From positions 1,571,923 through 1,635,922 of the forward strand of contig OZ251240.1 in assembly GCA_965240325.2 (NCBI GenBank): a stretch of DNA of 64,000 bases, read 5' to 3'. The position numbers were made by a program, and so were the translations under genes. The DNA comes from Rebecca billardiae RCC1528. Its lineage: Eukaryota > Protista > Haptophyta. Below, one piece after another: positions 1 to 64,000 of the stretch (position 1 is the first letter of the stretch; each line of letters starts with the position of its first letter). The notes beneath the pieces were generated by a model that saw nothing but the letters and a program-made list of their open reading frames with translations, searched no databases and was not told where the DNA came from.

Positions 1-270
1 GCACATACGCAGCCCGGGAGACATTTTCGCATATGTACACAAGTGTCCGGAACGCTCCCGGACTGTGCTGAAATCTGAGTAGTAGTGGGGGCGGGGGGGG
101 GGGGACCGGAGCCGGAGCCGACTGTCACAGTCGTAAGGCCGCGTACCGCGCTCAGCAGCCTGCACCAACACACCGCCGGCCGGCGCCGCCGCACCGTGAC
201 CGTTGCCACCGGGTCAAGACGGTCACTAGTTGCCACCGCGTCGGCTCGTCGTGCCGAATCTGAATAATGA

Positions 271-273
<3 letters not shown>

Positions 274-324
<51 letters not shown>
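274..324. repeat. (TA)n microsatellite
   Basis: Perfect TA dinucleotide run of ~25 units in an otherwise very GC-rich sequence. Confidence 0.97.
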
Positions 325-326
<2 letters not shown>

Positions 327-740
327 GTATAATAATCTGACGATGCCGGAATCTTCGACTTCTTAATCTTACGGCACTAACTAGTAACTTACTCCGACGA
401 TCGATGAATTCGATGATGATGTTAGATGTAGCAGACACGACGACACTCGTCTGTACTACGAAAACTAGCTATGTATATATGCTGGCTGGATGAGTAGTCC
501 CATGTGCACATTATAGCATCAGCGCCGGCCACACGTAGGTAGAGTCGGAGCCGCAGTGCCATAATGCACCTGTGGCGGAGTTGCGACGACGACGCGTTAC
601 GATGCGGGACCGCGCGAGTCCGACGACGCATCATTCTGACGGCTGGTCAAATGTCGAGCGTCACTGGTGGCAAGGCCACGGCGAGCAGCGCGTGCCGCCA
701 GCTGCCTGCCGCGCATCGCGCACGGCGCCTTGCGCCGTGC

Positions 741-1556
741 TCACTTCGCCGAGCGCTCCAGCAGGGCGCCGACGCAGAAGAGGACCATCGCCGCGATCGC
801 GACCGCCGCCCCGTACCACCCTGCGAGCGTGAGCGCCGTCATGATGCCGCCGGCCAAGGCGACGCCGAGGCCGATGGAGCCGATGGCGAGCGAGAAGGGG
901 ATTCCCAGGATGTGCGCGATCATCGCGCCCGTCCAGCCGCCCGTGCCCGGGAGCGGGATGCCGACGAAGAGCGCGAGGCCGAGCCCGATCGAGCCCTCGT
1001 CGATGCCCTTCATCTTGCTGCGCGCCTTGTCGAGGACCGGCTTGAGGAGCTTCTCGACGAGCGGGAGGCGGAGCGCCGCGAGGAGGAGCGCCACCGCCGC
1101 GGTGTTCCCGAGCACGCACACGACGAACGTGCGCAGCGGCGACACGCCCATCCACGCGCCGACCGGCACCGCGCCGCGCAGCTCGATCACAGGCAGCGTC
1201 GAGATGAGCACGAGGATCAGCTCGTTCGGCAGGCCGAATGACTGGAGCCAGAGCGAGAGCTTCTGGCCGATGTGCAGCTTGGCCGGGGCAGACGCCGACG
1301 CCGCGGCCGCCGCCCACGCCGGCATGGTTGCCGCGAGGAGCGGCAGTGCGGCTGCCGTGGTGAGCGCGGCGCGCACGAGTGGCCGCAGCGGCACGCGCGA
1401 CGGCTTCTCCAGCACGGCCAGCTTCGGCGCAGGCGCGGGCGCGGCGTGGCTCATCGCCACGAGGCGGGGCGGTGCGACCCCTGCGCGCGCCACGTGCGCT
1501 CGCCCCAGCGGCGGCGCCGAGAAGCCCAGCAGCGCGATCGTGAATGCCGTGAGCAT
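741..1556 (-). CDS. COG2426 / putative small multidrug export family membrane protein, probably plastid-targeted
   Basis: 271-aa ORF with family motifs ISTLPVIELRGAVPVG and FVGIPLPGTGGWTG and several TM segments. N-terminal hydrophobic signal peptide (MLTAFTIALLGF) is followed by an Arg/Ala/Pro-rich transit-like stretch. Confidence 0.85.
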   Translation of the reverse strand: MLTAFTIALLGFSAPPLGRAHVARAGVAPPRLVAMSHAAPAPAPKLAVLEKPSRVPLRPLVRAALTTAAALPLLAATMPAWAAAAASASAPAKLHIGQKLSLWLQSFGLPNELILVLISTLPVIELRGAVPVGAWMGVSPLRTFVVCVLGNTAAVALLLAALRLPLVEKLLKPVLDKARSKMKGIDEGSIGLGLALFVGIPLPGTGGWTGAMIAHILGIPFSLAIGSIGLGVALAGGIMTALTLAGWYGAAVAIAAMVLFCVGALLERSAK

Positions 1557-1826
1557 CGTGCCGCCGTCGGGTCGGTGGTTTGCGCCGACAGCAAGTCGCG
1601 TCGGCGGCGCGCGCTGGGCGGGCGGTGCGACCCCGCCAACCGTGGCGGAGGGGTCCGGAAAAAAAGCAGCCGGAATCTGCTGGTGCGGAGATACACACTG
1701 TTAGTGTTAGCAGTGTCTGTAGGCCTGGATCGAATCATGTCGTCGGGCCCTGACTCCTGAGGCAGCCCGAGTCTGAGGTCCCGGGCCCGGCGGCCGGAGC
1801 CTCGAGCCCTTCACAGACAGAGTCGA

Positions 1827-2774
1827 TCATCGATGCCGTGTCGTCGTGTGCGGTCTCGTGCGCAGCATCGCGCGGAGCTCCGGTGGCACACCGGCGGCCA
1901 TCAGCGCGCGATGCACCTTCGCGTAGTTGTAGATCTTCCTGTAGTGCGGCGGCGGCGGCGGGCGCGTGCCGCTCAGCGGGCGCAGCGTCGCCGCGATGTC
2001 CTCCAGCCGCGCCGGCAGGCCCCACGCGGTGAGCACGCGCTTGTACGCGACGGCGGAGGCCATGAGCGCGCCCGGGTCGTGCGTGAACTCGGCGAGCGCC
2101 TCGGTGGTCACGTCGAACGGCGGCATGGCGTAGCCCCGCGCGGCCAGCTTCAGGCGCCGCGTGCGAGCCAGCCGGTGCAGCTTTGCGAGGTGGGGCACGA
2201 TCGCGCTCACGTTGATGCGCGCGAACGCGGGCGGCGGCGGCGCGCCGAACTTGGGCCTTCGAAGGAAGCACGCCGGCGCCGCGGAGCCGTTGCGGTAGAC
2301 GGGCACGCCGACCCCGTGCCCGGTCATCGAGACGAAGCAGTCGACGATGTTGCACACCGCCTTGTCGAGCGCGTTGGCGCGGTACACGTGGACGACGCGC
2401 GCGCGCACGGCTTGGAACGCGCGCGCCATCGCCTCGCTGTGCAGCTCGCGGATGTCCGCCTTGAAGACGAGCGCGCGGCCGCGCGCCTTTTGTCGCTCGT
2501 ACATGGCCAGGAACGCGCCCGCCTCGCCTCGCTCGGGCGTGTACAGCGGGTTCTTCTCCTTTCTCAGCAGCTCGAACTCGTGCATGCCGACCGCCACGCG
2601 CGTCACGTTGGCGACGAGCCTGCGCAGCGTGCCGGTGACGAAGGTCGAGCCGGCGCAGCCCTGCATCGCGACTGCGCGCGGAGCGACGTCCACGGCTTGC
2701 GCGGCGACGGCGTGCAGCGCGGCCGCTGTGGTAGCCAAGACCGTCAGCGCGCTCAGGCGGGCGGGGCGCGCCAT
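1827..2774 (-). CDS. Secreted/Golgi Stf0-like sulfotransferase-fold protein
   Basis: 315-aa ORF with an N-terminal signal/anchor. AMQGCAGSTFV resembles the 5'-PSB loop and VVHVYRANALDKAVC resembles the 3'-PB motif of Stf0-type sulfotransferases; both are divergent. Confidence 0.55.
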   Translation of the reverse strand: MARPARLSALTVLATTAAALHAVAAQAVDVAPRAVAMQGCAGSTFVTGTLRRLVANVTRVAVGMHEFELLRKEKNPLYTPERGEAGAFLAMYERQKARGRALVFKADIRELHSEAMARAFQAVRARVVHVYRANALDKAVCNIVDCFVSMTGHGVGVPVYRNGSAAPACFLRRPKFGAPPPPAFARINVSAIVPHLAKLHRLARTRRLKLAARGYAMPPFDVTTEALAEFTHDPGALMASAVAYKRVLTAWGLPARLEDIAATLRPLSGTRPPPPPHYRKIYNYAKVHRALMAAGVPPELRAMLRTRPHTTTRHR

Positions 2775-3473
2775 CGTGCAGGGACACCGGCCGGCACTCC
2801 GGCAGCATGAGCGATTGGAGCGCGATATTATTGATTGTAGAAAAGAAATTCACTCGTCGTCACCGTCATCCGCGCGAATATCGCCGCGCCCGTGCTCGAA
2901 TACTGAAGATGCGCACTATTATTATGCTATACGCTACAGGCCGCCGCCAGAGGTGATGTGTAGTCGTCTTGGTATGTTCATCATCATGCAGATATAGACT
3001 GTAATGAGCACGCAGAGCATCGTCCGACTGTGAGTGTCAGATGTCGCGCGCGCTCGGGCAGCAGCGCCGCGCGGCGGTGGCGGCGCCTAAGCCCGGGCAC
3101 ATCTGACAGCAGAGCGCGAGTGCGGCCAGCGCATGCGTCGGCAGGGCGGGGCGGCGGTGCGAGCAGTGCCAGTCCAGCACGGCGCGCGCGCGCGCGCGGC
3201 TGCGCGTGCCCCACGCCGGCCGCTGCGCACGAGGCGAAGCACACTCTGGCTCGGCCGCGCGCCGGGCGCGTGCGGCCCTGCGAGTGCGCGCGCGTGAGAG
3301 AGAGGCAGGGGAGTCCAAGAAGAGTCCAAACGGAAGGAAGGTTGGGCCGCGCGGCGTCGAGAGCGGCCGCGCAGGCCCTCGCCGCCGGCGCGAAGCCCGC
3401 GCTGCAGCCCGCCTCCGGCCGCTCACGCCGGCGCCGCCGCCCACGGCGCCGCCGGCGGTACGCGGCCGTCCGC

Positions 3474-5421
3474 TCACGGCGCCGCCGGCGTGATGGCGTA
3501 GGCGGGCGGCGGCGCAGTCGGCCGCGTGCCGATCCAATACAGCATGTTGGTGCGCGAGCCGCCGTCCTCGTAGACGCTCACCTTGGCGTCGAGCTCGCCG
3601 CGCGCGGCGGGCGGGTCGTAGATGGCGTGCAGCGCGACGACGAACGGCACCCAAGGCGTGTCCATCCCGTCGAAGCTGCCCATCGACGCATACTGCTCGC
3701 GCACAAAATCGGCGGGCAGCAGCGCCTCGGTGACGGGCGTGATCGGCATGATGTTGATGCCGACGACGTACTCGGCCTTCTCGCCGAACCAGGTGGAGGC
3801 CTCGACGTCGGAGGCGCCGACGATGCCCATCATGCGCACGCGCTTCACGAGCGACGCGTCGTACACCTGCGACGTCGAGGGCACGTGCCAGTACCGGTGC
3901 GCCGCGCGCAGCTCCATAGCGAGCAGCAGCCGCGCCCAGTCGGCGAGCTCGGGCGCGCCGACCGCGTCCGCGGCGAGCGCGGCGCCGTAGTACGCGTTCA
4001 CCGCCTCGGAGGAGGACTCCTGCGACTTGGAGTCGGGCATCGGGAAGAGCCCCGACGCCCACGAGTGCCCGTCGTACAGATCCTTGTGCCGCGCCGTCGG
4101 GAAGCGCGCGCCCTTGGCGTCGGCGGCGCCGAGCGGCGCGGCAAAGTCGTGAACCAAGTCGAGGATCGCGCCGCGGTGCCTTGCGCACAGCCCGGCGTCC
4201 ATCTTGCACGCGACGGCGGCGGCGTAGGTGAGGTAGCCGTAGTGGAAGTGGTGGTCGTTGTACCGCCCGTTGCCGTAGTCCGCGCGCGACGACGCGAGGC
4301 CGGTGCGCGTGCACAGCCCGCCGTACACCGAATCGTACACGAGCGCCCCCGAGCCGCGCGCGTCCGGCGCGCCGAGCGCGACGTTGGCGGCGCTCAGCCA
4401 CGGGTCGAGCGCGGTGCTGAGCGCCTCGCTCGCGGCGCGCCGGCTCTCCTCGTCGGCGAGCTGCTCGGCGATCAGCGCGAGGCGCGCGAGCCGCGCCGCC
4501 TGCTTGCCGAAGCCGTACACGTCCTTTGCGTCGGGGCTCTTCACGTTCGGGTTGGGCTGCGCGAGCTCGGCGTGCAGCGCCTGCAGAATGTCAGGCACAG
4601 CCTGGCCTTGGATGGGCGTGGGCGCGTACCACGAGATCGGGTTGACGGGCTCGCGCACGGCCCACGCGCGCCCCTTGACGGGGCTCATCAGCCCCTTGAG
4701 CGAGTCGAACTTGGGGTGCGTCTGCGCCTGCCCCGCCGAGAGGGAGTCCATGTGGTGCGGCAGCAGCAGCGTGACGTAATCCTCGGCTGACGTGCCCGGC
4801 TCGCCGCCCGCGAGGAGCCACTCGAAGCGCAGCTCTGAGGCCTCGCCGCCCTGCGGCATGGCCATGTGGTGCTGCGCGGAGGCGTTCACGCCGGTGGCGT
4901 ACGGCGCGCGCGCCAGCTTGAGCAGCGCCGCCTCGTCGTGCTCGCTCCCCGCCATGCCCACGCGCACCGTCCCCACGAACCCCTCGCCGAACGTGAGCGC
5001 GTTGCCGTCCGCGCCGCGCGTCCACACGAGGTTGACCGGGTGTTGCGTCGCGAGGAGCCAGCGCGCGCCCGAGCCGAGCGTGAGGCGGAAGAGGCGGCCC
5101 GGGCCGACGCGCGTGGGCGCGGGCGGCGGCGGCGACGGCGGCGGGTGGTGCGGCGGCGTGGGCGGCGGCGCGGGCGGCGGGTGGCGCGGCGGCGACGAGG
5201 GCGGCGACGAGGGCGGCGGCGCGGGCGGCGGCTGCGGCGCGGGCGGCGGCGACGGCCCGGCGACGACCGACTGCGCCTCGTTCCCGCCGACGCCGCAGCA
5301 CGCGAGCATCACGCCGTTGCTCAGCGGGCAGCAGTCGCCATCGATCATCGCGTCCGCCAGCGGCGCGCACGCAGGGTGCGCCGAGCAGCGCGCCTTGTCC
5401 GCCGCGGCGCCGCGCGCGCGC

Positions 5422-5456
<35 letters not shown>

Positions 5457-6383
5457 GGCGGCGTCGGGCGCGGGCGCGTCGAGCGCGGCGGTCTCGTTCG
5501 TCTCGCCGAGCGCGCGCCCCGCGCCGCCGCCCTTGCCCTTCCCCTTCCCGCCGCCCTTCCCCTTCCCCGCGCCGCTCGGCGCCGCCGCCCGCGCCGGCGC
5601 CGACGGCAGCACGTCCACCTTGACGAAACCAAAGTCAGACTCGAGCCGCGGCGTCGAGCGCACGCCGCCCTTGCGGCCCCACTCGGTGACGAGCCACGGC
5701 GCGCCGCGCGCGAGGCGCGCGACGAACGAGCCGCCCGGGCCGCTCACGTTCATCGCGAGCGTCAGCGCCGACGCCGCCGTCACGCGGTGCGCGAAGCCGC
5801 GGTCGATGCCGGTCGGCGCCGGGCCGTGCTTGTGCGCCTTGGCGACGGTGAGCAGGACGTCGCACGCAAAGTAGTCGGCCTCCTTCTTGGGCTCGACGTG
5901 GCGGCGCGCGGGGCCGTACGAGACCTCGAGCCCCCGCCCCTGGTTGCGCACGGCGTACGGCAGCGGCACCACCGGCAGCGAGCCCGTCGGGATCTTGTCG
6001 TCTCCGAGCGCGAGATTGGTCCACCACGCGCCCGTCGGGAACGGGATCCCGACGGCGCCCCAGTGCGGCGAGGGCTTGAGCGGGTTGGCGACCTCGTCCC
6101 ACGGGCCCTGGAGCGCCGCGAGCGGCAGCGCCACCCGCGAGAACGCGAGCGAGCCCGGCGCGTACCCCGCGCGCGACGCGAGGCCAATCACCGCCGCCGC
6201 GGCGACCGAGAGCGCGCAGAGCACGCCGACGCGCGCGCACGACGTGGGCGGGGCGGCGGGCCGGCGGTCGGGGCCGTCGAGCAGGGGCTCGGCGGCGACG
6301 TGCGCCGAGGCGCCCAGCTCGAGGTACGGCGCCTCGCCCTCGCCCGCCTCGCCGCGCGCCGCGCTGGAGATCGCCGGCTTCAT
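3474..6383 (-). CDS. Glycoside hydrolase family 81 endo-beta-1,3-glucanase with N-terminal membrane anchor
   Basis: 969-aa single ORF with GH81 motifs PFPTGAWWTN, DVYGFGKQAARLARL, DYGNGRYNDHHFHYGY, RHKDLYDGHSWASGL and SQESSSEAVNAYY (catalytic E..E). TM segment VGVLCALSVAAAAVIGLA. Confidence 0.93.
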
Positions 6384-6581
6384 TTGCGCCTGCCTGCGCG
6401 TTCGGCTGCGAGTCGCGTGCTTTGACGACGAGTTGAGTGGCGGCCGGGGAGCTCAAAAGCCGTTTCATCGAGATTTCGTAAACGAGATGGCATCTGGAGC
6501 GCCCGGACCGGCATGGCCTCCAGCCGGACGGAGCGGCCACCGGCCCGCTGCGCGTTGCGATTTGAAGGACGGTGCTCTGCC

Positions 6582-9500
6582 ATGGCGCGGCGGACGACGC
6601 TCAGCGCGAGCTTCCTGGAGGGCATGTCGGCGGATGTGCTGGCCGACATTGCGCCGGAGATGGCGCGCAGTCGGACCGGCTCGTCGCGCTCCGGGAGCGC
6701 CGGCACCTCCACCGCGCCGCCGTCGCGCCACGTGTCCGTGCCGAGCACGCCGCCGCGCGCGCGCAGCCGCGCCTCGTCCGCGGCCGCTTCGCCGCCGGCG
6801 CGGCTCGAGCGCACGCTCAGCCCGGGCTTCCTCAGCACGATGTCGGCGGAGGTGCTCGGCGAGCTCGCGGGCGTGCAGCCGGCGGGCGCCGGCGGGCGCG
6901 CCCACGGCCGCGCGAGCGGCGCCGAGGCCGCAGCCACGAGCGCGCTGCTCGACCTCGCCGCCGCGCGCTCCGCCGCCTCGCCGCCGCGCGCGCGCACGCC
7001 GTCGAGCCCGTCCGCCTCGAGCGCGCGCTCGCCGCGCGCGCAGTCGCACCCGTCCAGCCCCGCGCGCGCCGAGCTCGCCAGCGCATCCGCCGTGCTGCGG
7101 GGCACCGCGCCCGCGCCGCCGCCCGCGGCCGGCTCGCGCCGCGGCAGCCGCACGCCTGTCCTCTCAGAGGCGTTCATCGCGTCGCTCTCGCCGCACGCGC
7201 TCGAGGAGCTCGCGCCGGGCGGCGGCGCGTCCTCCGCCGCCTCGCCCGCCGAGCGCTCGCCCGCGGCCCGCTCGGAGCCGCGGCGCGGCGCGGCGGAGGA
7301 GGGCGCGGCGGCCGGTGCGCCCAAGCGCGAGCCGGCGGCGTGTGGCCCAGGCCCAGCGCTGCCGAGCCGGCCGGCGACGGCGTCCGTCTCGTTGCGCGCG
7401 TACGTCCCGGAGGGCTCCGCGCGCCGCGCGCCGAGCTCGCCGCGTGACGCCGCCGAGCGCGCCGCGCTCGGCGGCGGCGAGGCGGTGTCGGGTGCCAGCG
7501 GCGGCGGCGGCGTGAGCAGCGCCGGGCTCGGGCGGGCCGGCGCACCCGTGCGCGATGGCTACGGCGCGCGCGGCGCCGAGCCGAGCACCTCGCCGCCGCC
7601 GAGCAGCGCCCGGGCCGCGCCGGGCGAGGGCGGCGAGGCCGCGCGGCCGCGCGCCGCCGCGGACGGCGCGGGCGCGAGCGCGGCCGGCGCGCGCAGCCCG
7701 CGCGCCGACGCCTCGGCGGCCGGCAGCTGCTCGCGCGGCGGCAGCAGCAGCCCGGCCGACGCGCGGGCAGAGGCGGCGGAGCAGAAGGCGGCGGCGGCGC
7801 GCGCTCGCTCGCCTGTTGGGGCGGCGCGCGCCGCGCCATCCAGCCCGCGGGCTCGCACGCCGCCGAGCGCCGCCGCCGTGGCCGCGGGCGGCGCGGCGGC
7901 GGCCGAGCTGGCGCGGCCGGCGGCGGCGGCGGAGGGGCGGCGGGCGCCGAGCGGCGGCTCGCCGCCCGAGACCTCCGCCGCGGCGCGGGCGCACGGGCTT
8001 GGCCCGTGGGAGCATGCGGAGCGCGCGGCTGAGCCGGCGGCGCGCGCGCGCTCGGCGGCGGAGCCGCGCCCTCCGCCGGCGTCGCCCGGCGCGCGGCGCG
8101 GCGCGAGCGACGGCGACACGAGCGCGGCCGAGCGGCGCGGCGGCCGAGCCGCCGCCGCCGCCGCGTTCGACGTGACGCCGCCGCCGGCCGCGCGGAGCGG
8201 CGGCGGAAGCGTCGGCCGAAGCTTCCGGCTGGTCGTGTGCCACGTGTGCGGGCGCGAGCACGGCGCGCCCTCGCTGCGCATGCACGTGAGCGCGTGCCTG
8301 CGCCGCCGCGAGGCGGAGCAAGACGCGCTGCCGCCCGCGCTGCGCACGCGGCCGCCGCAGCTGCGCGCGGGCGCGCCGTCGCCGCCGCGCGCGTCGAATG
8401 TGCCCGGCCGTTACTTTGACGGTTACAACGAGGCGGCGCGCGAGGCGTACGAGCGCTCGCTGCCGGTGTGCACGCGGTGCAAGGCGCCCTTCCGCCCGAC
8501 GGCCGACGGCGCGGGCGGCGCCGCCGGGCCGCCGCGCGCGGCCTCGGCGCGGCGCCGCCCGCGCGGCGCCGGCGCCGCCGGCGCGTGCGTGTGCGCAGAC
8601 TGTGGCGGCGCGGCGCGCGCCGGCCGGCGCGACGGGGCGGAGCGCGCGGCGCTCGCGCACGGCTCGTTCGTGACGGTGGTCGAGCCGGCGGTCGGCGCCG
8701 AGCGGAGCGCGCGCGAGGCGCGCCGCGCCGCGGCGGCGGCGAGCGTCGAAGTGGCGTGGGCGGAGGCGCACGCGCGCGAGGCGGCGGCGCGGCGCGCGCG
8801 CGAGGGGCGTTGGCGCGAGGCTGCGGGCGGCGGCGGCGGGCAGCCGGGCTCGCCGTACGCGGAGGCGCAGCACCGAGCCGCGCGCGCGCGCGCGGGCGCG
8901 CCGATGCCGCCGGCGGGCGTCGCGAGCGCGCGCGCCGGCGGCGCCGAGCGCGGCGCGGGCGCGGGCGGGCCCGGCGGGCCGTGCGGCGCCGGCGGCGCGC
9001 GCGGCGCGCACGGCGGCGGCTGGCGCGGCGGCGGCGCGGCGGCGGCGGCGCGGCAGTCGGCCGGGACGCAGTACGAGCCGCCGCACCCGTCGGACGCGGA
9101 GCTCGCGCTGCTCTACACCGCGCGGCTCGCCGCGGTCCCGCTGCCGGCCGCGGCGCGCGCCGGCGGCGCGGCCGCGGCCGCGCCCGCCGCGCCGCCCGGC
9201 GGCGCGGCCGGCGCCGGCGCTGCGCTCGCGACGTGCGAGCGCGTGCGCGCGCTCGAGGCGTCCGCGGCCGAGATCGCGGCGGAGGTGGCCGCCGCGGCGG
9301 GGGAGGATGCGGCCGCGCTCGTCGAGGAGGCGAACGCCGACGCGGAGGCCGCGGCGGCCCTGGCCGCCGGCGCGCGCGAGCGCGCCGTCGCGGAGGCGCG
9401 CGCGGCGCACCGCGCAGCGGCCGCGGCGACGGCGGCGCGCGCCGAAGCGGACGCGCTGCGCGCGCGCGCGCCGCCGCCTCCCCGGCCGCCGCCGCCGCCC

Positions 9501-10743
9501 GCGGGCGGCGTGCCGCCCGCGGACGAGGAGGCGGAGGCGGAGCGCCGCGCGCCGCGAGCGCCCGCCGCCCCGCCGCCTCGCCAGCCCTCGCCGAGCCCAA
9601 CGGCCGCCGCCGCCGCCGCCAAGCGGCCGACAGCGGCAGACGTCGCGGCCGCCGCCGCCGCGCACGCGGACGCGGTGAGCTGCCTGCGCGCCGCCGCGGA
9701 GGAGCGGGTGCACGACGAGCTTCGGTGCGTCGGCGCGCGCGCGACCGACCGACCGGCCGACCGACCGGCCGGCCGGCCGATGGGTCGCGGCGCCGCCTGC
9801 CGCGTCGCCAGCGCGCGCTCCACTCTTTGCCGCGCCGCGCCGCCGCCGCGCTGGCCGGGTGCTGGCGGCGCGCGTGCTCCGGGCCGCGCGCGCTCGGTCG
9901 GCCGTGGCATTGCGGCGTGGCTGACGCGCGCACGGCCCCCGCCCCCCCCCCTCCCTACCCCGCGCGCGCGCGCACGCCGCGTGCCGCAGCCACGGCGCCG
10001 CGCTCGCCGCGCGCCCGGCGAGCGCCCAGCGCGAGCGGCAGCGCGCGCGAAGCTCGGCCCAGCTCGCGCACCGGCAGCATCTCGCGTTCGCGGCGCCGCA
10101 GCTGGCGCGCGGCACGGCGGAGGCGGGCGAGGCGGCGCGCGCGTGCGCGGCGGTGGACGGGCACGTGGCGGACCGGAGCGCGGCGCACGCCTCCGCGCTC
10201 GCCGACGTCGCCGCCGCCGAGGCCGACGCGCACGCGCTCGACGCCATGCTGCGGCCGCGCGGCGGCGCGCGAGGCGTCGGCGTGCCTTCGATGCGAGGCC
10301 TCCGCGCGTCAGTTGACGGGCTGGGCACGCTCGGCGGCGGCGGCGGCGCACGCGGCGGCGGCGGCGGGCCGACGGGGCTGCAGGCGCTCAAGATCAAGTA
10401 CGACCTCCTCTGCGCCGCGCTGCTCGACGACGCCGACGAGCCGCCCGGTCCGGAGGACGAGGCGGCGGCGGCCGGACTCTGGGGGCCCGACGCGGTCGGC
10501 GGCGCGGACGGCGGCGGCGGCGGCGCGGACGGTCGCGGCGCGCGGCCCCGCGGCCGAGCCGACGCTGGCGCGGCGCGGCACGCGCACGGGGCAGCCTACG
10601 CCGCCGCTGGAGGAGGCGCTCGCGCGCGGCTCTTCCACGCGCCCGGCGCCGAGGGCCGCGAGGCGGCAGAGGCGGAGTACTGGACCGTCGGCCCAGGCTC
10701 CGACGACTTGTCCGATGCTGACGATAACGCTGGCTTTTGGTAG
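6582..10743 (+). CDS. Low-complexity Ala/Pro/Arg-rich protein with C2HC (zf-C2HC_2, ZNF474-like) zinc finger
   Basis: Predicted join(6582..9724,9990..10743). The GTGCGT...CGCAG intron joins the 6513 and 10153 ORF frames in phase. Motif VCHVCGREHGAPSLRMHVSAC...LPPALR...YNEAAREAY...LPVCTRC matches the zf-C2HC_2 pattern. Confidence 0.7.
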
Positions 10744-11418
10744 GGAGCAATATAATCGTGTCACGTTCTTTCAGTAGAGCAGCAGCATGGTGATGCTGCC
10801 GGCGCCACTGATCGCGGCGGGCCGGATCAGGAATCCTCCGCCGCACGCGTCGAATTGCTTTTGCACTGCGAGTGCGGGCCGGGGACGCGGTCGCGGTCAC
10901 CGCGGGCGGGCCCCGGCACTGCGGACTGACGCAAGTCACGGCCCACGTCGTCGGCTCTTGCCCCGGGCCCCGGAATAGCAGTAGCAGTGAGCAGTGACCT
11001 CGCTGTCAGCGGCGCGCTCTCGGCCGGCGCGCAGGTGCACGGCGACGACTCAGGACACTGTCACTCGGGTTTAATCGGAGCCATACGGTGTCCGCGCAAG
11101 ACCACGGTGTGGCCACGCGGCTGAACGCGTCGGGTTGGTGGAATGGGCTGCCGCGGCAGACAGCGGAGTAGGTCTCGAAAAGGGCGCGGGGCGCAGGGGA
11201 GCGCACGGCATCGTGCTACCGCTGTCTGCGCGCGCCCCACACGCCCGACGGAGGCGACTTGACAAGCAGGGCCGGGAGCGGCAGCGACGCCATTGTCCGA
11301 TTGTCCGCTCGCGTCCGGTGGGCGCGCGCATCACGCATGGATGGCCCTCGCCACGTCCCCTCGCCAGCAAGCAGTCGGAGCACTGAGCAGCCGCCGTCGA
11401 CGACTGCCGACTGCGCAA

Positions 11419-11845
11419 ATGACGAGGGCGCCGACGACACCCATGCGCACGGCTGCTGCGCTCCTGGTGCTCCTCGCCGGTGTGGCCGCCGAGCTGGACC
11501 CTCGCCGGGACTCGCAACTAGGGCTGTCCAAAGTCGCGGGCCGCGCGCTGGCCGCTCCTGGCCGCCATCTCAGAGGTGCGCGCACGCCGGCATCCGGCGC
11601 GCGCGCGCGCGAGACGGCCGGTGCTCATGCGCCGTCTGCGCGCCGTGTGCCACCATCCGCCCGTCCGCCCCGGCGCGGGTGCGTTGTCGCGCAGGTGGGA
11701 GCAGCTTTGATGGGCAGGGCTGGGGTGGGCAGCAGCAGCATCCGCCCGGGCCGGGGCAGGGCCAGCCGCCCATGTATCAGCAGCCGTATCAGCAGCAGCA
11801 GTGGCAGCAGCAGCCGCCGCCGCAGCAGCAGCCGCAACAGCAGCC

Positions 11846-11909
<64 letters not shown>

Positions 11910-12415
11910 CCGCTCGCGCCGGCGCCACAGCAGATGGGCTGGCAGCAGGCCGGCGGCGGCGGCGGCGTGCTCCCGCCGCAGCCACAGCCGTCGTTCCTGC
12001 CGCCAGACCAGCCGCTGCCGCCGCAGCAGCAGCAGCAGCAGCTGGGTGGCGCGGCGATGGCGCCGCCGGGCGGACTCTTTGGCCAGCCGCCTGCCGCTGG
12101 CGCCGGCGGTGGCATCTTTGGGCCTCCGGCCGGGGCTGCGGACATGGGCGGCGCGCCGGCGCAGATGGGCGGCGTGCTCGGCGGCATGCCGGGCCAGCCT
12201 GCATGGGGCGGGCCCGGCGGCGACGGCGGCGGGCATGGGTCGCTGCTGACGCCGCAGCCGCCGGCGGCGCCCGAGCGGCCGCCGACGCCCGTGCACGAGA
12301 CCGAGGTCGACGGCTGCCGGCGCGCCGTGCTCGACTACTGGGACCCGCCGTCGCAGGCATCGGGCGCGGCCGCGGCGCAGCCGACCGCGCAGCCGCCGCC
12401 GGCGGGAGGAGCCGC

Positions 12416-12448
<33 letters not shown>

Positions 12449-13379
12449 GCCGCCGCAGCCGCAGCAGCCGCAGCAGCAGCCGCCGTACCATGGCCAGCCA
12501 TACCAGCAGCCCATGGGCGCGCAGCCGGACACGGGCGCGGCGGCTGCCAAGCCCAGCAGCGGCGGCGGCGGCGGTGGCTTCTTCTCAAGCATGCGCTCCA
12601 AGCTGGTCAAGGTGATCGCTGGGGACGACGACAAGCCGTCGCAGGGCGGCTCGGACGGGCGCGGCCCGGCGCAGCCGCCGATGGACGCGGGTTACGGGTA
12701 CGGCGGCGCGGGCCAGCCGTACGGCGGCGGGTACGCCGGCTACCAGCAGCCGCCGCCGCAGCCGCAGCAGCCGCCGCCGCAGCAGCCGCAGCAGCCGGGC
12801 GGCGGCTATGGCGGCGCTCAGCAGCCGGCCTATGCGCAGCCGTACGAGCAGCATCCGCCGCCGCACGCGCAGTACTACCCGCCCTCGGCGCAGCAGTACC
12901 CGCCACAGCCAGCCTCGGCGGGCGGCGGCGCCGGCCCGTACGGCGGCCCGCCGCCGCCTTACGGCGGCGGCGCCGTGGCCGGGCCATCGGCGTCGCCGAT
13001 CGGCGCGGCGGCCGCGCCGCTCGGCGCGCAGGGTGGCGCGTACGGTGCGCCGCCCCACGCGCCGTACCCCGGCGCCGGAGGCCTTGGCGGCGGCGCCGCC
13101 GCCGCCCCGCACGAGAGCCCCGGCTACAGCGCTCCGGCCGCTCCGGCGCAGCACGCGCCGTCGGCTGCGGACGCGCCGCCGAGCGCGGACGCGCGCGGCG
13201 GCGCGCCCGCGGACGGCGGCTCGGGCGCGGCGGCGGGGGACGACGGCGGATGGCCCCCGGAGCTGACGTCCCAGGAGCCAGCCGGGGCGGCGGGGTCGGA
13301 GGCGGCGGGCGGCAGCCCGCAGGCTCTGGGCACGGCGGAGCAGCCAGCCGGTGCTGCCGAGGACCGACAGTCCGGGTAG
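11419..13379 (+). CDS. Secreted Gln/Pro/Gly/Tyr-rich low-complexity protein
   Basis: Predicted join(11419..11575,11695..13379). Exon 1 encodes a signal peptide (MRTAAALLVLLAGVAA). The GTGCGC...CGCAG intron restores the frame into the polyQ ORF. CAG tracts at ~11845-11907 and ~12417-12446. Confidence 0.7.
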
Positions 13380-13752
13380 GCCTGGCACGCGGACTCGTGC
13401 GACGGTGACACGCCGCGGTCCTGCTGACGAGTGACGGCCGCGCGGGCCGTGACTGCGGACCGTACCGGTGGAGTGATGGACTCTGGCCGACGAGTGCTGA
13501 TGCTCAGTAGTGCGAATGATGATTTCACGCTCTAGAGCGGCATGCGTCGTGCGCCCCGAACAGGTCGACGCTGTCAATCGGGCGTATATCCTGGCACCGT
13601 GCTCAGCATCTAGATGAGTGAGCGGAAATCCGCCGATGCAGGGGGCGGCCTGCACGCCGCGTGCGTCCTGTGAAAATATCGGGGGAACGAAATAAATTAA
13701 ATGCGAATTCCGGCGAATAGGGCCACCAACACGGGTTCAAACGGGCGTGGCG

Positions 13753-15077
13753 ATGGCCGACGACGCCGGGTGCGTGAAGAGGCGCCTGTCGCTCTCGCTC
13801 AAGAAGCGGAGGCGACGAGGCGACGCGGCGGCGGCGGTGGCGGGCGCCGACGTCGCCGCCACACGCGCATCCGCCCCGTGCGCGCCGCCCCGCGCCGACG
13901 ACGATGGCGGCGTCGCGGCGTGCACGCCGCACGCCCGAGCGGCGGCGAGCCTGGCGCCGCCGCCGTCGCCGCCGCTCGAGCTCTCCGCGGGCCCCGGCGC
14001 AGCCGTCGCGCGCGAGCGTGCGGAGGGGGTGGCCGCGCTGCCCTGCCCCGTGTGCTCCCTCGACCTCGGCCCCATGCCCGTCGAGCAGCGCACCGAGCAC
14101 ACCAACGAGTGCCTCGACAGCGCGGCCGAGCGCGCGGCGCCGGCGCCGCCGACGTCGTGCGAGCGAGCGAGCGGCCGGGCGGAGGGCGTGCCCGCGGAGT
14201 GCGCGTGCGTCGTCTGCGCCGTCGACCTCGGCGGCTACTCGCTCGCGCGCCGCATGGCGCACATCGAGCAGTGCCGGCGCGAGCGCGACGCGCATGCGGC
14301 CGCAGAGCGCGCGCGCGAGCTGCGCGGCGCCCTGGCGGCGCTCGTGCCGCCCGCGCCGCCCCCCCCGGCGGTGGACGGCGGGCGCGCTGAGGCGGGCGTG
14401 GCGCACACCGCCGCGCCGCGCGCCGAGGGCCCCGCCGCCGCGCCGCGCACGGCGCTCGACGAGCTGATGCGCGCGGCGCGCGCCGGCACGCTCAGTCCCC
14501 TGCGGCCAAACGGGCGGCGCGTCGGCGCGGGCGGCGCGGCGCGGACGCCGCCGGCGGAGCCCGCGGACGCGTTCGCCGCGCTGATGCGCGGGAGCGCGTG
14601 CGCGGCGAAGAAGGGGGCGCCGCCGCCGGGCGCTGGCGCCGCGCCGCGCGGCCGCGGCGGCGGCCGCGGCGGCGGCCGCGGCGGCCGCGGCCGCTGGCTG
14701 TTCCGAGCGCCGCGCGGCGCGGGCAGCGGCTGGGTGCCTCCGAGCAAGCGCGTCGACGGCACGCCGTTCGTGGTCGACGGGTTCCAGTGGGCGCACGGCG
14801 GGTGCGCGGACTACTTCCTCACCCACTTCCACGCCGACCACTACGGCGGGCTCAGCCGCGCGCTGCTCGAGCGGCCCGAGCTCGCGCGCGCGCGCGTGTA
14901 CTGCACCACGCCCACTGCGGCACTCGTGCAGCTACGGCTGGGCGTGCCGGCCGCTCGGCTGGTGTGCCTGCCGCTGGGCGAGGCGGTGGCGGTGCGCGAG
15001 ACGGGGGTGCGCGTCACCGCGCTCGAGGCCAACCACTGCCCCGGCGCCGCGCTGCTGCTCTTCGAGCTGCCCGCCGA

Positions 15078-15111
<34 letters not shown>

Positions 15112-15933
15112 AGCGCGCCACTTGCCGAGCCGGCCGCGGCGCCGCGCGTCGCGGTGCTCCACACGGGCGACATGCGCTGGCAGCCGTACATGGCGCGGTA
15201 CGAGGCGCTCGCGCCGTACGCCGGCGGCGGGCTGCGCACGCTCTACCTCGACACCACCTACTGCAGCCCGCACTACCGGCTGCCGTCGCAGGAGGCCGCC
15301 ATCGGCGCGGTGGTCGCGTGCGCGCGCGCGCACGCCGAGAGCGCGCGCACGCTGTTTGTGTTTGGGGCCTACTCGATCGGCAAGGAGCGCGTGGTGCTCG
15401 CGGTCTCGCGCGCGCTGGGCGTGCGCATCCACGTCGACCGCGGCCGGATGCGCGTGTACGAGGCCGCGCTCGGCGCCCAGCTCGACGTGCGCGCCGCCTT
15501 CACCACCGACCCGGCCGAGAGCCGCTTCCGCGTGCTGCCGATGGGCCACTTGCGCGCGGACCGGCTGCGCGCGCTCGTGGGCGGAAGCTCGCGCTGGGCG
15601 TCGGTGCTCGCGTTCCGCCCGACGGGCTGGGCGCACCAGCGCGGCGGCGGCGGCGGCGGCGGCGCTCGCGCGCCCATGCGCGTCACGCGCCGCGGGCGCG
15701 TCACGCTGTGCGAGGTCGCCTACTCGGAGCACTCGAGCTTTGACGAGCTGCGCGCGTGCGTGCGCGCGCTGCGGCCCGCGCGCATCGTGCCGACTGTCGG
15801 CGGCGCGGACGAGGGCAAGGCGGCGGCGATGGTCGCCGCGCTGCTGCAGCAGCAGGGCGGCGAGGGCGAGGGCGCCGCCGGGCCCTTTGGACCGCGCCGC
15901 CCTGGCATCAGTAGCGCGGCCGCCGGCCTCTGA
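13753..15933 (+). CDS. DCLRE1A: DNA cross-link repair nuclease SNM1A/PSO2 (metallo-beta-lactamase + beta-CASP) with two N-terminal UBZ-like zinc fingers
   Basis: Motifs FVVDGF, FLTHFHADHYGGL (HxHxDH), ANHCPGA, LHTGDMR, LYLDTTYC, GAYSIGKERV, FRPTGW and YSEHSSFDEL. Zinc fingers CPVC..H...CLD and CVVC..H...C. Confidence 0.93.
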
Positions 15934-16883
15934 GCCGAGCTGGCGACTGCTAGCCAGTCGGCTGCGGTCCGGGTCCGGGCCATCAGTGCTGATGACTGCT
16001 GACGGACGACGACTGCGCTAAAGACCCTTCAGGAAAGGGTCGTGTCGTGGCCCCACTGCGACCGCCCGGACGAGGTCGAGGGCCGCGCGGAATAGCAGTA
16101 GATAGCCGAATAGCTCATCCGTGACTGTGCGACGTCACGCGCCGCTGTTAGTGTTGGGCCTTCGGAGCGCCGCTAGTGATGTGAGGCCCTGGCTGGCAGC
16201 GCGTCGGAGCGCCCCATACCCACCATGCGGCCGAGTCGTACGGAGTAGCCAGCTCTCACGCCTCTCACGACAGCCTGTATTGGCAGCCACACCGTGAGCA
16301 TAACGCGGCAGCCATCGGAGCCGATCGTCATCACACACACCGTTCAAAATAGAAACATGGGAGCAGCTACGGGACGCATCCGCCACTCGTCTCTTCTCCG
16401 TACAGTCTACAGACGTCACAGCGTTGCGTGTTGCTGCTCCGGCGGCATCAGCACGCACTCACACCTACGGCTTCGGGCGTGCAAACTGGCAAAGAGCAGC
16501 GCGTGCAAGCTGTAGTTATATTATTGCGTTTCACTGAGTTGCGCAGATCGCGGCGCGTCGGCGGTGACGACAAGGTTAAGCTAAGGTATTAATAGTGGCA
16601 TAAGAGACGACGGGTGTCTGGATGACATACAGCATCGAGCATGCCGAAGCGGGCGCATGCCCTTCCAATTATTGCGGTGTCTACTTGCCCACCATCCACC
16701 CCGGCGGACGATCCGGCGATGGCCGCCGCGCGAGTCTACGCGCGCACATTACTGCTCATCAAATAATATAATAATATAACTGCTGCGCGCTTAACTGACG
16801 CACGCGACTGATATGACGAACTTACGTCGCGTATATATCAGATATATTAACAACGTGGTATGCAACGGGCAGGCGTCAGAGTC

Positions 16884-16885
<2 letters not shown>

Positions 16886-16939
<54 letters not shown>
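16886..16939. repeat. (TA)n microsatellite
   Basis: Perfect TA run of ~27 units. Confidence 0.97.
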
Positions 16940-16941
<2 letters not shown>

Positions 16942-16957
16942 TAGTACTAGTTATTAT

Positions 16958-17856
16958 GGCCTGTTTTATTTCTACGAGAGCCCAACGGCGACATTCGCCA
17001 AAACGCGGTAAAATGGCGGCGGCTTGCCCGCTGGTGGTGGGTACCGGCGCGAATGCGGAGTAGTGATGGCACGTCGTTGGCGCATGTTCGTACTAGGGCG
17101 CTGAGCTGTAGCGAAGGGTGTTGCCAAGGCATGCTGCTTAGCCTTGCCATGGTGCTTCGCCATGACACAGAGGTCACTCGCAGCGCACGGCGGTGTGACG
17201 ATCGCCGCGCCGCGGCGGCAAACCGAGTTGCGGGCGCGCTGCGAGCTGCAAGCACTCTGCCTTGGCTGCGTCGCGCCCATGTCAGTTGGTGAACCAAGAC
17301 TGTTGAACGACAGATGGACTGCAAACGATACCAGCTCCACTCGCTCCGCCGCCCCTTCCTTGTCGAGCGTGAGATGTTTCCGTTGCGTGCGCTCGCACTG
17401 CAGCCTGCATTTGAACGTGGTCACGGCAGGTTGGTGGGCTGGTTGCTCAGGCCTCCTCGGCGTGGATGACGGTAAAGTGCGCACCCATGACGCGCGGAAA
17501 GGCCGTGCACACGCGTCCTCGCGCATCTGGCAGGCTGCAGTCTTGGCCAAGATGATGAGAACAAGCCTGCCAGTGCCTCGCCACGCGGGCGCGAGCGCGC
17601 ACAGAGATCTGGCTTCTGACCCGTGCTCTTCAGTGTACCTCGTGTGCGACGACGACGAGGCGGACGAGCGCCGCAACTGGATTCGTGCACTCACCGGTCA
17701 CCGAGGAGTGCACGAATCGCATTCCTCACGCACGTGGGGGCCGCCATCGGCCGTGAGAGGTACACTGAACGGGGCGTGACATCGATTCCCACTGGCGGGC
17801 ACGGGTTTGTCGCCGTGACATAGTAAATGGAATCTGGTAGAACTATAAAACAGGCC
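16958..17856. mobile_element. Non-autonomous TIR element, family A copy 1 (~900 bp, PIF/Harbinger-like ends)
   Basis: Ends GGCCTGTTTTATTTCTAC ... GTAGAACTATAAAACAGGCC are inverted repeats. A diverged inverted copy lies at 36751-37652. Flanks are T/A-rich but the TSD is imperfect (TAT/TTA). Confidence 0.8.
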
Positions 17857-18039
17857 TTATTGACGACTACCGTCACGGTACGCGACCGGACGACTCCTGG
17901 TCATCAGATCGGCGGACTGACTACGACTACGATATGCACTCAGTGACTGTGAGCGCTGACGACGCGCTGAGGATGGCGCTGCAATAGCCTCACGGTGGTC
18001 AGAGCCTTGGCGCGCGCGCCTTCTGTGCGCGCTCATGAA

Positions 18040-21000
18040 TCACGCCGGCGCCGGCTTGGCCGGCGGCTCGAGCCGCGCGCCGCAGCCAAACGCGCGGCAC
18101 ACGCCGATCTTGCGCAGCTCCGAGATGAAGATCTTGACCCAAGGGTAGCCGAGCATCACGGGCAGCGCCATCAGCAGCCACGCCGCGACGAGGTACGTGA
18201 AGTCGTCCGGGTCCACGGGCACGTCGCTCACGAGCGGGAGCAGCGTCTTGTACCTGTGCGCGCGCGCGGGCGCGCGCGGCGCGCGCGCGTGAGCGTCGCC
18301 GCGTCGCCGGCCGGGCGCGCGCGCGCGACGGTCGCGCTGGCGGGCCGTGCCGCGCGCACCACTGCGCGAAGATGAGCGCGATCGCGACGAGGAAGATGCC
18401 CATCTTGATCTGCACGATCTCGGGCGGGTGGGGCAGCTCGACGCGCGTCGTGTCGATCGTCGCCTGGAAGACCGTAATGGTCTGCACGTTGCACAGCTTG
18501 GCCTTGAGAAGCTTCCACGTCTCGTCGATGAAGACCTGCACGCCGCAGAAGGTGAAGCACAGCGCCATCTGCGTCTGCCGCCACACGTGCAGCAGCGGCC
18601 GCGCGAGCCACGGGTTGCAGTGCGGCGTGTTGAAGAGGAGGCAGTACTGCAGACCCCACACGGCCAGCTTGATCAGCCCGAGCGCGACAGGCAGCACCGG
18701 CATCGCGATCACCTTGAGCTGCACGCCGCTGCTCGGCGCGGCGCGGCGCGGGGCGGGGCGGCGCGCGTGAGCCGCTCGCGCGCTAGGCTGCGGTGCCGGC
18801 CGCGCGCGGAGGGGCCGGCCGCGGCGCGCTGTGCGCATGTGCTTTTTGGGGCTGCTTTTTGGGGGGGGGGGGGGGGGGCGCGCGGCGCGCTCTGCGGCGC
18901 ACAAGGAGAAGCAGGCCATCAGGATCAGCGGGAAGCCGGAGACGTTGACCGCGAGCACGGTGGTGAAGACGGTGCGCATCTTGAGGTCGAGCTTGCGGTT
19001 CCACAGCGGGTTGTACCGCCAGAGGATCTGCAGGTTGCCGTGCGCCCAGCGGCAGCGCTGGCGGAACGCCGAGCGGATCGTGTCGGGCGCGAGCCCGCGC
19101 GTGAACGTGCGAGGGTAGTAGAGCGCGCGGTAGCCGGCCGTGTGCAGCCGAAGGCAGATCAGCGTGTCTTCGGTGAGGCAGTTGGTGGGGAAGCCGCCGA
19201 CGGACTCGACGGCCGCGCGCGAGAAGATCGCGTTCGTGCCTGCGCGGCCGGGCGGCGCGCGGTTGGGCCGCGCGGCGGGGCGAGCTGAGCGTGTGTGCCG
19301 CGCGGCCGTGCGCTCGCCCGCCCGGCCGGGCGCGCGCGCGCGCGCGCGCGCGCGCACGCGCGCACACAGCCGCCGCGCGCACCGAGGAAGAGCGCCTGGT
19401 CCGTCGCGTCGAGCGCGGGCTCCCACGTGTCGTACATCATGTCCTGCCGGTGGCCGAGCGGGTCGAGCGGCGGCGCGTCGCCAAAGACTTGGCGCGTGGC
19501 GATGAAGGCGACCGAGCGGTCGGCGACGACGCGGAGGGGCGGCGCGGAGGGCTCGGCCGCGGCGCCCGCGCCGCCTCGGCCGTCGCGCGTCGGCGGCGTC
19601 GGCCCGCCGTCCGCGCCCGTCGTCGTCGCCGTGGTGGGCAGGTGCACCACGTGGAGCATGGCGGGGAGCATCTCCTGCACGAAGAGGCCGTGCGGCACCA
19701 TGTCGCAGTCGAAGAGGACGAAGAACTCCCAGTCGAAGCCGTGGTCTGTGCTCTGCAGCCAATGGTTCATGTTGCCCGCCTGCGCGCGGGAGGTCGGGAG
19801 GACAGGGGCGGGCGCGTCGGGTGCGCGCGCCCGTCCCGCCCTCGCGTGCGCGCGCGGCGTGCGGCGCGCGCACCTTTGCGTGCGAGTTGTCCGGCCGCCA
19901 GACCACGTCAAACCCAGGCCGCTTCTCCTCGGGCAGCCAGCCGCCCGTGTGCAGTTGGAAGCACTCGCGGTACGCCTCCAGCATCACCGCCTTGCGCGCG
20001 TCGCGCACGGGCCTGCGCGGGGGGCGGGGTGCGTGGGGTGGCGTGGGTGTTGGGGTTGGTGGTGGCGGCGTGCCAGCGCGTCAGGGCGCGCGCGCGCGCG
20101 CGCACTGGTTCTGGTTGTCGTCGAGCAGGAAGACGTGGAGCCGGCTCGGCGGGTAGACCTGACGCAGGCACGCGGCGATCGTCTTGGCGATGATGTCGTC
20201 GGGCTCCTTGTAGCACGGCACGACGATGGCGACCTTGGGCCACTCGGACTTGGGGAAGAGGCCGCGCCGGGCGTGCGCGCGCGGCGGCTGCGCCGAGCCC
20301 GCGCCGGGCGCGGGCGCGGGCGCGGGCGCGCCGCCGCGCGGCGCGCGGCCGACGTGCGCGTCTGGGCGCGCGAGGCTCGGGTGCAGCGGCGCGAGCGCGT
20401 TGAGCGCGATGTTGTGCCGCTCCTTGGGCTCGGCCATCGTGGTGATGAAGCCGCAGAAGAAGGCGGTGAGGTAGAACGTGATGAACGAGAGCACCAGCGC
20501 CACCGGGTCGAGCGGCGCCTGGTGCCACAGCACCCACTGCTCCCACACGAACGAGCACGAGATGAGCGTGACGTGCAGGCCGGTGAGCGAGAGGTACACG
20601 TTGCGCCGGAGGTTGGAGACGACGGGGGCGTGCATGGTGAGGCGCGCGGGCAGCGTGGGCGGCGCGTGGACGGCCTTGGCCTTCCACTCCGAGAGGAAGA
20701 GCGCGTTCGACTGCTGGTGCGCCACGTACTGCTTCCGCTGCCAGAAGCCGCGCCACGCCGCCTGCAGCCGCGCGGCCGCGCGCACGCGCAGCGCTAGCAC
20801 CGCCGCGTGCGCGCCGAGCGCGTGGCCCGGCTGCCCGGCGGCGGCGGCGACGTCGTCGGGGTAGGCGGCGGCGTCGGGCGCGGCGGCGGCGGCGGCGGCC
20901 TCCACCGCCGCGCGCCGCGCCTCGGGGCTCATCCGCTGCGCGTTGGCGAGCAGCAGCGCCGCCTGCCGCCGCCGGCCGGGCGCGGGCGCGAGCGCGGTCC

Positions 21001-24000
21001 GCGGCACGAACGCGAGCACGATCGGGAGGAAGCCGAGGGAGAAGACGGCGCCGACGGCGATGACGATGAACATGAGCGTCATGAGCAGCCGCATCGCCGC
21101 CCACCGCGCCCAGAGGAACGGCAGCACCACGAACAGCGTCGTCACCGCGGACGCGAGCACGGCCGAGCCGACCGACTCGATCGTCTTCACGACGCGCCGC
21201 GTCGCGGTCGCGCCGACGCGCGTCGCCATGAACTTGGAGGCGATGTGGATGTGGTAGTCGACGATGAAGCCGACGCCCATCTGGAGCATCACGGCGGAGA
21301 GGAAGTGCAGGTGCATCGAGAAGTACTTCATCACGCCGAGGATGATCACGTTGCACAGCGCAAGCGAGAGCAGGCATATCAGGGAGACCAGCAACGCCTC
21401 CCACACCGAGTAGCCGAGGACGAGGCCAAAGGTGACGGCGGCGGCGGCGAGGGTGCAGCGGAGGAGCGCGCGGCGCACGTCGGCGCGCATCGTGACGTAC
21501 TGCTGCAGCCCGAGCCACGACTGCGCCACCGGCGCCGCGTCGAGCGCCCCCTTGTGCGACGCGACCTCCGCCTGCACCGTGAGCATCGCGCGCAGCTCGC
21601 ACTCGTGCCGCGACTCGCCGTCGGTCTCGTCGTCGTCGCACGGCGCGAGCTTGAGCGGGATGCGCAGCGCGCAGACGACGGCGGAGGCGGCGCCGCCGGG
21701 GAGCGCGTCGACGGCGGCCGTGCTCAGCATCGCCGACGGCCCCGCCGCCAGCGCCGACGCGCAGTCTGCGCGCGCCGCCGCGCCGCCCGCGTCCGCGTCG
21801 GCGGCCGCGATCGCATCCGCGGCGCCCGCGGCGGGCGGCGGCGGCGCGGAGCGGCGCGCCCAGGCGAGGTTGGCGGCGTTGTGCTCGTGCTTCGGCTCCG
21901 TCAGGTACGCGCGCAGCGCGACGGAGAAGGCGGCGACCGCGTCGTACTCGGCGACCGCGCCGCCGCCGCCGCCGCTGCTGTGTGCTGCGGCCGCCGGCAG
22001 CGCGGCCGTCGGCGGCGGCGCGGTGCCGTTGGCGGCGGCGTACCCGTCGACGAACTGGAGGAGCCAGGGCGAGACCGAGTCGACCGCGCTCGACGCCTTC
22101 ACCGCACCCACCACCTCGCGCAGCTGCGCCTGGTACCCAAACTCGTGCGCGCCGCCGCCCTTCACGTACACGTACGCCCACTCGCCCTGGTTGAAGCACT
22201 CGCGCGAGTGCGCGTCAAAATCGATCAGGTAGGAGCCCGCCTTGGCGAGGCCGGCGACGTCGATGCCGAGCGGGACCTCGCCCGCGGTGAGGTCGGTCGC
22301 GCAGTACGTGCAGATCAGCAGGATCGTCACCAGCGGGATGAACGTGTAGTGCGTGAGCACCTGCGCCCAGATCGGCGGCGTGCGCCCAAAGTAGCGCGCG
22401 AGCCGCGCGGGCGACGCCTTGGCGCCGTACCGCGCGTCGGCGTACGGCTCGGCGAAGATGGGCGGGAGCTCGGGGGCGAGGGCGCGCGCGTGCGCGGCGG
22501 CGGTGGCCGGCTCCTCGTCCTCCTCCGCCTCCGCCTCCCCCGCGCCGCCGCGCGCCGCGAGCTCGTTGAGCGCGAGCGGCGAGGGCGCGGCCGCGTGCGC
22601 GGCCGCGGCGCGCTGCGCGTCGCGCGCCGCGCGGTGGCCCGCCTCTTCGGCGGCGTAGCGCGGGCCGAGGACGAGCGCCATCGCCGCGCCGAAGACGGCG
22701 ACCTGCAGCCCAAAGTCGAGCAGCGCGATCAGCGCGGAGAGCCAGCAGAACGACTGGATCGCCAGCACCGAGCTCGTCGCGCCGCCGATCACGAACACGA
22801 CAAAGCTCGTGAGCGACGTGCAGAGGCACGAGATGCCCGCCGACTCGAACGCGAGCTGGATGTGCTCGAGCAGCTGCGGGCGCGAGCCGTGCGCGGCGCG
22901 GCGCACCTCGGAGAAGGCGGAGAGCAGCACGAACATGTCGTCCAGCCCGTACCCCATCGCGAGCAGCGGCGCGGCGAGCCACATCGGCGAGATGGTGAGG
23001 CCACACAGCGCCATCGCGACGAGCGCGCCCGTGATCGACAGGCAGATGGCGCAGATCTCGAGCAGCAGCAGCTGGCACGCCTCCGAGGCGCGCAGGTTGT
23101 GGTTGCGCGCCATGTAGAGCGGCACCGCGCCGAGGATCATCGGCAGCCAGTACAGCGTGAGCACCAGGTCGTCCCAGCTCATCCCCGACAGCTCCGCGTC
23201 GTACGAGCCGGGCACGACCGAGTCGACGCGGATGTGCTCGTAGCGGCCGTGCAGCGTCGAGCGTTGGAACGCGTCGGCCCACGCGCTCGCGTTGGGGCCG
23301 GGCTGGAGCTGGTAGACGAAGCGGAGCATGCGGAAGGTGGCCATGTTCTGCGCCGGCAGCTTCTCCATGCACCCGAGGTAGTCCGCCATCGCCAGGTCCA
23401 GCCCGCCCGAGCCGGTGGCCGCGTGGATGGCCGCGCGGATCATCGGCACCGCCGCGGACATGTGCGACGGCGACGGCGCCGTGTTGTTCCACAGCGTGAA
23501 GATGGAGGAGGGGAGGCACTGCGCGCCGGGGGCGGCGCGGTAGCACACGTCCTCAAAGTCCGGGCCGGTGCGCGCGCTCGCGCCGCGCACGCTGCGCTGC
23601 GTGCGCAGCCGCTCGTCCAGCTGCACCGCCTCGATGATCTGCGGCAGTTGAGTCATCGAGTCGCCCTCGGCGGACGAGACGATGGCGACGGCGGTGAGCG
23701 GCTCCTCGAAGAGCGAGGTGTACGCGTCGAACTGCACGGACGTGCCCTTCGGCACCCACAGCCGCGTCGAGTCCGACTCGACCACGATCCGCACCATCCC
23801 CGTCGCGAGCAGCAGCGCGCAGAGCAGCGCCGCGAGGAAGCAGCAGCCGAGCACCGCGCGCGGCCGCTCGGCGGAGAAGCGGCCGAGGCGGCCGATGAGC
23901 GAGGAGAGGCGCGGGCCGAACGGGTGCGTCGAGCGCCGCCGCCCGCCCAGCGAGCGCGGCGAGGAGAAGGGCGCGCGCGCGCCCGGCGGCGCGCGCGCCG

Positions 24001-24127
24001 GCGTCGACGCGTCGTCCGACGGCGGCGCGCCGCCGCCGCCGCCCGCCGACGACGTGGGCCCGCCGCCGGCGAGGAGGCCGTCGCCGCGGAGCTTCTCCGC
24101 GGCCGTGCTCACCCGCGCGCCGAGCAT
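18040..24127 (-). CDS. Patched/NPC1-like sterol-sensing RND transporter - IQ motif - cellulose-synthase-like processive GT2 fusion (~1825 aa)
   Basis: complement(join(18040..18253,18360..18728,18903..19239,19383..19779,19874..20012,20106..24127)) = 5478 nt; all five introns are GT-AG and in phase. RND motifs: RLWVPKGT, MGYGLDDMFVL, AGISCLCTSLT, GVGFIVDYHIH, GSAVLASAVTT. IQ motif: LQAAWRGFWQRKQY. GT2 motifs: VVPCYKEP, LLDD, HAK|AGN, FDCD, FLG|TNA, TED, QRCRW. Confidence 0.88.
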
Positions 24128-24411
24128 CGCGCCAGCCTCGAGCGCGCTTCGACCCCGCGGCCGCGCCGATGCCCAAACGTGCGCGCCGAATACGCGCGCG
24201 TGCCCGTCGTCGTCAGCCGTGGGGCTGGCTGGCTGGCTGGCTGGCTGGGAAGATGCGCAGCAGCCTGATTCATCATGCGCACACCCCCCACCGGAAATCG
24301 TCGGCACCGTGCGCTGAAGCCAGCGGAAATCTCGGCGCGCGCGGCCGGACTCGGTCGTCCGTCCGAGGCCGAAGCCCGGACAAAGGCCGCCAGCAGCAGA
24401 CAACAGCGCGC

Positions 24412-26163
24412 ATGGCGGCCGCGGTGGCACGTCGCTGCTGGCGCGCCCTCGCGCACCCCGCCGCGGGGTGCGGCCGACGAGCCGCGCTCTCGGGCGTGGG
24501 CGGCACGCACCGAGCCCTCGCGTCGCCGCCGAACGCCTCGCCCGCCGCCGCCGCCGAGCGCGGCGCCGAGCCGGCCGCGCCGCTCCCGCCGCCCGTCGCC
24601 GCGCGCGGGCCTGCGGGCTGGGCGGACGTGCTCGCCGCGCGGCTCGCGGCGGTGGCGCACGACGACACCGCCGCGGCCGACGCGGCGCGCGCGGACACGC
24701 GCCGCGACGCCGCCGCCGCCGGCCACGCCGACGCGCCCGCGCTGCACTCCGCGCTGATCCGCTCGCTCGTGCGCGAGCAAAGGCCCGAGGCGGCGTGGGC
24801 GGCGTTCGACGCGGCGCGGCGCGAGGGCGTGCGGCACGACGCGCGCGCGCACACCGCGCTCGTGCAGGCGTGCGCGCTCACCGACGAGGTGGAGAAGGCG
24901 GAGAACATTCTCAACGCGATGCAGGCGGACGGCCTGTGGCCGCCGCCGCCCGTCGCGTGCGCGCCGCGCGCGCCGCGCGCGCGCCGCGCGCGCCGCCGCG
25001 ACTCCGCCTCGGCCGCTCTGCTCACGCGCCCGCGCGCGCGCCGCGCCCCGCGCCGCGCCAGCTACGACAACCTGCTCTTCTGCTACGCCGCGCGCGCGGC
25101 CTCGCTCGGCGCGCTGCCCGCCGAGCGCAAGCGCGAGCTGCGTCGACTTTGCATCCCGACGGAACCCGAGTCGGTGGTGGAGCGCGCGCTGGGCGTGCTG
25201 CGGCGGATGCGCGCGGAGGGGCTGCACGCGAGCCCGACCACGCACCTCGCGCTCCTCCGCGTGCTCGCCGCCGCCGCCCAGCCGCGCCGCGCGCAGGCCG
25301 TGCTCCTCTGCCTGCTGCAGGCGCGCGCGCCGCTCGGCGAGGCGCACTTTGCGTGCGCGATCGACGCGTGCGGCCGCGCGGCGCGCCCGGGGCAGCCGGG
25401 CTCGGAGGAGCTGCTGGCGCAGGCGCGCGGCATCCTCGACGCGATCCCGCTCGCGCTCGGCGTGCCCGCGCCCGGCGTGCGCGCCGTGCGCGCCGTGCTG
25501 CGCGCGTACGCCACCGCGCTCCGGCTGCACCGCGCGCGCCAGTGGCTCTACTCAGGTGGGTATTCGGAGTACGGGCTGACGCCGAGCGCGGAGTGCTACG
25601 CGGTGCTCGTGCGCATGTGCCGCGAGGCGGTGCGGCCCGACCTCGCGCTCGAGGTGCTCGCGCACGCCCGCGCCGCCGGCGTGCCCCTCTGCCCGCCCGG
25701 CGGCGGCGCGCTCGCCGCCGAGGTCGGCCGCGGCCTCCGCGCCGACCTGGCCGCGCTCGGCGCGCGCTGGGCGCTCGGCAGCGAGCTCGGCCCGGACGGC
25801 GCGGCGCGCTCGTTCGCCGCGGCGCGCGCGCTGCTGCGGCTGGGCGAGGAGGCGGCGCGCCACCCCGGGCTCGACGCCGCCGCGCGCAGCCTCGCCGACG
25901 CCGCCGCGCGCGCCGAGCGCGCCGCGCTCGCGCCCGGCGCGGCGGGCGCGGGCCGCGCGCAGCTGCTCGGCGCCGACGTCGACACGGTCGGCGGCTCGGC
26001 GCGCTCGCGGCGCTGGCTCGCGCGCGAGCTGGGCGCGGGCGGCGGCGGCGCGGAGGGCGAGCCGGGCGGGCTCGCGCCGGCGCGGCAGCCGCGCGCGCCC
26101 GAGCGGGGTGGCGGCGGCGGCGGCGGCCGCGGCGCCAGCAGCGTCGGCGGCGCCGATCGATGA
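24412..26163 (+). CDS. Pentatricopeptide-repeat (PPR) protein, probably mitochondrial
   Basis: Predicted join(24412..24956,25062..26163) with an in-frame 105-nt GTGCGC...CCAG intron. 35-aa PPR-like units (HSALIRSLVREQRPEAAWAAFDAARREGV; HTALVQACALTDEVEKAENILNAMQADGL). Arg-rich N-terminus lacking acidic residues. Confidence 0.75.
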   Translation: MAAAVARRCWRALAHPAAGCGRRAALSGVGGTHRALASPPNASPAAAAERGAEPAAPLPPPVAARGPAGWADVLAARLAAVAHDDTAAADAARADTRRDAAAAGHADAPALHSALIRSLVREQRPEAAWAAFDAARREGVRHDARAHTALVQACALTDEVEKAENILNAMQADGLWPPPPVACAPRAPRARRARRRDSASAALLTRPRARRAPRRASYDNLLFCYAARAASLGALPAERKRELRRLCIPTEPESVVERALGVLRRMRAEGLHASPTTHLALLRVLAAAAQPRRAQAVLLCLLQARAPLGEAHFACAIDACGRAARPGQPGSEELLAQARGILDAIPLALGVPAPGVRAVRAVLRAYATALRLHRARQWLYSGGYSEYGLTPSAECYAVLVRMCREAVRPDLALEVLAHARAAGVPLCPPGGGALAAEVGRGLRADLAALGARWALGSELGPDGAARSFAAARALLRLGEEAARHPGLDAAARSLADAAARAERAALAPGAAGAGRAQLLGADVDTVGGSARSRRWLARELGAGGGGAEGEPGGLAPARQPRAPERGGGGGGGRGASSVGGADR

Positions 26164-26569
26164 CGATGACAAGCGGCGGCGGCGGCGCTTCTGCCGGCTG
26201 CGGCCGACGTACGCAGCGCGTCACGACTCTCACTCACCACTGTCTAGATCTAGCAGTGCCACTACTAGTAATACTGTGCGGCACCGTACATACAGCGCAG
26301 CCCATGCATACTATGATACGCCATCAATACGGCTGACGATACAGTCTGATACTTGGGACGGTCGGCCCAGTGGCCGCCAGCGACCGTTTCGATCATATCG
26401 GTCCTTCACCTAAGTTGTCCCGACGAGCTGCTGCCGCGCCGTGCTCACCGGCCAAGGACTGCCAGTGGCCGACCGGTACAAAAGCGATGACTCGCCGGGC
26501 TGCGCCAAACCCACAGGGCCCTTCCGCTTACAATATTGGCCAACCGTCGTCGCGTCGGCCAGGACCGCG

Positions 26570-27997
26570 ATGACCTCGATCGCGATGATGATGCCACTAC
26601 CGGCGTCCGCGCGGCAGCTGACCGACCTGCCGCCCGAGCTCGTCGCGCGCATCCTCGCCCACCTCGATGGCACGCGTGACCTCGCCGCCGCCAACGCCGC
26701 CGCTCGCCTCTTCCGCGGCGCGCTCGAGCACGCGCTGCGCGAGCGCGCGCGCGCGCGCGGCGGGCACGAGGCCGCGCTGCCGGCGAGGCTGCCCGGCGGC
26801 GCGTCCACGTGGGCGGAGGAGCTGCTCGCGCGGGAGCGTGTGCTCGAGCTCGCCCACGCCCACGCGCACGTCGTGGCTGTCGCCGCAGACCCTATGGTGG
26901 TGACTACTTGCAGCGCGTTTGTCGACGCGGATGGCGGCGTGCACACGTGCGGCGCACCGCTGGGCCATCCCGAGCTCAGCATGGAGGCGCGCGTGCGCGC
27001 GCCGACGCGCGTGGGCTCACTGGAGGCGGTGCGCGTGTGCGCAGTGGCTGCCGGCCACTACCACCTGCTCGCGCTGAGCGAGTCGGGCGCCGTGTACGCG
27101 TGCGGCAAAAACAGCTTTGGCCAGCTGGGCGTGGGCGACACGGCTGAGCGACGGGCGTTCGTGCAGGTGGTGGCGCTGGGTGCGGAGCTCGTCGTCGGCA
27201 TTTGCGCCGGCGACGGGCGCAGCCTCGCGCTCACGACTGCTGGCGTGGCGTACAGCTGGGGCCATAACGAATACGGCAAGCTCGGCCACGGCGACACGGA
27301 GCACCGGCTGGAGCCGACGCGCATCGGGGCGCTGGACGGCGTGCGCGTGGGCGGTGTGTCCGCGGGCGGTATGCACACGCTGCTGCTCTCGGCGTGCGGC
27401 GCCGTGTACTCGTGCGGCTGGGGCAACTATGGCCAGCTCGGCCACGGTGGCCAGCAGGATCAGCACACGCCGAGGCGCATCGAGGCGCTCGCTGGCGTGC
27501 GCGCCGTGCATGTGAGCGCTGGCAGTGTGCACAGCCTGGTGGCGGACGCAGCGGGCGGCGTGCACTCCTTCGGAGGCGGTCATTTGGGCGTGCTCGGCCA
27601 CGGCGACGAGGTGAGTCGCCGTATGCCCACGCGCATCGAAGCGCTGGCTGGTGTGCGTGCCGTGCGCGCCCGCGCGGGCGGTTGCACCAGCGCGGTGGTG
27701 TGCGCGGACGGCAGCGTGCACACGTTTGGGTTCAACGACTACGGCCAGCTGGGGCTGGGGGACCGAGTGCATCGCACGCTGCCCGAGCGGGTGGAGGGGC
27801 TCGTGCATGCGCGCGTGGTCGACTGCTCGCTTGGCGATGCCCACACCTTCTACGTCACCGCGGACGGCGGCGTGCACGCGTGCGGCAGGCGTTCGTGCGC
27901 GCTCGGCCTGGGCGTGGGCGACGATGGCGGACCGCAGCCAACGCCGCAGCAGGTGGTGCAGCTGCCGCCCCTGATGCGGCGCTGTGGGCTGCGCTGA
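26570..27997 (+). CDS. F-box + RCC1-repeat protein
   Basis: F-box-like LTDLPPELVARILAHL, then repeated RCC1 units (VAAGHYHLLALSESGAVYACGKNSFGQLG; VYSCGWGNYGQLGHG; VHTFGFNDYGQLGLG). Confidence 0.9.
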   Translation: MTSIAMMMPLPASARQLTDLPPELVARILAHLDGTRDLAAANAAARLFRGALEHALRERARARGGHEAALPARLPGGASTWAEELLARERVLELAHAHAHVVAVAADPMVVTTCSAFVDADGGVHTCGAPLGHPELSMEARVRAPTRVGSLEAVRVCAVAAGHYHLLALSESGAVYACGKNSFGQLGVGDTAERRAFVQVVALGAELVVGICAGDGRSLALTTAGVAYSWGHNEYGKLGHGDTEHRLEPTRIGALDGVRVGGVSAGGMHTLLLSACGAVYSCGWGNYGQLGHGGQQDQHTPRRIEALAGVRAVHVSAGSVHSLVADAAGGVHSFGGGHLGVLGHGDEVSRRMPTRIEALAGVRAVRARAGGCTSAVVCADGSVHTFGFNDYGQLGLGDRVHRTLPERVEGLVHARVVDCSLGDAHTFYVTADGGVHACGRRSCALGLGVGDDGGPQPTPQQVVQLPPLMRRCGLR

Positions 27998-28025
27998 GCG
28001 CGCCGCCAGTGGTGGGTGCACGCGC

Positions 28026-28296
28026 GCGCCCGCGCCGCCGGTGTGCGCCTCTGCCCGCCCGGCGGCGGCGCGCTCGCCGCCGAGGTCGGCCGCGGCCTGC
28101 GCGCCGACCTGGCCGCGCTCGGCGCGCGCTCGGCGCTCGGCAGCGAGCTCGGCCCGGACGGCGCGGCGCGCTCGTTCGCCGCGGCGCGCGCGCTGCTGCG
28201 GCTGGGCGAGGAGGCGGCGCGCCACCCCGGGCTCGACGCCGCCGCGCGCAGCCTCGCCGACGCCGCCGCGCGCGCCGAGCGCGCCGCGCTCGCGCC
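28026..28296 (+). pseudogene. Duplicated internal fragment of the upstream PPR gene
   Basis: ~270 bp nearly identical to 25665-25935 (encodes ...CPPGGGALAAEVGRGLRADLAALG...AERAALAP). It lacks the start of the gene. Confidence 0.9.
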
Positions 28297-29083
28297 CGCG
28301 CCCGGCGCAGACCGCGGTCGTAACTTTTGATGCATCATTAGGCGGTGGTATGGCGGGCCGTAGGTCCGCCCCTTGTAGTGCCCGGGAAAAAGATAAGAAA
28401 AAGAAAAATAAAAAAGAAAATCGCCTCGCAAAGAAAAGAAAATCGCCTCGCTCACTGCCGGGTCGCTTCGCTCACTACCGGGCGCCCTCGCAGCTCCCAC
28501 TGGGGACGCTCGGCCGAAAAAGAGTTGCGTCATGGCGCGGAGCGCATGGGCGGCGCGCGCCAAATCCAACGCCGGCGCGGACATCGTGAGAGGACTCCCG
28601 AGGGGGGTTTTCGCCCGATTTGCGATTGCTGCCCTCGTCGTCTCGCGTGCAGGTCGAACGGGGGCGAAATCGACGCGTTTGGAGCGGTACGCTCGGCGCG
28701 TCGACACGATCGTGCGACCTGGGGCGGTCCTCGCCTGACTTGCACGTCGAGCGCTCGCACCGGCCATAGTAGCAAGCGCTGCGCATGACAGCCACCTCGC
28801 GTGATCCACCGTCGCGCGTCGGGCTCGGTGCGAGAAACCCCTCATCACGAGGCGTCTCGCGGGCGGGAAGCGCCATCGCACGCGACGCAAGATTTGGCGC
28901 GGCCTTCTGAACTCGATCGCCGGAATCCGCGCACCGGACTGTCGCGTGCCACAACTTCTCAAGGAACGGGCGCATGCAAATCCGTTTGCGTACAAGACCC
29001 GGTAGCGATCATCTTTCGCGATCGCGGCCAAAGATCGCTCGGCGCTCGCGGTCCCTCTAGCCGAAAACCCACGTCCGGCCTGC

Positions 29084-29626
29084 ATGGCGTCGACGGTGGC
29101 CAATGCGACGGAGGCGCAGCGCAAAGCGGCGTACGAGGCGCACCGCACGCACCTGCTGGGTCTGCCGCCGTGGCAGGAATTGCGTCTTCGCGAGTCGACG
29201 ACTGAGGCGACAGCGCGATACAACCGTTCCAGGGCGCTCACTCGCAAAGAGATGCAACGTCGCGCGTGCAAGATCGCCGCGCCATCCTCCACCATGGCAC
29301 GGGCGCTGCGGGACGAGGCCGACGTCGTGAAGCCAGTGGCACATGCGCTGCGCTTCATGTGCCTGCTCGAGCAGCTCGTGCCCACCCTCGATCGCGAGTG
29401 GCACACGCTCTCGCACTGCGCGCGCGCGCACCACCGAGAGCTCCTGATACCGCCGAACGTGCGAGTGCCGGACCTGGCGCGCGGAGCGGCGAGCGCCGAC
29501 GAGCGCTTGGACCTGGACGCGCTGTTGCGCAGCGTGGCGGCCGTGCACGACGCCGACGCGACCTTCGCCGAGCCCATCGTGCCCGGAGCGGACATTGGCA
29601 TCCTGGCGACACACGATCTCAGCTAA
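29084..29626 (+). CDS. Hypothetical 180-aa protein
   Basis: ATG-initiated ORF with protein-like composition rather than the Arg/Ala/Pro bias of shadow frames. No recognisable motif. Followed by (GAGAGACA)x3. Confidence 0.35.
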   Translation: MASTVANATEAQRKAAYEAHRTHLLGLPPWQELRLRESTTEATARYNRSRALTRKEMQRRACKIAAPSSTMARALRDEADVVKPVAHALRFMCLLEQLVPTLDREWHTLSHCARAHHRELLIPPNVRVPDLARGAASADERLDLDALLRSVAAVHDADATFAEPIVPGADIGILATHDLS

Positions 29627-30239
29627 ATCAACATAGAGAGACAGAGAGACAGAGAGACAGAATTCGGTAGGATGCACTAACTTCCAGACGACCTGAACAA
29701 ATGAATCATGACATCACACTCCGCCACAACTTGAACTGTTTTCGTGTTTAGCTCCGAGAACAAACCGTCACCGTCAGGCGTACACGAGCACGCCGCCGTC
29801 GCACGGCAAGGCCGAGTTGGCAGTGCGTGCGCGCAGTCGAAGGCTCGGCACGATGACGAGTAGCGCAGTGGGTGCACGAATACACGCGCAATCACACTGT
29901 CGGCGAGCTCGCACCAGAGTCATCTGTCGCGTTATTATTCGTATCAGTGCCGTCGGGTAGCTCACCATCATCTGTATGTCGCATTGTTATTATTCGTCAT
30001 CCTGCCCGTCAATCCGCTAAAAGACGCGAACCCGCTGGGGAAATATTGCGACAGCACTGGCACGGCCCGCCGACCCCCCGCCCGCCAGGGCAGAGTTTTA
30101 TTTTTGTAAGCCCCTTGTCATTAGTCCATCGTCACGCCGAAGATTCCCGCCCTGCACGCTGTGACTGTGTGCGTCTCTTGTTCATCTCAGTAATAGACTG
30201 CTGTACATCATCATGCATGCAGCGCATATATAGTACTTA

Positions 30240-31262
30240 TTCTGGTGAACACAGCTTTAAACAATTTTAATTCGTGAGAAAGCCCTGGGAGACCCAGCTC
30301 CGACCCCCTTTAATTGTGTGTGACGTACTGATGGGGAGAGTAATACCGGAGTAGGAATACGAAGAATGGGGCCTCAAACGTTTTTTGATTAGGCACGCCT
30401 CGGGAATCGAGAACGCACTTGGTTAATTTTTGCGCCAATTAGGGCACGCCTCGGGAATCGAAGCGCATGTGGTTAATTTTTGCGCGCGCCGCATAGAGAT
30501 GTCGTTGCGATTCCCACAAATCTGGCGGCGATCTTAGCGGTACCCCCTTCTTACCCAGTTCATACCGCCTATACAATACGGTAACGGTACGGACCTGGCG
30601 CGCCTCGCCGTGCACCCGCACGAGGCCACGCCCCCCGGCGCGCGCGCGCCCGCGGCCTCGCACCCAAACTGCGAGACGCCGGCAGCGCTCGACGCGTGCC
30701 TCGCGCAGCGCGGCTGGCGAGCACGCTGAACGGCGTGGACGAGGCGCGCAACGCGGAGCGCCGCGAGGGTCACGCCGCGCGTCGAGCCGAACCGCGCGCG
30801 GCGCGCGAGGCCGCCGCGACCGACGCGGTCGCGCGCCATCTGGGCGTCCGGCGGCAGCAGCGCGCACGACGTGCGGACTGCAGTTGCTGCACGACTACCA
30901 CGCGTCGATGGCCGACGCGCGCACGCACGGCGTGATCGGTGCGTGCCGTTGCCGTGCCGCCGTGCCCGAGCGGCCGTGCGCAGCGACGACTGCATCGACT
31001 GCATCGACGCGCGCCTCGCTGGCGCCTCGGTGGGCCTTGCAGAACTGGGAGAGCCACGCTGCCGCACCTGGCTAATGGCTAAATCGCACACGCGACGCGC
31101 GAAGACGCGGCAGCTTGGATGATACCGTTAGTCAGCGCTGAACGGCCAACTCGTCTCATCGTCGTCGGGTCTGCCGGCCCTGGCAAGCTTCTCCGTCGCG
31201 TCCTAGACGCGCTGTGTTCGACCAGCCCCACCGGGAAAAGGCCGCTAGGCCCCCGCTGTTTT
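30240..31262 (+). mobile_element. Repetitive element family B, copy 1 (no TIRs)
   Basis: The first ~180 bp (TTCTGGTGAACACAGCTTTAAAC...) are near-identical to 35498ff, and the last ~320 bp match 36445-36754. Internal ~50-bp tandem duplication at 30388-30487. Confidence 0.75.
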
Positions 31263-31630
31263 TCGGTATGATGATGATTCGGCATCATGCGGGTGAGTGG
31301 TCTCATCAGTCTGTGGTACGGTACTAGTGTAGTTAGTACTCTGAGTAGTATCCGCCTATATCCGGACGCCAATCCGAACTGTCACCATCAATTGCTCATT
31401 TATTTATCATTTGCCGGACCCAGTGGCGATGAACGAGGCTTGCTTCGTCAAGACAAGTCAGGGCTAAACTTTACTCAATACTGGCGACGAGTGGCGGAGC
31501 CGCGCTGATGATCAGTACTAGTAGCAGTGAACTGCACAGGCGCGGCGCCGCTTATATCCCGCCCCGCAGAGTCGGATTGATGACCGCCCGATCACGGTTA
31601 ACCGCGGATCCTGAGCGTGTGTCTGCTGTG

Positions 31631-33726
31631 ATGCCGACGTCCCGACCGCCCGCGTCGCTCACCGCCTTGGTCCTGGCGCTGCTCGCAGCGTGCCTCGCGG
31701 TCCCGGCCGCCTGCTTCGAGTTCGCCATGGGCGGCTGCGGCGGCCCCGCGTGCGCCATCCTCGGCACGGGCGAGACCAAGTGCTGGGGGACAGGCACGTA
31801 CGGACGGCACGGCCTCGAGGACACCGAGAACCGCGGCGGCCAGCCCGGCGAGATGGGCAACAACCTGACGGCGGTCGACCTGGGCACGGGGCGCACGGTG
31901 AAGCAGCTCTACTCGACGATGGAGGAGAGCGCCTGCGCGCTCCTCGACAACGGCGACTTCAAGTGCTGGGGCAGTGCGAGGAACGGCCGCCTCGGGACCG
32001 GCGACACCGTCGACCGAGGCGACGTCAATGGCACGATGGGCGACAGGCTGCCGGCCATCGAGCTGCCGTCCGGCACGGCCGTCGTGAAGGCGGCCGTCGG
32101 CGAGAAGGCGCGGTGCCTCCTCCTCGACGACACCACCACCCGATGCTTCGGCTATGCGAAGTGGCTCGGCCTCGGCCTGGCCTCCGCAACCACGCAGAGC
32201 GTCGGCGACGACCCGCGCGAGATGGGCAACAACCTGACGGCCATCGACTTTGGGGCGGGGCGATACGCCGTGGACATCTACGCCGGCACGGCTGCGTTCT
32301 GCGCCATCCTCGACGACCGGTCCCTCAAGTGCTGGGGCGACAACCCGAAAGGCAATCTCGGCTACGACGATCGCAACGACCGCGGCGCGGACGTGAGACC
32401 AGGGTGCGCCACCTGCCATCTCATGGGCGACACGCTCCCGGCCGTCAACCTGGGCAGGAACTGGACGGTGAAGAGGATGGAGCTCTCCCAGGTGCACACC
32501 TGCGCGATCCTCGACAACGGCGGTCTCAAGTGCTGGGGGGAGGGCTGCGACGGCGGGCTCGGCTACGAAGACGGCCAAGATCGCGGCGACGGGTGGGACG
32601 GCGACTTCATGGGCGACAGGCTGCCCTTCGTCGACCTGGGCAAGAACAGGACGGCCGTCGCGCTGAGCCTCGCGGCGCCCTCCTGTGGCACGACGTGCGT
32701 GCTGCGCGACGACGGCTCGTACGTGTGCTGGGGCGACAACACGTACGGCATTCTCATGACTGGCGACACCAAGGAACGCGGCGACGAGCCGGGGCACATG
32801 GGCGACGCCCTCCAGCCCATCTACCTGGGCAGGCACCCGTCCGACCCGAGCGGGCGCAACCGGACGGTCTGCAAGTTCGAGATGGGCGAGGAGACCAACT
32901 GCGTGCTCATCGACGACTGCACCTTCGCGTGCGTCGGCGGCTGGGAGCACCTCGCCCAGGGCGACCAGGTGAACCGCGGCGGCGTGCCGGGCGAGCTCGG
33001 CGACGGCCTGCTGCCCATCGACCTGGGCGACGGCGCCCTCAGCAAGTGCCGATCGGGTGAGGATCTGTGCTTCCTGCAGGCGTTCCAGGACTCACCGCCA
33101 CCGTCCCCGCCGAGCCCGCCGCCGGACCCGCCGGGCCCACCGCCCTCGCCGCCGCCGCAGCCGCCGCCGAGCCCGCCGCCGAGCGCGCCGCCGTCGCAGC
33201 CGCCGCCGAGCCCGCCGTGGAGCCCACCGCCGCCCAGCTCGCCGCCGCCCAGCCCGCCGCCCAGCCCGCCGCCCAGCCCGCCGCTGCCGCCGTCGCCGCC
33301 GCCGAGCCCGCCGCCGCCACTGGAGCCACTGCCGCCGCCGTCCCCGCCGCCGCTGCCGCCGCCCACGCCGCCGCCGAGCCCGCCGCCGCCGCCGCCGCCG
33401 AGCCCGCCGCCCGCGCCGCCGCCGAGCCCGCCGCCAGCGCCGCCGCCGCTGCCGCCGCCGCCGCCGCCACCGTCGCCGCCGCCGCCATTCGCATGCGGGT
33501 CGATGTGCTTCTTCACGGTGCGCGCCACCGCCGCGCGCCACCGCGCGCCCTCGTGCCCGCCGCCTGCTCTGCGCAGTCCGCCGCTATGCTCTGCTGCACT
33601 GCGCGCAACTCTGCGCGAGCTGCGCGCGAGGTGCGCCTACATCACCTCCCGCGCGGCGTGTGTGTGCGCCCGCAGGTGCTCGCCTCCCTGTACAGGGTGG
33701 GGTGCGGCATCCTAGGCCTGTGCTGA
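31631..33726 (+). CDS. Secreted RCC1/BLIP-II-like beta-propeller protein with Ser-Pro(n) extensin-like stalk and hydrophobic C-terminus
   Basis: Predicted join(31631..33517,33676..33726). Signal peptide, then ~5-6 repeats of CAILDxGxLKCWGxxxxGxLGxxDxxDRGDxxGxMGDxLxxxDLG, an SPPP-rich tract at ~33092-33486, and a spliced C-terminus FACGSMCFFTVLASLYRVGCGILGLC. Confidence 0.82.
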
Positions 33727-33841
33727 CGGTATGTCTGATGCGCGGGTACCGCGCCGCGGAATCGTCGATCATCAGAACTATAGTTAGCGCACGCGCGCGG
33801 GTTCCTGTCGACACAGGTCAATATGACGACGGTCCGCCCGC

Positions 33842-33846
<5 letters not shown>

Positions 33847-33907
<61 letters not shown>

Positions 33908-33921
33908 CATATACATATATT
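33847..33921. repeat. (TA)n microsatellite with CA interruptions
   Basis: Seen directly in the sequence. Confidence 0.95.
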
Positions 33922-34171
33922 ATTACCTGACGAGCAGAGCAGAATGGGGGGTCGGCACCTGGTCGTCGCCGCGTCGATCATCTGATGACTGGCCGACTTA
34001 GTACGTATGTCTGCTGATGACGATAGACCTAGCTAGCGGCGCCCGGCGAGGGCGCCGGCCAGAGCCTTGAGCCGCGCAGTGCCACTGCGACTGACTCTCC
34101 CGTCTCCTGCCCGGCCGGGACTCAGGCCGGGCGCCCGGCCGTGCGCACCGCGGTCGACCCGGACTGCTTTA

Positions 34172-34695
34172 CAGGCAATCGCGGGCAATAAGGAGCTGTC
34201 ACGTTAAGAAACTGGGGCTTGCTATCTGCGGATCTGGCCTAGAAACTGAGACTAGCGATTGGCTGGTTCGCTATACGCATAGTCACACTAAGAACCCGGG
34301 ACTACGTCGTCCAGGCTGACGAGTGGTCCGCCGAGGGCGAGGCGCAGTCGGCCCGTCGGGGACGCGGCGCGCGGCCCGACTACGAGTACAGGCCAAGTAG
34401 TCCCGACTTCTCCTGATGACTGACTCCTGGCGGCCAGTGCACCGCAGCATCATCCAGCATGCAACATCATGCCAGATTTGCTCCAAAAAGGCCCAAAACT
34501 TTCTTCGGCCTCGCCGGCCGGGCCTAAAGACTCAGCGGGGGGCTCTGCCCCCCTGCGCCCCCCGCGCCTGCGCGACAGGCGTACCTAGCTAAGAAACTGA
34601 GACTCCATAGGCGCTCAGGCTATACCGAACAGCTAAGAAACCGAGGCTAGCCGTGAGTAGATCTCTGCGGACTTCTTATTGCCCGCGATTGCCTG
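34172..34695. mobile_element. MITE, family D (524 bp)
   Basis: Perfect 21-bp TIR CAGGCAATCGCGGGCAATAAG / CTTATTGCCCGCGATTGCCTG. Left flank TA, right flank TC. Internal TAAGAAACTGAGACT-like motif repeated ~5 times. Confidence 0.88.
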
Positions 34696-34740
34696 TCGTA
34701 GTAGCTTGATGATGCCGGACTCGGCGCTGCTGACGATATA

Positions 34741-35497
34741 CAATCCCCTCAACAATTGCTTACCCTTGTGTTTGGCTGTCTACTATACCAGCTCAGTCAC
34801 TGTTTGAGGCCCACTGCTGCATGCTATCTGTTACTGCACCTATAGCCCTCACAGACCAGGTGGGTATGAGCTGGGCGGGTGTGTGGGCTGAGTCAGTCAG
34901 ATAAATTGAATGCAGGTGCACAACCGGCTGACGGGTGCTGCGCGGGGGTGCTGGACCACCACGAGGGCAGGCAGGGATGGAAATTCACCCCCTGAGCAGG
35001 CTGTGGGCTGGCTGGCTGGGAGTGTAGCAGCTGTATAGTGGGCCCTGGCGCTGCAGCTGGATGGCCTTTGATACTGCCTAGCAGCCAGCCTAGCAGCACA
35101 GCCTGGCGTGAGCAGTGCTGTTTCAGTGCGCAGGCCACGTCTCTGCGGGTGGTGGTCGGGGAATGGCCACCACAGTGCACCAGATGCACCTAGCCTGCCA
35201 GCGGCCCACCTGCTGATTGGGTATGCCCTGTAGCACAGCACACGAGGCTCCGCCGAAAATCAGCGGCGCGCTGTGCTACAAGCTGGGCTGAAAGGGGTGT
35301 GGGAGCCAGTCGAGAGCCTGTCGGCCACTGTCACGTCCGAGCTGGCCGGCTTCACGTGCTGCCCAGAGGAGTCCTCCAATTGTCACTCACCCGGCTGAAG
35401 TCATGATGGGTGGGTGCAGCTCGACCGAATGGAGAGTGCTGGGGCCGCAGGTGCCCGTCATGCAAGCCTATAGGGTAATTTATTGTTGAGAGGACTG
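34741..35497. mobile_element. Tc1/mariner-like MITE, family C copy 1 (757 bp)
   Basis: TIRs CA(A)TCCCCTCAACAAT ... ATTGTTGAGAGGACTG, preceded by TA. Near-identical inverted copy at 37658-38463. Confidence 0.88.
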
Positions 35498-36754
35498 TTC
35501 TGGTGAACACAGCTTTAAACAATTTTAATTCGTGAGAAAGCCCTGGGAGACCCAGCTCCGACCCCCTTTAATTGTGTGTGACGTACTGCTGTCCCAAGTA
35601 ATACCGGAGTAGGAATACGAAGAATGGGGCCTCAAACGTTTTTTGATTAGGCACGCCTCGGGAATCGAGAACGCATGTCGTTACCTTTTTGAGCGCGCCT
35701 CATAGGGACGTCGTTGCGATTCCCACCTATTTGTTGACGCTTTTCTACTGTACGACCATCCGCTCCCCAAGTCCGGAGGAACCGCGACGCACGAGTGCTT
35801 TCGCCGCCGCGCCGCGTGCGCTCGGCACACACGATTGAGTATGACGGACGAGCGCGCGCTGCTGCAGGAGGCGAATAAGGCCGCGCGCGACACGCAGATA
35901 GCGCTCAGCCGGCGTGGCTCGACGACGCTGCCGGCACTCGCGCTCGCACACATGCGCGCGACGAGGATCTGAGCTCAGCGGGCCTCCGCCTGTACCCAGC
36001 GCCAGATGCCATCGTCGGCGTCGCGAGGAACTGTTACTGCGCCAATCTGGCGGAGATCCAGCGGCACGTGGCGGCGATCAAGCAGCCGCAACCGCATCAG
36101 ATGACGTGCACGAACGGGCTCATGGAGAAGCTCGTACCACAAGCCTACCATACTAGCCACCCGCTCGCCGACTTGCCCGACCGTACTACTCGCCCTGGCT
36201 CGTCCGTCACCCGCGCCGCCCGCGGCTCGCGGCGCCATCGCGGAGGTGCGTGCCCGCCGGCGCGAGCTGCACAACACAACATGCACACCGACGCGAGCCG
36301 CTCGTACCACGTCGTGCCCGACGGGCCGTGCTCAGCGACGGCTGCAGGAGTCTACGCCGGCAGTCGGTTGTGGCCCTGCCGGCCTGCGCCGCTCGCCCCG
36401 CGCCTGCAGTCGCCCCGCGCCTGCAGACCGGTGGGCCATCTGCGGTGCGTGCCGTTGCCGTGCCGTCGTGCCCGAGCGGCCGTGCGCAGCGACGACTGCA
36501 TCGACGCGCGCCTCGCCGTGCGCCTCACGGTGGGCCTTGCAGAACTGCAGAAGTGCCGGCGCTGCCGCGCCTGGCTTAATCGCACGCGCGACGGTGGCGC
36601 GCCACCGGATGATACCGTTCTACAGCGCTGAACTACTGCCAACTCGTCCCATCGTCGTCGGGTCTGCCGGCCCTGGCAAGCTTCTCCGTCGCGTCCTAGA
36701 CGCGCTGTGTTCGACCAGCCCCACCGGGACAAGGCCGCCAGGCCCCCGCAGTTT
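35498..36754 (+). mobile_element. Repetitive element family B, copy 2
   Basis: Shares both ends with 30240-31262 but has a different central segment. Confidence 0.75.
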
Positions 36755-37652
36755 ATTTCTACCAGATTCCATTTCCTATGTCACGGCGACAAACCCCTGC
36801 CCGCCAGTGGGAATCGGTGTCACGCCCCGTTGGGTGTACCTCTCACGGCCGATGGCGGCCCCCACGTGCGCAAGGAACGCGATTCCTGCACTCCTCGGTG
36901 ACCGGTGAGTGCAGGAATCCAGTTGCGGCGCTCGTCCGCCTCGTCGTCGTCGCACACGAGGTACACCCAACACCATGGGTCGGATCCTAGAACTCTCCGC
37001 GCGCTCGCGCCCGCGCGGCGAGCGCTTGCAGGCTTGTTCTCATCATCTTGGCCAAGACTGCAGCCTGCCAGATGCGCCAGGAGACGTGTGCACGCCTTTC
37101 CGCGCGTCATGGGTGCGCGTGGCACGCACCTTGTCATAATATACGCCGAGGAGGCCTGAGCATCCGGCCTACCAACCTTCCGCGCTCACGTTCAAATGCA
37201 GGCGGCAAGCTGCATGCAAGCGCACGCCGAACGGAAGCATCTCAAGCTCGACAAGGTAGAGGCGGCGGAGCGTTTAGAGCTAGTGGCGATGGCAGTCCAT
37301 CTGGCTGTGAACTGGTCGCTAACTGACGCGGGTGCGATGCAGCCAAGGCAGAGTGCTTGCAGCTTGCAGAGGGCCTGCAGCTGCGGCGGTTTGCCGCCGC
37401 TCGCCGGCTGCATCGTACACACTGCCGTGCACCGCAAGTGACCGCTGTGTCAAGGCGAAGCACCACGGCAAGGCGAAGCAGCATGTCTGACAACATCCTT
37501 CGCCACAGCGCAGCGCCTCAACACGAGAATGCGCGAACGACGTGCCATCACTACTCCGGACTAGCTCCGGCGCCCGCACCAGCGGGCAAGCCGCCATTGT
37601 ACCGCGTTTTGGCGAATGTCGCCTTTGGGCTCTCGTAGAAATAAAACAGGCC
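36751..37652. mobile_element. Family A element, copy 2 (inverted relative to copy 1, left TIR truncated)
   Basis: Reverse complement of 16958-17856 with many substitutions; ends in GTAGAAATAAAACAGGCC. Confidence 0.85.
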
Positions 37653-37657
37653 TACTA

Positions 37658-38463
37658 CAGTCCTCTCAACAATAAATTACCCTATGGAGAGCACACCTGC
37701 ACATCACACCTTCTCCTGGCCGCATAGGCTTGCATGACGGGCACCTGCGGCCCCAGCACTCTCCATTCGGTCGAGCTGCACCCACCCATCATGACTTCAG
37801 CCGGGTGAGTGACAATTGGAGGACTCCTCTGGGCAGCACGTGAAGCCGGCCAGCTCGGACGTGACAGTGTCACTGACAGTGGCCGACAGGCTCTCGACTG
37901 GCTCCCACACCCCTTTCAGCCCAGCTTGTAGCACAGCGCGCCGCTGATTTTCGGCGGAGCCTCGTGTGCTGTGCTACAGGGCATACCCAATCAGCAGGTG
38001 GGCCGCTGGCAGGCTAGGTGCATCTGGTGCACTGTGGTGGCCATTCCCCGACCACCACCCGCAGAGACGTGGCCTGCGCACTGAAACAGCACTGCTCACG
38101 CCAGGCTGTGCTGCTAGGCTGGCTGCTAGGCAGTATCAAAGGCCATCCAGCTGCAGCGCCAGGGCCCACTATACAGCTGCTACACTCCCAGCCAGCCAGC
38201 CCACAGCCTGCTCAGGGGGTGAATTTCCATCCCTGCCTGCCCTTGTGGTGGTCCAGCACCCCCGCGCAGCACCCGTCAGCCGGTTGTGCACCTGCATTCA
38301 ATTTATCTGACTGACTCAGCCCACACACCCGCCCAGCTCATACCCACCTGGTCTGTGAGGGCTATAGGTGCAGTAACAGATAGCATGCAGCAGTGGGCCT
38401 CAAACAGTGACTGAGCTGGTATAGACAGCCAAACACAAGGGTAACCAATTGTTGAGGGGACTG
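37658..38463. mobile_element. Tc1/mariner-like MITE, family C copy 2 (806 bp)
   Basis: TA|CAGTCCTCTCAACAAT ... ATTGTTGAGGGGACTG|TA: 16-bp TIR with one mismatch and a perfect TA TSD. Confidence 0.92.
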
Positions 38464-38484
38464 TAAAACAGGCCAGTATCCGTG

Positions 38485-40285
38485 TAGGGGGTCCAAGCCG
38501 CGGAATTTAAAATCGAAAATCGACTGACCGATTTCGCGCTGAGCATTTCCGAACATTTTGGCCTCGAATTGCGGCAAGCACGGCCGCGGCCGTTCAGAGC
38601 ACGGTCGAGCCCGAGATCGGGCGAGCAGCACGCCTGGGCGGTGGACTTCATCGTCGCGTCGGCGCGGCGGAGCGCGCTCTGGCGTCAGAGGCGCGCGGGC
38701 GGGCGAGTCAGGGTGGCCACCATGGCAGCGTTCGGCCAAATGATCGCTGGCAGCTCGCTCTCACCGGACATCTTGAACCTCACAGCCCCGCTCTGCGCGC
38801 CGTTCGAACTCTCATCCGGATGAGCGCGGACAACGCAGCCCCGGTTCCAGGTGAACCGTGCACGCTGCGCCCTGGTTCCCTACTGGTTCCATCAGTTCAT
38901 GAGGAGAACGAGTCAGCCCCCGACGCTTGGCCCGGTGCGTGCAGTGCTCACCTCCCCACGCGCTGCGCATGCACTCGCGTGATCGCTGGCTGCTCGTGCG
39001 CAAACGGGAGCGCGCGGCAGTCGTGGGTGGTAAGCAAGCTCGGCGACCCTGTGTACGTGCGGGGCCTGTCTTCCAGCCCACAGTAGTACCGCCAGAAGCT
39101 CCAGCTGGCACGCGTCGGCTTGTTTGTTGTGCCACTTGGCGTGCCGCTTGGCTGCATGCAGCAGCCGAGCTGCCCTGAGGCGAAGAGCGTGCACCTTGTC
39201 ACGAACGTCAAGCTTGCTGCGGAGCAGACGCGCGCCGCAAAGCTCCGCTATGGCCGCTGCCACATCTGTACACCGTGTCTTCGTCTCGGGAGTGCCGGCG
39301 CCACTGTTGGCGGCCGTCTTGGAGCAGCGCGCGGACTGCATGGTGCTCGGGGCAGGCGTGCGCGCTGACCGCGGCAGCTGAGGCAGAGAGCTCAACGCTC
39401 GCCACCGAGCAGCTCGCCGAGTCAGGGGTAACCTGGAGCAGCCTCGACTGCAAGCGCTGTAGCCGCAGCAGAGGTGGACCGGTGGCGGCCTCGCGTGGGC
39501 TGGTGTACGACGAACGGCGACGGTGCCGGTGACACCTGAGACCGGGCAAGGAAGCCGCCACACATGGCGAGCTATCTGCGCACGCCAGCCTCGACGGCGG
39601 AGAGGCCTCTCATACGGGGATGGTGGCATGTTCAGTGGCGGAGTTGGCCGTGTGCCGCAGCACGTGCAGCCCGCCACCGGCATCAGGCCCGCGTTCGCGG
39701 GCCGGCGCTCACTGATGTGAGTCCAGTGGCAGCATGAGCCGTCTCGGCGGCCGCCGTATTCCGTATTCGGATGACCCAGCAAATAGTGAGCAAGGTACCC
39801 ATGTATAGGCCCGCACTTGAATACATATTATAAAAGTAACCACATTGTATATAAAGTGGGTAAACATGCTCTTATATGCGGGTACATTCCTATAATTAAA
39901 TGGGTAATGTACTCGATCTTGGAGTAGTTTTTCACGGACGTCTACGCGCACAGCATAGTGCCCCACTTTTTCGGTATTTTCACCATAAAATCCTTCGGAT
40001 AGGGGGCAGCGCTTGTCAATAAGTAAGTCCGACCGCGTATCGTCATCTAGCTGCAATGACAAGTAGGTAACATTCGGCTGAATCTCTATGTGACACAGCG
40101 GGCGCCGCTGCGCGCGCGCACGACCGCCCGACGACACGCGGAGTCGGTTTTTAGTGCTTCTGACGGCTGGGCTGGGCCGTGGGACATATTTGAGGGGGAC
40201 TCCGCAAGCGCCACGCTCAGCAGACGCCTACATGGCATGGTTGTCAAATATCACAAATCAGTGGGCTGCTGGCTTGGACCCCCTA
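38485..40285. mobile_element. Non-autonomous hAT/P-like DNA transposon (1.8 kb) with 7-bp TSD
   Basis: Perfect 15-bp TIR TAGGGGGTCCAAGCC / GGCTTGGACCCCCTA, with ATCCGTG on both flanks (38478-38484 and 40286-40292). Degenerate interior, no intact transposase. Confidence 0.9.
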
Positions 40286-40795
40286 ATCCGTGAATAATAA
40301 CCGAGCCGCCCGGGCCGAACGGGCAACGGCGTTCGGCCAAGGGCGACTGAGTTGTCGCGGCCCGCCTGCTTTACGACTGCGTTCCACTAGTTACTCGCTG
40401 CCAAGTCCCACACACAGGCTACGCGGCGGCCCGCGTGCGGCGAGCGGAGCTGCGGAGCGGCCTGCTGCTGCGCGCGGCCGCCGCCCACTAGTCGGAGCCC
40501 CCCTGCGCCACCCGCCCGTCGCCGCCGAGCCCTGGCCAGTATCCGTGAACGAATAATAACCGAGCCGCCCGGGCCGAACGGGCAACGGCGTTCGGCCAAG
40601 GGCGACTGAGTTGTCGCGGCCCGCCTGCTTTACGACTGCGTTCCACTAGTTACTCGCTGCCAAGTCCCACACACAGGCTACGCGGCGGCCCGCGTGCGGC
40701 GAGCGGAGCTGCGGAGCGGCCTGCTGCTGCGCGCGGCCGCCGCCCACTAGTCGGAGCCGCCCTGCGCCACCCGCCCGTCGCCGCCGAGCCCTGGC
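40286..40795 (+). repeat. Direct tandem duplication, 2 x ~255 bp
   Basis: 40286-40540 and 40541-40795 are near-identical (ATCCGTGAA...TAATAACCGAGCCGCCCGGGCC...CCGAGCCCTGGC). Confidence 0.93.
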
Positions 40796-40853
40796 ACACA
40801 CCCCCAGCCGCGCGTTCGCGGCGGGCGCGTACGCGCCCCCCCCGCCCGCCCGC

Positions 40854-43334
40854 TCACGCCCCGCCCTTCGCGCCGTAGTGGTACGTGCCGCTGCCCATCA
40901 GCTGCGGCGGGTAGCGCTCGCCCGCGACCGCGCCGAGCGGCACCGCCGCCTCGAGCTCGGCGCGCTCGGCGTCGCTCAGCTCGAGCTCGGCGGCGGCGAG
41001 GTTCTCCCTGAGGTGCGCGGCGCTGCGCGTGCCGGGGATGGGCACGGCGCCCTGCGCGTGCACCCACGCGCACGCCAGCTGCGCCGCCGTGCACCCCTTC
41101 CGCTCGGCGAGCGCGCGCACCGCGCCGACGAGCCGCAGGTTCTTCTCGAGGTTTTCCGGCGAGAAGCGCGGCTGCATCGCGCGCCGAAAGTCCTTCGCGT
41201 GCAGCTGCTCGGCGGAGGCGATGGCGCCGGCGAGGAGGCCGCGGCAGAGGGGCGCGTACGCCACCACGCCGATCCCGAGCTCGCGGCACACCGGCAGCAG
41301 GTCCGCCTCCACGTCGCGCGTGAAGAGCGACCACTCCGCCTGCACGCAGCTCACGGGGTGGATCGCGTGGCACGCGCGCACGTCGGCCGGCGCAATCTCG
41401 GAGAGGCCGAGGTAGCGGACGAGGCCGTCGCGCACGCACTCGGCGAGCGCGCGCCACGAGTCGGCGATGTCGGCGATCCCCGGGTCCCGCCGGTTGAGGT
41501 ACACCAGGTCGATGTAGTCCGTGCCGAACCGGTCGAGCGAGCGGCGCACCGCCGCCTTGAGCGCGCGCGCCGAGCCGTCCATCCGCATGTGCCCGTCCAC
41601 AATGTCGACGCCGAGCTTGGTGCCGATGACGAGGCGCGCGCGGCGGGAGGGGTCGCGGCCGAGGAAGCGGCCGAGGAGCATCTCGTTGTGCCCCAGCCCG
41701 TAGAAGCACGCCGTGTCGACGAACAGCGTGCCGCCGCCCAGCTCGAGCGCGTCGGCGAGCATCGCGAGCGCGGACGCCTCAAACTCGGCCGAATTCGCCT
41801 CGTCGGGCGCCGTGTACATGCCGCCCGAGAGCGACATGAGGCCGAGGCCCTGCCTGGGCACGCGCAGCCCGGCGCCGCCGAGCGGCACGGTGTTGTTCGG
41901 GTGCTCCGCGGGGGCCGCGCCCGCGAGCGACGCGCTCGCCACCGCGCTCGCCACCACGTCCGCCACGCCCTGCGTGCGCTCGTTGGCCGCGGCGCGCGCG
42001 AGCGCGCTCGCGAGCCGCGGCCGCGAGCCGGCCGCGCGCTCGTCGTCCTCGGCGCCGGCGGGGTGCGCGCCGGGCTTGCCCGCGCCGAGCGCGGCCCACG
42101 CGGGCGCGGCGAAGTAGTCCATCGGCCCGCGCTTCACCTTCGCCATGAAGTGCGGCGCGCCGAGGCTCGCGCCGCCGACCGCGGCGGTGAGCGGCACGAT
42201 CGCCGCGACGGCCGCGGGCGGGCTCGCCCACGCGCGCGAGGCCGGCCGCCCGTGTGCGAGCTCGAGCAGGTTGGCGAGCGCGACGTCGGCGTGGCCGAGG
42301 GGCATGCCCGGCGGCTTGCCCACGCGCGAGCCCGCGTACACCGACAGCTTCGGCTCGCGCAGGCTCGTGCAGTCGCCGATCGCGAACACGCGCCCGCTCG
42401 CGCCGCCCGGCCCGTCGCAGTCGCCCGGCAGGCCGAGCACGCGCAGCTGCGCGTCCACGCGCACGAGGCCGGTGGCGGGGTCGAGCGCGGCGTCGGGCAC
42501 GAGGCCGGTGGTGTTCGGCGCCGCGCCCACGCACCAGAGCACCAGGTCCGCGTGCAGCGTCTCGCCCGTCGAGAGCGCGACGGGGAAGGGCACGCCGTCC
42601 GCGGCGGCGCGGTAGCCGCCGGGGCAGCCGTCGGCGCGCAGCGACGTCACGCGCGCGCCGAGGCGCGTGCCGATGGCGGCGGCGGCGCAGCGCGCGGCGA
42701 GGCGGGCCTGGAAGGCCTCGAGCGCGCCCGCCTCCGCGCCCGGCACCGACCCGTCCGCGAGCGCCGCCGCGCCGTGCACGATCGTCACGCTCGCGTCAGG
42801 GGAGACCGCGTCGCGCACCTGGCCCGCGAGCTCGAGCCCGACCAAGCCGCCGCCGGCGACGACGACCTTCTTGGCCGCGCGGATCGCGGCGCTCACGCCG
42901 CGGTAGTGCTGCCGCAGCGCCGGCACCGACGTCGCGCCCGGCGGCGGGTCCGCCGGCGAGAGGTTCTGCGAGCCGAGCGCGAGCACGCAGTAGTCGTACC
43001 GCACCGTCGAGCCCGACGCGAGCGTGACGGTGCGCGCGGACGCGTCGAGGGCGGCGACGCCGTCGTGCACGAGGGCGGAGCGCGGGCCGGCGAGCAGGTT
43101 GCGCAGCGGCACGAGCCCCTTCGCCATCGCCCACTCCGGGTCGACGATCGCGCGCGGGCCGCCCGGCTTGTACACCATCGCCGGCCGGCGCTCGACGACC
43201 GTCACGCGGAAGCCGGCGGCGTCGGCGATCCGCGCCATCGAGGCGCCGCCGAGGCCGGCGCCGAGCACGAGCACGTGCTTGTCCGCCGCCTCCGCGTGCG
43301 CGCGCCCCCTCGCCGACGACGGCACGCCGCCCAT
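40854..43334 (-). CDS. AIFM2/FSP1-like FAD-dependent NAD(P)H oxidoreductase fused to an aldo-keto reductase (826 aa)
   Basis: Start MGGVPSS fits the N-myristoylation consensus MGxxxS. Oxidoreductase motifs: VLGAGLGG, YDYCVLALGS, VVAGGGLVGLELAG, VFAIGDC. AKR motifs: GLGLMSLS, FVDTACFYG, IGTKLG, SLDRFGTDYIDLVY, YLGLSE, VQAEWSL, AYAPLCRG, PIPGT. One intronless ORF. Confidence 0.88.
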   Translation of the reverse strand: MGGVPSSARGRAHAEAADKHVLVLGAGLGGASMARIADAAGFRVTVVERRPAMVYKPGGPRAIVDPEWAMAKGLVPLRNLLAGPRSALVHDGVAALDASARTVTLASGSTVRYDYCVLALGSQNLSPADPPPGATSVPALRQHYRGVSAAIRAAKKVVVAGGGLVGLELAGQVRDAVSPDASVTIVHGAAALADGSVPGAEAGALEAFQARLAARCAAAAIGTRLGARVTSLRADGCPGGYRAAADGVPFPVALSTGETLHADLVLWCVGAAPNTTGLVPDAALDPATGLVRVDAQLRVLGLPGDCDGPGGASGRVFAIGDCTSLREPKLSVYAGSRVGKPPGMPLGHADVALANLLELAHGRPASRAWASPPAAVAAIVPLTAAVGGASLGAPHFMAKVKRGPMDYFAAPAWAALGAGKPGAHPAGAEDDERAAGSRPRLASALARAAANERTQGVADVVASAVASASLAGAAPAEHPNNTVPLGGAGLRVPRQGLGLMSLSGGMYTAPDEANSAEFEASALAMLADALELGGGTLFVDTACFYGLGHNEMLLGRFLGRDPSRRARLVIGTKLGVDIVDGHMRMDGSARALKAAVRRSLDRFGTDYIDLVYLNRRDPGIADIADSWRALAECVRDGLVRYLGLSEIAPADVRACHAIHPVSCVQAEWSLFTRDVEADLLPVCRELGIGVVAYAPLCRGLLAGAIASAEQLHAKDFRRAMQPRFSPENLEKNLRLVGAVRALAERKGCTAAQLACAWVHAQGAVPIPGTRSAAHLRENLAAAELELSDAERAELEAAVPLGAVAGERYPPQLMGSGTYHYGAKGGA

Positions 43335-43467
43335 GGCGGCGGCCGCGCGCGCCCGTCCCGTCCAGCAGGCGAGAGATCGGCTCGACCGCGGGGGCCGCCA
43401 CTGACAGTGCTGCGAGGGACGATTTGAGCAGCACGGTCCGGTCGTCCCGGTCCGGACTACAGTACGG

Positions 43468-44825
43468 ATGATGGCGGCGCGCGATGGCGGCCGCTCCGCG
43501 CGCGCGCTCGGCGAGCTGCCCGCCGAGGTGCTCGAGCGCATCCTGGCTCTGCTCGGCGGGGCGCGCGACCTTGCCGCCGCGAACGCCGCCTCGCGCCTCT
43601 TCCGCGGCGAGCCGGGCGGCGGCCGCTCGGTGGTCGAGCGCGCGCTGCGCGGGCGAGCGCGCGCGCGCGGGCACGCGCTGCCGGCGGCGCTGCCGGCGCG
43701 CGCGCGCACGTGGACGGCGGAGCTGCTCGCGCGCGAGCGCGCGCTCGAGCTCGCGCGGACGCACCTCTCCGTCGCGGCGGCCGGCGGCTGGGCGAGCCGG
43801 CCGTACGAAGACTCGCCCGTCGCGCGCGCGCCTCGCTGTGCGCGGTGCGCGTGGTCGCGGTGGCCGCGGGCTACTACCACCTGCTCGCGCTGAGCGAGGC
43901 CGGCGCCGTGTACGGCTGCGGCGAGAACGAGCGCGGCCAGCTGGGGCGGGCGGGCACACACGCGCGCCGCTCGTTCGTCGGGCCGCTCTGCCCGTCGCCG
44001 CCGGGGCGCGAGCCCTTCGTGTGCATCGCTGCGGGCGGCTGCTGCAGCCTCGCGCTCAGCGCCGCCGGCCGCGCGTACAGCTGGGGCTACAACTGGTGCG
44101 GCCAGCTCGGCCACGGCGACACGAAGGACCTGTGGGGGCCGACGCGCATCGAGGCGCTGGAGGGCGTGCGCATTGGTGGGCTCGCGGCGGGGGCGCTACA
44201 CACGCTGCTGCTCTCGGTCAGCGGTGATGTCTACTCGTGTGGTGACAACTACCATGGGCAGCGCGGCCACGGCGACCAGCAGGAGCGGCGCACGCCGAGG
44301 CGCATCGAGGCGCTCGCGGGCGTGCGCGCCGTGCACGTGAGCGCGGGCTACGAGCACAGCCTGGTGGTGGACGCGGAGGGTGGCGCGTATTCGTTCGGTG
44401 CAGGCTTTGGCGGTGAGCTCGGGCACGGTTACGGAGTGGATCGTGCGGTGCCCACTCGCATCGAGGCCCTGGCAGGCGTGCGTGCGGTACGCGCGTGCGC
44501 TGGCCGCCATGGCAGTGCCGTCGTGTGCGCGGATGGCAGCGTGTACACGTTCGGGGACAACGAGTATGGCCAGCTCTGCGCACCGGGAAGCGACGGGCGG
44601 CTGGCGCGACTGCCGGCGCGTGTGCAGGCGTTTGAGCCAGTGCGTGTGCTGGACTGCGCGCTGAGTGACACCCACGCGCTGTACGTCACAGCGGACGGCA
44701 GCGCGCACGCGTGCGGCATGCGGTCGGCCGCTCTCGGCCTAGGCGTGAGTGCAGCCGACGCTGACGACGATGACCGAGTCGACGCGCCTGCGCGCATCGG
44801 CCAGCTGCCGCGGCTGGGGTGCTGA
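43468..44825 (+). pseudogene. Frameshifted F-box + RCC1-repeat paralogue of 26570-27997
   Basis: F-box (LGELPAEVLERILALL) lies in the 43468 frame and the RCC1 repeats in the 43710 frame. Frame switch near 43790-43835, where sequence present in the paralogue is missing. No plausible intron there. Confidence 0.7.
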
Positions 44826-46149
44826 GCTGCGCTGCCGGGGGGCAGGCCGAGGAGGCAGGCGCCGGCAACGTACGTAGACTACCGTACGGCCAGTGGCGGC
44901 CTGTGGCTGTGGTGTAGTAGTGATAAGCAGTTGCTGAACGGATTATGATGCAGCGCAGCTGCTGTTCGATCGTGTCGGTTGGGGCGCGAGTTCCAGAGTC
45001 GGCGAGTCCTGCTGTAATGCTCGTCCGGTGCCCTCGCCAAAGGAATAGAAGAGAGATAGGACGGCAACTCCCAGTACTAGTGCGCCGGAGACCGAGGTCA
45101 TGGTACCGACTCCATCGTGCCGGGGGCCGAGGGCCGCTGAGTTCCGAGCGACGCCGAGGCCGCCCCCTCCCTCCCGCTCCCGAGCGCCGCTCCGCCGCGG
45201 GCGTGCACGCCGCCAATTCGACGCGCGCGGCGCTGCCATGCTGTCGACGCTTCAACCGGGTCGTCGGTCGACTGCCGCCGCGCCCGCGCCCGCCGCCGAG
45301 CCCACCGGGTGCGCCACGCGCCGCGCGGCACGCGCGGGCGCCGAACCGACCGGCGCCGCCGTGAGCGCCCGCGTGAGGGGCGAGAGAGGGGGAAATTCGC
45401 GGGTGTTAAGCTTTGAATGTGGGGTTGGGTCCACCGAGCCCCCACACAGACCTTAACACCCGCGAAAATGTCCCCAGACCGTGCGCTCACGACGCGCGTA
45501 TGCTACCTTCCTGAGTGCAACAAAGCTGGTTGTGCTCCTCTGCGAGCGCCGTCGCCTGAGTCGAGAGAGCGGATATTTCGCGGGTGTCTTCGTTTGGGCA
45601 AGGCCCCTTGCTACTACTCTCGGCATACATGCCCGAAGACCCGCGTTCTAGCGTGCGGGGCGCGAGCAGACCACGACGCGCACACGCGGCGCGCCTTGGC
45701 ACAATGCACCTGGCCATGCGACGCCTGCGCGAGCGTCGTCCGAGGCGAGAGAGGGGGCTATTCGCGGGTGTCTTTGCTTCTTTGGAGGGTTGTGTCCATG
45801 CCCTTGGCACACACGCCTTAACACCCGCGATTTGTGCGAAGAGCGCGCTCTCACGACAGCGCGCGCTAGGTCCTGAGCCGCGGGCGTGGGTGAGTGGCGG
45901 CGCGCGCCGAAGCTCGACTCGGCTCAGGTGCGTTGGGGTGCTCGACCGGTGCGTGTGCCCGGGGCGGGCGCGGAGCGGCCAACGCGCCCACCAAGCGGCG
46001 CAACGCACCGCCTCGCTCCCCAACGCATCGCCGCCGCTCTCGCGCACGCGGCCGGCGCGCGCTGGGCCGCCCACCCGCGTCGATCACGCTGCGCGCGCTC
46101 CCGCCGCACAGACAGGGGCTGCCGTGGCCGCGCCGCGCTCGAGCTGAGC

Positions 46150-49100
46150 GCCCACCGAGTGCTGCTGCTGTGCCGGCTGCTGCTGCGGAGTGCTGGCTGC
46201 AGCTGAGTGGGCCGACGCAAAGCCTGGCGCCGGAGAGGCGGGCCGCGCGGCCGGGGGCGCGCAGCAGGCCCAGCGCCTCGTCCTAGTCGAACCTGCCCCC
46301 GCCCCGGCCCCCCATCCTGCCCTTCATTTAACCTGCTCCTGGTGCGCGTAGTGAGCGGCAAGCATCAGGTCCCTCCTCATCGCGCGTGAGGGCCCGCTCT
46401 CGGCGCACAGCCGTACCGCGTACGATACGCGCCCACTGCAGTGCGGCTGGTCGCGCGCGCGCCTCACGTCGAAGGGTTAGGGTGCGCCTTATTGCCGCGG
46501 CGCGAGCGCGTTGAGGCCGAGACGAGCACGTTCGATTCGAGCGCTGCCATTGCGTGTCGGCAGCGGTGATGAGCAGCAGTCGCGCAGGCACCGCCCTGTC
46601 CCACCGCGCTGCGAGGCACAGTCACACCATTGGCACTCGCGCCCGGCTGGCCGGCCGCCCTCAGCGTGCAGTCGGACGGCCTCGAGGGGGCGGGTTGGGC
46701 GGCGGACGAGCGACGACGGGCGTCTGCTGGCGAGCCTTGGCCGCGCCGTGCGCGTCGTCTTGCCAAGCGCAGCCATCGCCCGCGCCCGCGCCCGCCGCCG
46801 CCATGTGTAGTCGCGGTTGCCGCGCGCGGCCTGCGCCGAGTGCTCCGACCGCACGGCAGCTGCTGGCCACTGCCTTCTGGCTGGCGAGGTGCGATGAACC
46901 GCGGCGCAGCACGCGGCGGTCCAGCCGAGCGCGAGGCGTCGAGCCCAGCGGGCTGCTCGCGCGAGGGCACACGCGACGACTACGAGCCAGGCTCTGGCGG
47001 CGGCTGCAGGACCGAGGCTGCGTCCGGAGCCGTGCCGACTGCGCCGAGCGCGCGCCGCATCGCGCCCCGTGCGGCTCGGCTGGGATCGCCGGACCTCGGC
47101 GCAGCACGTGGCGCCGCAGCCGAGGTCGAGGCGTCGCGCCCCGCGGCTTGCCCGCGCGTGCCCGCACCAACTGCCCGCGCCCCACGGCCGGGTTGTCACG
47201 GAGGTGCCGACGCCGAGTCAGGGGCCGAGCGCGCGCGTGGCGGCCACCGGCAGCCCAGGGCGCGCCCGCGCGGGCGCGAAGGCAGCGCGTGAGGCGGTGC
47301 GAGCCAGCCGAGCGACCGCAGCGCGTGCTGCTCGGCGGCGCGTGGCGCGAGTGCGTCGCGACCGTGGTTGGCGTCACGCACCGGCTCAGCTGCCCCCGCC
47401 CCCGCGCCCCCATCCTCCACCTCGTCCGAGCTGCCTCCAGTGCGCGCCATCACGGCCGCGAGCGGCCGATGCGCAGCTGCTGGGTGCCGCTGCTCGTGCG
47501 CGCGCCTCACACGCAAGGAACGGCCGCCCCTGGCAGTGGCGCGTGCGCGTGCCGGTCGGTACGAGCCCACTCGAGCGCGGTCAGCGTGTCGGCGGTGGCG
47601 AGCAGGAGCGCGGTGCCACGGCCCGGAGCTCCGCGCAGACTTGGCAGCTGTTCGCGCGTTGCTGACGGGCGCCACGCACTGCGCGGCGTCGTGCGAAGGA
47701 TGGAGACGCGAGTGCATCCTCCCAGCACGCGCGCTCGACCGCTCGGCAGTGCACCCGCGCGGCCGCGCGCGGCCGGCTGCGTTTGCGTGGCAGCGCGGCC
47801 GAGCGAGGGGCGGGCAGTGCGCTCGCGCCGCCGCGCACGGTGGCGATGGCAGCGCGTGGGACGTGGTGAGCGGCGCTCTGGGCGCGTGCTTTGACGGCGC
47901 GTGGATCCCCTCGCGCACCACTGCGCCGGCGTGCGCGCACGCGACGCGCACGACAGCCGCCTTTGGCGGACGGCGGGGATGGAGTGCGGCCATGCTGGTC
48001 TTTGAGGCCGGATTTCTCGTCGCTTGGGATACCAAATCTTTTTTCCGACGCCACCGACGACCGTTGGTCGTGGCAGCGCCGAATTCAGCATGGCCTCTCC
48101 CCACACGGGTACGAGTCTGCATCCCGCGGCGCGATGGGCGCGAGCCCGCGTCGCACGGGGCGGTCGCGCGCCCGGAGGTATGCACGCGGAGCGCCGTATC
48201 CGCCCCTGCGCCTCGCACCAGCCCAAGGCGGCCTCCGCCCCCGCCCCCCGTCTCACTCGTCGTCCGACCTGCCTCTGGCTAGCCAGCAGCGGGCGCTCCA
48301 ACAGCTGCGCCCGGCGGTTCGGGCGGGGGGATCCGCGATGCTGGGCGTCCACCTCGGCTAGCCGTCGTCGACGCATCGTGAGCGTCGTCTCGTCGGCAGC
48401 CGTCACCAGCGCCCGCGCCCGCCGCCGCCATTTGGAGTCTCAGTCGCTGCTGCCTGCAAGTAGTGTGTCCCGCTGACCAGTCGGCAGCTGCCGCTGGCTT
48501 CTGCCTTTCTGGCTGGCCAGGTGCTGTGGCGCCCAGCGTGGCGCAGCACGGCATGGCTGTGCGCGGGCAGTCGGGCCACTCGGACGGCCGAACTGGTGGG
48601 TGAACGGGCCACGCCCGCGAGGGCATCCCAGCGTGCAGCAAGGGCGGCCCAGTCAGGGCGGGAGCGCGGCCGCGCCGAGCGGAAGTCACGGCTGCCAATT
48701 GCGCGGCTCTTGCGCTGTGGGACATGTGTGTGAGCCCCGCCGCGCACGCTCCTGCGGCGCCGAGGCTGCCGCTCCGCGCCCGAGCAGATCGCGCGGCGCG
48801 CGCGGCGGCGCCTGCCGGGTGCTGCTGCTCGGTGGCAGCTACCGCCGAGCGCTGCTGGCTGGGCCGCGCCGGAGAGGCGGGCCGCGCGGCCGGGCGCTGC
48901 GGATGTGGAGCGCCGCAGCCGTCTCAGCGCCTCGCACCGATCGATGCTGCCCCCGCCCCGGCCCCCCATCTTACCCTCCGTCAAGCCTGCGCCTGGTGGG
49001 CCGCGTAGTGAGCGCGGCACGCATCAGGGCGCTCCTCATCGCGCGCGAGCGCCAGCTCATCTGCGCACGGCCGTCCCACTGCGGTGCGGCTGGGCGCACG

Positions 49101-49990
49101 CGCGCCTCGCGTCGATGGAGCGGGCGCGCCTTGCCGCGGCGGCCGAGACGAGCACTGTCGAAGCACTGTCGAGCGCGATCGTCGCGGCGGCGAGCAGCTG
49201 TCGTGGCTGGCGCAACGCACCGGCCCAGCCCGCCCCCGCCCCCGCCCCCCCATCCTTCACCTCGTCCGAGCTGCCTCTGGTGCGCGCCATCACGGCCGCG
49301 CTGCGCACGCTCGCACACGCGCCTCGCTTCGAGGGAGCGGCCGTCCCTTGCCGTGGTGCGTGGCGGTCGAGACGAGCGCACACTCCGGCGCCCATGATCA
49401 CCGCGGGTCGGCGGTGGCGAGCAGGAGTCGCGCAGCCTTCATTTTCAACAGCCGCGCGCGCGCCGCGGCCGAGCTCTGCGCGCAGACTTGGCAGCTGTTC
49501 ACGCGTGGCTGGCGGGCACCGCGCACTGCGCGGCGTCGTGCGTGCGAGTGGCGGAGACGCGAGTGCATCCCCCCAGCAAGCGCGCTCGGCCGCTCGGCCG
49601 TGCGCTCGCGCGGCCGCGCGCAGCCGGCAGCGTTTGCTTTCAGCGCGGGCCGAGCGAGCGGGCAGTGCGCTCGCGTCGGGGGCGCAGTCGCAAGGGCCAC
49701 GGGTGGGGCGGTGCGAGCCGGAGGGGGTGCACCGAGCGCATGGTGCTCGGCGGCGCGTGGCCCCTCTCGCGCACCGCTGAGTCGCGCTGAGTCGGCGTGC
49801 GTGCGCGCCGGACAGCACGACGTCCGCCTTGAGCCCTTGAGTCTTGAACGAGGGCCGCCATGCTGGCAGACCTAGGGCTGTTTTTTTTTTGCGTGGGTCG
49901 CCGGGCGGTGCTTTTTTCCCTCGCGCTCCCGAATTCCGTCGCTTGTTCGCGAATCAGCATGGCAGCCCGAGTTCTCCGCGGGGTGGGTCT
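46150..49990 (+). repeat. Old, diverged direct duplication (~46150-48130 vs ~48810-49990)
   Basis: Collinear shared blocks, e.g. GCCGGAGAGGCGGGCCGCGCGGCCGGG (~46228, ~48868), CGCGTAGTGAGCG (~46345, ~49002) and CACCTCGTCCGAGCTGCCTC (~47418, ~49258). Confidence 0.7.
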
Positions 49991-51910
49991 CGCTTTGCAG
50001 ACGGGCGCAACGGCGGGAGGTGCCGGCGGGTCAGCAACGCGCGCACGCGCGTATGCGTGCTCCTCGTCCGCTACGCGCGCGTGCGCGCTCACTGCCTCGG
50101 CGCAGGCGTGGCTGCGCGCCGCGTGGCGGCTCGCGACCGCCGGGCGTCGCGGCTCGGGCCGCAGCGGCCTGGCAGGCGAGGCTCGCGCCGACGAGCAGCA
50201 GCCTGCGCACTGCGGTTTCGCGCGGGGTGCGTGCTGCGCGCTTGGACTGTCCTCTTGCCCGCGACTGCACGCACGCTCTGTGACGCGCATGCCGCTGCGC
50301 GGCGTGGCGGCTCTCCGAGCGACGCGGCGCTCGGCGCCGCCGAGCCGCACTCGCGCGCCGCCACGGCCTCCGTCTCGGCGCCGCTCGCAGGCGGGCGCCT
50401 GCCGGCAGGCGCTGCGCGAGCGTCTACCGTCTCCGTCCCTTCCCCCTCTCTCGCGCCGGTCGCGCCCTCGGCCGGGCCGAAGCGACTGCCGCGTCGCTGC
50501 GCCGCCTCGGCGCGCCCCGCGGCGGCGAGGGCGGCGGCCCCGCGGCCAGCCGGTCGAGCGCTGGCACCGCGAGCCCGGCGCGCGGCGGCACGGGCGCGTG
50601 GCGCCGCCCCCGCCTGCGCGGCCGCACCCGAGCACGGCTACGCGCAGCGCCCGCGCCCGACGAGGACGAGCCGCGCCGGGCCTCCGCGCGCCGTGCACCG
50701 CCGGTTGGCCCGAGCGCGCGCGCCTCGGCTGCGCCGCCCTCGCGCGCGCCCGCGCCGCACGCCGCGCGGCTGGCTGCCGGGCGCCCGCGCGCCCGCGGCC
50801 GCGGCCGCGGGCCGCCGGCGCCGATGGTGGCGAGGTCGTCGGCCTCGCACGGGCTCGCGCCGGCGAGCGGCGCGCATGGCGAGGGCGGCATGGGCGCACC
50901 CTCGCCGCCGCTGCCCGGCCGGCCGCCTCGCGCGCGGCTGCGCTGTCGCGGGAGGCGGCGATGGCTTTCGCGAGGCCACGCCGCCATCGCCCATCGCCGC
51001 CGAGCCAAATTCAATTATTCATGCCGGCGCCGGCGGAGCCGGCCGTACATTTTTGGGGCTCTCCTTGGCCGCCGGATCACGATGGCTGCCGAGGAACCGG
51101 CCCGGCCGGGGGCCCAACTTGGCGCGCGCTTCGCCGCACAGGCGGGCGGGCGCGCTGCGTGGCGCGCGCGCACACCGCGCGTCGCGCGTGTGCGTGGTGC
51201 CCAGCAAAAATGCGAGATGGCGCGCCCGCCGCTGCGACCGCGTGACGGCTGCCCCGTCACTCGCCGCGTGCGCGGCGGTGGCCCCCGCGCGCGCGGCCGG
51301 CGCCCGACAGCGCGCGTCGCGTTCCGAGCGCTCGCCGAGCGAGGCGGCGCGAGCCGCGTCGGGGCGGAGCCTCCGTGCAGTCTCGCACTGCACGCGAGCT
51401 GAGCCCATGCGCTCGCGCCACGTCCGCTCCCCCTCGGCCCGCGCGGTGACTCTTGCTGCTGCTGCGGCGGTCACAGCCGCGCGATGTGCCGAGCAGCGCG
51501 TCGCGGCGCTTGGCGACGCGCTCGCCGCCGCGCGCCCCTGCGACGGGCGCGTCCCGCCGCGCGCAAATCGCGCCCCACGAGGCCGCCGCGGCCGCATCGC
51601 GCTCGCTTCGAGCCGGCGCGCGCTGGGCGCGAGCGTCTGCTGGCTCACGCTCTGGTCACCTACCGGCCGCGCGCGCGCTCGGCGGGGTCGGCGAGTGACT
51701 GTGAGAGCAAATAGCTGCGTAGGGACGGTCACGCAGGGCCCGCTCTCGAGCGAGCGCTTGCTGGCCGTCGAGCATATGTGTCGGGCGGCTCCGAACCGCC
51801 GGGTAGAGGCGAGAGCGGCGCGTGCTTGGCCTCGCTCCGGTCACCTAGCGGCCGCGCGCGCGCTCGGCGGCTCAGCCGGGTGGCAGTTCAGGCAAACAGG
51901 CCGCGTAGGG

Positions 51911-54900
51911 ATTAATGCGAGGTGTCGGCCGCACTGATTTCAGGCGAGCTGGCTCCTCGCGCGCCGCACCGCCCGGTGGGTGGAGTCGACGGAACCAGGG
52001 GTTAGGGCCAACTGTCAGGCCTTGTGGGAGCGCGCCGAGTGCACCCGCGCGTCCGGCGGCGGCGCGCGGCGCTGCATAATATGCTGATTTTCGCGATTAA
52101 TGCGAGGTCTCGGCCGCGCTGATTTCAGGCGAGCTGGCTCCTCGCGCGCCGCTCCGCCCGGTGGGTGGAGTCGACGGAACCAGGGGCTAGGGCCAGCTGT
52201 CAGGCCTTGTGGGAGCGCGCCGAGTGCACCCGCGCGCCCGGCGGCGGCGCGCGGCTGCATATTATCCTGATTTTCGCGATTAATGCGAGGTCTCGGCCGC
52301 ACTGATTTCAGGCGAGCTGGCTCCTTGCGCGCCGCACCGCCCGGTGGGTGGAGTCGACGGAACCAGGGGTTAGGGCCAACTGTCAGGCCTTGTGGGAGCG
52401 CGCCGAGTGCACCCGCGCGCCCGGCGGCGGCGCGCGGCTGCATATTATCCTGATTTTCGCGATTAATGCGAGGTCTCGGCCGCACTGATTTCAGGCGAGC
52501 TGGCTCCTCGCGCGCCGCACCGCCCGGTGGGTGGAGTCGACGGAACCAGGGGTTAGGGCCAACTGTCAGGCCTTGTGGGAGCGCGCCGAGTGCACCCGCG
52601 AGGCCGGCGGCGGCGCGCGGCGCTGCATAATATGCTGATTTTCGCGATTAATGCGAGGTCTCGGCCGCACTGATTTCAGGCGAGCTGGCTCCTCGCGCGC
52701 CGCACCGCCCGGTGGGTGGAGTCGACGGAACCAGGGGTTAGGGCCAACTGTCAGGCCTTGTGGGAGCGCGCCGAGTGCACCCGCGCGCCCGGCGGCGGCG
52801 CGCGGCTGCATATTATAGTGATTTTCGCGATTAATGCGAGGTCTCGGCCGCGCTGATTTCAGGCGAGCTGGCTCCTCGCGCGCCGCACCGCCCGGTGGGT
52901 GGAGTCGACGGAACCAGGGGTTAGGGCCAACTGTCAGGTCTTGTGGGAGCGCGCCGAGTGCACCCTCGCGCCCGGCGGCGACGCGCGGCTGCATATTATA
53001 TGCTGATTTTCGCGATTAATGCGAGGTCTCGGCCGCACTGATTTCAGGCGAGCTGGCTCCTCGCGCGCCGCACCGCCCGGTGGGTGGAGTCGACGGAACC
53101 AGGGGTTAGGGCCAACTGTCAGGTCTTGTGGGAGCGCGCCGAGTGCACCCGCGCGCCCGGCGGCGACGCGCGGCTGCATATTATATGCTGATTTTCGCGA
53201 TTAATGCGAGGTCTCGGCCGCACTGATTTCAGGCGAGCTGGCTCCTCGCGCGCCGCACCGCCCGGTGGGTGGAGTCGACGGAACCAGGGGTTAGGGCCAA
53301 CTGTCAGGCCTTGTGGGAGCGCGCCGAGTGCACCCGCGCGTCCGGCGGCGGCGCGCGGCTGCCTAATATGCTGATTTTCGCGATTAATGCGAGGTCTCGG
53401 CCGCGCTGATTTCAGGCGAGCTGGCTCCTCGCGCGCCGCACCGCCCGGTGGGTGGAGTCGACGGAACCAGGGGCTAGGGCCAACTGTCAGGCCTTGTGGG
53501 AGCGCGCCGAGTGCACCCGCGCGCCCGGCGGCGGCGCGCGGCTGCATATTAGCCTGATTTTCGCGATTAATGCGAGGTCTCGGCCGCACTGATTTCAGGC
53601 GAGCTGGCTCCTCGCGCGCCGCACCGCCCGGTGGGTGGAGTCGACGGAACCAGGGGCTAGGGCCAACTGTCAGGCCTTGTGGGAGCGCGCCGAGTGCACC
53701 CGCGCGCCCGGCGGCGGCGCGCGGCTGCCTAATATATGCTGATTTTCGCGATTATTGCGAGGTCTCGGCTGCGCTGATTTCAGGCGAGCTGGCTCCTCGC
53801 GCGCCGCACCGCCCGGTGGGTGGAGTCGACGGAACCAGGGGCTAGGGCCAACTGTCAGGCCTTGTGGGAGCGCGCCGAGTGCACCCGCGCGCCCGGCGGC
53901 GGCGCGCGGCTGCTTATTATAGTGATTTTCGCGATTAATGCGAGGTCTCGGCCGCACTGATTTCAGGCGAGCTGGCTCCTCGCGCGCTGCACCACCCGGT
54001 GGGTGGAGTCGACGGAACCAGGGGTTAGGGCCAACTGTCAGGCCTTGTGGGAGCGCGCCGAGTGCACCCGCGCGCCCGGCGGCGGCGCGCGGCTGCATAA
54101 TATGCTGATTTTCGCGAGTAATGCGAGGTCTCGGCCGCACTGATTTCAGGCGAGCTGGCTCCTTGCGCGCCGCACCGCCCGGTGGGTGGAGTCGACGGAA
54201 CCAGGGGCTAGGGCCAACTGTCAGGCCTTGTGGGAGCGTGCCGAGTGCACCCGCGCGCCCGGCGGCGGCGCGCGGCTGCATAATATGCTGATTTTCGCGA
54301 GTAATGCGAGCAGGTCTCGGCCGCACTGATTTCAGGCGAGCTGGCTCCTTGCGCGCCGCACCGCCCGGTGGGTGGAGTCGACGGAACCAGGGGCTAGGGC
54401 CAACTGTCAGGCCTTGTGGGAGCGCGCCGAGTGCACCCGCGCGCCCGGCGGCGGCGCGCGGCTGCCTAATATGCTGATTTTCGCGATTATTAATGCGAGG
54501 TCTCGGCCGCACTGATTTCAGGCGAGCTGGCTCCTTGCGCGCCGCACCGCCCGGTGGGTGGAGTCGACGGAACCAGGGGTTAGGGCCAGCTGTCAGGCCT
54601 TGTGGGAGCGCGCCGAGTGCACCCGCGCGCCCGGCGGCGGCGCGCGGCTGCATATTATCCTGATTTTCGCGATTAATGCGAGGTCTCGGCCGCACTGATT
54701 TCAGGCGAGCTGGCTCCTCGCGCGCCGCACCGCCCGGTGGGTGGAGTCGACGGAACCAGGGGCTAGGGCCAACTGTCAGGCCTTGTGGGAGCGTGCCGAG
54801 TGCACCCGCGCGCCCGGCGGCGGCGCGCGGCTGCATAATATGCTGATTTTCGCGAGTAATGCGAGGTCTCGGCCGCACTGATTTCAGGCGAGCTGGCTCC

Positions 54901-57900
54901 TTGCGCGCCGCACCGCCCGGTGGGTGGAGTCGACGGAACCAGGGGCTAGGGCCAACTGTCAGGCCTTGTGGGAGCGCGCCGAGTGCACCCGCGCGCCCGG
55001 CGGCGCGCGGCTGCCTAATATGCTGATTTTCGCGATTAATGCGAGGTCTCGGCCGCACTGATTTCAGGCGAGCTGACTCCTTGCGCGCCGCACCGCCCGG
55101 TGGGTGGAGTCGACGGAACCAGGGGTTAGGGCCAACTGTCAGGCCTTGTGGGAGCGCGCCGAGTGCATTCGCGCGCCCGGCGGCGGCGCGCGGCTGCCTA
55201 ATATCCTGATTTTCGCGAGTAATGCGAGGTCTCGGCCGCACTGATTTCAGGCGAGCTGGCTCCTCGCGCGCCGCACCACCCGGTGGGTGGAGTCGACGGA
55301 ACCAGGGGTTAGGGCCAACTGTCAGGCCTTGTGGGAGCGCGCCGAGTGCATCCGCGCGCCCGGCGGCGGCGCGCGGCTGCCTAATATCCTGATTTTCGCG
55401 AGTAATGCGAGGTCTCGGCCGCACTGATTTCAGGCGAGCTGGCTCCTCGCGCGCCGCACCGCCCGGTGGGTGGAGTCGACGGAACCAGGGGTTAGGGCCA
55501 ACTGTCAGGCCTTGTGGGAGCGCGCAGAGTGCACCCGCGCGTCCGGCGGCGGCGCGCGGCTGCCTAATATCCTGATTTTCGCGATTAATGCAAGGTCTCG
55601 GCCGCGCTGATTTCAGGCGAGCTGGCTCCTCGCGCGCCGCTCCGCCCGGTGGGTGGAGTCGACGGAACCAGGGGCTAGGGCCAACTGTCAGGCCTTGTGG
55701 GAGCGCGCCGAGTGCACCCGCGCGCCCGGCGGCGGCGCGCGGCTGCATATTATCCTGATTTTCGCGATTAATGCGAGGTCTCGGCCGCACTGATTTCAGG
55801 CGAGCTGGCTCCTCGCGCGCCGCACCGCCCGGTGGGTGGAGTCGACGGAACCAGGGGTTAGGGCCAACTGTCAGGCCTTGTGGGAGCGCGCCGAGTGCAC
55901 CCGCGAGGCCGGCGGCGGCGCGCGGCGCTGCATAATATGCTGATTTTCGCGATTAATGCGAGGTCTCGGCCGCACTGATTTCAGGCGAGCTGGCTCCTCG
56001 CGCGCCGCACCGCCCGGTGGGTGGAGTCGACGGAACCAGGGGTTAGGGCCAACTGTCAGGCCTTGTGGGAGCGCGCAGAGTGCACCCGCGCGCCCGGCGG
56101 CGGCGCGCGGCTGCATATTATAGTGATTTTCGCGATTAATGCGAGGTCTCGGCCGCGCTGATTTCAGGCGAGCTGGCTCCTCGCGCGCCGCACCGCCCGG
56201 TGGGTGGAGTCGACGGAACCAGGGGCTAGGGCCAGCTGTCAGGCCTTGTGGGAGCGCGCCGAGTGCACCCGCGCGCCCGGCGGCGCGCGGCTGCCTAATA
56301 TGCTGATTTTCGCGATTAATGCGAGGTCTCGGCCGCACTGATTTCAGGCGAGCTGACTCCTTGCGCGCCGCACCGCCCGGTGGGTGGAGTCGACGGAACC
56401 AGGGGTTAGGGCCAACTGTCAGGCCTTGTGGGAGCGCGCCGAGTGCATTCGCGCGCCCGGCGGCGGCGCGCGGCTGCCTAATATCCTGATTTTCGCGAGT
56501 AATGCGAGGTCTCGGCCGCACTGATTTCAGGCGAGCTGGCTCCTCGCGCGCCGCACCACCCGGTGGGTGGAGTCGACGGAACCAGGGGTTAGGGCCAACT
56601 GTCAGGCCTTGTGGGAGCGCGCCGAGTGCATCCGCGCGCCCGGCGGCGGCGCGCGGCTGCCTAATATCCTGATTTTCGCGAGTAATGCGAGGTCTCGGCC
56701 GCACTGATTTCAGGCGAGCTGGCTCCTCGCGCGCCGCACCGCCCGGTGGGTGGAGTCGACGGAACCAGGGGTTAGGGCCAACTGTCAGGCCTTGTGGGAG
56801 CGCGCAGAGTGCACCCGCGCGTCCGGCGGCGGCGCGCGGCTGCCTAATATCCTGATTTTCGCGATTAATGCAAGGTCTCGGCCGCGCTGATTTCAGGCGA
56901 GCTGGCTCCTCGCGCGCCGCTCCGCCCGGTGGGTGGAGTCGACGGAACCAGGGGCTAGGGCCAGCTGTCAGGCCTTGTGGGAGCGCGCCGAGTGCACCCG
57001 CGCGCCCGGCGGCGGCGCGCGGCTGCATATTATCCTGATTTTCGCGATTAATGCGAGGTCTCGGCCGCACTGATTTCAGGCGAGCTGGCTCCTCGCGCGC
57101 CGCACCGCCCGGTGGGTGGAGTCGACGGAACCAGGGGTTAGGGCCAACTGTCAGGCCTTGTGGGAGCGCGCCGAGTGCACCCGCGAGGCCGGCGGCGGCG
57201 CGCGGCGCTGCATAATATGCTGATTTTCGCGATTAATGCGAGGTCTCGGCCGCACTGATTTCAGGCGAGCTGGCTCCTCGCGCGCCGCACCGCCCGGTGG
57301 GTGGAGTCGACGGAACCAGGGGTTAGGGCCAACTGTCAGGCCTTGTGGGAGCGCGCAGAGTGCACCCGCGCGCCCGGCGGCGGCGCGCGGCTGCATATTA
57401 TAGTGATTTTCGCGATTAATGCGAGGTCTCGGCCGCGCTGATTTCAGGCGAGCTGGCTCCTCGCGCGCCGCACCGCCCGGTGGGTGGAGTCGACGGAACC
57501 AGGGGCTAGGGCCAGCTGTCAGGCCTTGTGGGAGCGCGCCGAGTGCACCCGCGCGCCCGGCGGCGCGCGGCTGCCTAATATGCTGATTTTCGCGATTAAT
57601 GCGAGGTCTCGGCCGCACTGATTTCAGGCGAGCTGACTCCTTGCGCGCCGCACCGCCCGGTGGGTGGAGTCGACGGAACCAGGGGTTAGGGCCAACTGTC
57701 AGGCCTTGTGGGAGCGCGCCGAGTGCATTCGCGCGCCCGGCGGCGGCGCGCGGCTGCCTAATATCCTGATTTTCGCGAGTAATGCGAGGTCTCGGCCGCA
57801 CTGATTTCAGGCGAGCTGGCTCCTCGCGCGCCGCACCGCCCGGTGGGTGGAGTCGACGGAACCAGGGGTTAGGGCCAACTGTCAGGCCTTGTGGGAGCGC

Positions 57901-64000: not shown

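What the first reader, a model, noticed from the sequence alone, without database searches (positions are those of the whole stretch)
40854..43334. Myristoylated FSP1/AIFM2-like oxidoreductase fused to an aldo-keto reductase
Seen: one intronless 826-aa ORF with an MGGVPS N-terminus, a full two-dinucleotide-binding flavoprotein, an Ala-rich linker and a full AKR barrel. Established: FSP1 is N-myristoylated and regenerates reduced CoQ to stop lipid peroxidation; AKRs reduce reactive aldehydes. Inference: a two-step membrane-bound defence against lipid peroxidation in one chain, plausible for a PUFA-rich alga. I know of no description of this fusion.
Basis: partly seen in the sequence, partly recalled or inferred. 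Interest (0 to 1): 0.7.

Follow-up and report, generated by a model that had tools for sequence, protein, structure and literature searches.

The report
FSP1-like reductase fused to aldo-keto reductase
A very GC-rich alga, probably a pavlovophyte haptophyte, has one uninterrupted gene joining a lipid-anchorable FSP1-type quinone reductase to a complete aldo-keto reductase; I found this combination in no other sequence or paper, but its role in protecting membranes is still only an inference.

Summary
Window 40854-43334 (minus strand) is one 826-codon ORF starting MGGVPS. It has Pfam Pyr_redox_2 at residues 20-330 and Aldo_ket_red at 497-797. G/C at third codon positions is 818/826 overall and 53/53 in the linker, so there is one coding exon with no stop or intron between the domains.

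A family profile of the N-module matches solved FSP1/AIFM2 structures at E 5e-64; the next family scores 3e-22. Its AlphaFold model matches FSP1 best (TM 0.74-0.76). The MGxxxS, GxGxxGxE, WxxG and GD motifs and the C-terminal Lys are present. The second proton-relay Glu is Gln.

The C-module is a full AKR13-like barrel (perakine reductase, E 3e-63) with Asp, Tyr and Lys conserved. The catalytic His is Asn614, a variant shared with a few related AKRs.

The closest relatives of the N-module (52-57% identity) are stand-alone proteins of 430-438 aa. Two N-module homologues also begin MGxxxSS. No other protein with both domains appeared among the best hits from 1.84 billion representatives.

No RNA data were available. 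The full-length model gives a low-confidence linker of about 60 residues and no fixed interface. The architecture is real and apparently undescribed. The proposed two-activity defence against lipid peroxidation is plausible but untested.

The parts
40854..43334 (-). Whole coding sequence: 826 codons plus a TGA stop at 40854-40856, in a single exon
   Evidence: GC3 818/826
43317..43334 (-). N-terminus MGGVPS, matching the MGxxxS N-myristoylation consensus, with start context GCCGCCGCCATGG
   Evidence: M1, G2, S6 and S7 are identical in P0007 (MGNNTSS) and P0008 (MGALISS). Motif definition is from PMC10643123.
42045..43334 (-). FSP1/AIFM2-like flavoprotein module, residues 1-430, collinear with stand-alone homologues of 430-438 aa
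43245..43262 (-). FAD-binding GxGxxG motif (GAGLGG, residues 25-30)
42831..42854 (-). NAD(P)H-binding GxGxxGxE motif (GGGLVGLE, residues 161-168). E168 aligns with human FSP1 E156.
   Evidence: PMC10643123 and PMC10516921
42819..42821 (-). Gln172 at the position of the human FSP1 relay residue Glu160. It is Q, A or Y in the closest clade and E in more distant homologues.
42525..42536 (-). WxxG motif (WCVG, residues 267-270)
   Evidence: motif from PMC10643123
42372..42377 (-). GD FAD-binding motif (G320-D321, within AIGDC). D321 aligns with human FSP1 D285.
42132..42134 (-). Lys401, invariant in the 7-sequence family alignment and aligned with the Lys of the FSP1 C-terminal KSRDLF motif (K355 in human numbering, which I count from memory)
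41886..42044 (-). Ala-rich linker, residues 431-483 (17 of 53 are Ala). Model confidence is below pLDDT 50 over residues 414-477.
40857..41885 (-). AKR13-like aldo-keto reductase barrel, residues 484-826. The alignment starts at perakine reductase residue 5, and there is no Met at the module start.
41493..41495 (-). Asn614 in place of the catalytic-tetrad His. D540, Y545 and K573 are conserved.
43335..43467 (.). 133-nt divergent intergenic region shared with an F-box-like/RCC1-repeat gene that starts at 43468 on the plus strand

Best explanation
This is a real single-exon gene formed by whole-gene fusion of two ordinary enzymes. Residues 1-430 are an FSP1/AIFM2-type FAD- and NAD(P)H-dependent oxidoreductase. 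Residues 484-826 are a complete AKR13-like aldo-keto reductase. An Ala-rich linker of about 50-60 residues, modelled with low confidence and probably flexible, joins them. Shown here: the continuous coding frame, the two family assignments, the conserved cofactor and relay motifs, the stand-alone state of the closest relatives, and the absence of a confident inter-domain interface in the model. Inferred: Gly2 is N-myristoylated as in animal FSP1, which would hold the protein on a cytosol-facing membrane. The Rossmann fold begins at residue 19, so there is no room for a targeting peptide. At the membrane, the flavoprotein would use NAD(P)H to reduce a lipophilic quinone to a radical-trapping quinol. 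The tethered AKR would use NADPH to reduce carbonyls, most plausibly lipid-derived aldehydes or ketones. The fusion would mainly serve to bring a normally soluble AKR to the membrane. The Asn-type active site suggests a slower or differently specialised AKR than a standard His-type enzyme.
For: One frame: GC3 is 53/53 in the linker and 818/826 overall, with no stop and no Met at the AKR start. An independent contig is identical. FSP1 kinship: a single-sequence search gives FSP1 at 4e-19, with the next family at 1e-8. A 7-sequence family profile gives FSP1 at 5e-64 over residues 6-364 of 368, with the next family at 2.6e-22. The Foldseek top six hits are all FSP1, TM 0.74-0.76 and rmsd about 3 A, against 0.55-0.63 and about 6 A for NDH-2 and SQR. 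Motifs MGxxxS, GxGxxGxE, WxxG, GD and the C-terminal Lys are present. The MGxxxSS start is shared by stand-alone homologues while positions 3-5 vary. AKR: perakine reductase at 3e-63 over the full length, D540/Y545/K573 conserved, pLDDT above 90. Asn614 is not a lone lesion. In the AKR tree, four of the five Asn-type sequences, including this one, fall in one eight-sequence group (SH-aLRT 92), and this AKR pairs with two of them (SH-aLRT 90). Both enzyme types are independently linked to control of lipid peroxidation in animals (PMC12838113).
Against: There is no transcript, protein, lipidation or activity evidence; no RNA run was listed. The fusion was seen only in this genome. The closest homologues are unfused, including a transcript-like contig with its own stop and 3' UTR. 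Gln172 replaces a relay Glu whose mutation inactivates human FSP1 (PMC10643123). An 11-residue insertion sits next to the EPK motif. Asn614 replaces the His that helps protonate substrates in AKRs (PMC9427786). The full-length model has pTM 0.53 and a low-confidence linker, so it gives no support for substrate or cofactor channelling. The MGxxxS pattern is permissive.
Confidence: 0.5

Rival explanations
1. The AKR module is not mainly a detoxifying reductase. It would act like a Kv-beta subunit: a tight NADP(H) binder that senses the pyridine-nucleotide redox state, or hands reducing equivalents to the flavoprotein, and so regulates or fuels the FSP1-like module.
For: Asn614 replaces the catalytic His. 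From background knowledge, the AKR6/Kv-beta family has Asn at this tetrad position; I could not display that alignment here. Kv-beta proteins bind NADP+ very tightly and turn over slowly (PMC9317154). The Asn variant is retained in several related AKRs, which suggests a selected property.
Against: Asp, Tyr and Lys are intact, and Kv-beta itself still reduces carbonyls. The domain is far closer to AKR13 (3e-63) than to Kv-beta (about 1e-26). The model shows no fixed interface through which sensing or hydride hand-over could work (pTM 0.53).
Confidence: 0.2
2. The gene is a young, lineage-specific subtelomeric chimera with no integrated function. Two neighbouring genes merged by loss of a stop and a start, and each module simply keeps its ancestral, unrelated job or is beginning to decay.
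For: The fusion was found only in this genome. The closest N-module homologues are stand-alone. The gene lies 8.6 kb from a subtelomeric satellite and 18.5 kb from the telomere repeats. The linker has low model confidence and no interface is predicted.
Against: Both modules keep nearly all cofactor and catalytic motifs. GC3 is 99% with no frameshift or stop over 2.5 kb. The two departures, Q172 and N614, are each shared with unfused relatives, so they predate the fusion or are independent of it.
Confidence: 0.2
3. The fusion is an artefact: a mis-assembly, two genes read through only because stop codons are rare in 75-80% G/C DNA, or one polypeptide that is cleaved into two proteins.
For: Long spurious ORFs abound here, for example an 849-aa antisense ORF over the same region. 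No RNA evidence is available.
Against: A gene ending after the flavoprotein would need a stop codon, and none exists in frame. Codon periodicity is unbroken through the linker. The AKR module has no start codon of its own. An independently assembled contig gives the identical sequence. Cleavage cannot be excluded but has no support.
Confidence: 0.07

Closest known systems
FSP1 / AIFM2 (ferroptosis suppressor protein 1; PDB 8WIK, 8JSC, 8YO8, 7XPI, 9IFT)
   Same: The N-module shares the two-Rossmann flavoprotein fold plus the C-terminal region, and FSP1 is its best match by sequence, profile and structure. The MGxxxS N-terminus, GxGxxGxE with the E156 equivalent, the GD motif and the C-terminal Lys are all present.
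   Different: Identity is only about 22-30%. The module is 430 residues against 373. It has an 11-residue insertion after the EPK motif, a 12-residue Gly-rich insertion before AIGDC, and Gln at the E160 position. It carries a true WxxG motif. Above all it bears a whole AKR enzyme at its C-terminus, whereas FSP1 is a single-module protein.
Stand-alone algal homologues of the N-module (P0007, JGI transcript-like contig; P0017, Logan; P0043 = KAJ1641527.1, Pavlovales sp. CCMP2436)
   Same: They share 52-57% identity and are collinear over residues 1-431. They have the same insertions, and P0007 starts MGNNTSS.
   Different: They end 10-25 residues after the shared core, with their own stop. CCMP2436 has a multi-exon gene with no AKR within 9.5 kb downstream, although that locus contains 4.4 kb of Ns.
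Perakine reductase, AKR13D1 (PDB 3UYI, 3V0S)
   Same: It is the best solved relative of the C-module: E 3e-63, aligned over residues 5-319, with Asp, Tyr and Lys of the tetrad conserved.
   Different: The catalytic His is Asn614 here. The C-module is fused, has no start codon of its own, and ends in a 15-residue low-confidence tail.
Kv-beta subunits (AKR6)
   Same: Both are AKR barrels attached to another functional unit. From background knowledge Kv-beta also has Asn at the tetrad His position. Kv-beta shows slow catalysis and tight NADP(H) binding (PMC9317154).
   Different: The sequence relationship is much weaker, about 1e-26 against 3e-63 for AKR13. The partner here is a covalently fused flavoenzyme, not an ion channel.
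Type II NADH dehydrogenases (NDH-2/Ndi1) and sulfide:quinone reductases
   Same: They have the same superfamily fold and the GxGxxGxE / WxxG / GD motif logic, and they are membrane-associated quinone reductases (PMC10643123).
   Different: The matches are clearly weaker: profile E about 1e-18 against 5e-64, and TM 0.55-0.63 against 0.74-0.76.
Other natural AKR fusions in the databases (AKR+GST P0003; MFS+AKR P0002; MerR+AKR, SnoaL+AKR and HbpS-like+AKR)
   Same: An AKR13-like barrel joined to a second detoxification, transport or regulatory module.
   Different: None carries a Pyr_redox_2 flavoprotein.

Membership tests
FSP1/AIFM2 | N-terminal myristoylation consensus MGxxxS | tested here: met
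   The protein starts MGGVPS. G2, S6 and S7 are shared with P0007 and P0008. Motif definition is from PMC10643123. This tests the sequence motif only; lipidation itself cannot be tested here.
FSP1/AIFM2 | FAD-binding GxGxxG and GD motifs | tested here: met
   GAGLGG at 25-30 and G320-D321 within AIGDC, aligned with the FSP1 AIGDC motif
FSP1/AIFM2 | NAD(P)H-binding GxGxxGxE (E156 equivalent) and WxxG-position Gly | tested here: met
   GGGLVGLE at 161-168, with E168 invariant in alignments A3 and A4, and WCVG at 267-270
FSP1/AIFM2 | Proton-relay residues E160 and K355 (human numbering) | tested here: inconclusive
   The K355 equivalent, K401, is present and invariant. The E160 equivalent is Gln172. 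D175 lies at i+7 from E168 and might substitute, but that is my inference.
FSP1/AIFM2 | Closest solved relatives by sequence profile and by fold are FSP1, including the C-terminal domain | tested here: met
   Profile E 5e-64 over FSP1 residues 6-364 of 368, with the next family at 2.6e-22. Foldseek ranks 1-6 are FSP1, TM 0.74-0.76. The C-terminal region of the model has low confidence, pLDDT 50-60.
FSP1/AIFM2 | NAD(P)H-dependent reduction of ubiquinone or vitamin K, and suppression of lipid peroxidation | not testable with these tools
   This needs enzyme assays and cell complementation.
Aldo-keto reductase superfamily (AKR13-like) | Complete (alpha/beta)8 barrel matching PF00248 end to end | tested here: met
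   Pfam match over residues 497-797, profile positions 4-289 of 291, E 8e-64. Perakine reductase aligns over residues 5-319. Model pLDDT is above 90 over residues 481-815.
Aldo-keto reductase superfamily (AKR13-like) | Catalytic tetrad Asp-Tyr-Lys-His | tested here: not met
   D540, Y545 and K573 are present, but His is replaced by Asn614. This position is His in 99 of the 118 nearest AKRs, Asn in 4, Ala in 8 and Ser in 3.
Aldo-keto reductase superfamily (AKR13-like) | NADPH-dependent carbonyl reduction | not testable with these tools
   This needs an enzyme assay.
Type II NADH dehydrogenase (NDH-2) | Closest relatives are NDH-2 enzymes | tested here: not met
   NDH-2 structures score E about 1e-18 to 1e-20 against 5e-64 for FSP1, and TM 0.60-0.63 against 0.74-0.76.
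Kv-beta (AKR6) | Closest AKR relatives are AKR6 members | tested here: not met
   Kv-beta2 scores about 2e-26 and TIGR01293 scores 89.8 bits against a cut-off of 365. AKR13D1 scores 3e-63.

The most novel reading that the evidence does not exclude
The fusion is a natural 'Rosetta stone' showing that FSP1-type quinone reduction and AKR chemistry act as one membrane-bound unit. On this reading the Asn-type AKR holds NADP(H) tightly. It would either gate the flavoprotein according to the cell's NADPH/NADP+ state, or oxidise a lipid-derived alcohol or aldehyde and pass the reducing equivalents to the quinone reductase. That would be a self-contained anti-peroxidation module not described in any organism.
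Probability: 0.1. Interest if true: 0.75.

Novelty: new variant of a known kind. Interest (0 to 1): 0.5.

Why it matters
FSP1 and AKRs are separately known in animals as glutathione-independent brakes on lipid peroxidation and its toxic products (PMC12838113). A natural covalent fusion of the two families, with the FSP1 lipid-anchor motif kept, would be independent evolutionary evidence that the two activities belong together at the membrane. It would also give a simple one-polypeptide system for testing that link in a PUFA-rich alga of aquaculture interest. Separately, it shows that FSP1-type enzymes with a conserved MGxxxS start exist in haptophytes. The finding is limited by resting on one gene in one genome, with no expression or activity data.

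Tried and rejected
- **RNA evidence.** The look-up of sequencing runs listed no run, so read laying could not be used. The single-transcript question stays open.
- **Logan contig L001.** It is 100% identical to the window but includes the start of the divergent neighbour. It looks genomic and cannot count as cDNA.
- **Word-index protein searches.** Searches with the whole protein and with the AKR region, restricted to proteins of 454-1445 aa, found no second Pyr_redox_2+AKR protein. Both scored only the 8000 candidates sharing the most words.
- **Exhaustive phmmer search.** No fusion appears in the best 150 hits. The query itself was not listed, only representatives of 50% clusters are searched, and a fusion built from distant members of both families would score too low to appear. 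Absence is therefore strong only for close relatives.
- **Metagenome scans.** Two scans returned nothing useful, only one locus at 27% identity.
- **ESM Atlas feature search.** It gave only generic Pyr_redox_2 clusters at score 0.81.
- **13-sequence profile (A3).** It included bacterial ferredoxin-reductase-like sequences and put a rubredoxin reductase first. I rejected it as contaminated and used the 7-sequence profile A4 instead.
- **First full-length alignment (A5).** It was misaligned and was replaced by A6.
- **Labelled phylogeny of the N-module.** A tree against AIFM2 and NDH-2 references could not be built because no tool supplies those reference sequences as usable records. Profile and fold rankings were used in its place.
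- **Kv-beta alignment.** I could not display it to confirm its Asn, so that point rests on background knowledge.
- **Paper searches.** Searches for the fusion or the domain pair found no description.
Full report
**Observation**

The minus strand of window 40854-43334 carries an ORF of 826 codons plus TGA. It begins MGGVPS in the start context GCCGCCGCCATGG. Pfam places Pyr_redox_2 on residues 20-330 (E 4e-30) and Aldo_ket_red on residues 497-797 (E 8e-64, covering 4-289 of the 291 profile positions).

The region is 72-80% G+C. Long open frames are therefore common on both strands, including an 849-aa antisense ORF and an upstream extension of this frame to 44114. ORF length alone proves nothing here.

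Codon-position composition is what settles it. In this frame G/C at third positions is 818/826 overall: 428/430 in the N-module, 53/53 in the linker and 337/343 in the AKR module. Positions 1 and 2 stay near 0.8 and 0.6, and the non-coding flanks are 74-84% G+C. The pattern starts at the ATG and ends at the stop.

There is no in-frame stop after the flavoprotein and no Met at the start of the AKR module. A divergent gene with a weak F-box-like match and RCC1 repeats starts 133 nt upstream on the other strand, which leaves no room for an N-terminal extension. An independently assembled Logan contig from run ERR14847151 is identical over 40766-43602. In detail: one intronless coding exon spans both domains.

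**The N-module (residues 1-430)**

- **Sequence.** A single-sequence search of PDB puts FSP1/AIFM2 first, at 4e-19 for the reconstructed tetrapod FSP1 and 8e-15 for human. Sulfide:quinone reductases and ferredoxin reductases follow near 1e-8, and Ndi1 and AIFM1 score near 4e-3.
- **Profile.** A profile of the seven closest family members widens the gap. FSP1 scores 5e-64 (220 bits) over residues 6-364 of 368, so the match includes the FSP1 C-terminal domain. The next family scores 2.6e-22. A broader 13-sequence profile was contaminated by bacterial ferredoxin-reductase-like sequences and was discarded.
- **Structure.** An AlphaFold model has pLDDT 81.7 and pTM 0.85. Its six best Foldseek hits are all FSP1 structures, TM 0.74-0.76 and rmsd about 3 A. 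NDH-2 and SQR follow at TM 0.55-0.63 and rmsd about 6 A.

The motifs that PMC10643123 lists for FSP1 compare as follows.

| FSP1 feature | This protein | Status |
|---|---|---|
| MGxxxS | MGGVPS | present |
| GxGxxGxE | GGGLVGLE; E168 = human E156 | present |
| WxxG | WCVG, 267-270 | present |
| GD | G320-D321; D321 = human D285 | present |
| C-terminal Lys | K401 = human K355 | present |
| Relay Glu160 | Gln172 | replaced |

K401 is invariant in the family alignment and aligned with the Lys of KSRDLF; the K355 numbering is my own count from memory. At position 172 the closest clade has Q, A or Y, while more distant homologues have E.

The clade also has an 11-residue insertion after the EPK motif. 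This protein alone has a further 12-residue Gly-rich insertion before AIGDC.

**The C-module (residues 484-826)**

The best solved relative is perakine reductase, AKR13D1, at 3e-63, aligned from its residue 5 to residue 319. The whole barrel is present, and the model is very confident, with pLDDT above 90 over 481-815.

Asp540, Tyr545 and Lys573 of the catalytic tetrad are conserved. The His is Asn614 (DLVYLNRRDP against DLFYIHRID). Among the 118 nearest AKR representatives this position is His in 99, Ala in 8, Asn in 4 and Ser in 3.

A maximum-likelihood tree groups this AKR with two of the Asn-type sequences (SH-aLRT 90). These sit inside a group of eight (SH-aLRT 92) that contains four of the five Asn-type sequences; the fifth lies elsewhere in the tree. 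The substitution is therefore shared among related AKRs rather than a private lesion.

In AKRs the Tyr protonates the substrate, helped by His or by the Lys-Asp pair (PMC9427786). From background knowledge, Kv-beta (AKR6) proteins carry Asn at this position. They bind NADP(H) tightly and turn over slowly but still reduce carbonyls (PMC9317154).

**Is the fusion found elsewhere?**

The closest relatives of the N-module are stand-alone proteins.

- **P0007** (438 aa, 56% identity) sits on a transcript-like JGI contig with an 18-nt leader, its own TGA and a 378-nt 3' region.
- **P0017** (430 aa, 52-54% identity) occurs with seven near-identical members in Logan contigs of 1.5-2.3 kb.
- **P0043** is KAJ1641527.1 from Pavlovales sp. 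CCMP2436. There the gene has several introns, and no AKR similarity lies within 9.5 kb downstream, although that locus contains 4.4 kb of Ns.

The alignment is collinear up to residue ~431, where the stand-alone proteins run into a short tail. That defines the linker as residues 431-483.

P0007 starts MGNNTSS, and the more distant P0008 starts MGALISS. G2, S6 and S7 are kept while positions 3-5 vary. This is the pattern expected if the N-myristoyltransferase motif is under selection, and it also supports the chosen start codon.

Word-index searches restricted to proteins of 454-1445 aa found other AKR fusions (MFS+AKR, AKR+GST) but no Pyr_redox_2+AKR. An exhaustive phmmer search of 1.84 billion representatives gave a stand-alone N-module as top hit. 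The other 149 listed hits were one N-module fragment (P0043), AKR-only proteins, and AKRs fused to MerR, SnoaL or HbpS-like domains.

There are caveats. The query itself was not listed, only cluster representatives are searched, and a fusion of distant family members would fall below the top 150. Paper searches found no description.

**Organisation of the protein**

The full-length model has pTM 0.53, with pLDDT below 50 across residues 414-477. This gives two independently folded modules on a linker of about 60 residues that is probably flexible, with no confident interface. The model therefore argues for co-localisation rather than channelling. The N-module alignment in that run was shallow.

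The Rossmann strand begins at residue 19-20, so there is no space for a signal or transit peptide. The C-terminus (...YHYGAKGGA) has no obvious sorting motif. A cytosolic protein anchored through Gly2 is the simplest reading, but this is inference.

**Most likely mechanism**

The family assignments and motifs are shown; the rest is inferred. On that basis I read this as a membrane-tethered, bifunctional NAD(P)H-dependent reductase. The FSP1-like module would regenerate a lipophilic quinol. The tethered AKR would reduce carbonyl compounds near the membrane.

Gln172, the insertion near the quinone site and Asn614 all warn that substrates and rates may differ from the textbook enzymes. I put this reading at about 0.5.

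The rivals are:
- a Kv-beta-like sensor or cofactor role for the AKR (0.2);
- a young subtelomeric chimera with no integrated function (0.2);
- an artefact, or a polypeptide cleaved into two proteins (0.07).

**Context and organism**

The window ends in about 351 TTAGGG repeats (61862-63999), preceded by a 183-bp satellite (51910-61861). The gene is therefore subtelomeric.

Three things point to a pavlovophyte haptophyte. The G+C content is in the range of the 73% reported for Diacronema lutheri, where 45% of genes are single-exon (PMC8379373). The nearest named homologue comes from a Pavlovales strain. I did not verify the species.

**Verdict**

The architecture is real at the DNA level. As far as these searches reach it is undescribed, so it is a new variant built from two known enzyme kinds. 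The functional story is plausible but untested, and no expression evidence could be obtained. Interest is moderate.

Noticed in passing
window 61862-63999: About 351 tandem TTAGGG-type repeats (TRF consensus unit TAGGGT) run to the end of the window, so the window's right end is a telomere.
   Followed up: partly
window 51910-61861: A 183-bp subtelomeric satellite of 54 copies at 95% identity directly abuts the telomere repeats. The fusion gene lies 8.6 kb proximal to it.
   Followed up: partly
window 43468-44825 (+): The divergent neighbour has a weak F-box-like match (43468-43890) and strong RCC1 repeats (43710-44822, E 9e-55). The two parts are in different frames, which suggests an intron or a more complex gene model.
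   Followed up: no
window 8001-10000: This stretch reaches 86% G+C, the highest in the window. I did not examine it.
   Followed up: no
P0003 (Logan contig, 608 aa) and P0002 (762 aa): Other natural fusions of AKR13-like barrels exist. P0003 is AKR+GST in a eukaryote-looking sequence, and P0002 is MFS transporter+AKR in a bacterial-looking one. MerR+AKR, SnoaL+AKR and HbpS-like+AKR also occur.
   Followed up: partly
L005 (Logan SRR29340316, 2075 nt, 71% G+C): The stand-alone FSP1-like protein P0017 (52% identity) comes from another very GC-rich organism and does not start with MG. It could be a differently localised paralogue or an orthologue from a related pavlovophyte.
   Followed up: no
L004 (Pavlovales sp. 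CCMP2436, MU631307.1): The annotated model KAJ1641527.1 (P0043, 302 aa, partial) lacks the middle of the flavoprotein. The tblastn matches are spread over 4 kb and cover only parts of residues 43-417, so the deposited model looks incomplete.
   Followed up: partly
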